A DNA stretch of 63,763 nt, filler included, from Octopus bimaculoides (lineage: Eukaryota): NCBI RefSeq assembly GCF_001194135.2. It is 5 parts of 5 records of this genome, joined end to end, with 100 filler letters (N's around TTAATTAATTAA, not from the genome) between each part and the next. Parts side by side here need not be neighbours in the genome. Positions count along the whole stretch, not along the records: positions 5,217 to 31,069 come from NC_068981.1; 4 more parts are not named here. One strand, 5' to 3'. The position numbers and the translations under genes were made by a program. This document shows, piece after piece, positions 1 to 63,763 of the stretch (position 1 is its first letter; each line of letters starts with the position of its first letter). The notes under the pieces are model-generated. The model searched no databases, was not told where the DNA came from, and worked only from the letters and a program-made list of their open reading frames with translations.

Positions 1-88
1 GTTTCTTGAGGCCTACTGGTGCCTGACAAACCTTTTGGCGGCAATCCTTCGGTACAAGTTCTCTAAATGCCAAATCGTTTGACAATCG

Positions 89-460
89 TTCGGCAATTTC
101 CGTAAAGAAAGAGGGAAAGGACGTTAGTCAGCGACAGCTTTGATCTGTTAGGTAGCAGACAGCAGGGAAACCCATCCCTTAAGAACACATGCCAATTATC
201 TCTCTTTCCCCCTCCCTTCCCCCTCTCTTAAAAACACATGTCACTTATCTCTCTGTTTCTCTCTCTCTGTTTCTCTCTTTCACACTCTCTTAAAAACACA
301 TGTCACTTACGGTTAGGGTTAGGGTTAGAGATAGAGAGAGAAAGCGAGAGATAACTAGCATGTGTTCTTAAGAGAGGGGATCCCTGCTGTCTGCTACCTA
401 ACAGATCAAAGCTGTCACTGACTAACGTCCTTTCCCTCTTTCATTACGGAAATTGCCGAA
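89..460. repeat. Fold-back / MITE-like element with ~105-115 bp inverted arms and an internal (TTAGGG)-type trimer
   Basis: 89-~204 (ttcggcaatttccgtaaagaaagagggaaaggacgttagtcagcgacagctttgatctgttaggtagcagacagcaggg...taagaacacatgc) is the near-exact reverse complement of ~345-460. The spacer holds two direct copies of ctctcttaaaaacacatgtcactta and ggttagggttagggttag (311-328). Confidence 0.85.
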
Positions 461-579
461 TTGATGTAAACAAACGCTGAAGCAAAAAGGAGGATTGGTA
501 TTGAAAGATCGCCCTTTTGGCAAATGGAACAAGTTGAGGACTCAGTTTGCTTGAGTACTTATTGATCATTTACTTTGTG

Positions 580-1273
580 TTTTCATGAGTGGGTGGCAAA
601 GCCTGCTTTGCTTCATGCCACAAAAAGCACAATGACAGGTAAGGTTTCCAATTGGAGCAGCATTTTGCCAAGTGGCTTCATGCTTGCACAAAGTTGGTCC
701 CAATGTTGGAGTCAGCTTTGCTCAAATCTTTGAACTGAGGAAAAGCAAGACTGGTGCTTTGTTTTCCCAGGAAGAAAAGGGAATATTGCATCACTTCAGA
801 TTATCTTTTTGTTTGTCTTTGATGCACAAGAGTGGCCTTCCAACTAACTTTCCTGTTGGAAATTGGCCAAAGTGAAGTTGCTTTGGAATTCTGATATCAC
901 TAATACATGAGAGATGACCTGACCATCTAAGCTGTATGTCTTCAATACTTGATATTTTGCATTTTGCTAGTATGGATATGGTCAGTTGATTTTATGTTGG
1001 AGATAGTATACAAGCATTGCATATGAAAAGCATCAAGCTGGTTGATGTGCTTCAGTACAGAGTCCAAGATTCAGCACCATAAAGCAATGTTGTCATGACC
1101 ACTGACTTATATACATTGACTTTTACCTTCAATGATACATCGTGGCTGTTCCAAAGCCAGTGATAAAGCTTCCTGAAATCAGAGCTAGCCTTCCCAATTC
1201 TGGGCTCAATTTCTTTATTCATCTTAGCATCATTTAACACAATGGAATCAAGATAAGTGAAGGAGGAAACCAC
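580..1273 (-). mobile_element. Degenerate 3' part of an RTE-clade LINE ORF
   Basis: Translates to FTYLDS..EIEPRIGKAS..LW..KVNVYKSVV..TLLYGAESWT, then LRWSGHL...RIPKQLHFG...GRPLL..KDKQKDNLK. These are typical RTE RT-thumb/C-terminal motifs, interrupted by stops and frameshifts. Confidence 0.8.
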
Positions 1274-2164
1274 TTTTAATATTTTTCTATTGACTTATAC
1301 AGTAGGGGCAACAGCAGAAAAATGGTCGTGAACAGATTAAAACAGAAACAAAAATTGGATTTTTAATTGAAATTAATTGCAATTTTAATTGGATTTCTTC
1401 CCTCTTTTGTAACAAAATGCACTACAATAATATCATTGATGAGTAACCTTCCTCCTCTGTTACATCTATTTGACCTCTCCTCTCTGATGATGGAATACTC
1501 AGCCTATGGAATCTTCACTTGAAACAATATTCCAGTAGCTGGGATATTCAAGAAACAGCTGTTAGAAACTACGTATACCTTTTTGTTATACAGCTAAATT
1601 AAATGGCCTTGTCAAGTTTTGCCAAACCATTTGCTTTTTTATTTCTGTTTTAATCTATACTTACTGGCTCAAAGGGAAGCAACTTCTAGCCACTTTAGAA
1701 AAGCAATCACAAAATCACATCTTCAACTGCAGTTCAAACTGGAATTCTAGTAGCATACTAAATTGAGCACTCAAAGTGCATACCTCTTAGTTTGAGTCAC
1801 TCCTTGCATCTTTTACTTACATACATACATACATACATGCATATATACATACTACCTATACTGAACTATTGAAAACCTTGCAGTTACTCTATCTAGATTA
1901 CAAGTTTATGTTCATACCTGTTATTATTGGAGCCCTGGGACATGTAACACACTGCCTAAATACTAAACTTGAAAAATTAAGCTTCTGAAAAACAGAAAAG
2001 AGAAAGCTAATTTGAAGACTACATATCCAATCCATCATTAGAACTGTAAAAGATCTGTAAAACTTTCCAGAAGTTTATCATTTAAATATATATGAGCATG
2101 TCTAGATATGCAACTATATGCATGAGAATACATACATAAAACAAAACATACAAATCTGTACATA

Positions 2165-2198
<34 letters not shown>

Positions 2199-2239
2199 CA
2201 TACATACATACACACATACATACATACAAAAATACTCTG

Positions 2240-2333
2240 TTGTTGATGTTGAAATTCCAATGGAGCCTTGGATCTAGGTTAGAAACTGGCTCTTTCTTTA
2301 TTGGTAAGAAATCTTGAAATAAAACTGAATAAT
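2240..2333 (+). repeat. Short interspersed element embedded in (CATA)n; second copy at 36203-36307
   Basis: gttgatgttgaaattccaatggagccttggatctaggttagaaactggctctttct...aagaaat...gaaataaaactga aligns by eye with 36203-36307. Both copies are flanked by (CATA)n/(CA)n. Confidence 0.6.
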
Positions 2334-2428
2334 CACACACACATACACACACATAAGGTGGCTTATTTGCAATTTACAACTGAAAGGGATACACACACAT
2401 GCATGTGTGCATAAGAATGCATGTGTGT

Positions 2429-2507
<79 letters not shown>

Positions 2508-3055
2508 TATGTGTGTGTGTTTGTGTGTGAGTGCAAGAGGTGTAAAGAAGAGAGTGAGAATAGTAAAATGAGCAGAAGTTTCACAGAAGTTTTTCTTTAC
2601 ATTTTCAACAGATATAGCAAAAACATCATTTATATAATTACATAATTTATATGCACAATTAATGTAAATGTGATGAGTTATCCATATCATCAAGAGAAAA
2701 AATTACGATATAGAAATCAAAATGCTATAAGAGAACAATCAAATTATTAAGCATTTGGGAAATTTCTACTCTTTTGCTATCTTAAATATGTTGCTATGAG
2801 CAATCAGTGTAGTCAATTTTTATTGTACATGAAAAACAATTCCATTGTAATAATATATTGTTGTTTAAAGATGTGGTAATAATTGAGCTCTTCACGTCAT
2901 GGATATATTTTATGATGCTTTTACAGCAATCTAATACTTGAAAAAAAATATATGCATGCATGTGTCTGTGTATAATATATATATATATGTGTATGTATAA
3001 TGTATGTATGTATATGTATAGATTAAAATACCTCGATTTTATTGGATCCTGCAAA

Positions 3056-3845
3056 TACAAGGAAGTACCCAAAAGTAACCAGAAATATTTTCTGTAGGAT
3101 AAGCCTGTTCAGACTTTCACCACTAGAAGTCATTTGATGCAACCCTCAGGCATCAGTATGCCGACTGGCATCATCGAGTGAAATCGTACTGTCAAGTAAT
3201 GCATCTTTGTTTTGCAGTGCTTCTCCCCTGTTCGTCAATTTTTGCAATGGCTGAAATGAAAGAACTATGTGCTTCCAGGAAATTCTGTTTTCTGTTGAGG
3301 AAAACGGTGTCTGAAAAAGTCAACCTTCTGAATGAATGAAAACATCATGAAGATTCATGAACTGATCTTGAGGGACCATCTCTGAACAACTGATGAACTT
3401 GATGATATGACTGGTGTGTCGTAGAGCTCCTGCCAACGAATTTTGAGCAAAGAATTGTGAATAAAAAAGAGTTGTAGCAAAATTTGTTCTTCACTTGCTT
3501 ATGGAAGATGAAGAGCAGTCACAATTGAATGTGTATTGTGAACTGAAAGAACAGTTGAAAATTGAACCGGGCCTCTTTTCAAAGGTCATCACTGGTGACA
3601 AAAGCTGGTGCTATGGAATTTGCAGATGTGGAAGAAGTGAAGAAAAAAATGATGGAAATGTTAAAAGGCATCACTTTACAAGAGTTCCAGCACTGCTTTG
3701 AACAGTGGAAAATGCATCTGGACTGATGCAATGCTTTAAATGGAGAATACTTTGAAGGCAATAAAGGTGTAAACATGTAAAACTAAATGAATAAAATAAT
3801 ATTGCAAAATTCCGGTTTCTTTTATATTTAGGTATACACCTTGTA
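3056..3845 (+). mobile_element. Internally deleted, degenerate mariner element
   Basis: Residual transposase motifs: MAEMKE..KFCFLLRKT (N-terminus), KVITGDKSWCYG (first catalytic D) and FQHCFEQWK...GEYFEGNK (C-terminus). Imperfect TIRs begin tacaagg at 3056 and end ccttgta at 3845, with TA ends. Confidence 0.8.
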
Positions 3846-5216
3846 GTATGCTGTTTAAAGCCTGTTTACAGTATTTGGTTACCTGATGTTACCAACAGTC
3901 TTGATCTATATTCCACTGAATTTACTTCAGGAATTCCTATTTACATAGAGTTTATAAATACATGAAAGAAAGAAAATGAATATTACAAAATCTCTTTATT
4001 CATGATGATCATTTTGACCCATCATGCACTGGTACCTTGTAGGTAAGATTGTTATGATGTGGTGCTTTCCACAGTTACAATGTGTGGCTACTGTTGTGAC
4101 TGTAACTGTTGTATCTACTCTAGTAGCCACAATATTTTCTTGGCATCGGAAATGGTGTATCTCTTCTATACTGGAATGGTAATACACTGCTTTGGCTATC
4201 GTGCTATCATTGATAACTCTGCAAGACATTGACTTTGAACTGTCTACCTTGACTGTGACGTGGACTCAACTATAACAAGTAATTGACACTTAACTCCAAC
4301 TGAGAACTTGTACAACTTTACAACGACTGACATACAACTCCATTTCCACTACAACAGAGCTGCTGTACAAATATCTGTTCAGTCATGTGTTTGTGTGTTC
4401 ATGAATGAACACACAAACATAGAAAGATACAAGAACAATATCAAAAGTAAGAGTCAAGAACAGCAGCAACAGAGGAGAAAACATAGGTGAGGAACAATGA
4501 TGATAAAGATAACAATATAAAGGGCACAAGCCCATATATACACACATAAGCACATATGCAAAACATATAGACATGCATACGCATGCACGCACACACACAC
4601 GCACACACAAACACACACATACACACAGATACAGGCAAAAATGCATGTGCCTGTAAGGGTACACATCATAGAAGAACAGAATGAATTAAATGGAGTAGGA
4701 GCATACACAAAGACGGAAAGTATCACTGAGGAGGTCACAGATGTGTGATGAAAGATTTCTGGACAATGGACATCGTTTAAAATAAGAACAGGAATAAACG
4801 AGTGAAGAACAAATATATAGTGCATGTGTTTATTTGGCAAAAAAAAAAAAAATACCATCCCAAAATATAGCAATATCTGTTTCAACACACTTTCACATCT
4901 GAAATCTTGCAACACAAATTCATAAACATATATATGGCCAGCATGGCCACAGCCTTAGGGTTGAAACATATAAAAGAATATATTATATATTATATGGCTT
5001 TTCGAAATGGCTTCATAAAACACTCCTTTAACACCTCACCACCTCCCAACTCCACCCCCAATCAAGTATCTTGTTTTGACCACTCACCATTTTCTTTCAG
5101 CTCTTATTCATCAACANNNNNNNNNNNNNNNNNNNNNNNNNNNNNNNNNNNNNNNNNNNNTTAATTAATTAANNNNNNNNNNNNNNNNNNNNNNNNNNNN
5201 NNNNNNNNNNNNNNNN

Positions 5217-5470
5217 GACTGGCTTGTGCGGGTGGCACATAAAAGACACCATTTCGAGCGTGGCCGTTTTCGTGCGGGTGACACGTAAAAGCACCCACTA
5301 CACTCTCTGAGTGGTTGGCGTTAGGAAGGGCATCCAGCTGTAGAAACTCTGCCAAATCAGACTGGAGCCTGGTGTTGCCATCCGGTTTCACCAGTCCTCA
5401 GTCAAATCGTCCAACCCATGCTAGCATGGAAAGCGGACGTTAAACGATGATGATGATGATGATGATGATG
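5217..5470 (+). mobile_element. SINE family A (RTE-like 3' tail ending in (GAT)n)
   Basis: ...gtggttggcgttaggaagggcatccagctgtagaaactctgcc...ccatgctagcatggaaagcggacgttaaacgatgatgat recurs at ~5870-6057, 15855-16118, 16406-16635(-), 29425-29570(-) and 30570-31069. Confidence 0.8.
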
Positions 5471-5590
5471 ATTTCATAATGCATCAAGTATGATCCTTGA
5501 TTTATATTCCCAAGGGCTATTCCATTGTAAGCATCACATGACATTAGATTTAAGGCAAAATAAGATCCAAGCATCTAAGAGACTTCTTGT

Positions 5591-5725
5591 GCACTTAATT
5601 TTCTCTTTATTGCCATGTATTGCTCTCACTGTAGATGTTGCAAGCTTTAATGTTTTGGCAAAGTTATTGATTCCTACCCCACCGCCCTCATCCACCTGCA
5701 TCAAACTTTTTTTAACATCAAGTGT
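5591..5725 (-). mobile_element. pogo/Tigger transposase N-terminal HTH fragment
   Basis: Translates to TLDVKKSLMQVDEGGGVGINNFAKTLKLATSTVRAIHGNKEKIKC, matching the Tigger/CENP-B-type pattern L..K......E.G.....A..L.L..STV..I..NKEKIK. Confidence 0.55.
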
Positions 5726-5869
5726 AATTCTTCAGTTCCATTTGTTGGCCTCTCTCCAGACATGTTGGATTGTTGGCAAATCCAACAGCTATGGCGATCA
5801 TCATCTAACACAAGATCACCTCCTCCAATGTCCCCTCTCCTCGCAAATGATTTTTGTCTTGGTGACCCT

Positions 5870-6057
5870 GCCAGTGCAGGTGCCACTTAAAAAGCATCCA
5901 GTCTACACTGTAAAGTGGTTGGCGTTAGGAAGGGCATCCAGCTGTAAAATCCTGCCAAAACAGTCACAGAAGTCAGGTGCAGGCTTCGGCCTTGCCAGCC
6001 CTTGTGGTACCATTCCATTCATGCTAGCATGGAAGATGAATGTTAAATGATGATGAT
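5870..6057 (+). mobile_element. SINE family A, 3' fragment
   Basis: Contains gttggcgttaggaagggcatccagctgtaaaa...catgctagcatggaag...atgatgatg. Confidence 0.65.
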
Positions 6058-6862
6058 ATATATATATTTTTTATTTATTTATTGGAGTTCTATAGTTTTC
6101 ATGAAGCATTTTCTGATAAAATATATAAATGTTTTAAATATTTTTTAAAGCCAAAACAATACAAGTTATAAAAAGATCAATGTGTGCATGTATGTAACAA
6201 AGAAAGGCAGTTTTAAACTATTAATAAAATAGACTACTAAGTTCAAAATGTTTTCATACTGTTTCAATGTCAATTTTGGGGCATGTAATTAAAATTTTCT
6301 ATGACCTCCTTTGTAGTATATTTATATTGATGTTTGTTTTATTTTTCTACAGATGCATAAATTGTGTTATTAGAAAACGTGGCATGAATCAAAGATTGTG
6401 TCTTCAAGAAAATATAAGAAGAAAAGAATTTTGATTACAAGTTATATCGAATTATCATCTAAAAGTCAGAAAACATATCATCAGAAGGATAGAAAACAAA
6501 ACCTCAAAGAAAAACATGTGCAAAGAATATAAATTTTTGAGGATTTACAACTATATCTTTCATGGAATTTCATTCATAATTTAAATAAATATTTTTAAAA
6601 ACAGAAGGTTTTGACAATTAAAACACTGAAATTTGTTTTAAAAAATCTACACAAAATAAAATTTTTGCCAGAAAATTTCCAAAACTGATTGTGGACAAAA
6701 ATCATTTGCTTTTGTATTGAAAAATCTTACAAATTTGCTGCTGCTTAGATATCTTCTATACAAAACTCGGTGTATTTACTGTGCAACTGAAACACTACTG
6801 ATGCATCTATTAGAAAGTGCATTGGATTTTCTCAATATGACTTTATCATTAAGAATAGAACC

Positions 6863-9800
6863 ATGCACAAAATAGTTGAATATTTGCCTAAATTCAAATT
6901 GTCACTTCATCTCTATCATCAGGTAACTTCTGGAAAATCCTGTCAGCAAATATTGTTACAAGAAACAGTTATCTTACTATTCCAATTGAGTTTTGAATCG
7001 AAAAGAAATGGTTGGAATTTAACTTCTCTCTGCTTGGTCATTGCTTTTGAAAACAACTTAGCAATAATTCCTCTGCTAAAAAATGCAGACAAGTTGCACA
7101 GTACCAGGATATCAATTCAGTTTGTGATATTTTTCATTGCGAATAAATCAAATTCAGAGCATTTATTTTTTATATCTTATCCTGTCCATGAACTTGTAAC
7201 TGACATTTTAACAAGCAGTCACAACAACAAAATGTCTACAGATAAACATTCTTCTCTTAAATCAAGAAAATCCATCAAAAAGCATCGCTGTGAGTTCTGC
7301 AACAAAGAATTCATGAGCAGTTCTGCATTGGTTATTCATAGACGCTCACACACCGGCTTGCGTCCTTACAAATGTCCATTCTGCAGTCGAGCATTCTCTC
7401 AAATGACTGGAATCCAGCATCATATTCGCACTCACACCGGGGAGAGGCCATATGTTTGCAACATCTGCCATTTTAAATTTTCTCGCTCAGATTCTTTGGC
7501 CAGACACATAAAGAAGCGGCATTCGAGTGTTCAAAATGGATTGGTAAAGAGAAAAAAGAAAACTTCAGAAATATCAAAGAAGCAGCTACTGCTTAGCTAT
7601 TATAATAATTCCCACTCAGATCCTACTACTTCTCAGCTAACAGACTCTAGTTTTATGCTAAATGGCTTTCTTGATGTACCCACAGAATTTCAGTCTTCAA
7701 ATTTAGGAATTAATTCAGATGTACATATTACTGATGATTCTTCGAAAAATTCACGTCTTAAGTTCCCAGATGAAACACATTCTCATAATAAAGTAACTGA
7801 TTCTTTCATCAGAGATAAAAGATTTACGCACTCTAGAATACAATCTCCAAGATTGAGAACTAAATCCATGGATAAAAAATATTCATTTTCAAATTGTAAT
7901 TTACCTGAATTCAGGTATTCTGATGTAGCACACCAAAGAATTTCTGTTCCTCAAAATGAAATATCTGAAAATTCTAGGAAAAATTATAAAAGAACTGAAG
8001 AGACATCTTTGCTGCAGTCTAAAGTGAATAAAAGATGTAATTATAACCCAAATATAAGTTATGCTAATAATTTGGACAATATACACTTTAAAAATGTCAG
8101 TGATATAAGTATTTCCACAGAACTAGAATCTAAGCTTCATAATTACCAATATGCCAACAGAAGAAATCTGGATACAAAGAATGGTAAATATCACAAGTGT
8201 TTCTTCTGTTTCAAGTGTTTTGCAAGCAAGTCTGCATTGAACATACATAAAAGAATTCATACTGGCATTCGTCCCTATGTCTGCAAAATGTGTGGTCGTT
8301 CATTTACCCAAAAAACCGGTTTACGACATCATTATAGGACTCACACACAAGAAAGACCTTACAAATGTAGCATTTGCTTCTATGCATTCGCTAGATCTGA
8401 TTCTCTTTTGCGGCACACAAAACTTCGACACAAGAAGCTGAAGAAAAAAGCCCCTGTTTATAACAAACAATTAAGAAAACCACCTGAATGCTATCCTAAT
8501 TCAGAGCATTTTTTGGAAAAATCTGGTAGTTTTAAGCAAGTGGTACTTCAAAATGAAAACAATAATATATTTGAAAATGATCATCTGGTTGCAAAAAATG
8601 TTAACGATCTTGACATTCATGAATATTCTATTAGAAATAATACCAATTCCAACCATGTTTCAGTTGTTGATTCCACTCTGTTACTCGATCCATTAATAAC
8701 AGTTTCTGATGAAATCAATTATGGTAGGCATCATGTACAGTCCACAGACTTTAGCAACAGTAATTTGAGTTCTGGGGTCGTATTGAATATCGAGAGACCT
8801 GAAATCACTCGCACAAATTCTCCTATCTACATAACTGATGACGAAGAAGAATTTGATGTCATTTCATTCCCAGAAAAAAATGAAAATGTACCTGCTGTTA
8901 AATCCTGCTTGAAGCCCTCCACCAATTCTAAAAATACCACAGGAAAATATGGGAAAAAACGAAATCTTCCTTGTAATTTCTGTCACAAGACTTTCTCTAG
9001 TTTCTCGGTGCTGAAAGTTCACAGAAGAATCCACACTGGTGTTAGACCTTATCGGTGTAAGTTTTGTGGTCGTTCCTTTACCCAACAGACTGGTCTTACC
9101 CACCATCTACGCACTCACACTGGAGAAAAACCCTACTCTTGTGGGAACTGCAATGCGCAATTTTCCAGATCTGATTCCTTGGCTCGTCACTGGAGACAGC
9201 AGCATTTAAAACACTCTAACACAAAAGGTAATCATTTGAAACAGATAAATAGAACTAAGAAAGACCATGTTAGTTCAAGCAGCACTGACGAAAATTTAAG
9301 CATTTCAGCAAAGGATGTCAGGCTTTCTGAATCTGAAACAAATAATGTCCAAGAAATAAGTGACAATAATCCAAGTTTAGATCAGGTAAATTTTGCATCA
9401 GTTGTTATAAAATCTGAAGTTTCTAATGATGAACCTGTTCAGGCTGTTATCTGTGATACTTCTTCTAAAGATGAACCTGTTCAGGCTGTTATCTGTGATA
9501 CTTCTTCTAATGATGATGCTGGCACTGCTGACAAACTGGAAACTGACGATCTCAGTCCAACATGGAAAAGTGGCAGTAGTTATAGAGATGATGGAAATTT
9601 CAGCAATATTGAAATTGAAACCTTTGAACCAGTTCCAAATGCATTCAGTCCTTCCAATGAACCAAACCTACAGCTGAAATGTTCTTCATGCAAAAAAGTG
9701 TTTAACGACAAAACTCTATTATCTTCTCATGTGTGTGAGGTAAATACTGAATATCAATGTTTTCTTTGTGATATGAACTTTAACAATACCATCTTACTGG

Positions 9801-12800
9801 CCGAACATATGAGTGAACAGCATAATTTGAAACAAAACTGTAAAAGAGAAGGTGAGCTGTCACAATTTTCCTTCGAGGATGAATTCGGTTCTCTTGTAGA
9901 AATGGTAATCACCCATAATAATGATAGAGATGTTTGTCGTATTTATCTTAGTGACTTTTCTGAAAATACCCAAACCATAGAAATGAACATGGATGAGAAA
10001 ATCAATCAAAACCTTTCTGATATTTGGGAATCTACAGAGAATAGAAAACTTGAAGTTGCTCAACACTCTCCAAATGGTTTTGATTCTAAAGCGAACATTT
10101 TCTGCCAATCTGATTACAATGCAGGCACTATAAGTAACCACAAGGACAGTTCTGAAGATATTTTGCAAATTAAACTTGAGCAGGATCAACAGGAAATATC
10201 AGATATTGTCAGCCAAAACAATAGTAGCTTTGAATCTTTCTGCTTGACTAACCAGGAGCAAGAATTTCGCAATGCCCTTGAACCAAATACTAGCCCTCTT
10301 GGTACGCAGACAAATGGAATTAATTCTGAGGCTTCTAATTTTGTAGATAATAGCAGTGATGCTGGTATATCCATACCATTGCTGGATCTGAACCAGTGTA
10401 AGACAGAAGATAATGACAGCAACACTGCTCAGTTAAACAAAGATTCTAAGCAAACTAGACACAAACAGCGCCAGTGTGAATTCTGTAAGAAATCATTTAA
10501 TAGCAAATGGGCTTTGATTATTCACCGCAGATCCCACACTGGTGAAAAACCATATGAATGTGGGCACTGTGGCCGTGGTTTCAGTCAGTTATCTGGTGTT
10601 CAACATCATATTCTCACACATACTGGTGAGAGACCATTTGAGTGTCAAATTTGTCATTTCAAATTTGCTCGATCTGATTCATTAGTTCGACATACCAGAT
10701 TAAAACATTCAGAATGTGCAAGAGAAAATGGTTCGAAAGAGGAGCCCAAGAAAGTTTCAACACTTTCCAATGACCAAAGTTTAGTAAGGGACTTAAGGAA
10801 TGCATATAGTACAGATATGTTAGACATGGAGACAGATATACAAAACAATTGTACAATGATTGAACCAATGTTACAAGATAAAAACTTGATTAACTTATCA
10901 GAATATCCTTTGCTTCTTTCATCTCAAGTGAAGGAATCTGACACAAAGGAAAACATTGCTTCAAATTCTGAGGATCATATTACTTTGAAAGATATCCACA
11001 AGGAAGTTGATTTCGATAAGGATATTAAAAATTGCAACATGTTAGACTTGTCTTTATCTCCTTCAAAAGATATTTCTGCCAAGCAGATAAAAACTTTTGA
11101 TTGTAAATTTTGTGGGAGTCTGTTTCCAAATTCTGATGTTTTATTGCAACATTTAATGCTAAGTCATAGCAATGAAATTATTTTAAATGATATTAAAACA
11201 GATATCTTGCTCAAATCTGGGTCTGAGCAAAATAAGAATTCATCTCAAGATTTCCTTAGTATTTCCGAGTCCAAAGAAGCTTTAACATTTCATTCTAGTA
11301 ATGCTTCATCATTCACTGAAAATTGTCTGCAAAGGGATAGCATTTTGCATCTTTTAAAAGAGTATGATCTTGGTATGGTGACAGAGAATAATTCAACTTT
11401 GAATAGAGATGAAAGCAACCCTAATTTCAATGTTGATCTCAAATATATAGAAAATGTTGAAACTATTCCTTTAGACAGGTTAGAGCAAAATGGAGATGGT
11501 CAAGAAATGGACCAAAGTCAAAATTCTTTTCAAAATATCATTGATATTACAGAAACGAACTTTGATTTGAAAGAAACAAGTGTTGATGAAATCATAGAGA
11601 AAGATCTTAACACTAGTGAAGAAAAAAATCTGAAAGATGTAGATGTTGGCAATGTTGAAGAGAATAACAACAACAACAATAATAATGATGATGATGATGA
11701 TGATGTTATATGCATCACACCCGAGAATTTCCCTTCAAGTTTTCAGATGAATTCTTTGAAGGCTTTTGCTGAAGATTTTCATGTAACTGAAGAGAAAAGT
11801 TATGAAGCCTCTTACATGTCTCTCACAGATAACAACAACGTGAGTGCAAGGGAAGTAACCGAACAGTCTAACCGAAGTAATTCTTGTAGGTTTTGTGGCA
11901 AAAGTTTTCCTACTCAGTCAGCATTAAAAGTGCACCAACGCACCCATACCGGCCTGCGTCCATATAAGTGTCCAACATGTGGCAGAGCATTCACACAGAA
12001 AGTCGGACTCCAGCATCATGTCCGAACTCATACAGGAGAGCGGCCATATCAGTGTAAGTACTGCATTCAGAAGTTTGCTCGGTCAGATTCTTTGGGTCGG
12101 CACATAAGACACAAGCATTTAAAAGCAACCAAGGATTTGAATTCTGTGAGTAACTATCAGAAAAGCCTTGTATCTCCTTTGTCCTTAGAATCAGATGCAA
12201 ACCAAGAAGCAGCTAGAAAAAGAGAGATGAACGGAGGAAATTCCAATCAACTGGAATCGAATTTCATTGAGTCACAGGAACATTCTTCTAGTACAAATCC
12301 TAATCAAAAGGATTTTGTAATGATGACTCCAAATTCATTTGGAGACTTATTTGTATTGGAGCCATCAGACAACCATGTTAAGAATAATCTGAATGAATGT
12401 TTCCAAGAATACATTAGTTACTCTAGATTGAATGATGATAATCACATTGATAGGAAGACTTTGAATATATGTGACCAAATGGAAGAAAGGATGCAGAATA
12501 GTTCTTATTCGACTCCTAATGCTAGCCTACTACAGTCTTCTAGTAACACACCAGGCAAGTCATCTGACACAATTGTTTTGGAAGAGATGGCAATAAATAT
12601 AAGTGATTCTGAATGTAATTCACCTGAACAAAACACAACAATAAAATATGAAAATGATCTTACCTGTGATATTTGCTGTAAAGAATTCTCTAATTCACAC
12701 CTGTTAATAAAGCACCTAAAAGATCATATAAATGCTAGTAAAGAAACTGCAACCAATCCAGATAAGACCATCTCTGCTCCTGTCCCAACTTGTTATCTTA

Positions 12801-13528
12801 TAGACCTCAGTGATGAGAGCTTAGAACAAAAATCACAAAGTGAATTAGACATTGATCTAATGGAATCTGATTTGCTCTCAAATATAACCAAAGAAAAATG
12901 CATGGAAAACAAGAATGCAACTGAAATGCAAGAATTCAATTCAAGAACCGATCCAAAAATAGCCTCCTCTTCATTACCGAACCTGATAGATGATGATAGT
13001 CAAACCGAGATTGGTATTGAGAAAAATGCTGATAATTACCAGTTGGTTACAGAAACAGAAGACACTAACACAACAACCAGTGTTCTTTCTAATATGATTT
13101 CCCCGAATCTCCTGCCCCACCACACTAATGTGGTCTCGACAGGTACACGAGACAATATTACTTGCAGTAAAACCAATAACAACTCTCTTTTAATCATCAA
13201 AGACGGTACTAGATTTAAACTTGGCCACAAAAGGCACATTTGTAAGTACTGCAGCAAAAGTTTTGCAAGTTCTTCCGCCCTTGTGATTCACACTCGGACA
13301 CACACTGGTGAAAGGCCTTATGAATGTGATTATTGTTCACGAGCCTTCAGCCAGGTCACTGGTCTTCGTCACCATATCAGAACCCATACAGGGTATAAAC
13401 CATACAGCTGTCACTTCTGTTATTACCGATTTGCAAGATCAGATTCTTTAGCTAGGCACTTGAAACTGGAACACCAAAAGAGAAACAAAGATACCTCTTC
13501 AGGAAAAGATGTCAATGCTATACAATAA
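6863..13528 (+). CDS. Large single-exon C2H2 zinc-finger protein (2221 aa; alternative start ATG 7232 gives 2098 aa) with six three-finger clusters and four isolated fingers
   Basis: Uninterrupted 6.7-kb ORF in AT-rich DNA. Triple-finger clusters with TGERP-type linkers lie at 7283-7522, 8192-8431, 8966-9205, 10469-10708, 11879-12118 and 13235-13474. Single fingers lie near 9674, 9752, 11096 and 12659. No KRAB, SCAN, BTB or ZAD domain recognised. Confidence 0.95.
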   Translation: MHKIVEYLPKFKLSLHLYHQVTSGKSCQQILLQETVILLFQLSFESKRNGWNLTSLCLVIAFENNLAIIPLLKNADKLHSTRISIQFVIFFIANKSNSEHLFFISYPVHELVTDILTSSHNNKMSTDKHSSLKSRKSIKKHRCEFCNKEFMSSSALVIHRRSHTGLRPYKCPFCSRAFSQMTGIQHHIRTHTGERPYVCNICHFKFSRSDSLARHIKKRHSSVQNGLVKRKKKTSEISKKQLLLSYYNNSHSDPTTSQLTDSSFMLNGFLDVPTEFQSSNLGINSDVHITDDSSKNSRLKFPDETHSHNKVTDSFIRDKRFTHSRIQSPRLRTKSMDKKYSFSNCNLPEFRYSDVAHQRISVPQNEISENSRKNYKRTEETSLLQSKVNKRCNYNPNISYANNLDNIHFKNVSDISISTELESKLHNYQYANRRNLDTKNGKYHKCFFCFKCFASKSALNIHKRIHTGIRPYVCKMCGRSFTQKTGLRHHYRTHTQERPYKCSICFYAFARSDSLLRHTKLRHKKLKKKAPVYNKQLRKPPECYPNSEHFLEKSGSFKQVVLQNENNNIFENDHLVAKNVNDLDIHEYSIRNNTNSNHVSVVDSTLLLDPLITVSDEINYGRHHVQSTDFSNSNLSSGVVLNIERPEITRTNSPIYITDDEEEFDVISFPEKNENVPAVKSCLKPSTNSKNTTGKYGKKRNLPCNFCHKTFSSFSVLKVHRRIHTGVRPYRCKFCGRSFTQQTGLTHHLRTHTGEKPYSCGNCNAQFSRSDSLARHWRQQHLKHSNTKGNHLKQINRTKKDHVSSSSTDENLSISAKDVRLSESETNNVQEISDNNPSLDQVNFASVVIKSEVSNDEPVQAVICDTSSKDEPVQAVICDTSSNDDAGTADKLETDDLSPTWKSGSSYRDDGNFSNIEIETFEPVPNAFSPSNEPNLQLKCSSCKKVFNDKTLLSSHVCEVNTEYQCFLCDMNFNNTILLAEHMSEQHNLKQNCKREGELSQFSFEDEFGSLVEMVITHNNDRDVCRIYLSDFSENTQTIEMNMDEKINQNLSDIWESTENRKLEVAQHSPNGFDSKANIFCQSDYNAGTISNHKDSSEDILQIKLEQDQQEISDIVSQNNSSFESFCLTNQEQEFRNALEPNTSPLGTQTNGINSEASNFVDNSSDAGISIPLLDLNQCKTEDNDSNTAQLNKDSKQTRHKQRQCEFCKKSFNSKWALIIHRRSHTGEKPYECGHCGRGFSQLSGVQHHILTHTGERPFECQICHFKFARSDSLVRHTRLKHSECARENGSKEEPKKVSTLSNDQSLVRDLRNAYSTDMLDMETDIQNNCTMIEPMLQDKNLINLSEYPLLLSSQVKESDTKENIASNSEDHITLKDIHKEVDFDKDIKNCNMLDLSLSPSKDISAKQIKTFDCKFCGSLFPNSDVLLQHLMLSHSNEIILNDIKTDILLKSGSEQNKNSSQDFLSISESKEALTFHSSNASSFTENCLQRDSILHLLKEYDLGMVTENNSTLNRDESNPNFNVDLKYIENVETIPLDRLEQNGDGQEMDQSQNSFQNIIDITETNFDLKETSVDEIIEKDLNTSEEKNLKDVDVGNVEENNNNNNNNDDDDDDVICITPENFPSSFQMNSLKAFAEDFHVTEEKSYEASYMSLTDNNNVSAREVTEQSNRSNSCRFCGKSFPTQSALKVHQRTHTGLRPYKCPTCGRAFTQKVGLQHHVRTHTGERPYQCKYCIQKFARSDSLGRHIRHKHLKATKDLNSVSNYQKSLVSPLSLESDANQEAARKREMNGGNSNQLESNFIESQEHSSSTNPNQKDFVMMTPNSFGDLFVLEPSDNHVKNNLNECFQEYISYSRLNDDNHIDRKTLNICDQMEERMQNSSYSTPNASLLQSSSNTPGKSSDTIVLEEMAINISDSECNSPEQNTTIKYENDLTCDICCKEFSNSHLLIKHLKDHINASKETATNPDKTISAPVPTCYLIDLSDESLEQKSQSELDIDLMESDLLSNITKEKCMENKNATEMQEFNSRTDPKIASSSLPNLIDDDSQTEIGIEKNADNYQLVTETEDTNTTTSVLSNMISPNLLPHHTNVVSTGTRDNITCSKTNNNSLLIIKDGTRFKLGHKRHICKYCSKSFASSSALVIHTRTHTGERPYECDYCSRAFSQVTGLRHHIRTHTGYKPYSCHFCYYRFARSDSLARHLKLEHQKRNKDTSSGKDVNAIQ
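9421..9513 (+). repeat. In-frame 42-bp tandem duplication inside the ZNF ORF (DEPVQAVICDTSS x2)
   Basis: The period of 42 nt is visible from ttctaa at 9421, 9463 and 9505. The two units differ at one base. Confidence 0.9.
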
Positions 13529-14499
13529 CGGAACTCTTTATTTTATATTTGTATATATTTATTTATTGGTATGGGGGAATTTTGTTCCACAGTCTCATTA
13601 TTTCTAGAATGTGTGTGTGCGTATGTGAATGTACATGCATGCATGTATGTGTAAATGTGTGTGTGTGTGTGTGTGTGTGAATGAATATGTCATAATCATC
13701 ATTTTAATATCATATCCACTTTTCTGTGCTTTCATGGGTGAGATGAAATTTGTTGAGGCAGATTGTCTACAACTGGATGCCCTTCCTGTCACCAACTCTC
13801 ACTTGTTTCCAGTCAAGGTAATATTTCTCCATGGCCAGACATGTTTCTCATGGGAGATTGGAAATGAAAGTGACACTCATTTACACCCTACACACAATGT
13901 CAAAACAAGGACATATACACATTCACACACATATATATTGGCTAATAATCTTAGCCTGTATGACAACAACAGCTATGTTTCTTGGAATAAGAGATTTCAT
14001 TCATCTGTATTTTTTTAAAGAGAAATTACCAAAAGATTGGTTATTTATCTACTAAATTGTTTATATTGAATCCCATGCAGATCATCATTAAAAATAAAAA
14101 TAATAATAACAATTATAAATCAACAAACTACCTCTGTATCTCCTTGTTGACATGTGCTTTCATGGGTGAGATTAAATTTTATACATACGTTTTCCCTCTG
14201 GTGGTGAACTTGTCATTAAAGGGGAGAGAATTTCTTCTTGATTAGACAAAGTCGAACCAGCATTTTTAATTTAAACATTTTTTATTTCTTTTTTTCTTAC
14301 ACAAAATAAAAAATAAAATCAAGTTCTTTTATTTATTTATTCATTTTTTTTTTTAATCCTTCTTTGGAATTGTTGATGCAGCATAACTCGAAACACAAAT
14401 TAAGCTAAATTCCACATTCTATGAAGTTTCATAAAGAAGAGAGAGAATACAAGATGGTTCATAGTTTGGGGGGATAGACACAAACACATACATACATAT

Positions 14500-14668
14500 A
14501 CATATATACGATGGGCTTCTTTCAGTTTCCGTCTACCAAATCCACTCACAAGGCTTTGGTTGGCCCGAGGCTATAGTAGAAGACACTTGCCCAAGGTGTC
14601 ACGCAGTGGGACTGAACCTGGAACCATGTGGTTGGGAAGCAAGCTTCTTACCACACAGCCACTCCTGT
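14500..14668 (-). mobile_element. SINE family B (tRNA-derived head, CORE-like accttgggcaagtg)
   Basis: The minus strand reads ggagtggctgtgtggtaag (A box) ... ggttcagtccc (B box) ... accttgggcaagtgtcttctactatagcc. It recurs at 33720-33998, 34432-34590, 39676-39760 and in older copies. Confidence 0.8.
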
Positions 14669-15854
14669 TGAACTTCCTTTTGTTATAGCTTCTTTCTTCA
14701 AACTGTTGCTCCCTAGAACTCATTACCATTGTCATGTTTTCCTCTGGATTATGATATTCAGCCCTTTAACCTTTCTGTCAGTTGATGTCTTTTGAATTTA
14801 TTAGCCCCTTTTCCTTCTTTGTACTCCCTTATGCTACAGTGGCCTCAAGTGTTCTTTGGAGGAAAAATCATATAAAAAGAGCAGAAAATACACAGAGTAA
14901 ACTAATTGTACCATTCTGTGCCAACTTGAAGCTCATTGAATTTGTCTATTGCAAGATTGTTATCATCCCTGATCTAACAGATTTATCATCAAAAATATTC
15001 CAGCCATGATATTCTGGTTTTTATAGCAGTGTGTAGGATTATGTTATATATAATATGCTCTTTCTTTATTTAAGATGGCAAAGAGTGATTTGAGGTAGAT
15101 TTGTCTGCTATTTCTACGAGGTCAAGCAACTACATACAGGCTCCATTGTTGCCCTGTTATTGTTGTGTAAGTCTGCTTTGATGCAGCAGTCTTGTGGCAT
15201 GCAGGTAGTCAGCCAAATGACAAAACATGAGCCACAGATCAATCTTTCCAGTTATACTAGCTGAGGGCCATGCTGCACTCTGACACACAGTGTGGTAGTG
15301 GACATCTTCTCTTTTACATTATTTACATATTTACAATTGATGGATATTTGTCCTCATCTTGTTTGTTGTTAACACGTTTCGGCTGATATACCCTCCAGCC
15401 TTCATCAGGTGTCTTTGGGTAATTTTGAACCTGGGTTCTCATTCCTAAGGTATTATTATTATTGTTATTACTATCCAGGTCACTGCCTGGAATCGAACTC
15501 GGAATCTTGTGATTAGTAGCCCGTGCTCTTAACCACTATGCCATATGCCTGTGGGATTATAAGCTATGATAATAATAGGGATTCAAAGGAATATGCAAGC
15601 AGAACCATTAAATATAAGCAAGAAAATCCAGCTGATACATTAGTAGAGGGCCCACCACATACGCTTGTGTATGCATGGTGGGCCCTCCTAAAAAAAAAAA
15701 CCTCCTTGAATTATAAGGAGAGTTTCTTAACTGGGGTTCAACAATAGTCTTGTTCTATCTTATAAAATTTCTTTTAGAGACCCCACATGCAGAAAGTTTT
15801 GAAGAGATAACAATAAATGCATCAATGACTTAGTAATTCCACTTCTCAGCGTGA

Positions 15855-16118
15855 TCATTACCTTCCTGGCACTTGAAAAGACATTCAAGCGAGATCGTTG
15901 CCAGTACCTCCTGACCGGCCTTCATGCCGGTGGCACTTAAAAGCACCCACTACACTCTCAGAGTGGATGACGTTAGGAAAGGCATCCAGCTGTAGAAACT
16001 ATGCCAAATCAGATTGGAGCCTGGTGTAGCCATCTGGTTTCACCAGTCCTCAGTCAAATTGTCCAACCCATGCTAGCATGGAAAGCGGACGTTCAATGAT
16101 GATGATGATGATGATGAT
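15855..16118 (+). mobile_element. SINE family A
   Basis: Same tail as 5217-5470, ending in (GAT)n. Confidence 0.8.
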
Positions 16119-16405
16119 TGCTCCTTTAAGTATTAACAATAGACCATTGAGAGGAAAGTCAATACTCATCACTTTGGAAACCATGGTAATTAGGTGCAAT
16201 TCCACAGATCATTGAGAATAGAGAATGAAAACACCTCCATACACTACAAAAAAATTAAACTTTCCAATATTAGTTAAACAATTTTCTTATTTGATGTTTT
16301 TTTCTTTTAAACTTTATGCAATTCCTCTAACCTGAAGAATAAACAGAATGTTAAAGAATTCTTGCTACTCCCAACAACATTAAGATGAGTTAAAATGACT
16401 GGAAA

Positions 16406-16635
16406 TCATCATCATCATCATCATTTAATGTCCGCCTTCCATGCTAGCATGGGTTGGACGATTTGACTGAGGACTGGTGAAACCAGATGGCTACACCAGG
16501 CTCCAATCTGATTTGACAGAGTTTCTACAGCTGGATGCCCTTCCTAACGCCAACCACTCCGAGAGTGTAGTGGGTGCTTTTACGTGCCACCGGCACAAAG
16601 GCCAGTCAGGCAATGGGTCATGCTCAAAATGGTGT
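16406..16635 (-). mobile_element. SINE family A (inverted relative to the 15855 copy)
   Basis: Reverse complement of the family A tail with (ATC)n at 16406. Confidence 0.8.
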
Positions 16636-17210
16636 ATTTTGTTCAGGAAATATATGTAGACAAGTTTCCATCCCTTCTGCCAGTAAAAAACAAATGAAAT
16701 TCAAAGCAAAATTTTTAGAAAAAAATTGAAAAAATTTCTTCTCTGTTCACACACGAACTAGTACAAGTTAGTCTTGCAAACATGTATAGAAAGTGACTAC
16801 ATTTATCACATCATAGATGATATAAATACTCATAAGCAAACAAAATCCAGTTGAATTTTGCAGCTGAATTCATTAACCGTTCATGCCAAAACATGCTTAC
16901 TAACAACTAGCAAAGGAAGAAGCAAACATATTCTGTGTGTGTGTCTGAAGGTCTATATTAAAAGCATATGCAATCACAAATACACAAGGTCCCTATATAC
17001 ATAACCCTATTTTATTTTAATTAATTAATAGACCATCATCTCATTACACATGCAAGCACACAAAATTTCTTACACTGACCTTTATGCATATATAAAAACC
17101 ATGCCAAGACAGACGCAGAAGTTTGGTGTAGTCTTCTACCTGGCTAAGTCCTGTCAAACTCTTCAACCGATGCCAACATGGAAGGTCGACATTAAACGAT
17201 GAGGATGCAT

Positions 17211-17258
<48 letters not shown>

Positions 17259-18440
17259 TTCTATTTATAAATATCCTAGAATATCTAGAATATCACATTG
17301 CCTTGGCCTTGTTATCTTATTATATATATNNNNNNNNNNNNNNNNNNNNNNNNNNNNNNNNNNNNNNNNNNNNNNNNNNNNNNNNNNNNNNNNNNNNNNN
17401 NNNNNNNNNNNNNNNNNNNNNNNNNNNNNNNNNNNNNNNNNNNNNNNNNNNNNNNNNNNNNNNNNNNNNNNNNNNNNNNNNNNNNNNNNNNNNNNNNNNN
17501 NNNNNNNNNNNNNNNNNNNNNNNNNNNNNNNNNNNNNNNNNNNNNNNNNNNNNNNNNNNNNNNNNNNNNNNNNNNNNNNNNNNNNNNNNNNNNNNNNNNN
17601 NNNNNNNNNNNNNNNNNNGGGGGGGGGGGCAGTTGTGGACACATTTCTACCTCAATAGGCATTATCAACAGAGCACTTGTCCAACCTCAGGGCTATTAGA
17701 GATACAAGGCTTAGTCTTATACCATAAAATAACACATGGCCCAGGTAATCTGCATAATTGAAACAAAAATGAGCTGAGAGGTCAGTGGCTGGCATTTGAA
17801 CGACATTCACAAATACAGGTATATCAAATACCATACAACATAAATTTTTAATTTATCTCCACTTCTAGAAGTGTTGTAACTCCCACACACGCACACATGG
17901 ATACACACACACACACAAATTAAGGATATGTAGCATTTTGATTGTAGGATGTCTAAATCTTGCAAGCTGACCAAGTACACTATCTGAATGGACAAACGAA
18001 CTAATCCCTGAAAAGTTTTTTGAACAAGTTATATTTTATTTTTTGTAAAATTCAAAATTGCAATGCCTGTTCATTAGGGTATATCAGCAAAGAATATACA
18101 CACAAAAAAAGAAATATATATATAGATATATATAAATACATGAATATATTATATAATAATAATTCTATACAACGAGTACAAAAAGAGTATTTAATACTAA
18201 ATTGTGTGTGTGAATATACGTGTAGTTTTTCTTACAACTGATCAAATAAAACGGTGAGAAAACAGTCAGAAGTGATTGGTAATCAGAACACTGCCGATTA
18301 CGTCATATGCTTCGTTCAAGTGAATACATTTATATATACATTCATTGATGGGCAGTGTTTCAATTCTCGCAGCTGAAATACCGTTATACTTGAAAGAATT
18401 GTAGTTATCTCTTAATTATTATTATTTTTTTTTAACGTGT

Positions 18441-18923
18441 CTAGGCTACAAATTCGTACCGCACTGGTTCTAGTAGAGTAGGTTTATTTTTAGCAATTGA
18501 TACAAAGTGCCTTTTTACAGGACCTGCGGGCTGTCTCTTTAAACAAACGCGAACTCCTTTAGCTTTTGCTTCAGTCTTCAGTTTACTACATTCGACAATT
18601 CTCTTACGGAAATCTTCTTGACACTTGGATGGTTTCACGTGTTCGATTCTCAGGTTGATTCTCTTTGGGATGATGCGATGCTTCACTCGTTTATTGATGA
18701 TCACCCCAACGGCGTGTTGTGTTACGTTGAAGACTCGACCCGTACGACCGTGGTAAGATTTATGTGGCATACCTTTTTGTACACCTCCGTCACCTTTAAC
18801 ATCGACCAAGTCGCCACGTTTATAAACTTTCATGTAAGTGGACAGCGGAAGGACTCCGTGGCGCCTGAAGGCTCTGGCGAACATATGCCGGGTCCCCCGG
18901 CGATAACCTTTTGTGTTTGTCAT
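18441..18923 (-). CDS. RPL21: 60S ribosomal protein L21 (eL21), copy 1, intronless CDS
   Basis: Intact 160-aa [15 protein letters not shown]...[26 protein letters not shown]...KRQP...YEFVA with the hallmark eL21 motifs. Confidence 0.96.
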
Positions 18924-18939
18924 TGTAAATTAAGGGAAG

Positions 18940-19778
18940 CTGAAAAAATAAGTAAATAAATAATTAGAAAATAAAAATAAAGTGTATAATAAATGGAAAG
19001 ACAACAACACAAATCAAATAACTGGAACCGAAATAATAAGGTTGGAATGTATGTAAACGAATGACTAGAGAGAGAAATAGTACGTGTGTGTGTGTGTGTG
19101 AATGTTTGTGTATACGTGTACGAGTGTTGCAGCTAAAAGAAGATATTTTGTGTGGGGATATTGTGTTATATAGTAGGATCTGAGGAAACGTATCATTTGT
19201 ATGTACGGCTGAGCAAATGTCTAATTAACAGTATATATGTGTGAGAAAAATAGGCAGAGTGTGCGAATTATTTAAATCGAATAGTTTGAGGAGTCAGTGA
19301 CCGAAAGGATAAGTGATAATGTTGATAGTTTCGATGCAGTACTGTACTGATTTGTGCCAGGCCTACTATCCCCGCTCAACCATCTGAAAAGTAGAGCTGG
19401 TAAAAAGAAAAAATAAACTGTTATGTAATGTAAAATATTCAGTTTGCGGGTTAGTAAAATCAGTAGAGCGGAGGACAAAATGAACTGTAGCATTTAGTTG
19501 CCGTGCTTAGTTCAAATCCCGCCGATCTGAGATTGATAAAACTCGGTACCAGTCAAGCACTGAAAACGATTTCATATTCATATAAAGTATCCGAGATGTA
19601 CATGGAACACTAGAGGATTTCTTCACCCCACTCTATCTCTTTTCCCCTTGCTCCTGGATGGGAATGAAAGAATGAACCAGTTATTACTATAGAACGATAA
19701 ATGTTATATACCTTGAAAAACAAAACACCGAGTGAATTGTTTATGAAATTGAATTGATAAAAACAATAAATTGATTAC
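18940..19778 (-). other. Predicted 5'-UTR intron of RPL21 copy 1
   Basis: Minus strand: donor catag|GTAATC with the intron starting at 19778. Acceptor ttatttatttacttattttttcAG| ends at 18940, 16 nt before the ATG. Confidence 0.6.
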
Positions 19779-19860
19779 CTATGTCAACAAACGTCGGCTA
19801 TCACAGCAAAGAAATGGAAAAGTGAAACAAGAGAAATGTACTGCGCATGCACCAATAAGA
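19779..19860 (-). promoter_or_regulatory. Candidate TOP/TCT-type start, non-coding exon 1 and promoter motifs of RPL21 copy 1
   Basis: A minus-strand pyrimidine tract tttctcttgtttcacttttccatttctttg (~19810-19838) precedes the donor. An NRF1-like palindrome tgcgcatgca (19842-19851) and a CCAAT (19852-19856) lie immediately upstream. Ribosomal-protein mRNAs typically start in such tracts. Confidence 0.55.
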
Positions 19861-20159
19861 ATAATCGATATCAGAAATCAAAAAAAATAAAATAAAATAA
19901 AAAGCGGCGTACAATACAGGATATGAGTATTGATTAGACTGGAGTTTTTGTTGTTGTTTTAGGTAGATAATCCTGCGGATAGAGAAAGAGTGATTAGTAG
20001 CTTATTGCAAATAAACGTGTATACAAATTAGGATTCAGCTAAATCGGTCAGGCTAACTTCTATATCATTACATATGCTGACTAATCACCAATAAAGAAAC
20101 ATATTACATAGCGTAATAAAACATGTATAAAATCAAATTGTCCAGAAAAAGTATTTGCT

Positions 20160-20232
20160 ATCCACGGACCCCCTGTCTTGTCCTTGCGGACCCCTGTGGT
20201 CCGCAGACCACAGTTTGAAAACCCCTGCTCTA
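20160..20232 (-). mobile_element. hAT/Charlie-like non-autonomous element terminus
   Basis: The minus strand begins caggggttttcaaactgtggtctgcggacc, a CAGGGGTT-type hAT TIR. The partner end was not found. Confidence 0.4.
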
Positions 20233-20941
20233 GCCGACAGTAGTGCTATCGACTATCCAATGTCATTTTTATCGGTACTATAATCATTTTTGTTCCTCAG
20301 AGCTGGTTGTTGTATTCCATTCAGGTACCGTTAATACAACCCACCACTCAGGCCTTGCGCTAACCACCACGTCCAATCTTTCATTCCCAGAACACTGGGC
20401 CGTTCAACTCTTCTCTATGCTCATGTTTTTTCCGCGGGTGTTGACCAGCAAACCACTTAAACGGAACATTAACTGTATCAAGTCCACTAGTCTCGGAGAA
20501 CACGTTAAAGTTTTTGACACTGTCCTTTCCTTCAGATTTAATAAGAAAAACAAATGCATTACATTTCAAATTATCTAATGAATGCCAAGTAGTGTACCAT
20601 GAATCGATGAATGAATAAATCTATCTATCTATCTATCCGTCTGTCTGTCCATATATATATATATATATAATCCAAGAGAGTTAGGGGTTGAGAATCCAAC
20701 CCACTAAGGTATAACATCTATCCAATACACTGCTGGGAGGGTACCCAATTATTGTTACACTAGTGTTTTACCAAGTGTAATAAGTGGGTGCGAGTAAAAG
20801 AGCGTTTTACTCTAAATTTATACAGCAATAAGAAAATGGAGGGGAATATGAAGTACTCATCAACTTGCAGACACTGTACTCAATCAACAGAGTACAGTAT
20901 CTGCAAGTTGATGAGTACCTCATATTCCCCTNNNNNNNNNN

Positions 20942-20979
<38 letters not shown>

Positions 20980-21171
20980 TAGTTGTCTAAGTATCCCGAT
21001 TGATAAAATCGGTTGAAATGGATCTATAATACTGCATGCTTTGATATATATTATATGATACTAATATCAAAAGAATGAGACAGAGAAAGACATGTGTGTG
21101 TATGTGGATGTATGTGTAAGAGAGAGAGAGAGAGAGAGAGAGACATCTGTGTGGATGTGGATGTATGTGTA

Positions 21172-21204
<33 letters not shown>

Positions 21205-22074
21205 GACAGAGAGAGAGAGATGAAGAAGAGGGTACGCGTGCACGCTGTGGTGGGAAAAGGATAAAGACCGATAATGCAGAAAGCAAGTGGTTATAGATTA
21301 TTGCGCATCGCCCGGTATAGATGAAAATCGATATTTAAGTAGCTGCCTACAATCAGATGTCTCAATGACCTTCATGTGTTGATGAAGTAACTCGCTGCGT
21401 ACAAAATATAAGGTTGTCTCGACTCGGACGACCGACTAACTTTTGGATGTGATTTAATGTGTTTGAAGAGATGACAGAGGATAACGCATCAACTAAGAAA
21501 ATTTTTATTATTTTAGTAGAGAGAAAGAAATCAGGAAGAATAATTAGAAAGACGAATGAGCAAAAGAAGAGAAGAAAGCTAAAATTTTAAACGAATATTA
21601 TAGATTTCGTAAACAGCAATGTTTGTATTTTGGCAAGTATTTTAATTTATTTTATCCGTCTTTCCAATTACCTTTACCGTTTCCAACCTATTTTTTTATA
21701 GTTGCTGTTAGGATGTTGTTATTACTTAATCCCCCCAAGTGAATGCTATTTAAGCAAATCTTTTAACTGAATACATTCCAACCTGTCTACCTAGGGCTGC
21801 ACACAATTTAAAAATAAAAAAAGACAGTTTGAAGTGTTTGAGGGAGATTTGACTGCTATTTCTTGTATAATGCCTAGGCGACCTCAGTTTTTTTTTTAAT
21901 TGGAATTCTGGTTTTTACTCCCTCTTTCTAAGTGTGATGAAATGAATAATTTAATAATTTAATTAGAAACAATTATTTGCAAAGAAAACACGATATATTT
22001 ATTCATTATTCTTAATAATTATTCCTAAGCGAAGTGCATGACCACATTTTTGGTGGAGTTTAGGAGGTTAAATC

Positions 22075-22405
22075 GAACTTGTACATGACTAGTATTTATT
22101 TTATCGCCTCCAGAAGCGACGTAATACAAGGTTAATTACATGGAATTCGAACTCACAATGCAAAAGGATGACACTAAACACTGCAGGTATTTTCTACGAT
22201 GTTCTATCGATTTTGCCAATAATAGTTTCGAAAATTTAATATTGGTTTCAAATTTTGGCACAAGGCCAGCAATTTCGGAGGAAGAAATAAGTCGATTACA
22301 TCGACTCCAGGACTCGGCTGGTACTGTTTTATTGAACCCGAAAGGAAGAAAGGCAAAGACGACTTCGGCGGAATTTGAACTCAGAACATAAAGACGGAAG
22401 AAATG
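22075..22405 (-). mobile_element. SINE family C fragments
   Basis: Contains aaggaagaaaggcaaagacgacttcggcggaatttgaactcagaacataaagacggaagaaatg, the reverse complement of the family C head/core. Confidence 0.6.
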
Positions 22406-24770
22406 AACGTATTGGTTTCCAATATACTGTTTTTTATAATAATATTGTTCATTCTCGAACATAGGGGTATGCAATGAATAAAACATTTTACAAACATTAA
22501 GTTTACTTCAGAGAAATTCGAGTGATTGAAGAAGCCTCTACGCTGTTGCTTTATCAGCTAGAAATAGCATTGGAATCGCCCTATTGTTTTTTTAAAAAGC
22601 AGAAAGAACACAATTGTATGTTGACCTAGAGGCAGAGTAGGCAAAAAAGGAGAAAGACTGGAAGAAAAATAAAAAAGAAAGACGAGATGGCTATAACAGG
22701 AATGCGTTTGCTAATCGACCTGCTTAACCAGAGTTAATCTAATGATGAACAATAACCAGCTCAAATTAATTGTATAAATTACTAAAGATTACATAACCGA
22801 ATAAGTGTAGGCTTAATGGTTGGTGTCAAATTAGGTTTAAACCGGAGTTTATATATATTATCATCTATATCAATTTATCTAATATCTATATCTGTTTAAA
22901 TGCAATATCTATAAAGTAAAGGTGCTTGGCTGTTTCAGCATCTCAACCTTGCGATCACCCTCAGTAATGCTGTTTTGGGATTACCTTAAAATCTTTTAAA
23001 GGTAGGACCATTATTCCCTATTATAAGCCTGTGTACCTTTTTTTAATTCATTTTTATTGTTGTTAAATTATTTGCTTGTGTAAATCACATTTTTAATGAA
23101 TAAAACATTTTAATTTTTATTTATGTCTGTTTATTTAAATATATCGATAATCAATATCTATCCATCAATTAAGCTCTCGGTTTTGTCTGCATCTGATAGT
23201 TTCTGTCTATCTCACACCCCATCATTTCTTCCCTTTAAAGCTTATTTTCAGATTCTCCTTATGGAAAATTAATTACAATTTTATTTCTAACATCAGCTGA
23301 GGTGTTTCAGAATGCTAGCCATCATAGAATAACTTTGTGGCCGCAATTGAGCGAATTGCTTAACTAGCTTGTACTCACATCTGCACCAAGCTTCGATTAA
23401 TCTTAATTCCGATCGTCATCAAGTACCTTATTTCTGGTTTTAGATACCATATCAGATTTATTCTGTAAGAACTTTTCATTTCAAAACGAAGATTATTCGC
23501 ATTCTTATCCAGGATACCATGGACATGTGTACATATTCAGAAATAAAACACCTGATAAACAATCAGGTATTAAACCGATCGAAATGTAATTTAGATGTAA
23601 ATTCCAAATAAATAGATAAATATTGATTGCTACAGATGAGCTCAATCGTCAAAAGACTGTCACGAATAAAATGAAAGTTTTTGGTTTTGTAAGGTGTTTT
23701 TCGTTCTTTTAAAGTATCCCACATTTTAAAACACATATAATTTGCATTAAGAATTTTCTTTTTCTCAAAACCAATGTTTTTCGAACTTCTTTCTCTGTTT
23801 CCGTTCATCGTGTTATCGGGACAGTCGTCACAGAACGATTTTTTTTCTCTTGATGGTTCGTCATTTCATAAATACCGCACATTCTGAAACACCTGTAATT
23901 CGCATTAAAAAAACAATCAAAAAAAGGCGGGTTCCAGCGTGGCCACAGTCCATTGAATATACCAAGTAAAAGATAATCCATGGTTTTCAAATTTCTTAAG
24001 CTCACTTTCCTCATTTAGCAGCTCATCGTCTCTAGAGGTGCTATGTAAAAGTTAATTTAAACTTCGAAGTATTTAACTTTCTATTATAATCCCATTCATA
24101 TCCAGGATGCATTTATTCACAGCTAGGATACATAAAAATATAAACCAGCGTGTTTGTAGCTATTTTTGTTTTTCCAAAATTTCATTTTCATCGATGATTC
24201 TTTTTACCTCACCTCACAAAGTTCCTGAAGCTCGTTGTTTAATTGTGTATTGTCTGTTTCAGTCATAGGATTACGGTCATGCTGGGGCACTACCTTGACG
24301 GCATTGGTCGAAGACGTAAGCAAATCAATACAGGTTATCAAGATGTGGGGCCACACACACGTATGTGCGCGCACACACACACACATGATACATATACTCG
24401 ATACACAAGTTCCCTCACAGTTTCCGTCTACCAAATTCACTAATAAGGCATTGGTCTGTCCAAAGCTGTAGCAGAAGACACTTGTCCTGTGTACTGCGCA
24501 ATGGGAGTGAACTCAAAATCACGTAGTTACGAAAGGAACATAATCACACACCCATAAGGCCAGCAAATTTCGAGGGTAGAAGATTACTCAATACCATCGA
24601 CTCTCCAATACTTCATTAGTATTTTATTTTTATCGACCCCTTCGTTGACTGCGGTGGGATTTAAACACAGAACATAAAGAGTCGGAACAAGTACTGCAAA
24701 GTATTTTCTCCGACGTTTTAACGATTCTACTAGCTCGAGTATATGTGTGTGTATATACACACACACACAC

Positions 24771-24803
<33 letters not shown>

Positions 24804-25628
24804 NNNNNNNNNNNNNNNNNNNNNNNNNNNNNNNNNNNNNNNNNNNNNNNNNNNNNNNNNNNNNNNNNNNNNNNNNNNNNNNNNNNNNNNNNNNNNNNNN
24901 NNNNNNNNNNNNNNNNNNNNNNNNNNNNNNNNNNNNNNNNNNNNNNNNNNNNNNNNNNNNNNNNNNNNNNNNNNNNNNNNNNNNNNNNNNNNNNNNNNNN
25001 NNNNNNNNNNNNNNNNNNNNNNNNNNNNNNNNNNNNNNNNNNNNNNNNNNNNNNNNNNNNNNNNNNNNNNNNNNNNNNNNNNNNNNNNNNNNNNNNNNNN
25101 NNNNNNNNNNNNNNNNNNNNNNNNNNNNNNNNNNNNNNNNNNNNNNNNNNNNNNNNNNNNNNNNNNNNNNNNNNNNNNNNNNNNNNNNNNNNNNNNNNNN
25201 NNNNNNNNNNNNNNNNNNNNNNNNNNNNNNNNNNNNNNNNNNNNNNNNNNNNNNNNNNNNNNNNNNNNNNNNNNNNNNNNNNNNNNNNNNNNNNNNNNNN
25301 NNNNNNNNNNNNNNNNNNNNNNNNNNNNNNNNNNNNNNNNNNNNNNNNNNNNNNNNNNNNNNNNNNNNNNNNNNNNNNNNNNNNNNNNNNNNNNNNNNNN
25401 NNNNNNNNNNNNNNNNNNNNNNNNNNNNNNNNNNNNNNNNNNNNNNNNNNNNNNNNNNNNNNNNNNNNNNNNNNNNNNNNNNNNNNNNNNNNNNNNNNNN
25501 NNNNNNNNNNNNNNNNNNNNNNNNNNNNNNNNNNNNNNNNNNNNNNNNNAAATGTTTCCTGATCATAAATTAACTAATTTAAATTTTATATTTGCTGCTA
25601 ATATCATAGTAATTTATATGTTGTTGTT

Positions 25629-25979
25629 GGCACTCCGTCGCTTACGACGTCGAGGGTTCCAGTTGATCCGATTAACGGAACAGCCTGCTCGTGAAATTAA
25701 CGTGCAAGTGGCTGAGCACTCCACAGACACGTGTACCCTTAACCTAGTTCTCGGGGATATTCAGTGTGATCAGGCTGGCCCTTTGAATTACAGGAAGAAA
25801 GAGTGAGAGAAGGTTGTGGCGAAAGAGTACAGCAGGGTTCGCCACCATCCCCTGCCAGAGCCTCGTGGAGCTTTAGGTGTTTTCGCTCAATAAACACTCA
25901 CAACGCCCAGTCTAGGAAGCGAAACCGCGATCCTACGACCGCGAGTCCGCTGCCCTAATCACTGGGCCATTGCGCCTCC
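25629..25979 (-). mobile_element. SINE family D (tRNA-like head), full length, 311 bp upstream of RPL21 copy 2
   Basis: Reverse complement of 44488-44861. The head reads ggaggcgcaatggcccagtgattagggcagcggactcgcggtcgtaggatcgcggtttcg. Confidence 0.8.
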
Positions 25980-26290
25980 ACAGTAATTTATAAAACCAGT
26001 AAAGAAAGTTTATTTAATGAAAGAAAGGGAGACAACTGCTGCTATTCCTTATTTATCTCTCTTAGTCAGCTTCTTCCTTAACTGTTGCGCCCTCTAGTAG
26101 GAAGGAAGTGTAAATTATATTCCAAGGGAGTTAAAACCTTCCTTTTTAGCTTTGGCCACCATATTGTACGCACGTACAACGTGGTCTGTTGTCGAGAAAA
26201 GTCAGTATATACTGGACTTTTGCTGCTGAGACTGAACCAGACTTGGTGAAATCGTTGTCTTACTATAGCAGGAACTAAATATTTGCGAAA

Positions 26291-26773
26291 ATGACAAATA
26301 CAAAAGGTTATCGTCGCGGTACTCGGCACATGTTTGCCAGGAGATTCCGCCGCCATGGAGTCCTTCCTCTGTCTACTTATATGAAAGTCTACAAACGTGG
26401 CGATTTGGTCGATGTTAAAGGTGATGGAGGTGTACAAAAAGGTATGCCACATAAATCTTACCACGGTCGTACGGGTCGAGTCTTCAACGTAACACAACAC
26501 GCCGTCGGTGTGATCGTCAACAAACGAGTGAAGCATCGCATCATCCCAAAGAGAATCAACCTGAGAATCGAACACGTGAACCCATCCAAATGTCAAGAAG
26601 ATTACCGTAAGAGAATCGTCGAATGTAGTAAACTGAAAGCTGAAGCAAAAGCTAAAGGAGTCCGCGTTTGTTTGAAGAGACAGCCTGCAGGTCCTGTAAA
26701 AAGGCACTTTGTATCAATTGCTAAAAATAAGCCCACAGTCTTGGAACCAATCCCCTATGAATTCGTGGCATAA
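26291..26773 (+). CDS. RPL21: 60S ribosomal protein L21 (eL21), copy 2, intronless CDS
   Basis: Intact 160-aa ORF with 152/160 residues identical to copy 1. It ends in the canonical LEPIPYEF motif. Confidence 0.96.
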
Positions 26774-26974
26774 ATCTTACAGGGAACACTTCGATAAAAG
26801 GAAGTAAGTTGATGTGTTGAATATATATATATATGTATGTATAAGATATTCCCATCGTATTATCGAACTGGATTTTATACTGTTGTCTATCAAGAGAAAG
26901 ATGAACGAACTAAATATCTTTACTGACTGACTATAATCTGCCAAAACAGATACACTGCTTCCTTTTATATTACA

Positions 26975-26980
26975 AATAAA
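26975..26980 (+). terminator. Candidate polyadenylation signal of RPL21 copy 2
   Basis: AATAAA ~200 nt after the stop codon, followed by GT/T-rich sequence. Confidence 0.4.
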
Positions 26981-29424
26981 TGTTTGAAGTGAACCAAACA
27001 TGTTGGTTTGTATTGATTTTTAAAAATTTTCTTTTGCTAGTTTGTATGTGTAAACGGTTGAAGAGGAATACACGAGTAGATATATATGGAAAAAAGACAA
27101 AGTAGAAAATGCAGCTGGTATACCCAGATTACATATACTCCATCTCCACCATAGATTTTTGAAAAATTAAATTTTGGTAAATTTAAAAGAAAAGTCTTTT
27201 TAAAGACATATTTGTATAGTATTCAAGTAACAGCGGCATTTTTCTTGCTTCTGCCTGTCTCTGTTTCACTTGTTAACTCTTGTGGGTTCGAAGAATGACT
27301 GCTATATATATATATATATTTATATATACACACACACACACATATATATCAAATATATTGCCTGTAACTTTAGTTAGTCCACCACGTGGATGAATCCGAA
27401 TTATTTCCCCCTTCTCAAGTGGCTCTTCTGTTAACTTCCGTTTATCTTTGTAACCGTTCCATTTTCAGCTTTGTCTAATTCTTTATCTCCTGCATATTTA
27501 AATTTATTTTGTTTTTACTTAATATTTCAGTAAATTGATGGGAAAGCAATGTAAGTGAAATTGGGGGAACAACAATAACGGAGAATGTAAATAGGACAGA
27601 GAAAACTACGTCCCATTTTCAAAAAAAAAAAACATGCGCTAGTTTCTTTCTCATAATGAATCTTAACGCTATGGAAACAAATGGGACAACTTATTTTCTG
27701 CACTTATACTGTACAATATGTATAGACATATATATATATGACACTTGAATACGTTTTGAAAATAGTGTATATATGTGCGTATGTACACTTTATATCAAGT
27801 GGCGTAACGTAGGTTGGCGCCTTGTGCAGTAGTCAAATTGACCGCTCTTAGACATTACGTGGCGAAGGTAAAGAATACGCACATCTAGTGATAAGTGCGG
27901 AAAATTCTGAGTATTTCGCCCGTCTTTAAAATATATATACATGTTCTTGGATTTTACCCCACGTTTCAAACTGAATCAATATGGATTTAAAAAGAAGCTA
28001 CTCAATTCGATTATTTCGTCCAATTTCTGTTTAGGGTTTTCAAAGCTGTTTCCTCGTAAGGCATCAACCGTATCCACGGTTTTGTTTGATTCCCTCATTT
28101 CATGGGAGAAGGCGATATTCAGTCGATATCGTGAACCTTGCCTCCCATTATAAGCGCATGGATCACATGTTCAACTGGGAAACAACAACCCGATTGTCTT
28201 ACAGCATTCTATAGGGTAGTCTTGTTCATAATTTCCGAATAAATTCTTCACGTATTTCAACATGAAATGGTAGTTTATATTTAGTCATGTCATTAGGACC
28301 TTCGAAACTTTAAAGTATATTATAATGGTAGCTGCTGTGGGGATCAGGAATATATTTACATACACAGGCGTAGACATGACTGGTTATGAAGCTCGCATCC
28401 CAACCACATGGCTTTGTTCAGTCCCACAGTGAAGATAGTGCTTTCTACGACAGCTTCAAGCCGACCAAATCCTTCTCAGTGAATTCACTAGGTGGAATTT
28501 GAAAGAACAACATCGTATTTATGTGTGCTTACATTTTAGCTCTTTGAAAGTTGCTTACTATGTGGTGGTGTCACTTTTGTCCAAACTGTTCGCAGACTTT
28601 GTGTCTTCGGAGTGTGAAAAAGATCATTTACTTGAAAAACAGGTAAGGGTTAGTAACAGTCCCTCAATATATTGTGTTAACAACGGAAAGCGAGTGAACG
28701 CGAACGCATTTCACATCAAGGTAAGAAGCCAAAATTGTCTTTCATAGAACAAATAGGCATTAATTGGAGACTTGATTGTAAAGCTGAATGCTGAGGTTTT
28801 TTACATGAATGTGTTTAGAAATATATTTATTTCTATTTCTTTGTAGCATTGAAGAAATTTTGAACATAATCTGCCTCCTGTTAATTAGTTTACTGGCAAG
28901 GCTATTTAGTTGGTGGAAAATGGTACTTAATGAATTACTTTAGTGGCCTTTTCTTGTTCGTATTAGTTTTGTACATCTCCCAAATGAAACCTATGCCAGT
29001 CATCTGTGTACAAGATTTCAAAAACCTATAGGAAACTGGTAAATTTTGATAGATATAAGTTGATCATCAGCATTTTGACATCCACTTTTCAATACTTGAA
29101 TGGGTCAGACACATACAGGTTTCCTACAACCAAATCTCCTTTCTATTACCAACTTATCTGTTTCTAAGCAAGGTAATATTTCCCTATGGCCAGACACACA
29201 GAATATTGGAAATGAATGACTGCTTGTATGATAGTAACATTACTTTGTAACTGCCACATGATGTCAAGACAGGGATGGACACACACAAAAGGCTTTTTCA
29301 GTTAAAGCTTAGGTTGGTCCGGGGCTATTGGAGAAGATACTTGCACCTGGTGAAATTATCTTCTGTAGCCCCAGGCTGACCAAAGCCTTGTGAGTGGATT
29401 TAGTAGATAAAAACTGAAAGAAGT

Positions 29425-29570
29425 CACTCCATCGTCGTTTAACGTCCGTTTTCTATGCTGGCATAGGTTGGACGGTTTGACTGAGGGCTGGTGAACCAGA
29501 AGGCTGCACCAGGCTCCAATCTGATCTGGCAAAGTTTCTACAGCTGGATGCCCTTCCTAATGCCAATCAC
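29425..29570 (-). mobile_element. SINE family A fragment
   Basis: Contains tccgttttctatgctggcataggttggacgg...ctacagctggatgcccttcctaatgccaa. Confidence 0.65.
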
Positions 29571-30569
29571 TCAGAGTATATGTGGGTGTGTGCTTGTGTC
29601 ACCATTGTACTAGTAGTATCTTTCATTTACATTCTTCTGTGAAGACTTGTCTAGCCACAGGAGAAATAATGCCTTGTTTGGAAACAAGGGAGGGTTGTTG
29701 ACAAGAAGGTATCCAACCATAGAAAATCTGCCTCAATGAATTCTTTCTGACCCATGCTTGCATGGAAAAGTGGACATTAAAATTATGCTTATTTTGGGTC
29801 TAAGTATTTTTGAAGCTTGTTATCTTACTCAGCTACAACTGGCTGAAAAATCTGCTCACTGCAAGCCCTTTCCAACCACACAGATACTGTGAGGAAGATA
29901 AAGACATTTTAGAATTTTAAAGACAAACTATCCCAAAACCAAATAATTTACTGTACACTACATGTTTTGGGTTGTTACAATCAATTATGGTAAGAAAATA
30001 CTTATGGGCATCTCTCAAACTATTAACCATTTTACAGAGGTAAATATCCTCTTCCTTGTATAGGTCATCTCATAAATGATATATACATATTGTCATAATT
30101 TTATCCACTTTTTCTATGCTTACATGTGTCAGATGGAGTTCATTGAAATAGGATTTTTATAACCAGCTGTCCTTGTCACTAACCTTTACCTATTTCAAAA
30201 TAAAGTAAGATTTTTCGGTAATCACTCGGATTGAGCCTCAGAATTGTCAGTTTCTGTGGAAAGTTTATTCATTTACTTTTGAGGTGTCGAAGTGGAAGAA
30301 GAAGCTAATGGGTGTGTATATGAGTGTGAGCATGTTCTGTTTTATGTATTTGTATTCACTGACATGTTTGATAAAAACTGTTGCATTTTAAATATGCAAG
30401 GCTTTTCTGAAGTCCAAAATGCGACGCTGTTTTTGTTAGCATGTGTGTGTTAGTGGGTGGCATTAATGAAGATGTTGCGTGTTAATTTAATGTGTTAAAT
30501 TTAACTTTATTAATGTATCTCAGATATATACAAGTGATATAGCCAAGTGAGACCTAAAGCCAAAGCCTC

Positions 30570-31069
30570 TGCCAGGATGCATCGCTTGCGAAGACCTGTT
30601 GAGGCAAGTGAAATCTAATCAATTTCGACGGATGGCACCCATGCCAACATCGTCTCCTTCATTGGAAACAGAAACTCGGCTTGCGAAGACCTTTTGAGGC
30701 AAGCAAAATCATGGTAGCACGTGTAAGGACATTCAAGTGAGATCGTTGCCAGTGCCACTGGACTGGCTCCCATGCAGGTGGCACGTAAAAGACACCATTT
30801 CAAGCGTGGCCGTTGCCAGTACCCGCCTGACTGGCCTTCGTACCAGTGGCATGTAAAAGCACCCACTACACTCTCGGAGTGGTTGGCGTTAGGAACGGCA
30901 TCCAGCTGTAGAAACTCTGCTAAATCAGATTGGAGCCTGGTGTAACCACCTGGTTCACCAGTCCTCAGTCAAATTGTCCAACCCATGCTAGCATGGGTTG
31001 GACGATTTGACTAAGGACTGGTGAAACTGGATGGCAAAACCAGGCTCCAATCTAATTTGGCAGAGTTTC
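30570..31069 (+). mobile_element. Long SINE family A copy fused tail-to-tail to an inverted second copy
   Basis: The + copy runs to ccatgctagcatgg (30983-30996). The sequence then continues as a diverged reverse-complement copy up to the gap. Confidence 0.75.
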
Positions 31070-31169
31070 NNNNNNNNNNNNNNNNNNNNNNNNNNNNNNN
31101 NNNNNNNNNNNNNTTAATTAATTAANNNNNNNNNNNNNNNNNNNNNNNNNNNNNNNNNNNNNNNNNNNN

Positions 31170-31213
<44 letters not shown>

Positions 31214-31239
31214 TGATGATGAGGAGGAGGAGGAGGATG

Positions 31240-31315
<76 letters not shown>
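31170..31315. repeat. (AAT)n microsatellite with a GAT/GAG interruption
   Basis: Directly visible. Confidence 0.95.
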
Positions 31316-31316
<1 letters not shown>

Positions 31317-32135
31317 CTATCAAAATGCAAATCTGGAAATAGAGGTAACTCGAATGCGGAGCTTAAAAACAGAAACAGTCCATATGATAATAGGCACATT
31401 AGGTATGATTAAAAAACATTCAGAAGAAAAATAACCGAAGCACCAGGACTTACGAATGTAGTACGTTGGCACAGAAAGAATACAAGAAAAACATGACAAT
31501 CTAGGGAGAGTTATGTAGAAAGCTAGGATTTGAACATACTAATAAATGGTATGAACGTGAACCTAGTAAAGTATTAGAAAGTAAGAAATACAAGATGTTG
31601 GTGAGACTTCAACATTCAGACTAGCAAAGTAATAGAAGCTAGAAAGCTTGATTTATTAGTATTAGATAAAGAGAATCGAAAGTGCCAGATTATTGACTTT
31701 TCAGTCTCAAATGTTGAAGAAATCAATATGCGAGGTATATATATAAAAATAGCAAAGTACCAGGATCTAGCCATTGAATTACAGAGACTATGAAAAGTGC
31801 AGGTAAAATGTATCCCAGTAGTTATAGGTGCATTGGGAACTATCCTTAAAGATCTGAACAGATGAATAAAGGAAATAGGCATAAAATCCAATTTAGTACA
31901 ACTCCAGAAACCAGTGTTAGGGATAGATAGTATACTTAGGAGTGTTCTTGGCATCTAAGATTACTTGTAATAGTCATTACTTGGAACTGCACGCATATTG
32001 CGTAAAGTACTGTCTGTCTGAGGTCCTTGTTGTGACTTGACGAACAGTACACCCCTCCCCCCCCCGTAGATACAATATCTTCAAACAACAACCTCACGAT
32101 ATTGTATACTGTGCAACGTCTATAATGATAATGAT
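31316..32135 (+). mobile_element. Two tandem 5'-truncated R4/Dong-clade (REL endonuclease) non-LTR retrotransposon fragments
   Basis: 31316-31445 encodes NYQNANLEIEVTRMRSLKTETVHMIIGTLGMIKK. 31450-31957 encodes, with frameshifts, HDN..KWYE.EPSKVLE...DFNIQT.KVIEARK.DLLVLDKENRKCQIIDFSV...KYQDLAIELQRL*KV.VKCIPVVIGALG, the PD..D..K REL domain. The 3' end is at taatgataatgat. Confidence 0.8.
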
Positions 32136-32999
32136 CACGAGCAGAAGTAGTGGATGGGGGGCATCATAGCCATAGCCATGTATTGAGAGGAATTCTTTGG
32201 AGTTTGAATAATTCACCTCTGGAAACATGGGTGTTTCGTTCAACATCCTTAAACAACTCTTATTCAAGGTCCATTGAGCGGGACGTGCTACTCGACCTGA
32301 ACAAAATTCTTCCTGGGCCCCACCTGCAAGGTCATGCGCTGTTTATATTGATATGAGATCACCATGTCGTGCACATATGGTTGTGATGCATGTGCCTAGT
32401 GTACCCTTATCAGACGGGTTGTCATGATGGGTATTCTGGGTTTCGTATATTTTACCTCAGTGTCACTTTGATGGCATACACTTCTCTCTCACTCAATAAT
32501 AGTAATAATTGTCCTTTTCAGTTTTTTTTTCTAAAATATAGGCACAAAGCCTAGGATTTTGGGGGGAGAAGACTAGTTAATTACATTGGCCCCTGTGCTA
32601 AACTGGTACTTATTTTATCGATCCCAAAAAGGATAAAAGCAATGTCAACGTCGGCACAGAGGAATTTGAACTTAGAACGTAAAACCGGAAGAAATGCCAC
32701 TAAGTATACGCCTGTATGTTGGAGAATAACAATTGGGTAAGGGTGTGTGCCCTTGGTAGTCAAGGTGATCCTTTATTGACCTTAGTTGGAGGAGGCTCTT
32801 CTGTATTAGGGGAGAACATCATCCATGTTTTCGCATATTTTGTATGCCATGTATAGTTTTTATCTCATCTCCCCTCTGTTCCCTTTCTTCTCATCTTGTT
32901 ATGTAAATTCCGTGTCCTTGTATAGCCCCTTCTCATCTGATACCCCAGGGTAAATTAAAGAAATCATCATCATCATCATCATCATCATCCAGGCCATTA

Positions 33000-33067
<68 letters not shown>

Positions 33068-33269
33068 ACGAGATCGTTTGATGTAGGCAGACCGTTAAGT
33101 TATCGTGGGATTTTACTATGTAATGAGAATATGAAATAAAGCATATAAGTCCTGACATTGTGCAGCTAGAAACAAACAAAAAAAACAAAAACAAAATGCG
33201 TGATCACAGGCATATGTAGTTGTCCTGGGAGACTTCCAGAGTGAAACACAAAGATGAGAAACAACAATA

Positions 33270-33540
33270 ACACTCACAAAACAAAAGCAATGAGCTAAGA
33301 AGAGAAAGAGAAAAGGCCTTTATATCGAAGACAATAAATATCATTCCAGCAATGGTGGTGGCATTCGGAGTGGTGAGCATTATTTGAAAATGTTTTAGAA
33401 AAAAAGCTATTATTGTACATGAATTTGGCACACTCCCAAAACACTGTTTTGCTTGGAGCAGCAAAAATACTGATTTCTTCAACAATACTACTGCTCTGAT
33501 CAATTGCTGACCTTCTAAAATGTAGAAGCAAAACTCAGAA
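33270..33540 (+). mobile_element. Older degenerate R4/Dong-like C-terminal fragment
   Basis: Residual IIPAMVVAFGVV and QKTVLLGAAKIL-like words. Confidence 0.45.
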
Positions 33541-33719
33541 TGGTGCTACTACTATTACATACATAAAAATCATAGACAGCAAAAAAAGCCTTTTTGAAAA
33601 AGACCCGCTCACTAACATATTATGTGCAATCTCTGTTGCTTCTACCTCAGTGGTTCTCAACGATTTTTTTCTACCTATGGATCCTTTGGTTCTTATTTTA
33701 CTTGAANNNNNNNNNNCTA

Positions 33720-33998
33720 GCACTTATTCTATCGGTCTCTTTTGCCGAACTGCTAAGTTACGGGGACACACCAGTATCGGTTGTCAAGCGATGTTGGGGG
33801 GACAAACACAAACACAAACACACGCATATATATATACGACGGATTTCTTTCAGTTTCCGTCTACCAAATCCACTCACAAGGCTTTGGTCGGCCCGAGGCT
33901 ATAGTAGAAGACACTTGCCCAAGGTGCTACGCAGTGGTACTGAACCCGGAACCATGTGGTTCGTAAGCAAGCTACTTACCACACAGCCACTCTTACGC
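33720..33998 (-). mobile_element. SINE family B, near-complete: head, internal microsatellite, tail
   Basis: Head at 33998-33835, then (TA)n/(GT)n, then the tail ttgtccccccaacatcgcttgacaaccg...cgatagaataag. Confidence 0.8.
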
Positions 33999-34431
33999 CT
34001 GCAATAATAAAGAAAAGATGGAAAGAAAGACAGCGCCAGTGGTATCAAGGTATGAAGATTTCTACGAGAGTTCAGTATTACGAAGTAACCACACGGCTAA
34101 GCCCACACACATTGTATAAAAAAATTGTTAAAATATTTTGTGTATTGTAGGAGTATGAACAATTTATTTCACATAAATTTTAGCAACAAAATATTATGTA
34201 GACGCCCAAGGGCCACATGAACCCTGTTTGAAAAACACTAATCTATCTGCTTTTGTATTACGATTACAACGCAGGAGTATGGATGAGGTGTGTCGCGAAA
34301 GACAATACTTTCTCACTCGAAGACTATAGACTATACCAAGTAGCAACAAGAAATTCCACATTCCCCCGAAAAAGGGTTTAAAAAATGTACTGAACAATGT
34401 GTAGCAGGTCTCTCGACCGAGGTAGATCATA

Positions 34432-34620
34432 GGCACAGGTGTGTGTGGTAAAAAGCTTACTTCCCAACCACATGGTTCTGAGTTCAGTCCAACTGCGTAG
34501 CGCCGTAGGCAAGTGTCTTCTACTATAATCTCGGGCCGACGAAAGCCTCGTGTGAGGATTTGGTAGACGGAAAATGAAAGATCCCGTCTTGTATGTATGT
34601 ATGTATGTATGTATGTATTA
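34432..34620 (+). mobile_element. SINE family B head running into (GTAT)n
   Basis: ggcacaggtgtgtgtggtaaaaagctt...gttcagtcc...ggcaagtgtcttctactata...ggtagacggaaa followed by (GTAT)n. Confidence 0.75.
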
Positions 34621-34738
34621 TGTATTAAATACATAAATACTATAATAGTATTAATACTTTGATACAATAGAGCACTCAATATAAATTCAGTATATAATAT
34701 TCTCATTGAATATATTTTACTAAAGATTTATATAAATA

Positions 34739-34959
34739 CTAGCAGTATAACCCGACCTTGTCCGGGTGTGACTTATTATGCCATCTACGATAAGTCTTGC
34801 TAGCTGAAAATCAACTAAAAAAGAAAGCCTTACAATGAAAAACCCTTATGATGTAAATATGTTCATAATTCAAAAGACGATGAAATTAATAGGGAAAGTC
34901 TGAAGGCTGTTTTGCGTAGAATTATTAAGCATACGTAAATTTCATCCGTGTAATTGGCT
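34739..34959 (-). mobile_element. Helitron-like 3' terminus
   Basis: The minus strand reads acccggacaaggtcgggt (GC-rich hairpin), then tatactg, then CTAG followed by T. This is the canonical Helitron 3' end. The 5' part runs into the gap. Confidence 0.55.
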
Positions 34960-36976
34960 NNNNNNNNNNNNNNNNNNNNNNNNNNNNNNNNNNNNNNNNN
35001 NNNTTAATTAATTAANNNNNNNNNNNNNNNNNNNNNNNNNNNNNNNNNNNNNNNNNNNNATCATCATCATCGTCATCATCACCAACACTACCACCAGCAC
35101 CAGTACCCCAACACTACCACCAGTACCAGTACCCCAACACTACCACCAGTACTAGCACCCCAACACTAACACCAGCAGCAGCGGCATCATCGAAACCACC
35201 AATACCACCACCACCACCACCACTACCGTCATCATCACCGTCGTCACCGTCGTCGTCATCATCTTTTCGGCGAATATTTTGATCATGGGGCAAAAAAGAA
35301 AAGAAAAAAAAACTCCAAACTAACCAAAAATAAAAATTCGGAGTGAATACATATAGATTTCTTACTTTAGGACACTAAGCCACATGTAGAAATGTATGAA
35401 GTAACACATTGCCACAATCGTCACCAGTAAATTGCTTGGTGCCTATTTTAATTCTCTATAAGGCTTACAGGCTGAGTAAGATGTCTGCTGTATATAAACA
35501 TAGAACGTCAGAGACGCAACTATCACAAACACATTTTACACGTCATCCTACCGAAGTCTTTCACTCCACTGCGCTCCATTTAAAATATATACATATGTTT
35601 TTAGCTTGTTTTTAACCTAAATAAAACTTCGTTTTGAAGCCTATAGATAACAAATGTTGGAATCTCGCTACATTCACCCGAAAGGGCAGAGAGGAGCGAG
35701 AGAGAGAGAGAGGGACGAGAGAAGATAATTACTATAAAAATTCAACGTTTAGAAACCGGAAGTGGTACCGAAGTGGCTTTGAAGGTCAACGGGGAGTAAT
35801 AAGGAAATTGGGATTTTGTGTTTTACAGTGAATATTTGGTAACCTAGGGGTGAACAGCTTTACACATAGGAATACACAGATATCACACACTTACAAACAC
35901 ATCTGTATACATCTGTGTGCGTGTATGCATACATACAAATGTATACATACATAGACATTCTTACATATTCATCTAACTACATTCGTACATTCATTCGTGC
36001 GTATGTATTCATATATACAAATTCATGCACACATACACACATACACACATACACACATACACACACATACATACATACATACATACATACATACATACAT
36101 ACGTAAATACATACGTATATACATGCATGCATACATACACACACACGCATACATACATACATACATACATACATACATACATACATACATACATACATAC
36201 CTAGATGATGTTGATAAAAGTTCCAATGAAGGAGCCTTGAATCTATGTTAGAGTCCAGCGGCTCTTTCTCTATGGACAAGAAATACAGAAATGAAACTGA
36301 TTGATAACATACATACAAACATGTATGCATGCATGCATACATACATNNNNNNNNNNNNNNNNNNNNNNNNNNNNNNNNNNNNNNNNNNNNNNNNNNNNNN
36401 NNNNNNNNNNNNNNNNNNNNNNNNNNNNNNNNNNNNNNNNNNNNNNNNNNNNNNNNNNNNNNNNNNNNNNNNNNNNNNNNNNNNNNNNNNNNNNNNNNNN
36501 NNNNNNNNNNNNNNNNNNNNNNNNNNNNNNNNNNNNNNNNNNNNNNNNNNNNNNNNNNNNNNNNNNNNNNNNNNNNNNNNNNNNNNNNNNNNNNNNNNNN
36601 NNNNNNNNNNNNNNNNNNNNNNNNNNNNNNNNNNNNNNNTCTCCCTGCCGTCGCTTGACAACCGATGCTGGAGTGTTTATGTCCCCGTAACTTAGCGGTT
36701 TGGCAAAAAGGAGGATAGAATAAGTCCTAGGGTCGATTTCTTCGACTAAAACCTTTCAAGGCAGTGCTCTAGCATGGCCTCAGTCAAATGACTGAAACAA
36801 GTAAAAGAATAAAAGAATAAATACATATATGTCTGTATACATTCAGATATACATTTGTGTTTCTTAATGCATGTTTACGAATACATATATATTTACATAC
36901 GTACATACATGCATACATACATACATACATACATACATGTACACACATATACGAGTTATGTGCGTGTGTGTGTGCA

Positions 36977-37013
<37 letters not shown>

Positions 37014-37319
37014 ATTGTGGTTATGGTGTTTTATTAAAGAGATGAGTACATCGTCTGCTTAATACTTTCTGCTGTTGTTGAATAAAATTTACGCTGTGAG
37101 ACGCCCCAATTACTCTGTTGATACCAGAACACATTGTAACTGTGGCAACACCAGGACACATTGTAACACTGTGGCAATGTAGTAAATAGAAAAGCTCTGA
37201 TCCATTTCTCTTCCATAATATTTAGTGTATGTATGTATGATTAAGGCGGGGAGCTGGCAGAAACGTTAGCACGCCGGGCAAAATGCTTAGCCACTCCTGC
37301 GCCTATATATATATATATA

Positions 37320-39000
37320 GGCGCACATCCCATGTAAGTAAATTTAGAGAGATTATGGGTAATAATTTTTGCTTGGTATACTACATCTTTCATTTTACAG
37401 TTTCCATCTACTTCACACGTACTTGGTTTTCTACAATTACAATTAGAATTATTAGTTGGTACTCTATTGTTATGTCTATATGTTTTAAGGGTAATTGAGT
37501 TTTGGTTATTCTGATAATTGTAGTTATTAGATATGGAATTATTGGAGTTACTAGGTATATTAGAAGGAGTTTTTAATAATAGAATTGGTCTAGTTCGTTA
37601 TTGTTAAATGAAGAGATGATCTTAAATAGGTTTGGGGATACTGAAAATCCAAATCTGATCATTTTGTTATTAAATATTTTTGCATATCTAGAGTTTTTAA
37701 AGTTATTTTTTAAATAATGTTTCTAATGGATTTAAGAAAATTAGATTTTAATTTTTTTGCAAACGGAATTATGATCCAAATGATGTTATTGTTGTTTTCT
37801 TTATTATCGTAGTGATTTATATTTTGTGAGTCATCTTTTCTTACATATGGTATAGGTTTTTTTTTCAATATTATTCCTAAATTTATTGATATGATTTTTG
37901 CGGTTATGTAAATTATTAGAATGATTAGATGTAGTGGGATAAGTTTGATTTTTTAAGTGTGTTGGTTTAATGTTCTTATTTCTATCTATAATTAATTGTT
38001 TTCGGTATTTATTGTCCGTATACTTGGGTCTACTTACATTAACAGTGTAGTTGGTGATTTGTGACTTCGTAAAATTTGTGTTATTTGTTCTTTTAGTGAG
38101 GTTATGGTTGTGGTGCTCATATTGATAGTGTTTACTATTATGTTTATTGTTGTTGCAGGATTTGTGTCTATTGCTGATGATTATTATTCAGAGAATTTAA
38201 TTGTTTGTCGGGGTTTTCTAATTCACCAGTTGATTTAGGCTCACTAACATGGTCGGTGTTGTTCTTATCTAGATAATTATTGGAATAATTAGAATAGGTG
38301 CTAATGTCTTTGCTTTACTTAATTCAATATTTGTATCACACCTTCTTAAGTGCTAGATTATAGTAGTGTTTATGTTTGTTAAACATTTCTTCATTGGATG
38401 ATAAGTTAATTCTACTTTCAATGTTAGAGGTTAGATTTTTTAATAATATTGTAAGGATGGTTACTTTGTGCATGTATGTATGTGATATTATTGTTAGGGT
38501 TATGGTAAGGTTGATAAGATGAAGTATTAAGGTTAAACTTAACGTTTAGGAAGTTTACTGAGTTGCTATCTTTTTCAATGGTGATGGCTAGTCCTTGGTT
38601 TTTGAAGAAATTATGTAATTTTCTTTTGCATAGCTCAAGTTTCCTGTTGGATGTATTTCTAACTAAGAATAGTGCATCGTCGCGATAAAGACCACCTTCC
38701 AATTCAGGGAATTCTTCTTTAAGTAAGTGTAAAAGGTAAATTCTGACTAAGTCGGTCACTTCCGCGGAGTTTTGCGCGCCCATGGGTATATCGAAACAAT
38801 CTGGACTATCCTTCCTAGTCCAATATTTACCTTGATGAGAGATTATAGTTTTTCTAGCTTCATTTATTATTTTGATTTCATTCATTGATATTTTAGTCCT
38901 ATTCTTTATAATTAAATTAATTTCTAATTTTTTTTTTACCATGTTATTTACATGCTAATATTACTGTTCGAAACAATCGTATGCATGGATTAAATTCTTT
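37320..39000 (-). mobile_element. Penelope-like retroelement (RT plus start of GIY-YIG endonuclease), degenerate
   Basis: ORF 38424-38942 contains FDIPMGA..SAE, GLYRDD, FLNV..L...YQPY and YIHAQSNHP. Downstream are KIFNNK.I.FGFS and CNCRKPSTCEVDGNC..KDVVYQAK....TYMG, the GIY-YIG entry motif. It is truncated at an (AT)n run. Confidence 0.85.
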
Positions 39001-39222
39001 TTAAACTTTCAACATCTTTTCTTCTATATCTTTAATTTTTTGTTGAGTTTCTATGGGATATATATTCTATAAATGCTTATAACACACCTTATACTCGTAG
39101 CATTTTCATATTCGAAAAATTCTTGCAACAGTAAGCTACCAATGTAATATGAAGAATTCTTTATTAGAAATCGACCTTTGAAACCCCACAAAGTAAAGGA
39201 TGAAATAGAACTCAACCTTTTC

Positions 39223-39265
<43 letters not shown>

Positions 39266-39759
39266 NNNNNNNNNNNNNNNNNNNNNNNNNNNNNNNNNNN
39301 NNNNNNNNNNNNNNNNNNNNNNNNNNNNNNNNNNNNNNNNNNNNNNNNNNNNNNNNNNNNNNNNNNNNNNNNNNNNNNNNNNNNNNNNNNNNNNNNNNNN
39401 NNNNNNNNNNNNNNNNNNNNNNNNNNNNNNNNNNNNNNNNNNNNNNNNNNNNNNNNNNNNNNNNNNNNNNNNNNNNNNNNNNNNNNNNNNNNNNNNNNNN
39501 NNNNNNNNNNNNNNNNNNNNNNNNNNNNNNNNNNNNNNNNNNNNNNNNNNNNNNNNNNNNNNNNNNNNNNNNNNNNNNNNNNNNNNNNNNNNNNNNNNNN
39601 NNNNNNNNNNNNNNNNNNNNNNNNNNNNNNNNNNNNNNNNNNNNNNNNNNNNNNNNNNNNNNNNNNNNNNNNNNAAGACACTTGCCCAAGGTGCCACGCA
39701 GTGGGACAGAACCCGGAACCATGTGGTTAGTAAGCAAGCTACTTACCACACAGCCACTC

Positions 39760-39839
<80 letters not shown>

Positions 39840-39875
39840 AACAAACAGGCTGTGCGTTGCGCTATATGGATGTAT

Positions 39876-40897
39876 CAATGATTGAAGAGACAGAACACAA
39901 CAAGGAGAAAAAGTTAAGCGAAAGCAGTGTAAGCAGGAAACAGTCGGGGAATGCAGACAAGGTCACGATACACGGAATATTCGCAGCTGAATTTTCCTCG
40001 TCAGTCAATGACCAAAATATAATCGTGGTTTCGCACCATTATCATTGAGACCACTCAAATTTGGTGGTGTCAGTGCTGTTATTAAGCTACAGGGAAAAAA
40101 ACCAGCGAATGCATATTGAGAGAAACTTTATTGTAAAAAATATTTCTTGAATATTTATTGTGCGAACTAACTCTAACTCTTTCCACCTCTACTTTTACTC
40201 TATCACTTTCTCTACTCTTACTCTCTCTCTTTCCACCCTTGCTTACCTCCCTTTTACATTCTCTTCCCTCTCTTTCACTCTGTTTCTCCACTCCCTCTGC
40301 TCCTTCCACTCCCCTCTCTGTATCCCAGTCTTTTCTTCTCTATATGCTTCCCCCGCACTACCACGTGATCGATGTCCAGTGAAGGAGGTGTCGTTCTTTT
40401 TCGCGCTACCTTTGGCCGGACTGGTCGCACTGGTCTTTGCTCCTGCTACGTCTTTAGGACTTACTCCATCTCACCCTGCGCTACCGCACTTGGTTTGTTT
40501 GATAGCTGCAAAGCTCTTTCCGTTGTATTTGTGGTATTTGTATAATTATTATGATTATTTTTCTTCTATTGTATATAGCGGTAAGGCTTCGCGTTGTTAT
40601 ATATGCATAATTCTTCGTTTGTGTATTTATATATGTTTTGTTTGTTTCTGTCTTAGCTTTTTTCCCAGTAGCTTAACAACTGCACTGGCGCCACCAAGAC
40701 TGAGTGGTCTCAATGATAATGGCGAGAAACCACGATGATATTTTGGTCATTAACGGACGAGGATAATTCAACTGCGAATATTCTGTGCATCGTGTCCTTG
40801 TCTATATTCCTCGTCTGTTAAGTTTTCGTCTTTTTTCCTGTTTGCTCTGGTTTCGTCTAACTTTTTCTCCTTCTTGTGTTCTCTTTGTTCAATTATT
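39876..40897. repeat. Long fold-back element with ~225-240 bp inverted arms and a ~560 bp spacer
   Basis: 39876-40099 aligns at roughly 80% to the reverse complement of 40658-40897 (e.g. gaatattcgcag.tgaatt.tcctcgtc.gt.aatgaccaaaatat.atcgtggttt...cattatcattgagaccactca), with one ~15-nt indel. Confidence 0.85.
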
Positions 40898-41017
40898 AAC
40901 ACACACACACACAAACATATATATATATATATATATATATGTACATATATATACGCATATATATATACATACTCACACACATATATATATATGTATATAT
41001 ATTTACATATACATACA

Positions 41018-41053
<36 letters not shown>

Positions 41054-41110
41054 TATATATTTAAAATAAATCTCTGAGCGAGTTATAAACAGTAGCTGCA
41101 CGACATCGGG

Positions 41111-41316
41111 AAGTATATTTGCCACCTAAATGTGGCTAACCCTTAAGGGGCGATGCTACTGTAAGTTGTAGCCCCAGGAAGACATCTCCCTTTGCAAATA
41201 CTGATAGGGCATAGGTAGTGTGTCAATAGCCAGCAGGAGGAGATGTCTTCCTGGGGCTACAAGCTACAGTGGCTAACTCCTTAAGGGTTAGCCACATTTA
41301 GGTGGTAAATATACTT
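41111..41316. mobile_element. MITE: ~79-bp inverted arms, ~49-bp loop, TA-flanked
   Basis: aagtatatttgccacctaaatgtggctaacccttaagg...ccccaggaagacatctcc (41111-41189) pairs with 41239-41316. Confidence 0.85.
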
Positions 41317-41319
41317 AAA

Positions 41320-41354
<35 letters not shown>

Positions 41355-42286
41355 CAAGAATAACTACTACTGCTTTGTATTTTGTGATTGTGCTGAATAT
41401 CAGCTAACAGTGATATGAAATCGTTTTGTGTAAGCAACAAAACAACCAGCCTTATAAGAGAGAATAGTATGTGGTATAAAAGCTCTGTACATTTTCATTC
41501 GCGGTGAGGGAGCAAGCGGAGTGGCAGAAAAATTCAAATATAATTAGACGCCTCCGTCACATTCCAGTTTTTAATGTTTCTGAATGAAGAAGCATTATTG
41601 TAAAATGTCTTGGATTCTCTTCATTTTTGAGTGGTATTCAGGTTTTGGCTTGTTGAATTAACTTCTGCTTCCTGTATGATCGCTTCTTTCTCTTTTTCAT
41701 TTTTTAGTTAATGGACATGGGAGTGTCAATGACCCGTTACAGAAACTCCACGAACTGGTGGGAATGAGGGAGGAAGGTATCTTCAAACCAGATGCCTGAC
41801 CTGAAGGCAGCCAATGTACCATAAGTCTACCATCTATGTAAGCCATGACAGGATTTGAATTCAGAACGCAAAGTACTGGTACAAATGCCATAAGGCACCC
41901 TGTCCGTCTGTCCATCGCTTTCGATTGGTACTCTTTTGATCGATCCCGAAACGATTAAGGGTAATGTTGGCCTCGGTGGAGTTTGAACTCAGAGCGCAAA
42001 GAATCAGAAGAAATATTGCGAAACTTTCTGTCCGACGTTCTAACGTCAATTCGTCGCCTATATTGAAGGATTGATTTCACAGGTATATATTGGTGTCTCT
42101 ACATGAACAGTCGGCTTCAGTGAATTTGCAGGGTTCATGGGATATAATATTTTTCATATTAGCAGTACTGCTATTGCATAAGATTGTGTCTGCTAAATAG
42201 CATCTTATATGTATAACTGGGACTTAACTTTTAGTGAGCAGACGGGTGTAAATTAATGAGTAATATAATAAATTGCGTTGCTACGC

Positions 42287-42319
<33 letters not shown>

Positions 42320-42424
42320 GTCGATTTGTTCGACTAAAGACTGAAACAAATGAAAGAGTAAAACAGTAAAAAAGAATATATATATATATANNNNNNNNNN
42401 NNNNNNNNNNNNNNNNNATATATT

Positions 42425-42458
<34 letters not shown>

Positions 42459-42549
42459 TGTATGTATGTATGTGTGTGTGTGTATGTGTATACATATATT
42501 CATATTATGTGTATGCATATAAGTATTTATGTATATAAATACCCCACAT

Positions 42550-42608
<59 letters not shown>

Positions 42609-42617
42609 CACCATCAG

Positions 42618-42700
42618 ACACGCACTCAGTTAATGCCACACACACACGCACTCAGTTAATGCCACACACACACGCACACAGTTACTGCCACACACACAAA
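42618..42700. repeat. ~28-bp minisatellite (cacgcactcagttaatgccacacacaca) x3
   Basis: Directly visible. The third unit is diverged. Confidence 0.7.
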
Positions 42701-43439
42701 CGCACACACACATGCCACTACCACCACACGCACACACACACACACACGCTATCACACGCACACACACACATGCTATCCACACGCGCTCACACCCACACGC
42801 GCTTCTCTTTATCCATCTACTTCCGGTCATTCCAAAATGTAACTATATGTGGATTGTTGGCGATTTTTTTCTTCCGTCTTTCTTTTCTTTTGAACTTTCC
42901 TCTGTCTCCTGTTTCTGAAGAAGAGCTTTGCTCGAAACATAAAACACCCTTCCTTTCCTTCACTGAGCGTCTTTATAATGCATTCATGTACCACGTCCTT
43001 GCGTTGTTTTATCTTGTTTTCTCGTTTTTTTTTTATTAACTATGTTTACACACACACACACGCATATATGTGTATTTGTGTTTATGCGCGCATTTGTACG
43101 TGCATGTACAATACTAGATGTATGATAAAAGTCTCTGAAAATGAAACTAACTTTCCTGGCTTGGCTACCAACAACTTCCGGTTAGGCATTTTTGTTTTAT
43201 CTGCTGACTCCTAGGCTTTTCGCATGTTACGATAATTCTAAATATAACTATAACGCGTTATCCAGGCACATACATATACACACACAAACACATAGCAAAC
43301 ATAAATATAAATATATTTTTGGTTTCTTTCGATCAAATCTATTGTATTTCATTCTATTTGCATTGAGTAATCCAGTCACGTCAAGTATTTTAATTATAAT
43401 CTTGTATTCTCTTCATAAGGTGTTGAATAACAAAAGAAT

Positions 43440-43491
<52 letters not shown>

Positions 43492-43738
43492 NNNNNNNNN
43501 NNNNNNNNNNNNNNNNNNNNNNNNNNNNNNNNNNNNNNNNNNNNNNNNNNNNNNNNNNNNNNNNNNNNNNNNNNNNNNCTCACAAACAAACAAAGTAGCT
43601 AATTTTATTTACATAGTTTTACATAGTTTTCAATTACCTTCCAAATTTTTCAATTACGTGCAACTCAAATTTCTTTCCAACACGTGGTTTTTACTTAATC
43701 CTATATTATTCAATTTATCCTTCGCACACACACACACA

Positions 43739-43784
<46 letters not shown>

Positions 43785-44487
43785 CACATGTATGAAGGAA
43801 AATGTATTTGTATATATATAAAGGTGAAATGAAATCCTCTATCTCGAAACTCTTCTGAAATGTGATCAAATAATGCAGGGGTTCTCAACCGAGTGCAGTT
43901 AGACTGCTCTATAAAACTGCTTTCGCATTGAAAGGGTTAAACTTAAAGAAGCTCTTACTTTGTCGCTTGAGATACTAGAAATAGCAGCAAAATCTCTTTT
44001 GAATGACAACCCACAATCCCAAAAGAGGAGGACACATTGGATAATTTTCGCTTGGTGGCCCTAAAGTAGCAGATGAGTACATCTGAAATATCTTTGGTCA
44101 TAATCTTTGGTTTTTCTCGATCAGGGTTGGCCTGGACTATGGTTAAACAATTATATCATTATCATCAACTAAAACAACGCCCGTGTCTATTTTTTTTTAG
44201 CTTTTTTTCAAGGTGATCTTTGTTTATAGCTTACATTTTCCACTTTATCACTTTATCAACTGCTGTAATTTTGTTTGGAGGTCAAGGAAAAAATTTTCCT
44301 TGGCAGAGTGCAACATTCAGTTTGTTTTTCATTGAGGATGTTGCTTTTGTTTTTTGTTTTTTTGGAATATATTCATTGTTGTTTAACATTTTCGTATACA
44401 ACACAAAAATGGACAACAACAGAAGAACAACTGGTAACATCTTTTAGAAGCTTGTTGTTTATTTCACCTATACATACATACATACGT

Positions 44488-44861
44488 GGAGGCGCAATGA
44501 CCCAGTGGTTAGAGCAGCGGACTCGCGGTCGTAGGATCGCGGTTTCGATTCTCACTCGTTGTATTTATTGAGCGAAAACACCTAAAGCTCCACGAGGCTC
44601 CAGCAGGGGTGGGGGTGGGGGTGGCGAACCCTGCTGTACTCTTTCACCACAACTTTCTCTCATTCTTTCTTCCTGTTTCTGTGTACCTGTATTTCGAAGG
44701 GCCAGCCTTGTCACACTGTGTCACGCTGAATCTCCCCGAGAACTACGTTGGGAGTACGCGTGTCTGTGGAGTGCTCAGCCACTTGCACGTTAATTTCACG
44801 AGTAGGCTGTTCCGTTGAGCAGAACAACTGGAACCCGCGTCGTCGTAACCGACGGAGTGCC
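44488..44861 (+). mobile_element. SINE family D, full length
   Basis: tRNA-like head with an A box (tgacccagtgg) and B-box-like ggtttcgatt. The body matches 25629-25979 in reverse complement. Confidence 0.8.
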
Positions 44862-45245
44862 GCACACACACACACACACACNNNNNNNNNNNNNNNNNNN
44901 NNNNNNNNNNNNNNNNNNNNNNNNNNNNNNNNNNNNNNNNNNNNNNNNNNNNNNNNNNNNNNNNNNNNNNNNNNNNNNNNNNNNNNNNNNNNNNNNNNNN
45001 NNNNNNNNNNNNNNNNNNNNNNNNNNNNNNNNNNNNNNNNNNNNNNNNNNNNNNNNNNNNNNNNNNNNNNNNNNNNNNNNNNNNNNNNNNNNNNNNNNNN
45101 NNNNNNNNNNNNNNNNNNNNNNNNNNNNNNNNNNNNNNNNNNNNNNNNNNNNNNNNNNNNNNNNNNNNNNNNNNNNNNNNNNNNNNNNNNNNNNNNNNNN
45201 NNNNNNNNNNNNNNNNNNNNNNNNNNNNNNNNNNNNNNNNNNNNN

Positions 45246-45316
<71 letters not shown>

Positions 45317-47739
45317 GATAAAACTTATTGGGATGTATGTATATGTGTGTGTGTGTGTGTCTGTGTCTGCGTTTGTCCCACCACACCATTGTTTCACACC
45401 GATGTTGATGCGTTTGCGTCTCTGTAATTTAGCTGCTCAGCAGAAGAGATTGATAGAATAAACACCAGGCTTACATGGAATAAGTCCAGCGGTCAATTTC
45501 TTCGACTAAGGGGCGGTGCTCCAGCATGGCCACCGTCAAATGACTGAAACAAGTAAAAGAATAAAAGAATACCAGAAAAACATTCCGTACCACGAAATCA
45601 AGAAGGTTCTTTGTAGGATGTATTCTAAGGTTAAATAGTAATTCCGTTTACGTTTGTGTAACAGATATTTTGGTTGGATTATATAGTCATTGGTGTTACA
45701 TTACTTTCTATATTCTGTAACTGTCACAATAAACTTTTCTAGGCCTGAAATTTTTATGGGGAGGGGGCCAGTTGATTAGATCGACCCCAGTACCCAACTC
45801 GTACTTAATTTATCGATCTCCAAAGGACGAAAGGCAAAGTCGACTTTGGCAGAATTTGAACTCAGAACGTAAAGACAGACATTTCTCATGGCACCAGTAC
45901 ACTGTTTACAGACGCTTACGTTTTTAATGTTTTCCGTGAATTTTTCACGGGTCCAGCGAGTAAAAATATAAATGTACTACAATGGCTTATAAATTGCTCC
46001 GAAATAAATTAAGATATGCAAGGCTGAATCTGAATGTTGATAATGTAGTAAGCTGACAAAGAAAGGGAAAGGGAGAGAGAAAGAGAGAGATAGTTGGAGG
46101 TAAGGGGGAGAGTAAAACAGGAGAAAGAAACAGGAGAGGTGGAGAGAGAGAGAGAGAGTGAGTGAGAGAGGAGAAAGAAACGGAAGAGGTGGAGAGAGTG
46201 AGTGAGTGAGAGAGAGAGAGAGAGAGAGACGCCAAGAATATTTCCTCGTGTAAAATATTGTTTTTCTTTGATATTTCTTTCTGTCGGTTGCTATAGGTTC
46301 AAGCAATTACGTAAAACTACAAACATGATAATTTTATTTGGCTTCTGTTCAGATATCTCATTTGATGTTCATCATAAAGCATCCTATAAGTCAGTGCCTC
46401 GTTTCCGTTTTGTTATTTTGCTTTTTTTCTCGATTGACTCATTATAGATATTATTATTGCAAGCCTTGCGTTTGGAAACGAGAAAAATACAGCAAACACA
46501 AAAACAAGCAAAAACAACAAAAACACCAACCCACAGAAATAAAATAACGTTCACAAATCATTTTAAAAACAAGAAATCTTCCAGTTACATTAATATAGAC
46601 GTGTGAATCAACTCACAGATATTTATTTTCTTGTTTTCGAAATATCTTTGCAATCCTTGTCGGTACAATGGCTTAATGATTTAGTAAATGATTCTCGCGT
46701 TTCAGCAATGAATATTCCAGGTTTTGCAGACTCACTGAATTATAGTGTGACTGAGTATTCTGTTGGCTTCCTTGAATCCTTTAACATAATCCTCGGACAT
46801 AAACAGCGTGATATAGTATGTGTGTACAGAGCCTACGAGAAGTGGGGTGGTAGTGGGTTTTTTGGCGGTATATCGTTCTGGGACAAGGAGCTAAGGAGAG
46901 GTCCGTGAATGTCTGACGATCTCATAATAAACTAGAAAAGCACTCGGAGAGCGCAGACCTCCACCAAACCAACAGGAGCAGCACTACGACGACCACCACC
47001 ACTAGCACCATATCACAATCACCACAACTATCCTACCACTATAACCACCACTACAACAACCGACATCATCGGCAACATTGTCATTGCTTCCACTTCAACC
47101 ACATACACCGCCATCAACGTTATCATGACAGTTACCTTGACAGTCACTTTCACCACCACAACCAGTATAACCACTGCGATACCACCATCATACAACTAAC
47201 ACTATCATCAACACCACTATTACCACCATCATCTCAGCATCACACATCACATCGCTCCTGTCGCCATTATAACCACCAATATTATTTTATCCTCCTCCCA
47301 TACTTATCTCGACCATCGTCATCATCAACACTGTCTCTGCTTTCACCACAATCACCGTCAAAACTACGATCACCACAATTAGTTTCTTTAATTAGTTGAA
47401 AATCCATTATCCGATACTCATGGGACCGAGATTGTTGCGGATTTTTGATTTTTCTAATTTCGGAGTGCTTTATTAAAAAAAAAAAAATTACATCTACAAA
47501 GCGGAACAGTTTGAGGATAAAAATCAGGTCTAAACACAATAGCTTATAGACATGTTTTGAATGTAGTTCTATATAAATCTTTAATAATTTTTTTTTAATA
47601 CTTAAGACCATCAGAAATATTAAGATATCAGCCTCTACCCACGTTGTCATGCTTTGATTAAAAGGTTACAGCATAGATTAGATTACTTAGATAAGTTTCG
47701 GTCGAAGTTGACTCAGGCCATGTCTAATTTAATAGCAGC

Positions 47740-48160
47740 ATCTGGAAGAGATACACAGTCAGCTCTGGGGAACCGTAGCTCATTCAAGCAAAGGGTTATT
47801 GTTTTCAGAGACATATCTGGGTGTGGGTGGTTTATCTGGTGTTTGTTGTGGGTAATCATCTAGGGATCGTTTGAATGCCGAGAAGTCACTTTCCTCCTTT
47901 ATGTGTGTCTGGCACGATGTTGAGAGCAGGGCCAATTGAGGTAAAATAGTTCTGTCATAATGTTGTGATACGACACGAACATTTCTGTAGTGGACAGATG
48001 GCACGGGGGCCAAGCCTCGGACGAATTTTAAAGATGGGCAATGTTGATGGAATATTTTCCACATCATACAGATGATATAGAGCTCACAGCGGCGGTGGAG
48101 GGAGCAAAGCCTGAGCTTTTTGAGTCGATCCCAATAGTCAAAGCTTGTCATATCATCCTT
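47740..48160 (-). mobile_element. CR1/L2-group LINE 3' fragment
   Basis: YWDRLKKLRLCSLHRRCELYIICMMWKIF...FSAFKRSLD...PDKPP is a typical C-terminus of this group. Confidence 0.7.
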
Positions 48161-49391
48161 CGCAGACCTCCCCCAAGCAGTTCATTTTAAGGTAGATACG
48201 CGAGTAAAATTACTAACAGAGAAACGAAAATAAACTTTGGAATCAGCAACGCCACCATAGGTTATGTGCAAACGATGAACGTGTTTTCAAGGGAGATAAT
48301 CAAAGAACGTAACATTGTAATACTTCATGTAAAGTAAACATAACANNNNNNNNNNNNNNNNNNNNNNNNNNNNNNNNNNNNNNNNNNNNNNNNNNNNNNN
48401 NNNNNNNNNNNNNNNNNNNNNNNNNNNNNNNNNNNNNNNNNNNNNNNNNNNNNNNNNNNNNNNNNNNNNNNNNNNNNNNNNNNNNNNNNNNNNNNNNNNN
48501 NNNNNNNNNNNNNNNNNNNNNNNNNGCAAAGTTGACCTAGGCAGAGTTTGAACTCAGAATGTAATAAGTCGGAAGAAATACCGCTTGGCATTTTGTTCGA
48601 CGCACGAACGATTCTGCCACCTCGACGCCTTAAATAAATAATTCTTTTTGCTATAGGCACATGTCCTGAAAATTTTGTGGGAAGTAGACTAGTCAATTAC
48701 TCCAGTGCTCAACTGGTACTTACTGTATCGACCTTGAGAGGATAAATGACAAAGTCGATTTTGGTGGAATTTGAACTGAGAATATAAAGAGTCGGAAGAA
48801 ATGCCACTAAACGTTTTGTCCAGCGTGCTAACAGTTCAGCCAATTCACTGCCTTAACTAAAATAAGCAGCCGTTTTCTGCCTTGCAATATTTTCCTCGGA
48901 ACCCCGGTTTGTGTGACAAGTCTGGAAGCCCTTTCAATCTGTACGTTAGTCCATCCGACGAGCTTCTATACAGTTTCCGTCCATTGAATTTCTCTGATAA
49001 GACTTGGATCGATGTTTATAGTAGCAGACACTTGCACGAAGTGCTGTGCTTTTTAAGTGAATCGGCGACACCATGATTGCAAAGTGAACTTACTCGCTAT
49101 TTAGCCATGCCATCTTATAATAATTGTTGACCATGTTAAAAGTATTGGCCATGTTTCTCAGTTTATAAAGTTGTTCTGGTGAATGTGCGTGGCTTAGTGG
49201 TTAGGGTAATTAGCTCACAGTCGTAAGGTTGTGAGTTCAATTCCCGGCGGTGTGCTGTGTCCTTGAGCAAGACACTTTATTTCACGTTGCTCCAGTCTAC
49301 TCAGCTGGTAAAAACGAGTAGTATTTGTATTTCAAAGAGCCATCCTTGTCACATTCTGTGTCGCTGAATCTCCCTTAGAACTAAGTACATA

Positions 49392-49609
49392 TACAAGAGG
49401 GGGTACTAAAACGTTCCTGTCTTTAAGCGTATCACGAAAGGCCTGATTGCAGGCCCAACCTTCCGAGTTCTTTTGCAGGGCTTAGAAAAACTAAAGAACC
49501 ACTGCAATAAGTGTGTGAATCTGAGAGGGGAATACGCTGAATAAAATCATAACTGATCCTCTTGTATTTTCTTTTACAGAAGGCAAGAACTTTTCAGCAT
49601 CCCCTCGTA
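49392..49609 (+). mobile_element. Mariner deletion derivative (~220 bp)
   Basis: Left TIR tacaagagggggtactaaaacgttc matches the right TIR reverse complement tacgaggggatgctgaaaagttc. The interior retains GLEKLKNHCNKCVNLRGEYAE*, the mariner C-terminus. Confidence 0.7.
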
Positions 49610-49819
49610 CACACACACACACGCACACACACACACACGCACACACACACACACACATGTATAAAAGCGTATGTGTGTTTGTGCATGTGTGTATATGTGT
49701 GCGTAAGGGAATCTTAGTGTTTGTATTTGTCTCTCATCGATTGACAACCAGCATTGGTTTGTTTGCCTTCTGGTTACGTAGCAGTTCGGTAAATACAAAC
49801 CAATAGAATACCAGCAAAC

Positions 49820-50146
49820 TTACGTGATAGTATCAAAAAGTTCCCAGATTAATTCTGTAGTGCGCCAACAGATAGCAACACACAGTTGCATGCTCAGTGA
49901 GGAGTAGCAATGGCCTTCATAAGGCTGTGTACCAAGTAACATCGCTGTGTTTACTTCGCAAGTTCTGAAATTTGTGTTTTCGCGATCACGAGTATGCTGT
50001 AGTCTGCGATTTTGTCATGGACAGGAACAAGGAGCCAACGTAAAATTTTGCGTTAAACTTGGAAATCTGCTACAGAGACGTTGAGCGTGTTTCAGCAAGC
50101 TTACGGCGACGAGGCAATGGGTCGTATGCTATGTTTCGAGTGGCTA
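49820..50146 (+). mobile_element. Mariner 5' fragment
   Basis: TIR-like tacgtgatagtatcaaaaagttccc followed by MDRNKE..NVKFCVKLG.SATETLSVFQQAYGDEAMGRMLCFEW. Confidence 0.75.
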
Positions 50147-51334
50147 ATACTTTATTTTGTTGACTACGCAGAAACGAAAATTACCGATCTCGGTGACTTT
50201 TCAGCTCAGAGAGCAAAGGCTGAACAAATACCACAAAACATTTTATCTGCCAATTTACTACCTAGATCGATTTATTGACATTGAAAGGATGAAAGGCAAA
50301 ACCAACCTCGGTGGCATTTGAACTCAGAAAGTTGAGTCAGAACTAATACTGAAGGCAGTTTGTCTCTATGATTCTATCGTTCACGGCTATCTTGTAATAA
50401 TTGTTTCTAATATAAGCAGAAGGCCTGAAATTTTGGAAGAGAGAGTTAACCAGTTCTATCGACCTTCATGACTGGTACTTTATTTTATCGACCATAAAAA
50501 TGAAAGGCAAAGTTGACCTCAGTAGCATACTCAGTAGCAAGGCATACTACAATGTTCTAACGATGTTGCCGGTGGATCACCTTAAATAATTATTTCTAAA
50601 TGGGGCGCAAGGCCTGAGATTTGGGAAGAGAAGATCAAATCGACGCTAGTACTTCACTATTACTTTATTTTTTATCGACTCTGGAAACGATGAAAGGTAA
50701 ATTTGATTTCCACAGGATATGAACTCAGGACGTGTAGGAATGTAATTAGATATCTCTTGACATTTTGGCTATTACACTAAAAATTCTGTCAACCAATGCA
50801 CTAATAATAATAATAATAATTCTTTCTGTTAGAGATACAAAGCCTGAAATTTTGGAGAAGTGGACTAGTCGATTACATTGACCCCAGTTCTAAACTAGTT
50901 TGTACTAATTTTATCGACTTTGAAAGATAAATGTCAACCATGGCGAAATTTGAATGTAAAGTCGGAAAAAGTGCCGCTAAACGTTTCGTTGCGCGATGTA
51001 CTGACGATTCTGCTAGCTCGACGCCTCAAAAGAATTACTTATCAGTTATGTTAATTATTTTTCTTTCTAATTTTGGTATAAGGCCAGCAATTTTGAGGGA
51101 TTGAAGAAGTCATTTACATCGACCCTAGTGCTCATACTCCCGTTTGAATTATCATCAATGTGTATCTCAGTGTGACGATCCAAAAAGTTTCAGCTTCTGA
51201 TGAAAAATATATAAACCCTATGTGATAAAATATATACGCAGTATGTATTGAGTACTTTTTGCTTACAAACTGTAAAATTAATGGCGGAATATGAAGCAAG
51301 CCAACGCTGCTACACGAAGAATATTACCTTAAAG

Positions 51335-51735
51335 CAAGAGATCAGATCGGCTGAAAAAAGTTAAGATACTACTCGTTAGAGCAAAGACGAGCAAGATGTG
51401 TAGTAATAAATGTCTGGAAGATCCTGGAAGGATTTGCAGCAAACTTTCGCATTAAAAACTATAACCTTCGAACAGGCGCCATTGCATAATGCCAAAATTC
51501 TCCATTCTCCATCCAGATTTAGAACTGCAATGGCATAGAGTTCAAAGGTCCATGGCTTTTCAATATGCTACCGAAAAACTAAAACAAAACAAAACAAAAT
51601 AAAAACAAAAAGCACCCATGGTGTGGATGTAGGTGCTTCCAAAAAGCAACTGGAGTTTCTACTGTTAAGAATTTGCGGCAAGAAATTGAACTGTAGGCAA
51701 CAATTTCGAACTCTTTCATTCAGCAAATAGCGATT
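51335..51735 (+). mobile_element. CR1/L2-group LINE 3' fragment
   Basis: Residual DRLKKL..YSLEQRRAR..VINVWKILEG...FKGPWLFNMLPK. Confidence 0.7.
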
Positions 51736-51833
51736 GAAAAGGAAGATCACTAAAAGTGTTGCAGCGCCAACGACGTTGCCCCAGTATAGCCACAACTTAT
51801 ACATACATACATGCATGCATACTTACATACATA

Positions 51834-52105
51834 AGGACTTACTCAAAGCAACACTGAAGGCCACTGGACTTGAGCCTAAATCGTTTGAAACACAAGCCCA
51901 AGACTGTACCAAGTGGCAGTGTTCCATCACCATCGGAACCAAAAGCTTCGAAGCTATCAGAAGAGAAGACGAAGGGATCAAACAGCAGGAGAGAAAGGCT
52001 CGAGAAAAATCAACCTCGTCCTCCACCAACATTGCCATGTAGCCAATGCCATCGATTCTTCTGTGCAAGAATTGGTGTACAGAGTTATCAACGGCATTAC
52101 CATAA
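51834..52105 (+). mobile_element. RTE-clade LINE 3' fragment
   Basis: KDLLKATLKATGL...W...I..G...FE...RK.R followed, after a frameshift, by LPCSQCHRFFCARIGVQSYQRH, the RTE C-terminal Zn-finger-like motif. Confidence 0.75.
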
Positions 52106-52142
52106 AAGAGGTGCTCAGCCAAGAAGAAACTAAATTCTCGGG

Positions 52143-52189
<47 letters not shown>

Positions 52190-53339
52190 NNNNNNNNNNN
52201 NNNNNNNNNNNNNNNNNNNNNNNNNNNNNNNNNNNNNNNNNNNNNNNNNNNNNNNNNNNNNNNNNNNNNNNNNNNNNNNNNNNNNNNNNNNNNNNNNNNN
52301 NNNNNNNNNNNNNNNNNNNNNNNNNNNNNNNNNNNNNNNNNNNNNNNNNNNNNNNNNNNNNNNNNNNNNNNNNNNNNNNNNNNNNNNNNNNNNNNNNNNN
52401 NNNNNNNNNNNNNNNNNNNNNNNNNNNNNNNNNNNNNNNNNNNNNNNNNNNNNNNNNNNNNNNNNNNNNNNNNNNNNNNNNNNNNNNNNNNNNNNNNNNN
52501 NNNNNNNNNNNNNNNNNNNNNNNNNNNNNNNNNNNNNNNNNNNNNNNNNNNNNNNNNNNNNNNNNNNNNNNNNNNNNNNNNNNNNNNNNNNNNNNNNNNN
52601 NNNNNNNNNNNNNNNNNNNNNNNNNNNNNNNNNNNNNNNNNNNNNNNNNNNNNNNNNNNNNNNNNNNNNNNNNNNNNNNNNNNNNNNNNNNNNNNNNNNN
52701 NNNNNNNNNNNTGTGTGTGTGTGTGTGTTTGCTTCCCCTCACCAACGCTTGACAACTAATATTGGATTGTTTATGTTCCCGTAACTTAGCAGTCCGGCAA
52801 AAATTCAAGGCGGTACTTCAGCATGGCCTCAGTCTAATGACTGCAACAAGTAAAAGTAGCTTTATACATATATATTGATACACTCACGCGCTCACACACG
52901 ACTTCACACACACACATACACCACGCATATCTACATACACAACTCATACGCACGCTCGTACATATACATACACGTTTGCAAGCATACACTCACACATACT
53001 CTGTCTACCACAAACACACAGACACACTGTACCTCTCTCTATCTGTCTGTTCCTCTCTATCCGTCTCTCCTCTATCCGTTTCTCTGTCTGTCTGTTCCTC
53101 TCTATCCGTCTCTCCTTCTCTATCCGTTTCTCTGTCTGTCTGACTTTTCTCTCAGTTTATTAATATCTTTACCATTTCCCATGTTCTCAATCATAGTTTC
53201 TCGCCTCTCCTTCTCTCCCGCCGCCATTCTGTCATTATCTTTCTTTTACTTATACCCAATCTCTATACTTATCTCNNNNNNNNNNCCCCCCCCCCCGACA
53301 CACACACACAAGCATACGCGCACGCACACACGCACTGAA

Positions 53340-53990
53340 ATACAGGGAGGTGGATATCAAAATCAGTGTAACTCTGGACAAAATTCGTTGTAACATTTAG
53401 CACGTCAGAAAAAAAGGCATAGCTGCATCGGTTCCGGCTTTTATTTTTTGAGTACAAATGCCTCCGAGGGCGACTTTGCCTTTCATCTTTTCGGGGTCGA
53501 TAAAATAAGTGGTAGCTGAGTTCTGGGATCAATGTAATCGACTAGCCCCCTCCTCCAAAATTACTGGCCTTGTGCCTAAATTTGAAACAATATTTAACAT
53601 GCCGGGTAAAATGCATATCAGCATTTCTTCCGGTTTTAACGTTCCGATCTCAAATGCCACCGAGGTCAACTTTGCCGTTCATTCTTTTGGGGTTGATTGT
53701 GTAAGTACCGGTGAAACACAGGAGCCGACGTAATCGACTAGTTCCTTTACCCAAAATTTCAGGCCTGGCAGAATCGTTAGCACGCCGGACGAAATATTTA
53801 GTGGTATTTCGTCTGTCTTTATGTTCTGAGTTCAAATTCTGCCGAGGTCGACTTTGCCTTTCATCCTTTTGGGGTCGATTAATTAAATACCAGTTGCGTA
53901 CTGAGTCGATTTAATCGACTGGCCCCCTCCCCACCAAATTTCTGGCCTTGTGCCTAGAGTAGAAAAGGATTATCATTATCATCATCATCA

Positions 53991-54051
<61 letters not shown>

Positions 54052-54300
54052 TACTACTACTACTACTATTGAAGGCGGCGAGCTGGCAGAATCGGTAGCA
54101 CTCCGGACAAAATGCTTAGCGACATTTCGACCGTCTTTACGTTCTGTGTTCAAATGTTACCGATGTTGACTTTATCTTTCATCTTTTCGGGGGCCGATAA
54201 AATAAGTACCAGTTGAGCACTGGGAAGTGATGTAATCGACTAGATCCCTCTCCGCAAGATTTCAGGTTTTGTGTCTTTAATACAAAGAATCATTACTATT
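53340..54300 (+). mobile_element. Tandem array of ~4 family C SINE copies
   Basis: ggcgagctggcagaatcgttagcac.ccgg.c.aaatg...gttcaaatt..gccgaggtcgactttgcctttcatcctttcggggtcgataaa repeats head-to-tail. Confidence 0.8.
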
Positions 54301-56099
54301 TTTGCAGTAGCGGATGACATAAAATACAGAGTAACAGCCAAAATATAATGCGATATCTAATTACATTTTTGCACGTCTTAAGTTCGTATCCCGAGGTAAT
54401 CAGCTTTACTTTTCATATTTTCTAGAGTAGATAAAAATAAAGTATCAGTTAAGTACTAAGGTCGATTCAAATTTCAGGCAGTGGGGTCAATATAATCGAC
54501 TAGCCCCTACCCACAGTCCCTGTGCATATAAAAAGAAAAAAATATTTTGTTATGTTCCTTTATACTGCTGAGGACGACTCCACCTTTCATTCTCTGTTAT
54601 CGATAAAACAGCATCAAATACTGAGATCAATAGATTCGATCATACTTTCCCCAACACAATGTGCCCCTATTACAAATCACAGTTATTAAAGGTAAATGAT
54701 GCAATGTTTGAAAAGGTAGTAATAATTACATCTACCACTAAATGTAAATATTTTTTTCTTCTTTTCTCTCTTGTACTTGTTTGAGTCATTGGATTGCGGC
54801 CATTCTGGGGCACTGGCTTGAAGGGTTTAATCGAACAAATCGATCCCAGTATTTATGCTGTTTTTGTTTCTTTAAAGTCTGGTACTTATACTATCGGTCT
54901 CTTTGCCGTACTGCTAAGACAGAAGAAGTCGAATGCTGCCTGTAGGACTTGAACTCACATCTGTAAACATGACAGGTGTTCTACCACGCACGAAAGCAAT
55001 TTTTCGAATTTTTCTATCAACTTTAGAATCTTTATTTTAACCAATCGAAAATTGAATGTTATTGACGTCATAAGAATTTAAACCTTCATTGAGCATCGGT
55101 TAGTGTATCTCGCGCCAGACACTACCCTAGTATAAATGGTCGAAACTGGACCAGAAGGAGTACCGAAAACGCCACGATAAAACTGCACAGCGGGTAGACT
55201 TGGAGATGTGTAACAGGTGGGCTAGAGTGTACTGACAAGTAGCACAAACACCAACCCTTTCCAGTTGATGGAGTAAAATTCCAATTCGTCCTTGTCGTCG
55301 TCTAGTTTTCTCGAGAACGCCATCGCTCTTAGCCATCACTAATTCTTTATATATAGGTAAAGCAGAACTTTCACCGGCCGCATTGCCCGACTGTAAGGTG
55401 GTGAGCGCCTAATAGCATTCCAGATGCCAGGCGCCCAGTTTTGGTCTTTTTTTTGGTTCATAATTACAATATTATTAACGACACGAGCCGCAGAAAAGCG
55501 CTCGTTATATATAGAGATCATACCTAATCGCTCACTGTTCAGGAATCTCTGCAGACGCGTGTCTAGGTAATCAGCAGCTACAGCATGCCCAGCCTGTCTT
55601 CTAAGGGACGCTGGCAAGTAATGGATTACCTGACCAATGGAACGTGTTCCCTTCTACACGTACGTAGAGTAATAATAACAATGGTTTTAATTTAGGTACA
55701 AAGCCAGTAATTTTGAGTGGAGAGATTACATCGACCCCTGAATTTGACTAGTACTGTATTTTATCGGTTCCGAAGGGCTGAAAAGCAATGTAATGAAGAT
55801 GTAAGAGACCGTGGATGCATGTTCTAAGTCGGGGCACCAATTTGTAAAGACCGTGCGATGTGAGCTGACGAGAATTGCTCTTTCGTACCACATCACACAT
55901 GCGTTACAATAATGAGAAAATGAATGGTACAAATAAGTGCCAGATGGAAAAAGAGACACAACTGCGTAGAATGATTAAGAGAATATTTTTTGATAAGATA
56001 ACGTGTGTGTTTGTGTGTGCATCATGTAAACAGAATAATAGACAGGCCGTCATGAGAACAAAGTGTATGTGTGCGTGTAGGCATAAATGTATGCGCGTG

Positions 56100-56957
56100 T
56101 GTTAAGTACATATAAGGATGGAAATGAAGGAGGAGATAGTGAAAGAGTCTATAGCCATCGAAGTGAGGAGTAAGTTCATAGACACAAGAAAAATGAATAA
56201 TACCCGTTCGTAGTCATTCGTACACGGTGGTTGAAATACTGTATCAAGAAGTCGTGGCCATGGTGCTGAGCCGGTTACAGGTACATGTCGTACGTGAAGT
56301 CGTGGCTGTGATGCTGCTGCCTGGGTCACTTGTACAGAAGTTCGTGCAGGTTGTATATTCGCTGTCGATCCGTCGTAAAGTAATCCACGAACAGTGATTT
56401 GTTCGTGGATGAGTTACTTGCTGAGCTGTGTACGTAGAGAGATGATGTGGACGTTGAGAAGGACAAATGGTGGTGACGAAGACGGAGTTTGCTGTAATGC
56501 TGTTGGACGAAGTTCGTAAGTCTCAACGTAGCTGCTGTGGTAGTGGTGGTGTTGCCTGGCGTTGTCACTGGAACTGATTGTGTCTTTGTGGTCAGTGGCA
56601 AGACCTTAAAAGGACTGGAGCCCAAAACCTCGGAACGAGGAAAAGCTGAGTATTTATAAGGTGATGTAGGCTCAAACAGGATTGTAAACAGGCTGTCCCA
56701 CGTGATCTTAATTAGGGCCTCCAACTGGTTATACACGGCAATTTGGCGTAACAGAGTAAGAGACAAATTGCGCCAATACCAACCAATCAGAGTAGAGGAC
56801 ACACCTGAATCTAAATAGCGTCCAAAGGCTAGCTGTTTTCCGCTACGTTCGAATGCACGTATATATAATAATTGGGAGAGCGGAATTTCACCCGAGTCTA
56901 TGCTACAAAAACAATGGACACACACAGACACACGCACACAAAACAAACTTCACAACA
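56100..56957 (-). mobile_element. Possible solo-LTR-like or promoter-bearing element
   Basis: The minus strand starts TGTTGTG (56957) and ends TTAACA (56100). It has two CCAAT boxes (56773, 56783) and TATAAATA (56651-56658), and is more GC/CpG-rich than its flanks. No TSD or AATAAA was found. Confidence 0.3.
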
Positions 56958-57069
56958 TGTAGATAAACATATAATCAAAATACCATGACTTCCAAATATG
57001 CACAAAATGCCATTATGAAGTAGAGCATATTTACAAGGTATATGATGTAGGGAAAAATATTCTTTTCTT

Positions 57070-57920
57070 CTCAAAGCACAAGGCCCTAAATTTTTGAGGA
57101 TGGGGTCAGTTGATTAGATCGACCCCAGTATGCAACTGTTAATTAATTTATCGTTCCCGAAAGGATGAAAGGCAAAGTCGACCTCGGCGGAATTTGAACT
57201 CAAAACGTAAACACAAGAAATACCTATTTCTTTACTGCCCACAAGGGGCTACACACAGAGGGGACAAACAAGGACAGACAAACGGATTAAGTCGATTATA
57301 TCGACCCCAGTGCGTAACTGGTACTTAATTTATCGACCCCGAAAGGATGAAAGGCAAAGTCGACCTCGGCGGAATTTGANNNNNNNNNNGTCGACCTCGG
57401 CGGAATTTGAACTCAGAACGCAGTGGCAGACGAAATACCGCTAAGCGTTTCGCTCGGCGTGTTAATGTTTCTGCCAGTTCGCCGCCTTTATGTAGGGAGA
57501 ATATTAAAAATAGAACTTCTAAATAGCAACGTTTTGGGACAGAGTTAGATTCCAACACTTCAATTGTTCTTTATTTTATCGACCCCGAAAGGACGAAAAT
57601 CAAATTTGATATTAACGGTATTTAAGCTCAGAACGTAAAAGTTCCGACACAAATGCTGCAAAGCATTTTTCTGACGCTCTTATAATTCTGCCAACAGCAA
57701 TGATAATAATCATTTCTACTAAAGGCACAAGGCCTGAAGTTATTTTGGGGTGGGGATTAGTCAATTACATCGACTCCACTGCTTCACTGGTACGTAATTT
57801 CTCTAAAGGATGAAAGGCAAAGTCGTCCTCGGTGGAATGTGAACTCAGAACATGAAGACGGACGAAATGCCGCTAAACATTTTGCTGAGCGTGCAAACGG
57901 TTCTACCAGTTCATCACCTT
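57070..57920 (-). mobile_element. Tandem array of family C SINE copies
   Basis: Repeated atcgaccccgaaaggatgaaaggcaaagtcgacctcggcggaatttgaactcagaacg. The head terminates at gccagttcgccgcc (~57485). Confidence 0.8.
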
Positions 57921-58523
57921 AACAACAATGATTATAATAACATCTGTTACCTCCCTCTCATAAAAATAGCTTCATAGACAGTACTGACCAACTCGCGATG
58001 CTTCACTTTATAAGTCCTAACGACAAAGACTTGCACTTCGTGTGAGTCTTGAGAAAAAGTGTCGAAGCTGTTTTTATACACATTTGCACAAAACTTTTGA
58101 AGTTACTTTTCTTGTCTCCCTTCGCACAAATTAACAAGAAAAATAAATAGAAATACAAGGGAGGTAATTAGTGAACGCTAAAGCTGTAATCGCTGTGCAA
58201 TAAGGGACATAACTCAGTGAGACACTATAGGAGATAACTTTCTTGAAATTAATATTCGTTTGAGTGAAAGTGTCGGGGAAGAATGGTGATTCTATCTATC
58301 TATCTATCTATCTACATATTTTTATTCTTTTTATGTGTTTCAGTCAGTTGACTGCGGCCAAGCTGCAGCACCGCCTTTAGTCGAGCAAATCGCCCCCAGG
58401 GCTTATTCTTTGTAAGCCTAGTATTTATTCTATCGGTATTTTTGCCGAACCGCTACGTTACAGGGGCGTAAACACACCAGCATCAGTAGTCAAGCGATGG
58501 TGGGGGGACAAACACAGAAACAG

Positions 58524-58587
<64 letters not shown>

Positions 58588-58896
58588 ATACATACACAGG
58601 TACACACACACACACAGGTATACACACACACACATACATGCATACATACATACATACATACATACATACATACATACATACATACATACATACTAAAGGA
58701 AAATTCATATCCACCAAAAATAGAAATTATTCATGAGAACAAACATGCGTATGTATACACATCAACCAATTTAGATGATCACAAAGCGCCCAACACTCAT
58801 TCAAACTGTAACAGTTAAATTCTTCAAATGGAAATAAAAACTTAAATAAATCCCTTAGAAAATCTCTGTGCGCGCGTGTGATTATTAATCCATATA

Positions 58897-60145
58897 CAAG
58901 TATTGGACAAAATAATGGAAACACCTAGCATCATAGCATCATAATTTTGAAATGGCTATAAAACCGTCGAAAGCTTGTTTATTTTTATGTTTTTATAAAT
59001 TTATTATTACTGTTGCTTAATATGTTTTGCTAAAATTGATGTTTCTTTTCAGATATCATCAGAAAAAAGTGAATTAAAATTCGTTAAAATGACAGATTTA
59101 TCGGACTTTCAAAGAGGCCAAATTTTTGGTGCTCGTATGGCAGGCACTAGCGTAACGAAAACAGCCGAAATGTTTGGTGTATCAAGAAGTTCTGTATCAA
59201 AAGTAATGACAGCCTTTGAGAAAGAGGGAAAAACTTCCTCGTCGAAACAAAACTCCGGAAGAAAACCAAAACTTTCAGAAAGGGACCGTCGGACTCTTAC
59301 GCAAATTGTTAGGAAGGATCACAAAAGTACAGCTCCCAAAATTACTGCAGAGATTAATGACCACCTCGAGACCTAGTTTCCACAAAAATTGTTCGCCGGG
59401 AGCTGCATAAAACCAGATTTCACCTGAGGGGTGCAATTAGAAAACCACTACTTTCAAAAACAAACGTTGCAAAGCGTTTAGAGTGGAGTAAAAACCTACA
59501 GAATTGGTCCCTAGAGCAGTGGACGAATGTTATTTTCTCAGACGAGTCATCCTTTACATTATTTTCGACCACCGGCCGAGTATACGTCTAGAGATAACCA
59601 AAAGAAGCATTTGACCGAGACTGCCTTCTTCCAACTGTTAAACATGGAGGAGGATCTGTGATGATCTGGGAGGCTATATCTTGGAAATCCGCCGGCCCAA
59701 TGGTTTCCCTTCATGGCAGAATTAATAGTCAAGACTATTTAAGCATTTTATCTGGTCTGATTCATCCTATGGTTACGGAACTGTTTCCGAAGGGAAGCAC
59801 AATCTTTCAGGATGATAATGCACCAATTCACACAGCTAAAGTTGTTACTGAATAACACGAAGAACATTTTGGTGAAGCTGAACATCTTATCTGGCCACCA
59901 CAGTCCCCAGATCTCAATATTATTGAACATTTATGGTGCATTTTATAAAAACAAGTAAGAAGTCGATATCCTCCACCATCATCCCTACAAGAACTGGAGA
60001 CGGACAAAAACTCCTTTGGAAACAATTCAAACTTTGTACGAGTTCATACCTCGTGCTGTAATTACTGCCAAAGGCGGTCCTACTCCGTATTAAAATAAAT
60101 CTGTTTGAAATTTTAAAGTGTTTCCATTGTTGTGTCTAACCCCTG
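58897..60145 (+). mobile_element. Near full-length Tc1 (DD34E) transposon with an inactivated transposase
   Basis: TIRs ta|caagtattggacaaaataatggaaacac and reverse complement ta|caggggttagacacaacaatggaaacac, with TA TSD. The ORF starts at 59089 (MTDLSDFQRGQI..) and contains FSDES, FQDDNAPIH and WPPQSPDLNIIE, with frameshifts and stops. Confidence 0.92.
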
Positions 60146-61269
60146 TATGTATCGGCGAATGTCAGAGTTGCAAACATCGGCGAGAAAACCGATTAACCAT
60201 CACTTTAGACAAGAACATCTGGCGGTATTTTGTTTCTACCAAGCTGGATTGCGAGACTGACGCTCCTTCGTCACCCTAATCACGGTAGATGCTTTGAACT
60301 AATGATGCCATTGTTCGCAATGTGTGACACACACGCTCGCGCGCGCGTTGTAGTCGAACTCGGAAGTTTCGAGCATTGTACATTCTGATAAACTACTGAA
60401 ATACTCAGAAGGTAAGCAATTAGCTCGTTGACCATCACGATGATATGAGTATTTTCTAATAATTATTAAAAAATCTCCTTTGTGCTCATGTGCGTATGAG
60501 AACCGCGTATTTAACGGCTGATACCTCTAACAGCGTAGTTATCCATAAGACTTGTTTACGGCTTATGCATAATTTTTAATAATCTACGTTGTTATACTGC
60601 TACTTGATTCTGGTATTAACATAATCATGAAAGAAGCAAGATATGAAGAGAAAGTAGATACCATCAGCTGATGTTGCAAAGGCGTTCTCCGGCATGATTT
60701 CGAAGAAGACACCGAATAGCGTAGTGTGGGGGGCTGCACCCACATCACTCTGGTTAATTCCGCATATATTGAGGATCTTCGAATGAGAGCCTTAACACTG
60801 CACGACAACCTTCATGTTTGTGTGGAATGACCAAATTCCACACAAGGAACACGGGGTGGGGGAAAGTCAATACTGGTGAAAAATTTGAGCAAGCTGAGCC
60901 TACTCTTTGGCGAAGAGTGATTTCCTTTGCTCTCTGCATTTAACTTGTAATTGTTAAAGGGAGAAGACCTTGTCGATTCTGAAATGTTCTGACTTGAAAC
61001 TACACTGAGATTTGAAATATATACTTTCAGCGATTTTTTGGCTGAATTCCGCTGAAAGATCCAAATAACGCCCAGCAGCATGATTCCTCTGCAACTGTTA
61101 CAGTCGTTTCTCTCTGTGTTGTTCTTATACAGACTTACAATGTTTCAATCACCCATATCTTGCAGCACTGCTCCTTTTTTCTAGCTCTGGCACAACAAAT
61201 TTTGCTGGTAGTTTGGTTAATATTTCAAACTACCTGCGCGATCCTTTCGTGTCCGATCATGAAAAAAGC

Positions 61270-61385
61270 CCACATCAAACATAGATAAGATCCTGGAGTT
61301 CGAAAGACTTCTCAATAACATTAACACCAACATACAATTCACAATGGAACACAACCACGAGAAACTCCCATTTTGGCAGACCCTT
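61270..61385 (+). mobile_element. Penelope-like RT fragment
   Basis: DKILEFERLLNNINTNIQFTMEHNHEKLPF resembles the PLE LN.....IKFT.E.....LPFLD motif. Confidence 0.5.
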
Positions 61386-62534
61386 AGCTTACTCAAGAAA
61401 TGAAGAGGCATGCTGTTATTGTGGTTACAAAGGCTGAGCATAGCGATTTAGAAATATCTCGATTTTTAAAAGTTGCCAGATCTTTCATCTTCAAAGTTTG
61501 TAAGGAGCTATAGACTGATGATGGAAACGTATCACCAGTATCAAAGCATAAAAAGCATTCTAAACGCTCTAAAATCATCAGAACACCTGAATTTATCCAC
61601 CAAGTTCAACTACAATCCCAGAAAGTCCATGAGTCAATTGCAAAAGATCTCCATGTGTCAGAAGGAACAGTCAGAAATGTTGTCCACGAAGACATTAGAT
61701 ATAAGTCTTATATGATGAGAAAAGGTCAATTTGTCAGAAAAAGCAAAAGAAAATCACTACATCAGATCTAAAATGCTCTTAAACAAACTGAAAACTCCAG
61801 CAGAGGAAGATTTAATTTGGTTTTTCTCAAACGTGAAAAGCTTCGACCAAGATCAATAAGTTAACAGAAGAAATGACAGATGGTTATGTGCAGACCCTTC
61901 TGAAGTTCCAAGTGTTATACGTACAAAATTTCCTGCAACTGTCATGGTTTTAAGGGTTGTCAGCAATGAAGGACATGTGATGCCCCCTTACTCCTTTCCA
62001 CAAGGCCTTAGAGTTAACTCTGCCGCCTACATTGAGGTCCTAGAAATAATTGTTAAGCCCTGGCTGGACAGTGTATGTAATGGAAAGCCATATGTGTTTC
62101 AGTGTGACTCTGCACTATGACACATGGCTCCAGTAACAGGAATGGATGTCTGAAAATCTTTCATGATCACATAACCGCTAATATTTGACCTCCTAATTCC
62201 TTAGATCTCAATCCATTGGACTGTTACATGTGGAGCGTTGTTGACGGAGAGTTCAATGAACACGCCTATAACACCAAAGATCCTTTGAAAGCTGGCATAG
62301 TCAGAGTAATGGTCAAAATGAACCAGGACCACCTGATTCGAGTATGTAGATGATTTAGATCTCATATAGAAGCAGTTGTTGAAGCTGTAGGTGGCTTTAT
62401 TAAATAACATTATAGAAAAGAAGGTTTATTTTTATCCTCATAGCATTTTTTGATAAATAAAGTTATTATCTGTTATTATATATGTTTTTTTTTATATAAA
62501 CATAAATCTGTCCTCAAATATTTTACGCACCCTG
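61386..62534 (+). mobile_element. Degenerate DD37D (maT/Bmmar1-like) Tc1-mariner element lacking its left TIR
   Basis: Translation from 61400: MKRHAVIV...KFPATVMV..VVSNEGHVMPP...YVFQ.DSA...PPNSLDLNPLD.Y.W...AVVEA.GGFIK*. The catalytic third residue is D (NPLD). The right TIR ends caccctg|ta. Confidence 0.85.
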
Positions 62535-62671
62535 TATGTATACATATACGTATAATACATACATACATATANNNNNNNNNNNNNNNNNNNNNNNNNNNNN
62601 NNNNNNNNNNNNNNNTTAATTAATTAANNNNNNNNNNNNNNNNNNNNNNNNNNNNNNNNNNNNNNNNNNNN

Positions 62672-62721
<50 letters not shown>

Positions 62722-63129
62722 GTATATATACACACATACATATGTACGCCTGTCTATGTGTATTGCTGTCGATCAGAAGAATATATTTTCTCTTTAAAGG
62801 ATAACAAATGGATGCCAGGGATGACGAAAGGGTCATGTAATCTAAGATTAACAAATGTGTGGAAAGAATATGTTTCTTGAATAAAAAAAGACGAAACGGT
62901 ATATTTCCATTCTTACTTACCTGGACATGAAAATAGCATTCTATTTTTGCATTATACCCGACATTTTGGAAATCTTATTAACAATAATCCTAGACTTTTA
63001 ATCCGGTTTCAATATAGAACTTACCTTCCGATATATATAAATATATCGTTAAATTGATGCACAGGAAGCAAGGAAAATATATTGTTTCAGTCGGGGTCTT
63101 ATGCGTGTTATCTACAATGTTCGAAATCG

Positions 63130-63690
63130 TCTTCGTCGTCGTCGTCGTCGTCCGCCTCCTCCTCCTCCTCCTCCTCCTCCTCCTCCTCCTCCTCCTCCAC
63201 CTCTTCCTCCTCCTCACTCCCCCAACACCACCACCCCCAACAACAACACCACCACCACCACCACCTTCTCCTCCTATTCCTCTTTTTCTTCTTATTTCTT
63301 CTCTTCCTCCTCCTCTTCATCGTTATCGACGTTTTGTCGTCGTCACCATCATTATCATCATCATCGTCGTCGTCGTCAATGTCATCATCATAGCCATCAT
63401 AATCATCATCATCATAATCATCATCATCGTCATCATCACCATCGTCATCATCATCATCGTCATCATCACCATCGTTATCATCATCATCGTCATCATCATC
63501 ATCGTCATCATCATCGTTATCGTCGTCGTTGTCATTGTCATTGCCCTCGTCTTCATTTTCGTCATCATCGTCATCATCACCACCAATATCCTGTTCCTCC
63601 CCAGCCTTCCTCATCATCATCATTATCATTATTGTTGTCGTCGCCGTCGTCGTCATCATCATTACCATCATCACCATCATCGTTTTGACG
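63130..63690. repeat. Compound trinucleotide low-complexity tract (CGT/CCT/CAC/CAT)n
   Basis: Directly visible. It produces poly-P/H/S/D ORFs. Confidence 0.9.
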
Positions 63691-63763
63691 TCGATTTTTC
63701 CAAGTTTGTACAGGCCAAGCGGAATTCGTTAGGGGGAAGATTTTCAGCCACCGGATGCTCTTC

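What the first reader, a model, noticed from the sequence alone, without database searches (positions are those of the whole stretch)
7283..13474. Hexavalent zinc-finger protein: six dispersed, exactly 80-aa three-finger modules sharing one recognition code
Seen: all six clusters are 240 nt long, and the third finger always ends H-x4-H. The recognition helices are conserved across modules. F1 = [S/T]xSALxxH (SSSALVI, SKSALNI, SFSVLKV, SKWALII, TQSALKV, SSSALVI). F2 = QxTGLxHH (QMTGIQH, QKTGLRH, QQTGLTH, QLSGVQH, QKVGLQH, QVTGLRH). F3 = RSDSLxRH in all six. The 178-421 aa spacers are acidic/Ser/Asn-rich and do not align by eye. Established: most expanded C2H2 genes are contiguous arrays with diversified contact residues, and R-1/D2/R6 helices read G-N-G. 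Inference: this protein keeps six copies of the same ~9-bp reader (roughly 5'-G[C/T]G-NNA-NNN) on long flexible tethers. That suits multivalent binding, looping or compaction of a highly repeated motif (SINE, microsatellite or satellite) rather than single-site regulation. It is a candidate KRAB-independent repeat-binding or architectural factor.
Basis: partly seen in the sequence, partly recalled or inferred. Interest (0 to 1): 0.8.

Follow-up and report, generated by a model that had tools for sequence, protein, structure and literature searches.

The report
Octopus protein with six matching zinc-finger modules
This is a real, intact, octopus-lineage gene for a giant nuclear zinc-finger protein. 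It carries six old copies of one three-finger DNA reader on long flexible tethers, a design that suits gripping clustered or repeated DNA sites, although at least four other giant genes in the same genome share that design.

Summary
One uninterrupted ORF (6863/7232–13528, +) encodes six gap-free 80-aa three-finger modules at the stated coordinates.

- **Contact residues:** those of fingers 2 (Q/G/H) and 3 (R/D/S/R) are identical in all 24 modules from four octopod species.
- **Age:** the duplications are old. Synonymous sites between modules are saturated, and each module has its own 88–91% identical counterpart in Argonauta.
- **Constraint:** all six modules are equally constrained (dN/dS 0.04–0.09, against 0.34 for the spacers).
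- **Copy number:** the gene is single-copy. Its finger-2 and finger-3 helices are nearly private to it within a 2.3-Gb genome.
- **Identity:** it is annotated "ZNF236-like" but is not the ZNF236 orthologue, which lies on another chromosome.

The design is not unique. At least four other giant uninterrupted ORFs (about 2,300–2,800 aa) in this genome repeat their own private modules, and ZNF236 and ZAS/HIVEP proteins do so on a smaller scale.

Engineered fingers with the same helix (RSDSLLR/RSDSLTR) were designed for or selected on GTG. Multivalent binding of clustered GTG-containing sites is therefore a reasonable inference, but it is untested.

The parts
6863..13528 (+). Complete intronless coding sequence (2221 aa plus TAA) as annotated in Octopus species. 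The core from the second in-frame ATG at 7232 (2098 aa) is the part annotated in Argonauta.
   Evidence: ORF. The cluster member of 2221 aa lies on the window's own contig. The Argonauta gene is one uninterrupted ORF, L017:3001-9141. O. vulgaris is 95% identical and Argonauta 57–62% over the full length.
6863..7231 (+). N-terminal leader of 123 aa, hydrophobic, with no known domain. It is probably translated.
   Evidence: The frame has 0 stops in Octopus and Argonauta, against 5–12 stops in the other two frames. There is one 6-nt indel and dN/dS is 0.48. Only 0.16% of neutral simulations keep the frame open. Pfam finds nothing and AF2 gives pLDDT 37.
7283..7522 (+). Module 1. Helices: SSSALVI / QMTGIQH / RSDSLAR, ending H-x4-H.
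   Evidence: It is 88% identical to Argonauta module 1 and has dN/dS 0.038.
8192..8431 (+). Module 2. Helices: SKSALNI / QKTGLRH / RSDSLLR.
   Evidence: It is 91% identical to Argonauta module 2 and has dN/dS 0.047. RSDSLLR was assigned to GTG in PMC3077364.
8966..9205 (+). Module 3. Helices: SFSVLKV / QQTGLTH / RSDSLAR.
   Evidence: It is 90% identical to its orthologue and has dN/dS 0.085.
10469..10708 (+). Module 4. Helices: SKWALII / QLSGVQH / RSDSLVR. The Trp at finger-1 position +2 is specific to this module in all four species.
   Evidence: dN/dS is 0.042.
11879..12118 (+). Module 5. Helices: TQSALKV / QKVGLQH / RSDSLGR.
   Evidence: dN/dS is 0.041.
13235..13474 (+). Module 6. Helices: SSSALVI / QVTGLRH / RSDSLAR.
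   Evidence: dN/dS is 0.043.
9677..9823 (+). Pair of non-canonical 'LL' fingers in spacer 3: KCSSCKKVFNDKTLLSSHVC (degenerate, C2-H-C) and YQCFLCDMNFNNTILLAEHMSEQH.
Evidence: Both are conserved in Argonauta.
9851..9967 (+). Conserved acidic and hydrophobic island, GELSQFSFEDEFGSLVEMVITH…RIYLSDFSEN.
   Evidence: It is nearly invariant between Octopus and Argonauta. AF2 does not fold it (pLDDT 38.6). Only the two octopod orthologues match the surrounding region among 5.8 billion proteins.
11096..11167 (+). Isolated 'LL' finger in spacer 4, FDCKFCGSLFPNSDVLLQHLMLSH.
12659..12727 (+). Isolated 'LL' finger in spacer 5, LTCDICCKEFSNSHLLIKHLKDH. It lies in a block that is about 96% conserved with Argonauta.
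8819..8851 (+). SUMO-interaction-motif-like element, SPIYITDDEEE.
   Evidence: Conserved in Argonauta, coordinates. The motif assignment rests on resemblance only.
11687..11731 (+). SUMO-interaction-motif-like element, DDDDDDVICITPENF.
   Evidence: Resemblance only.
12791..12832 (+). SUMO-interaction-motif-like element, CYLIDLSDESLEQK.
   Evidence: Resemblance only.
9421..9516 (+). In-frame 42-nt tandem duplication (2.3 copies) encoding DEPVQAVICDTSS twice.
   Evidence: Tandem Repeats Finder result. O. vulgaris and Argonauta each have a single copy.

Best explanation
The window carries a single-copy, intronless gene of Octopus bimaculoides. The gene encodes a nuclear C2H2 zinc-finger protein of about 2,100–2,200 aa and has been found so far only in octopods (Octopus species and Argonauta).

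Six paralogous three-finger DNA-binding modules were created by ancient internal duplications. Since then they have been kept under strong and equal purifying selection that acts on the base-contact residues. Each module has canonical TGE(K/R)P-type linkers.

**Inferred mechanism.**
- Each module reads essentially the same short site. Finger 3 (R-1, D2, S3, R6) reads 5'-GTG. Finger 2 (Q-1) places an A at the third base of the next triplet. Finger 1 (S/A/I) contributes little specificity.
- Such a short site is common in any genome. Useful specificity would therefore come from avidity, with several of the six modules engaging clustered or tandemly repeated copies, or copies on different DNA segments.
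- The modules sit on 178–421-residue low-complexity tethers. The C-terminal three tethers are strongly acidic and carry isolated fingers and SIM-like motifs, which probably recruit partners and may damp non-specific DNA binding.

**Status of each step.** Shown here: the anatomy, selection, age, uniqueness of the helices, and non-orthology to ZNF236. Inferred: DNA binding itself, the identity of the motif, multivalent engagement, and any role in chromatin architecture or repeat silencing.
For: - **Anatomy:**
- **Old duplications:** pS between modules is 0.74–0.94, and only 30% of conserved residues use the same codon.
- **No concerted evolution:** identity is 0.88–0.91 on the diagonal against 0.53–0.69 off it.
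- **Equal constraint on all six modules:** dN/dS is 0.038–0.085, against 0.34 for the spacers.
- **Contact residues:** finger-2 positions -1/3/6 and finger-3 positions -1/2/3/6 are invariant in 24 of 24 modules, while +1 and +5 vary freely.
- **Comparison with controls:** contact identity is 0.82 against 0.27±0.13.
- **Single copy:** in the own genome the six modules score 102–176 bits and the next hit scores 87 bits.
- **Rare helices:**
- **Finger-3 specificity:** RSDSLLR was assigned to GTG (PMC3077364) and RSDSLTR was selected on GTG/ATG (PMC1920264).
- **Tethers:** low complexity with polarised charge and no detectable internal similarity.
- **Precedents:** same-code dispersed modules binding one consensus are known in ZAS proteins (PMC3048431). 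Zinc-finger proteins that bind satellite repeats directly are also known, namely ZNF512 and ZNF512B (PMC13537249).
Against: - No binding data of any kind exist for this protein.
- The specificity of finger 2 (His at +6) and finger 1 cannot be read from simple rules.
- Module-specific residues could give related but different sites. These are the Trp at finger-1 +2 in module 4, the Val at finger-2 +2 in module 5, and the variable +1/+5 positions.
- A four-species alignment spanning one deep split is shallow, and dS of about 1 makes the dN/dS values rough.
- Absence from squid, cuttlefish and Nautilus rests only on protein databases, not on their genomes.
- The SIM assignment is resemblance only. 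Both AF2 attempts on non-finger regions failed.
Confidence: 0.55

Rival explanations
1. It is an ordinary multi-site transcription factor. The six modules read related but distinct sequences, tuned by +1/+5 and the module-specific residues. They are used singly or in subsets at different promoters or enhancers, with no repeat or avidity logic.
For: - Module-specific substitutions are fixed in all four species: W at finger-1 +2 in module 4, V at finger-2 +2 in module 5, and T at finger-1 -1 in module 5.
- Each module keeps its own identity over a long time, which fits non-redundant roles.
- Overall module identity is only 52–66%.
Against: The canonical contact residues of fingers 2 and 3 are identical in all modules. 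The residues that differ most (+1, +5) usually matter least for base choice. Keeping the same code in six copies past synonymous saturation is hard to explain if different sites were wanted.
Confidence: 0.22
2. The modules are not mainly double-stranded-DNA readers. They bind RNA, single-stranded or structured nucleic acid, or proteins, and the protein is a scaffold.
For: - Finger 1 has a helix poor in typical base-contacting residues (S/S/A/I).
- His at +6 in finger 2 is unusual, at 1% of control fingers.
- The protein has four extra fingers with hydrophobic LL helices and several protein-interaction-like motifs.
Against: - The canonical H-T-G-E/L-K/R-P-Y/F linkers and the classic R-1/D2/R6 finger 3 are hallmarks of DNA-binding arrays.
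- The closest solved structures by sequence are all DNA-bound arrays: ZNF568, Aart, PRDM9, CTCF and Zif268.
- Helices identical or near-identical to finger 3 were designed for or selected on DNA in engineered proteins.
Confidence: 0.1
3. It is the cephalopod orthologue of ZNF236, as the public annotation implies, so the architecture is already known.
For: - RefSeq and UniProt names are "zinc finger protein 236-like".
- ZNF236 proteins appear among the hits.
- ZNF236 also has dispersed, duplicated modules.
Against: - A lungfish ZNF236 module finds its best match elsewhere in this genome, at G000:C4:108578824-108579111 (71% identity, 153 bits). It does not list this locus among its 68 hits.
- ZNF236 helices (KPSDLVR/VKSTLTA/TSGSLKV/TSGHRKT and others, in the order C-A-B-B-A-C) share nothing specific with this protein's helices.
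- Identity to ZNF236 proteins is 22–29% over 15–49% of the query.
Confidence: 0.03
4. The shared code is a by-product of recent duplication or gene conversion between the modules, not of selection.
For: Internal repeats in zinc-finger genes often homogenise. One recent in-frame 42-nt tandem duplication does exist in spacer 3.
Against: - Synonymous sites between modules are saturated (pS 0.74–0.94).
- Third-position identity is 0.34–0.50, against 0.28 expected at random.
- Modules pair strictly by position, not by species, across the Octopus–Argonauta split.
Confidence: 0.02

Closest known systems
Other giant 'module-repeat' zinc-finger genes of octopods. Uninterrupted ORFs read in this genome: G000:C4:95.06 Mb, 2778 aa (= O. 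vulgaris LOC115211127); G000:C2:144.87 Mb, about 2500 aa (= O. sinensis LOC115208765); G000:C20:26.76 Mb, 2330 aa. Also O. bimaculoides LOC106883442, 2405 aa, seen as a protein model on chromosome 5.
   Same: - Each is 2,300–2,800 aa, and the three read here are single uninterrupted ORFs.
- Each has 5–9 dispersed modules of 3–5 fingers that share one private recognition code within the protein.
- Isolated odd fingers sit between the modules.
- Argonauta has counterparts of the C2 and C5 genes.
- The C4 gene shows the same pattern of contact identity 0.73 against 0.27 at +1/+5, and it shares the finger-1 helix type S.SAL.[IV].
   Different: Each gene has its own code (for example Q.AHLDV/Q..N..R, or VHGNLIK/NPSNLTR). 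By score, their modules are no closer to this gene's modules than generic fingers are (81–85 bits against 87 for the best generic hit). Common descent is therefore not shown. It is a shared design, not a demonstrated family.
ZNF236 (the name given by automatic annotation)
   Same: It is a very large protein with finger clusters separated by long linkers, and it has duplicated modules with conserved helices. The lungfish protein has three module types, each present twice, in the order C-A-B-B-A-C.
   Different: - ZNF236 has two copies of each of three module types, mostly of four fingers. This protein has six copies of one three-finger module.
- The helices are different.
- The true ZNF236 orthologue lies elsewhere in this genome.
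- In the literature held here, ZNF236 has no described DNA-binding mechanism.
ZAS / HIVEP / Schnurri proteins
   Same: These are unusually large proteins whose widely separated finger modules each bind the same consensus. The modules are accompanied by acidic and Ser/Thr-rich regions (PMC3048431). This is the clearest precedent for one reader repeated on long tethers.
   Different: ZAS proteins have two pairs of fingers, not six triplets, and they bind a kappaB-like GGGGNNNNCC site. No sequence relationship appeared in any search here.
ZNF512 / ZNF512B (mammalian satellite-binding zinc-finger proteins)
   Same: These zinc-finger proteins bind concentrated repeat DNA directly and recruit SUV39H (PMC13537249). 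From my own recollection of the primary paper, which I did not check here, long linkers between their fingers let them read non-adjacent short motifs.
   Different: Their fingers are unrelated and their architecture differs. They are vertebrate proteins with experimentally shown function, whereas nothing has been shown for this protein.
Zif268/EGR-type three-finger domain and engineered RSD-type fingers
   Same: It is a three-finger unit with canonical linkers. The finger-3 helix RSDSLxR belongs to the RSDxLxR class. RSDSLLR was assigned to GTG and RSDSLTR was selected on GTG/ATG.
   Different: Fingers 1 and 2 are unlike EGR fingers, and EGR has one module, not six.
Lineage-specific C2H2 expansions of coleoid cephalopods
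   Same: Same organismal background and same fold. Cephalopod C2H2 genes are heavily expanded (PMC12513265).
   Different: This gene is single-copy. No other zinc-finger ORF lies in the 26-kb piece and no paralogue carries its code. Its contact residues are conserved, not diversified.

Membership tests
Classical C2H2 (Krüppel-type) zinc-finger proteins | C-x2-4-C-x12-H-x3-5-H fingers that match Pfam PF00096, joined by TGEKP-like linkers | tested here: met
   PF00096 scores E=3.8e-76 with 16 stretches, and PF13465 scores E=9e-71. The regex finds 21 fingers. The linkers HTG[LIVE][RK]PY and HTGE[RK]P[YF] are visible in the alignment.
ZNF236 orthologues | Best reciprocal match to ZNF236 within the genome | tested here: not met
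   A lungfish ZNF236 module hits G000:C4:108578824-108579111 (71% identity, 153 bits). The window's locus is not among its 68 hits at E≤1e-20.
ZNF236 orthologues | ZNF236 module set: KPSQ.TR/QKxALQx/QKxNxxx, KPSDLxR/VKSTLxx/TxGSLKV/TSGxRKx and KSSHLKQ/xAGVxKx/TxGSLxR/TxLxCKK, each present twice | tested here: not met
   Finger maps compared. None of these helices occurs in the window's protein.
KRAB zinc-finger proteins | N-terminal KRAB domain (PF01352) | tested here: not met
   Neither the whole-protein scan nor the leader scan finds a KRAB, SCAN, BTB or ZAD domain.
ZAS / HIVEP / Schnurri | Two widely separated ZAS domains, each a pair of C2H2 fingers plus an acidic region plus a Ser/Thr-rich region | tested here: not met
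   This protein has triplets, not pairs, and six of them, not two. Acidic Ser-rich regions flank only modules 4–6. No HIVEP protein appears among the listed hits. The resemblance is functional only.
Giant module-repeat zinc-finger genes of octopods (informal class defined here) | A single uninterrupted ORF of more than 2,000 aa with five or more dispersed modules sharing one recognition code, and isolated fingers between modules | tested here: met
   This gene. Other members.
Giant module-repeat zinc-finger genes of octopods (informal class defined here) | Common ancestry of the member genes | tested here: inconclusive
   Modules of the C4 gene score no better against this gene's module than generic fingers do. 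Only the finger-1 helix type S.SAL.[IV] and the arrangement of an isolated finger before each triplet are shared.
Sequence-specific double-stranded-DNA binders that read GTG through finger 3 | Demonstrated binding of the modules to DNA | not testable with these tools
   The only evidence is the analogy to engineered fingers with the same helix.
SUMO-interacting proteins | Functional SIMs, meaning a hydrophobic core of 3–4 residues flanked by acidic or Ser residues that binds SUMO | not testable with these tools
   Four conserved motifs fit the pattern by eye: IYITDDEEE, RIYLSDFSE, DDDDDDVICI and LIDLSDES. There is no binding test, and AF2 was uninformative.

The most novel reading that the evidence does not exclude
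Octopods have evolved a small class of giant, intronless module-repeat zinc-finger proteins. At least five were seen in this genome and a further one in O. vulgaris, and three of them have Argonauta counterparts. Each carries 5–9 copies of a private multi-finger reader on long disordered tethers.

These proteins would act as multivalent clamps on lineage-specific clustered or tandem DNA motifs. For this gene the motif would contain GTG, for example GT-rich microsatellites or a SINE family. They would organise heterochromatin or three-dimensional genome contacts through SUMO-dependent partners. That would be a repeat-handling system built without KRAB/TRIM28.
Probability: 0.2. Interest if true: 0.75.

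Novelty: new variant of a known kind. Interest (0 to 1): 0.5.

Why it matters
Most of what is known about large C2H2 families concerns tandem arrays whose contact residues diversify to chase new targets. Here the opposite has been maintained for a very long time. One short reader is copied six times, its contact residues are frozen, and everything around it is free to drift. Several other giant genes in the same genome follow the same rule.

If the modules do bind one motif, this gene would be a natural example of specificity through avidity. It would also be a candidate architectural or repeat-binding factor in a lineage known for a large, repeat-rich and rearranged genome.

The claim is easy to test, because each 80-aa module can be assayed alone. 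The annotation "ZNF236-like" should not be read as orthology.

Tried and rejected
1. **Profile of the six modules against 1.84 billion representative proteins.** The list is dominated by generic poly-finger proteins, with 225,244 hits. Only the Argonauta orthologue carries the triplet (regex). Per-domain scores are not returned, so weaker relatives below the top 150 cannot be excluded.
2. **Three word-indexed protein searches.** They covered the whole length, the non-finger island 790–940, and the C-terminal 549 aa. Only O. vulgaris, O. sinensis and Argonauta orthologues were found. No shorter ancestral form and no squid, cuttlefish or Nautilus protein appeared.
3. **Spacer against spacer local alignments with shuffles.** Nothing was significant, so a larger repeat unit of isolated finger plus triplet is suggested only by order, not by sequence.
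4. **AF2 on the 142-aa N-terminus and on the conserved island.** pLDDT was 37 and 39, so no fold search was run.
5. **PDB sequence search with one module.** Only generic DNA-bound arrays were returned.
6. **ZNF236 orthology.** Rejected.
7. **Gene conversion as the cause of similarity.** Rejected.
8. **Literature search for a described class of same-code dispersed clusters.** Nothing specific was found.
9. **A motif-enrichment scan of the genome for GTG..A-type sites.** I did not attempt it. The predicted site is too loose and the genome cannot be read whole here, so any result would have been uninterpretable.

Full report
**What is in the sequence.**

Between 6791 and 13528 the + strand is open for 2245 codons. 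A regex and Pfam agree on 21 C2H2 fingers (PF00096 E=3.8e-76, with no KRAB, SCAN, BTB or ZAD domain).

Each triplet is 80 aa from two residues before the first Cys to the last His. The six align without a gap, 35 of 80 columns are invariant, and every third finger ends H-x4-H. The helices are as quoted. Spacers are 223, 178, 421, 390 and 372 aa. They show no similarity to each other beyond shuffled controls.

**Where it comes from.**

The window is G000:C1:30205566-30236690 in a 2.34-Gb assembly. One (127,476,059) is the contig of a protein named for Octopus bimaculoides, and the other (199,874,329) carries the 2221-aa member of this protein's cluster. I therefore take the organism to be O. 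bimaculoides.

Full-length relatives exist in three species. O. vulgaris is 95% identical. O. sinensis (XP_029635960.1) is in the same 90% cluster. Argonauta hians is 57–62% identical. The Argonauta gene is also one uninterrupted ORF.

**Is the shared code more than chance or recent copying?**

Between paralogous modules, amino-acid identity is 52–66%. Third-codon-position identity is only 0.34–0.50, against 0.28 expected from composition. pS is 0.74–0.94, which is saturated.

Octopus and Argonauta modules pair strictly by position. Identity is 0.88–0.91 on the diagonal and 0.53–0.69 off it. The six-module state therefore predates that split, and there has been no homogenisation since.

dN/dS between the two genera is 0.038–0.085 for each of the six modules and 0.34 for the spacers. 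dS is about 1, so these values are rough.

Across 24 modules from four species, finger-2 positions -1/+3/+6 (Q, G, H) and finger-3 positions -1/+2/+3/+6 (R, D, S, R) never change. Finger-1 contacts vary only conservatively, and in a module-specific way (S/T, S/W, A/V, I/V). The +1 and +5 positions vary freely.

Their mean contact-position identity is 0.27±0.13. This protein scores 0.82, with only 0.30 at +1/+5.

The helices are also rare.
- RSDSL.R occurs in 0 of 8814 control fingers, and Q..G..H in 2 of 8814.
- In the whole genome, a degenerate DNA pattern for Q..G..HH..TH gives 35 matches against 24 for the reversed control. Six are this gene and about three others look like fingers.
- The pattern for F.RSDSL.RH gives 27 against 7. 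Six are here and about three true cases lie elsewhere.
- A protein search of the genome with module 6 returns the six modules at 102–176 bits and then a step down to 87 bits.

The gene is single-copy and has no paralogue with this code.

1. **Four further fingers** carry hydrophobic "LL" helices (F-x-[ND]-x3-LL-x2-H). A pair lies in spacer 3 (9677–9823; its first member is degenerate). One lies in spacer 4 (11096–11167) and one in spacer 5 (12659–12727). All are conserved in Argonauta.
2. **Short conserved motifs** look like SUMO-interaction motifs: SPIYITDDEEE, RIYLSDFSEN, DDDDDDVICITP and CYLIDLSDESLEQK. This rests on resemblance only.
3. **The charge is polarised.** Modules carry +7 to +15. 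Spacer 1 is basic and spacer 2 is neutral. Spacers 3–5 carry -25 to -44. "Acidic spacers" is therefore true only for the C-terminal half.
4. **The 123 codons upstream of the conserved Met (6863–7231) are probably coding.**
   - The frame has no stop in Octopus or Argonauta, while the other two frames have 5–12 stops.
   - The two species differ by one 6-nt indel, and dN/dS is 0.48.
   - Only 0.16% of neutral simulations keep the frame open.
   - The leader matches no Pfam family, and AF2 gives pLDDT 37.

**What it is not.**

Public names call it "zinc finger protein 236-like". A ZNF236 module from lungfish finds a 71% identical exon at G000:C4:108578824-108579111 and does not list this locus among its hits. 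ZNF236's helices are entirely different. The name is a best-hit label, not orthology.

**The design is not unique.**

Among the session's hits, several other octopod proteins show the same rule. I confirmed three as uninterrupted ORFs in this genome.
- The 2778-aa ORF on C4 has nine triplets S.SAL.. / Q.AHLDV / Q..N..R.
- The ORF of about 2500 aa on C2 has seven modules VHGNLIK / NPSNLTR / ASSNL...
- The 2330-aa ORF on C20 has about six modules Q..HL.Y / TSSDL.R / Q.SNL...
- LOC106883442 on C5 has five or six modules of 4–5 fingers. I saw it as a protein model only.

Argonauta has counterparts of the C2 and C5 genes with the same codes. O. vulgaris has a further 2116-aa protein with dispersed Q..HL../DRSNL.T pairs.

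A chiton protein repeats a module of roughly nine fingers three times. Lungfish ZNF236 has three module types, each twice, in the order C-A-B-B-A-C.

By score, the modules of these genes are no closer to this gene's modules than generic fingers are. I therefore treat this as a shared design and not as a proven family.

**How it most likely works.**

Shown:
- The modules are canonical fingers with canonical linkers.
- The closest solved relatives are DNA-bound arrays.
- Selection acts on the base-contact residues.

From the literature: the exact finger-3 helix of module 2, RSDSLLR, was the finger assigned to the GTG triplet in an engineered nuclease (PMC3077364). RSDSLTR was selected on GTG and ATG (PMC1920264).

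From established recognition rules: Gln at -1 in finger 2 favours A at the 3' base of its triplet. Asp at +2 in finger 3 favours G or T at the 5' base of the neighbouring triplet.

Inference: each module reads roughly 5'-GTG-(G/T)NA-NNN. Finger 1 (S/S/A/I) and His +6 of finger 2 are of uncertain contribution.

A site that short is common in any genome. Six copies of one weak-to-moderate reader on low-complexity tethers of 180–420 residues make most sense as an avidity device for clustered or tandem copies, or for bridging separate DNA segments.

The acidic C-terminal tethers could compete with non-specific DNA. The isolated fingers and SIM-like motifs could recruit partners.

Precedents:
- ZAS/HIVEP proteins have two widely separated finger modules that each bind the same consensus, next to acidic and Ser/Thr-rich regions (PMC3048431).
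- ZNF512 and ZNF512B bind satellite repeats directly and recruit SUV39H (PMC13537249).

None of the binding steps is tested for this protein.

**Dead ends.**

- The exhaustive profile search was swamped by generic poly-finger proteins, and only Argonauta carried the triplet among the top 150.
- The two extra word-indexed searches found no shorter or more distant relative.
- Both structure predictions of non-finger regions were of low confidence.
- No paper in the library describes this gene or this class.

**Verdict.**

The mechanistic part, multivalent binding of repeated motifs, is a sensible but untested inference.

Novelty is moderate. This is an uncharacterised, lineage-restricted and extreme version of a design that has precedents, and it recurs in at least four other giant genes in the same genome.

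Noticed in passing
window 6863-7231: The 123-codon leader upstream of the conserved Met is stop-free in Octopus and Argonauta. The two differ by one 6-nt indel, dN/dS is 0.48, and 0.16% of neutral simulations keep the frame open. It is hydrophobic and matches no known domain. The Argonauta gene model probably starts too late.
   Followed up: yes
window 9677-9823, 11096-11167, 12659-12727: Four extra non-canonical fingers share F-x-[ND]-x3-LL-x2-H helices. One or two sit in each of spacers 3–5, always N-terminal to the next triplet. They are conserved in Argonauta. The C4 giant gene likewise has an isolated finger about 35 aa before many of its triplets, which hints that the original repeat unit was an isolated finger plus a triplet.
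   Followed up: partly
window 8819-8851, 9938-9967, 11687-11731, 12791-12832: Conserved hydrophobic-plus-acidic motifs (IYITDDEEE, RIYLSDFSEN, DDDDDDVICITP, LIDLSDES) resemble SUMO-interaction motifs.
   Followed up: partly
window 9421-9516: An in-frame 42-nt tandem duplication (2.3 copies, 96% matches) doubles DEPVQAVICDTSS in spacer 3. O. vulgaris and Argonauta each have one copy, so it is recent in this lineage.
   Followed up: partly
window 18442-18924 (-) and 26290-26772 (+): Two intronless, intact ribosomal protein L21 reading frames (160–161 aa, PF01157 E about 1e-45) lie in inverted orientation 7.4 kb apart. They are 90% identical, and the similarity ends at the coding sequence. They look like processed copies that have stayed open.
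   Followed up: partly
window about 17330-17640 and about 24800-25550: Runs of N (assembly gaps) are flanked by (AT)n/(TA)n and TG/CA-rich microsatellites. They create spurious long open frames in all six frames.
   Followed up: no
window 15869-16611, 29455-29576, 30717-31069: Several copies, direct and inverted, of a 130–200-nt dispersed repeat are 87–93% identical. The repeat is probably a SINE. One pair forms a 206-nt inverted repeat with a 289-nt loop at 15910-16610.
   Followed up: no
G000:C4:95063500-95073499 (L018), G000:C2:144874500-144884499 (L019), G000:C20:26756500-26766499 (L020): Three further giant uninterrupted ORFs (2778 aa, at least 2468 aa, and 2330 aa) carry 6–9 dispersed modules. 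Each ORF repeats its own private recognition helices.
   Followed up: partly
G000:C4:108578824-108579111 (L013): An exon is 71% identical to a lungfish ZNF236 four-finger module. This is the likely true ZNF236 orthologue of this genome.
   Followed up: partly
protein P0035 (lungfish ZNF236): The finger modules of ZNF236 are arranged as a mirror-like series C-A-B-B-A-C, and each module type keeps its helices. I have not seen this described.
   Followed up: no
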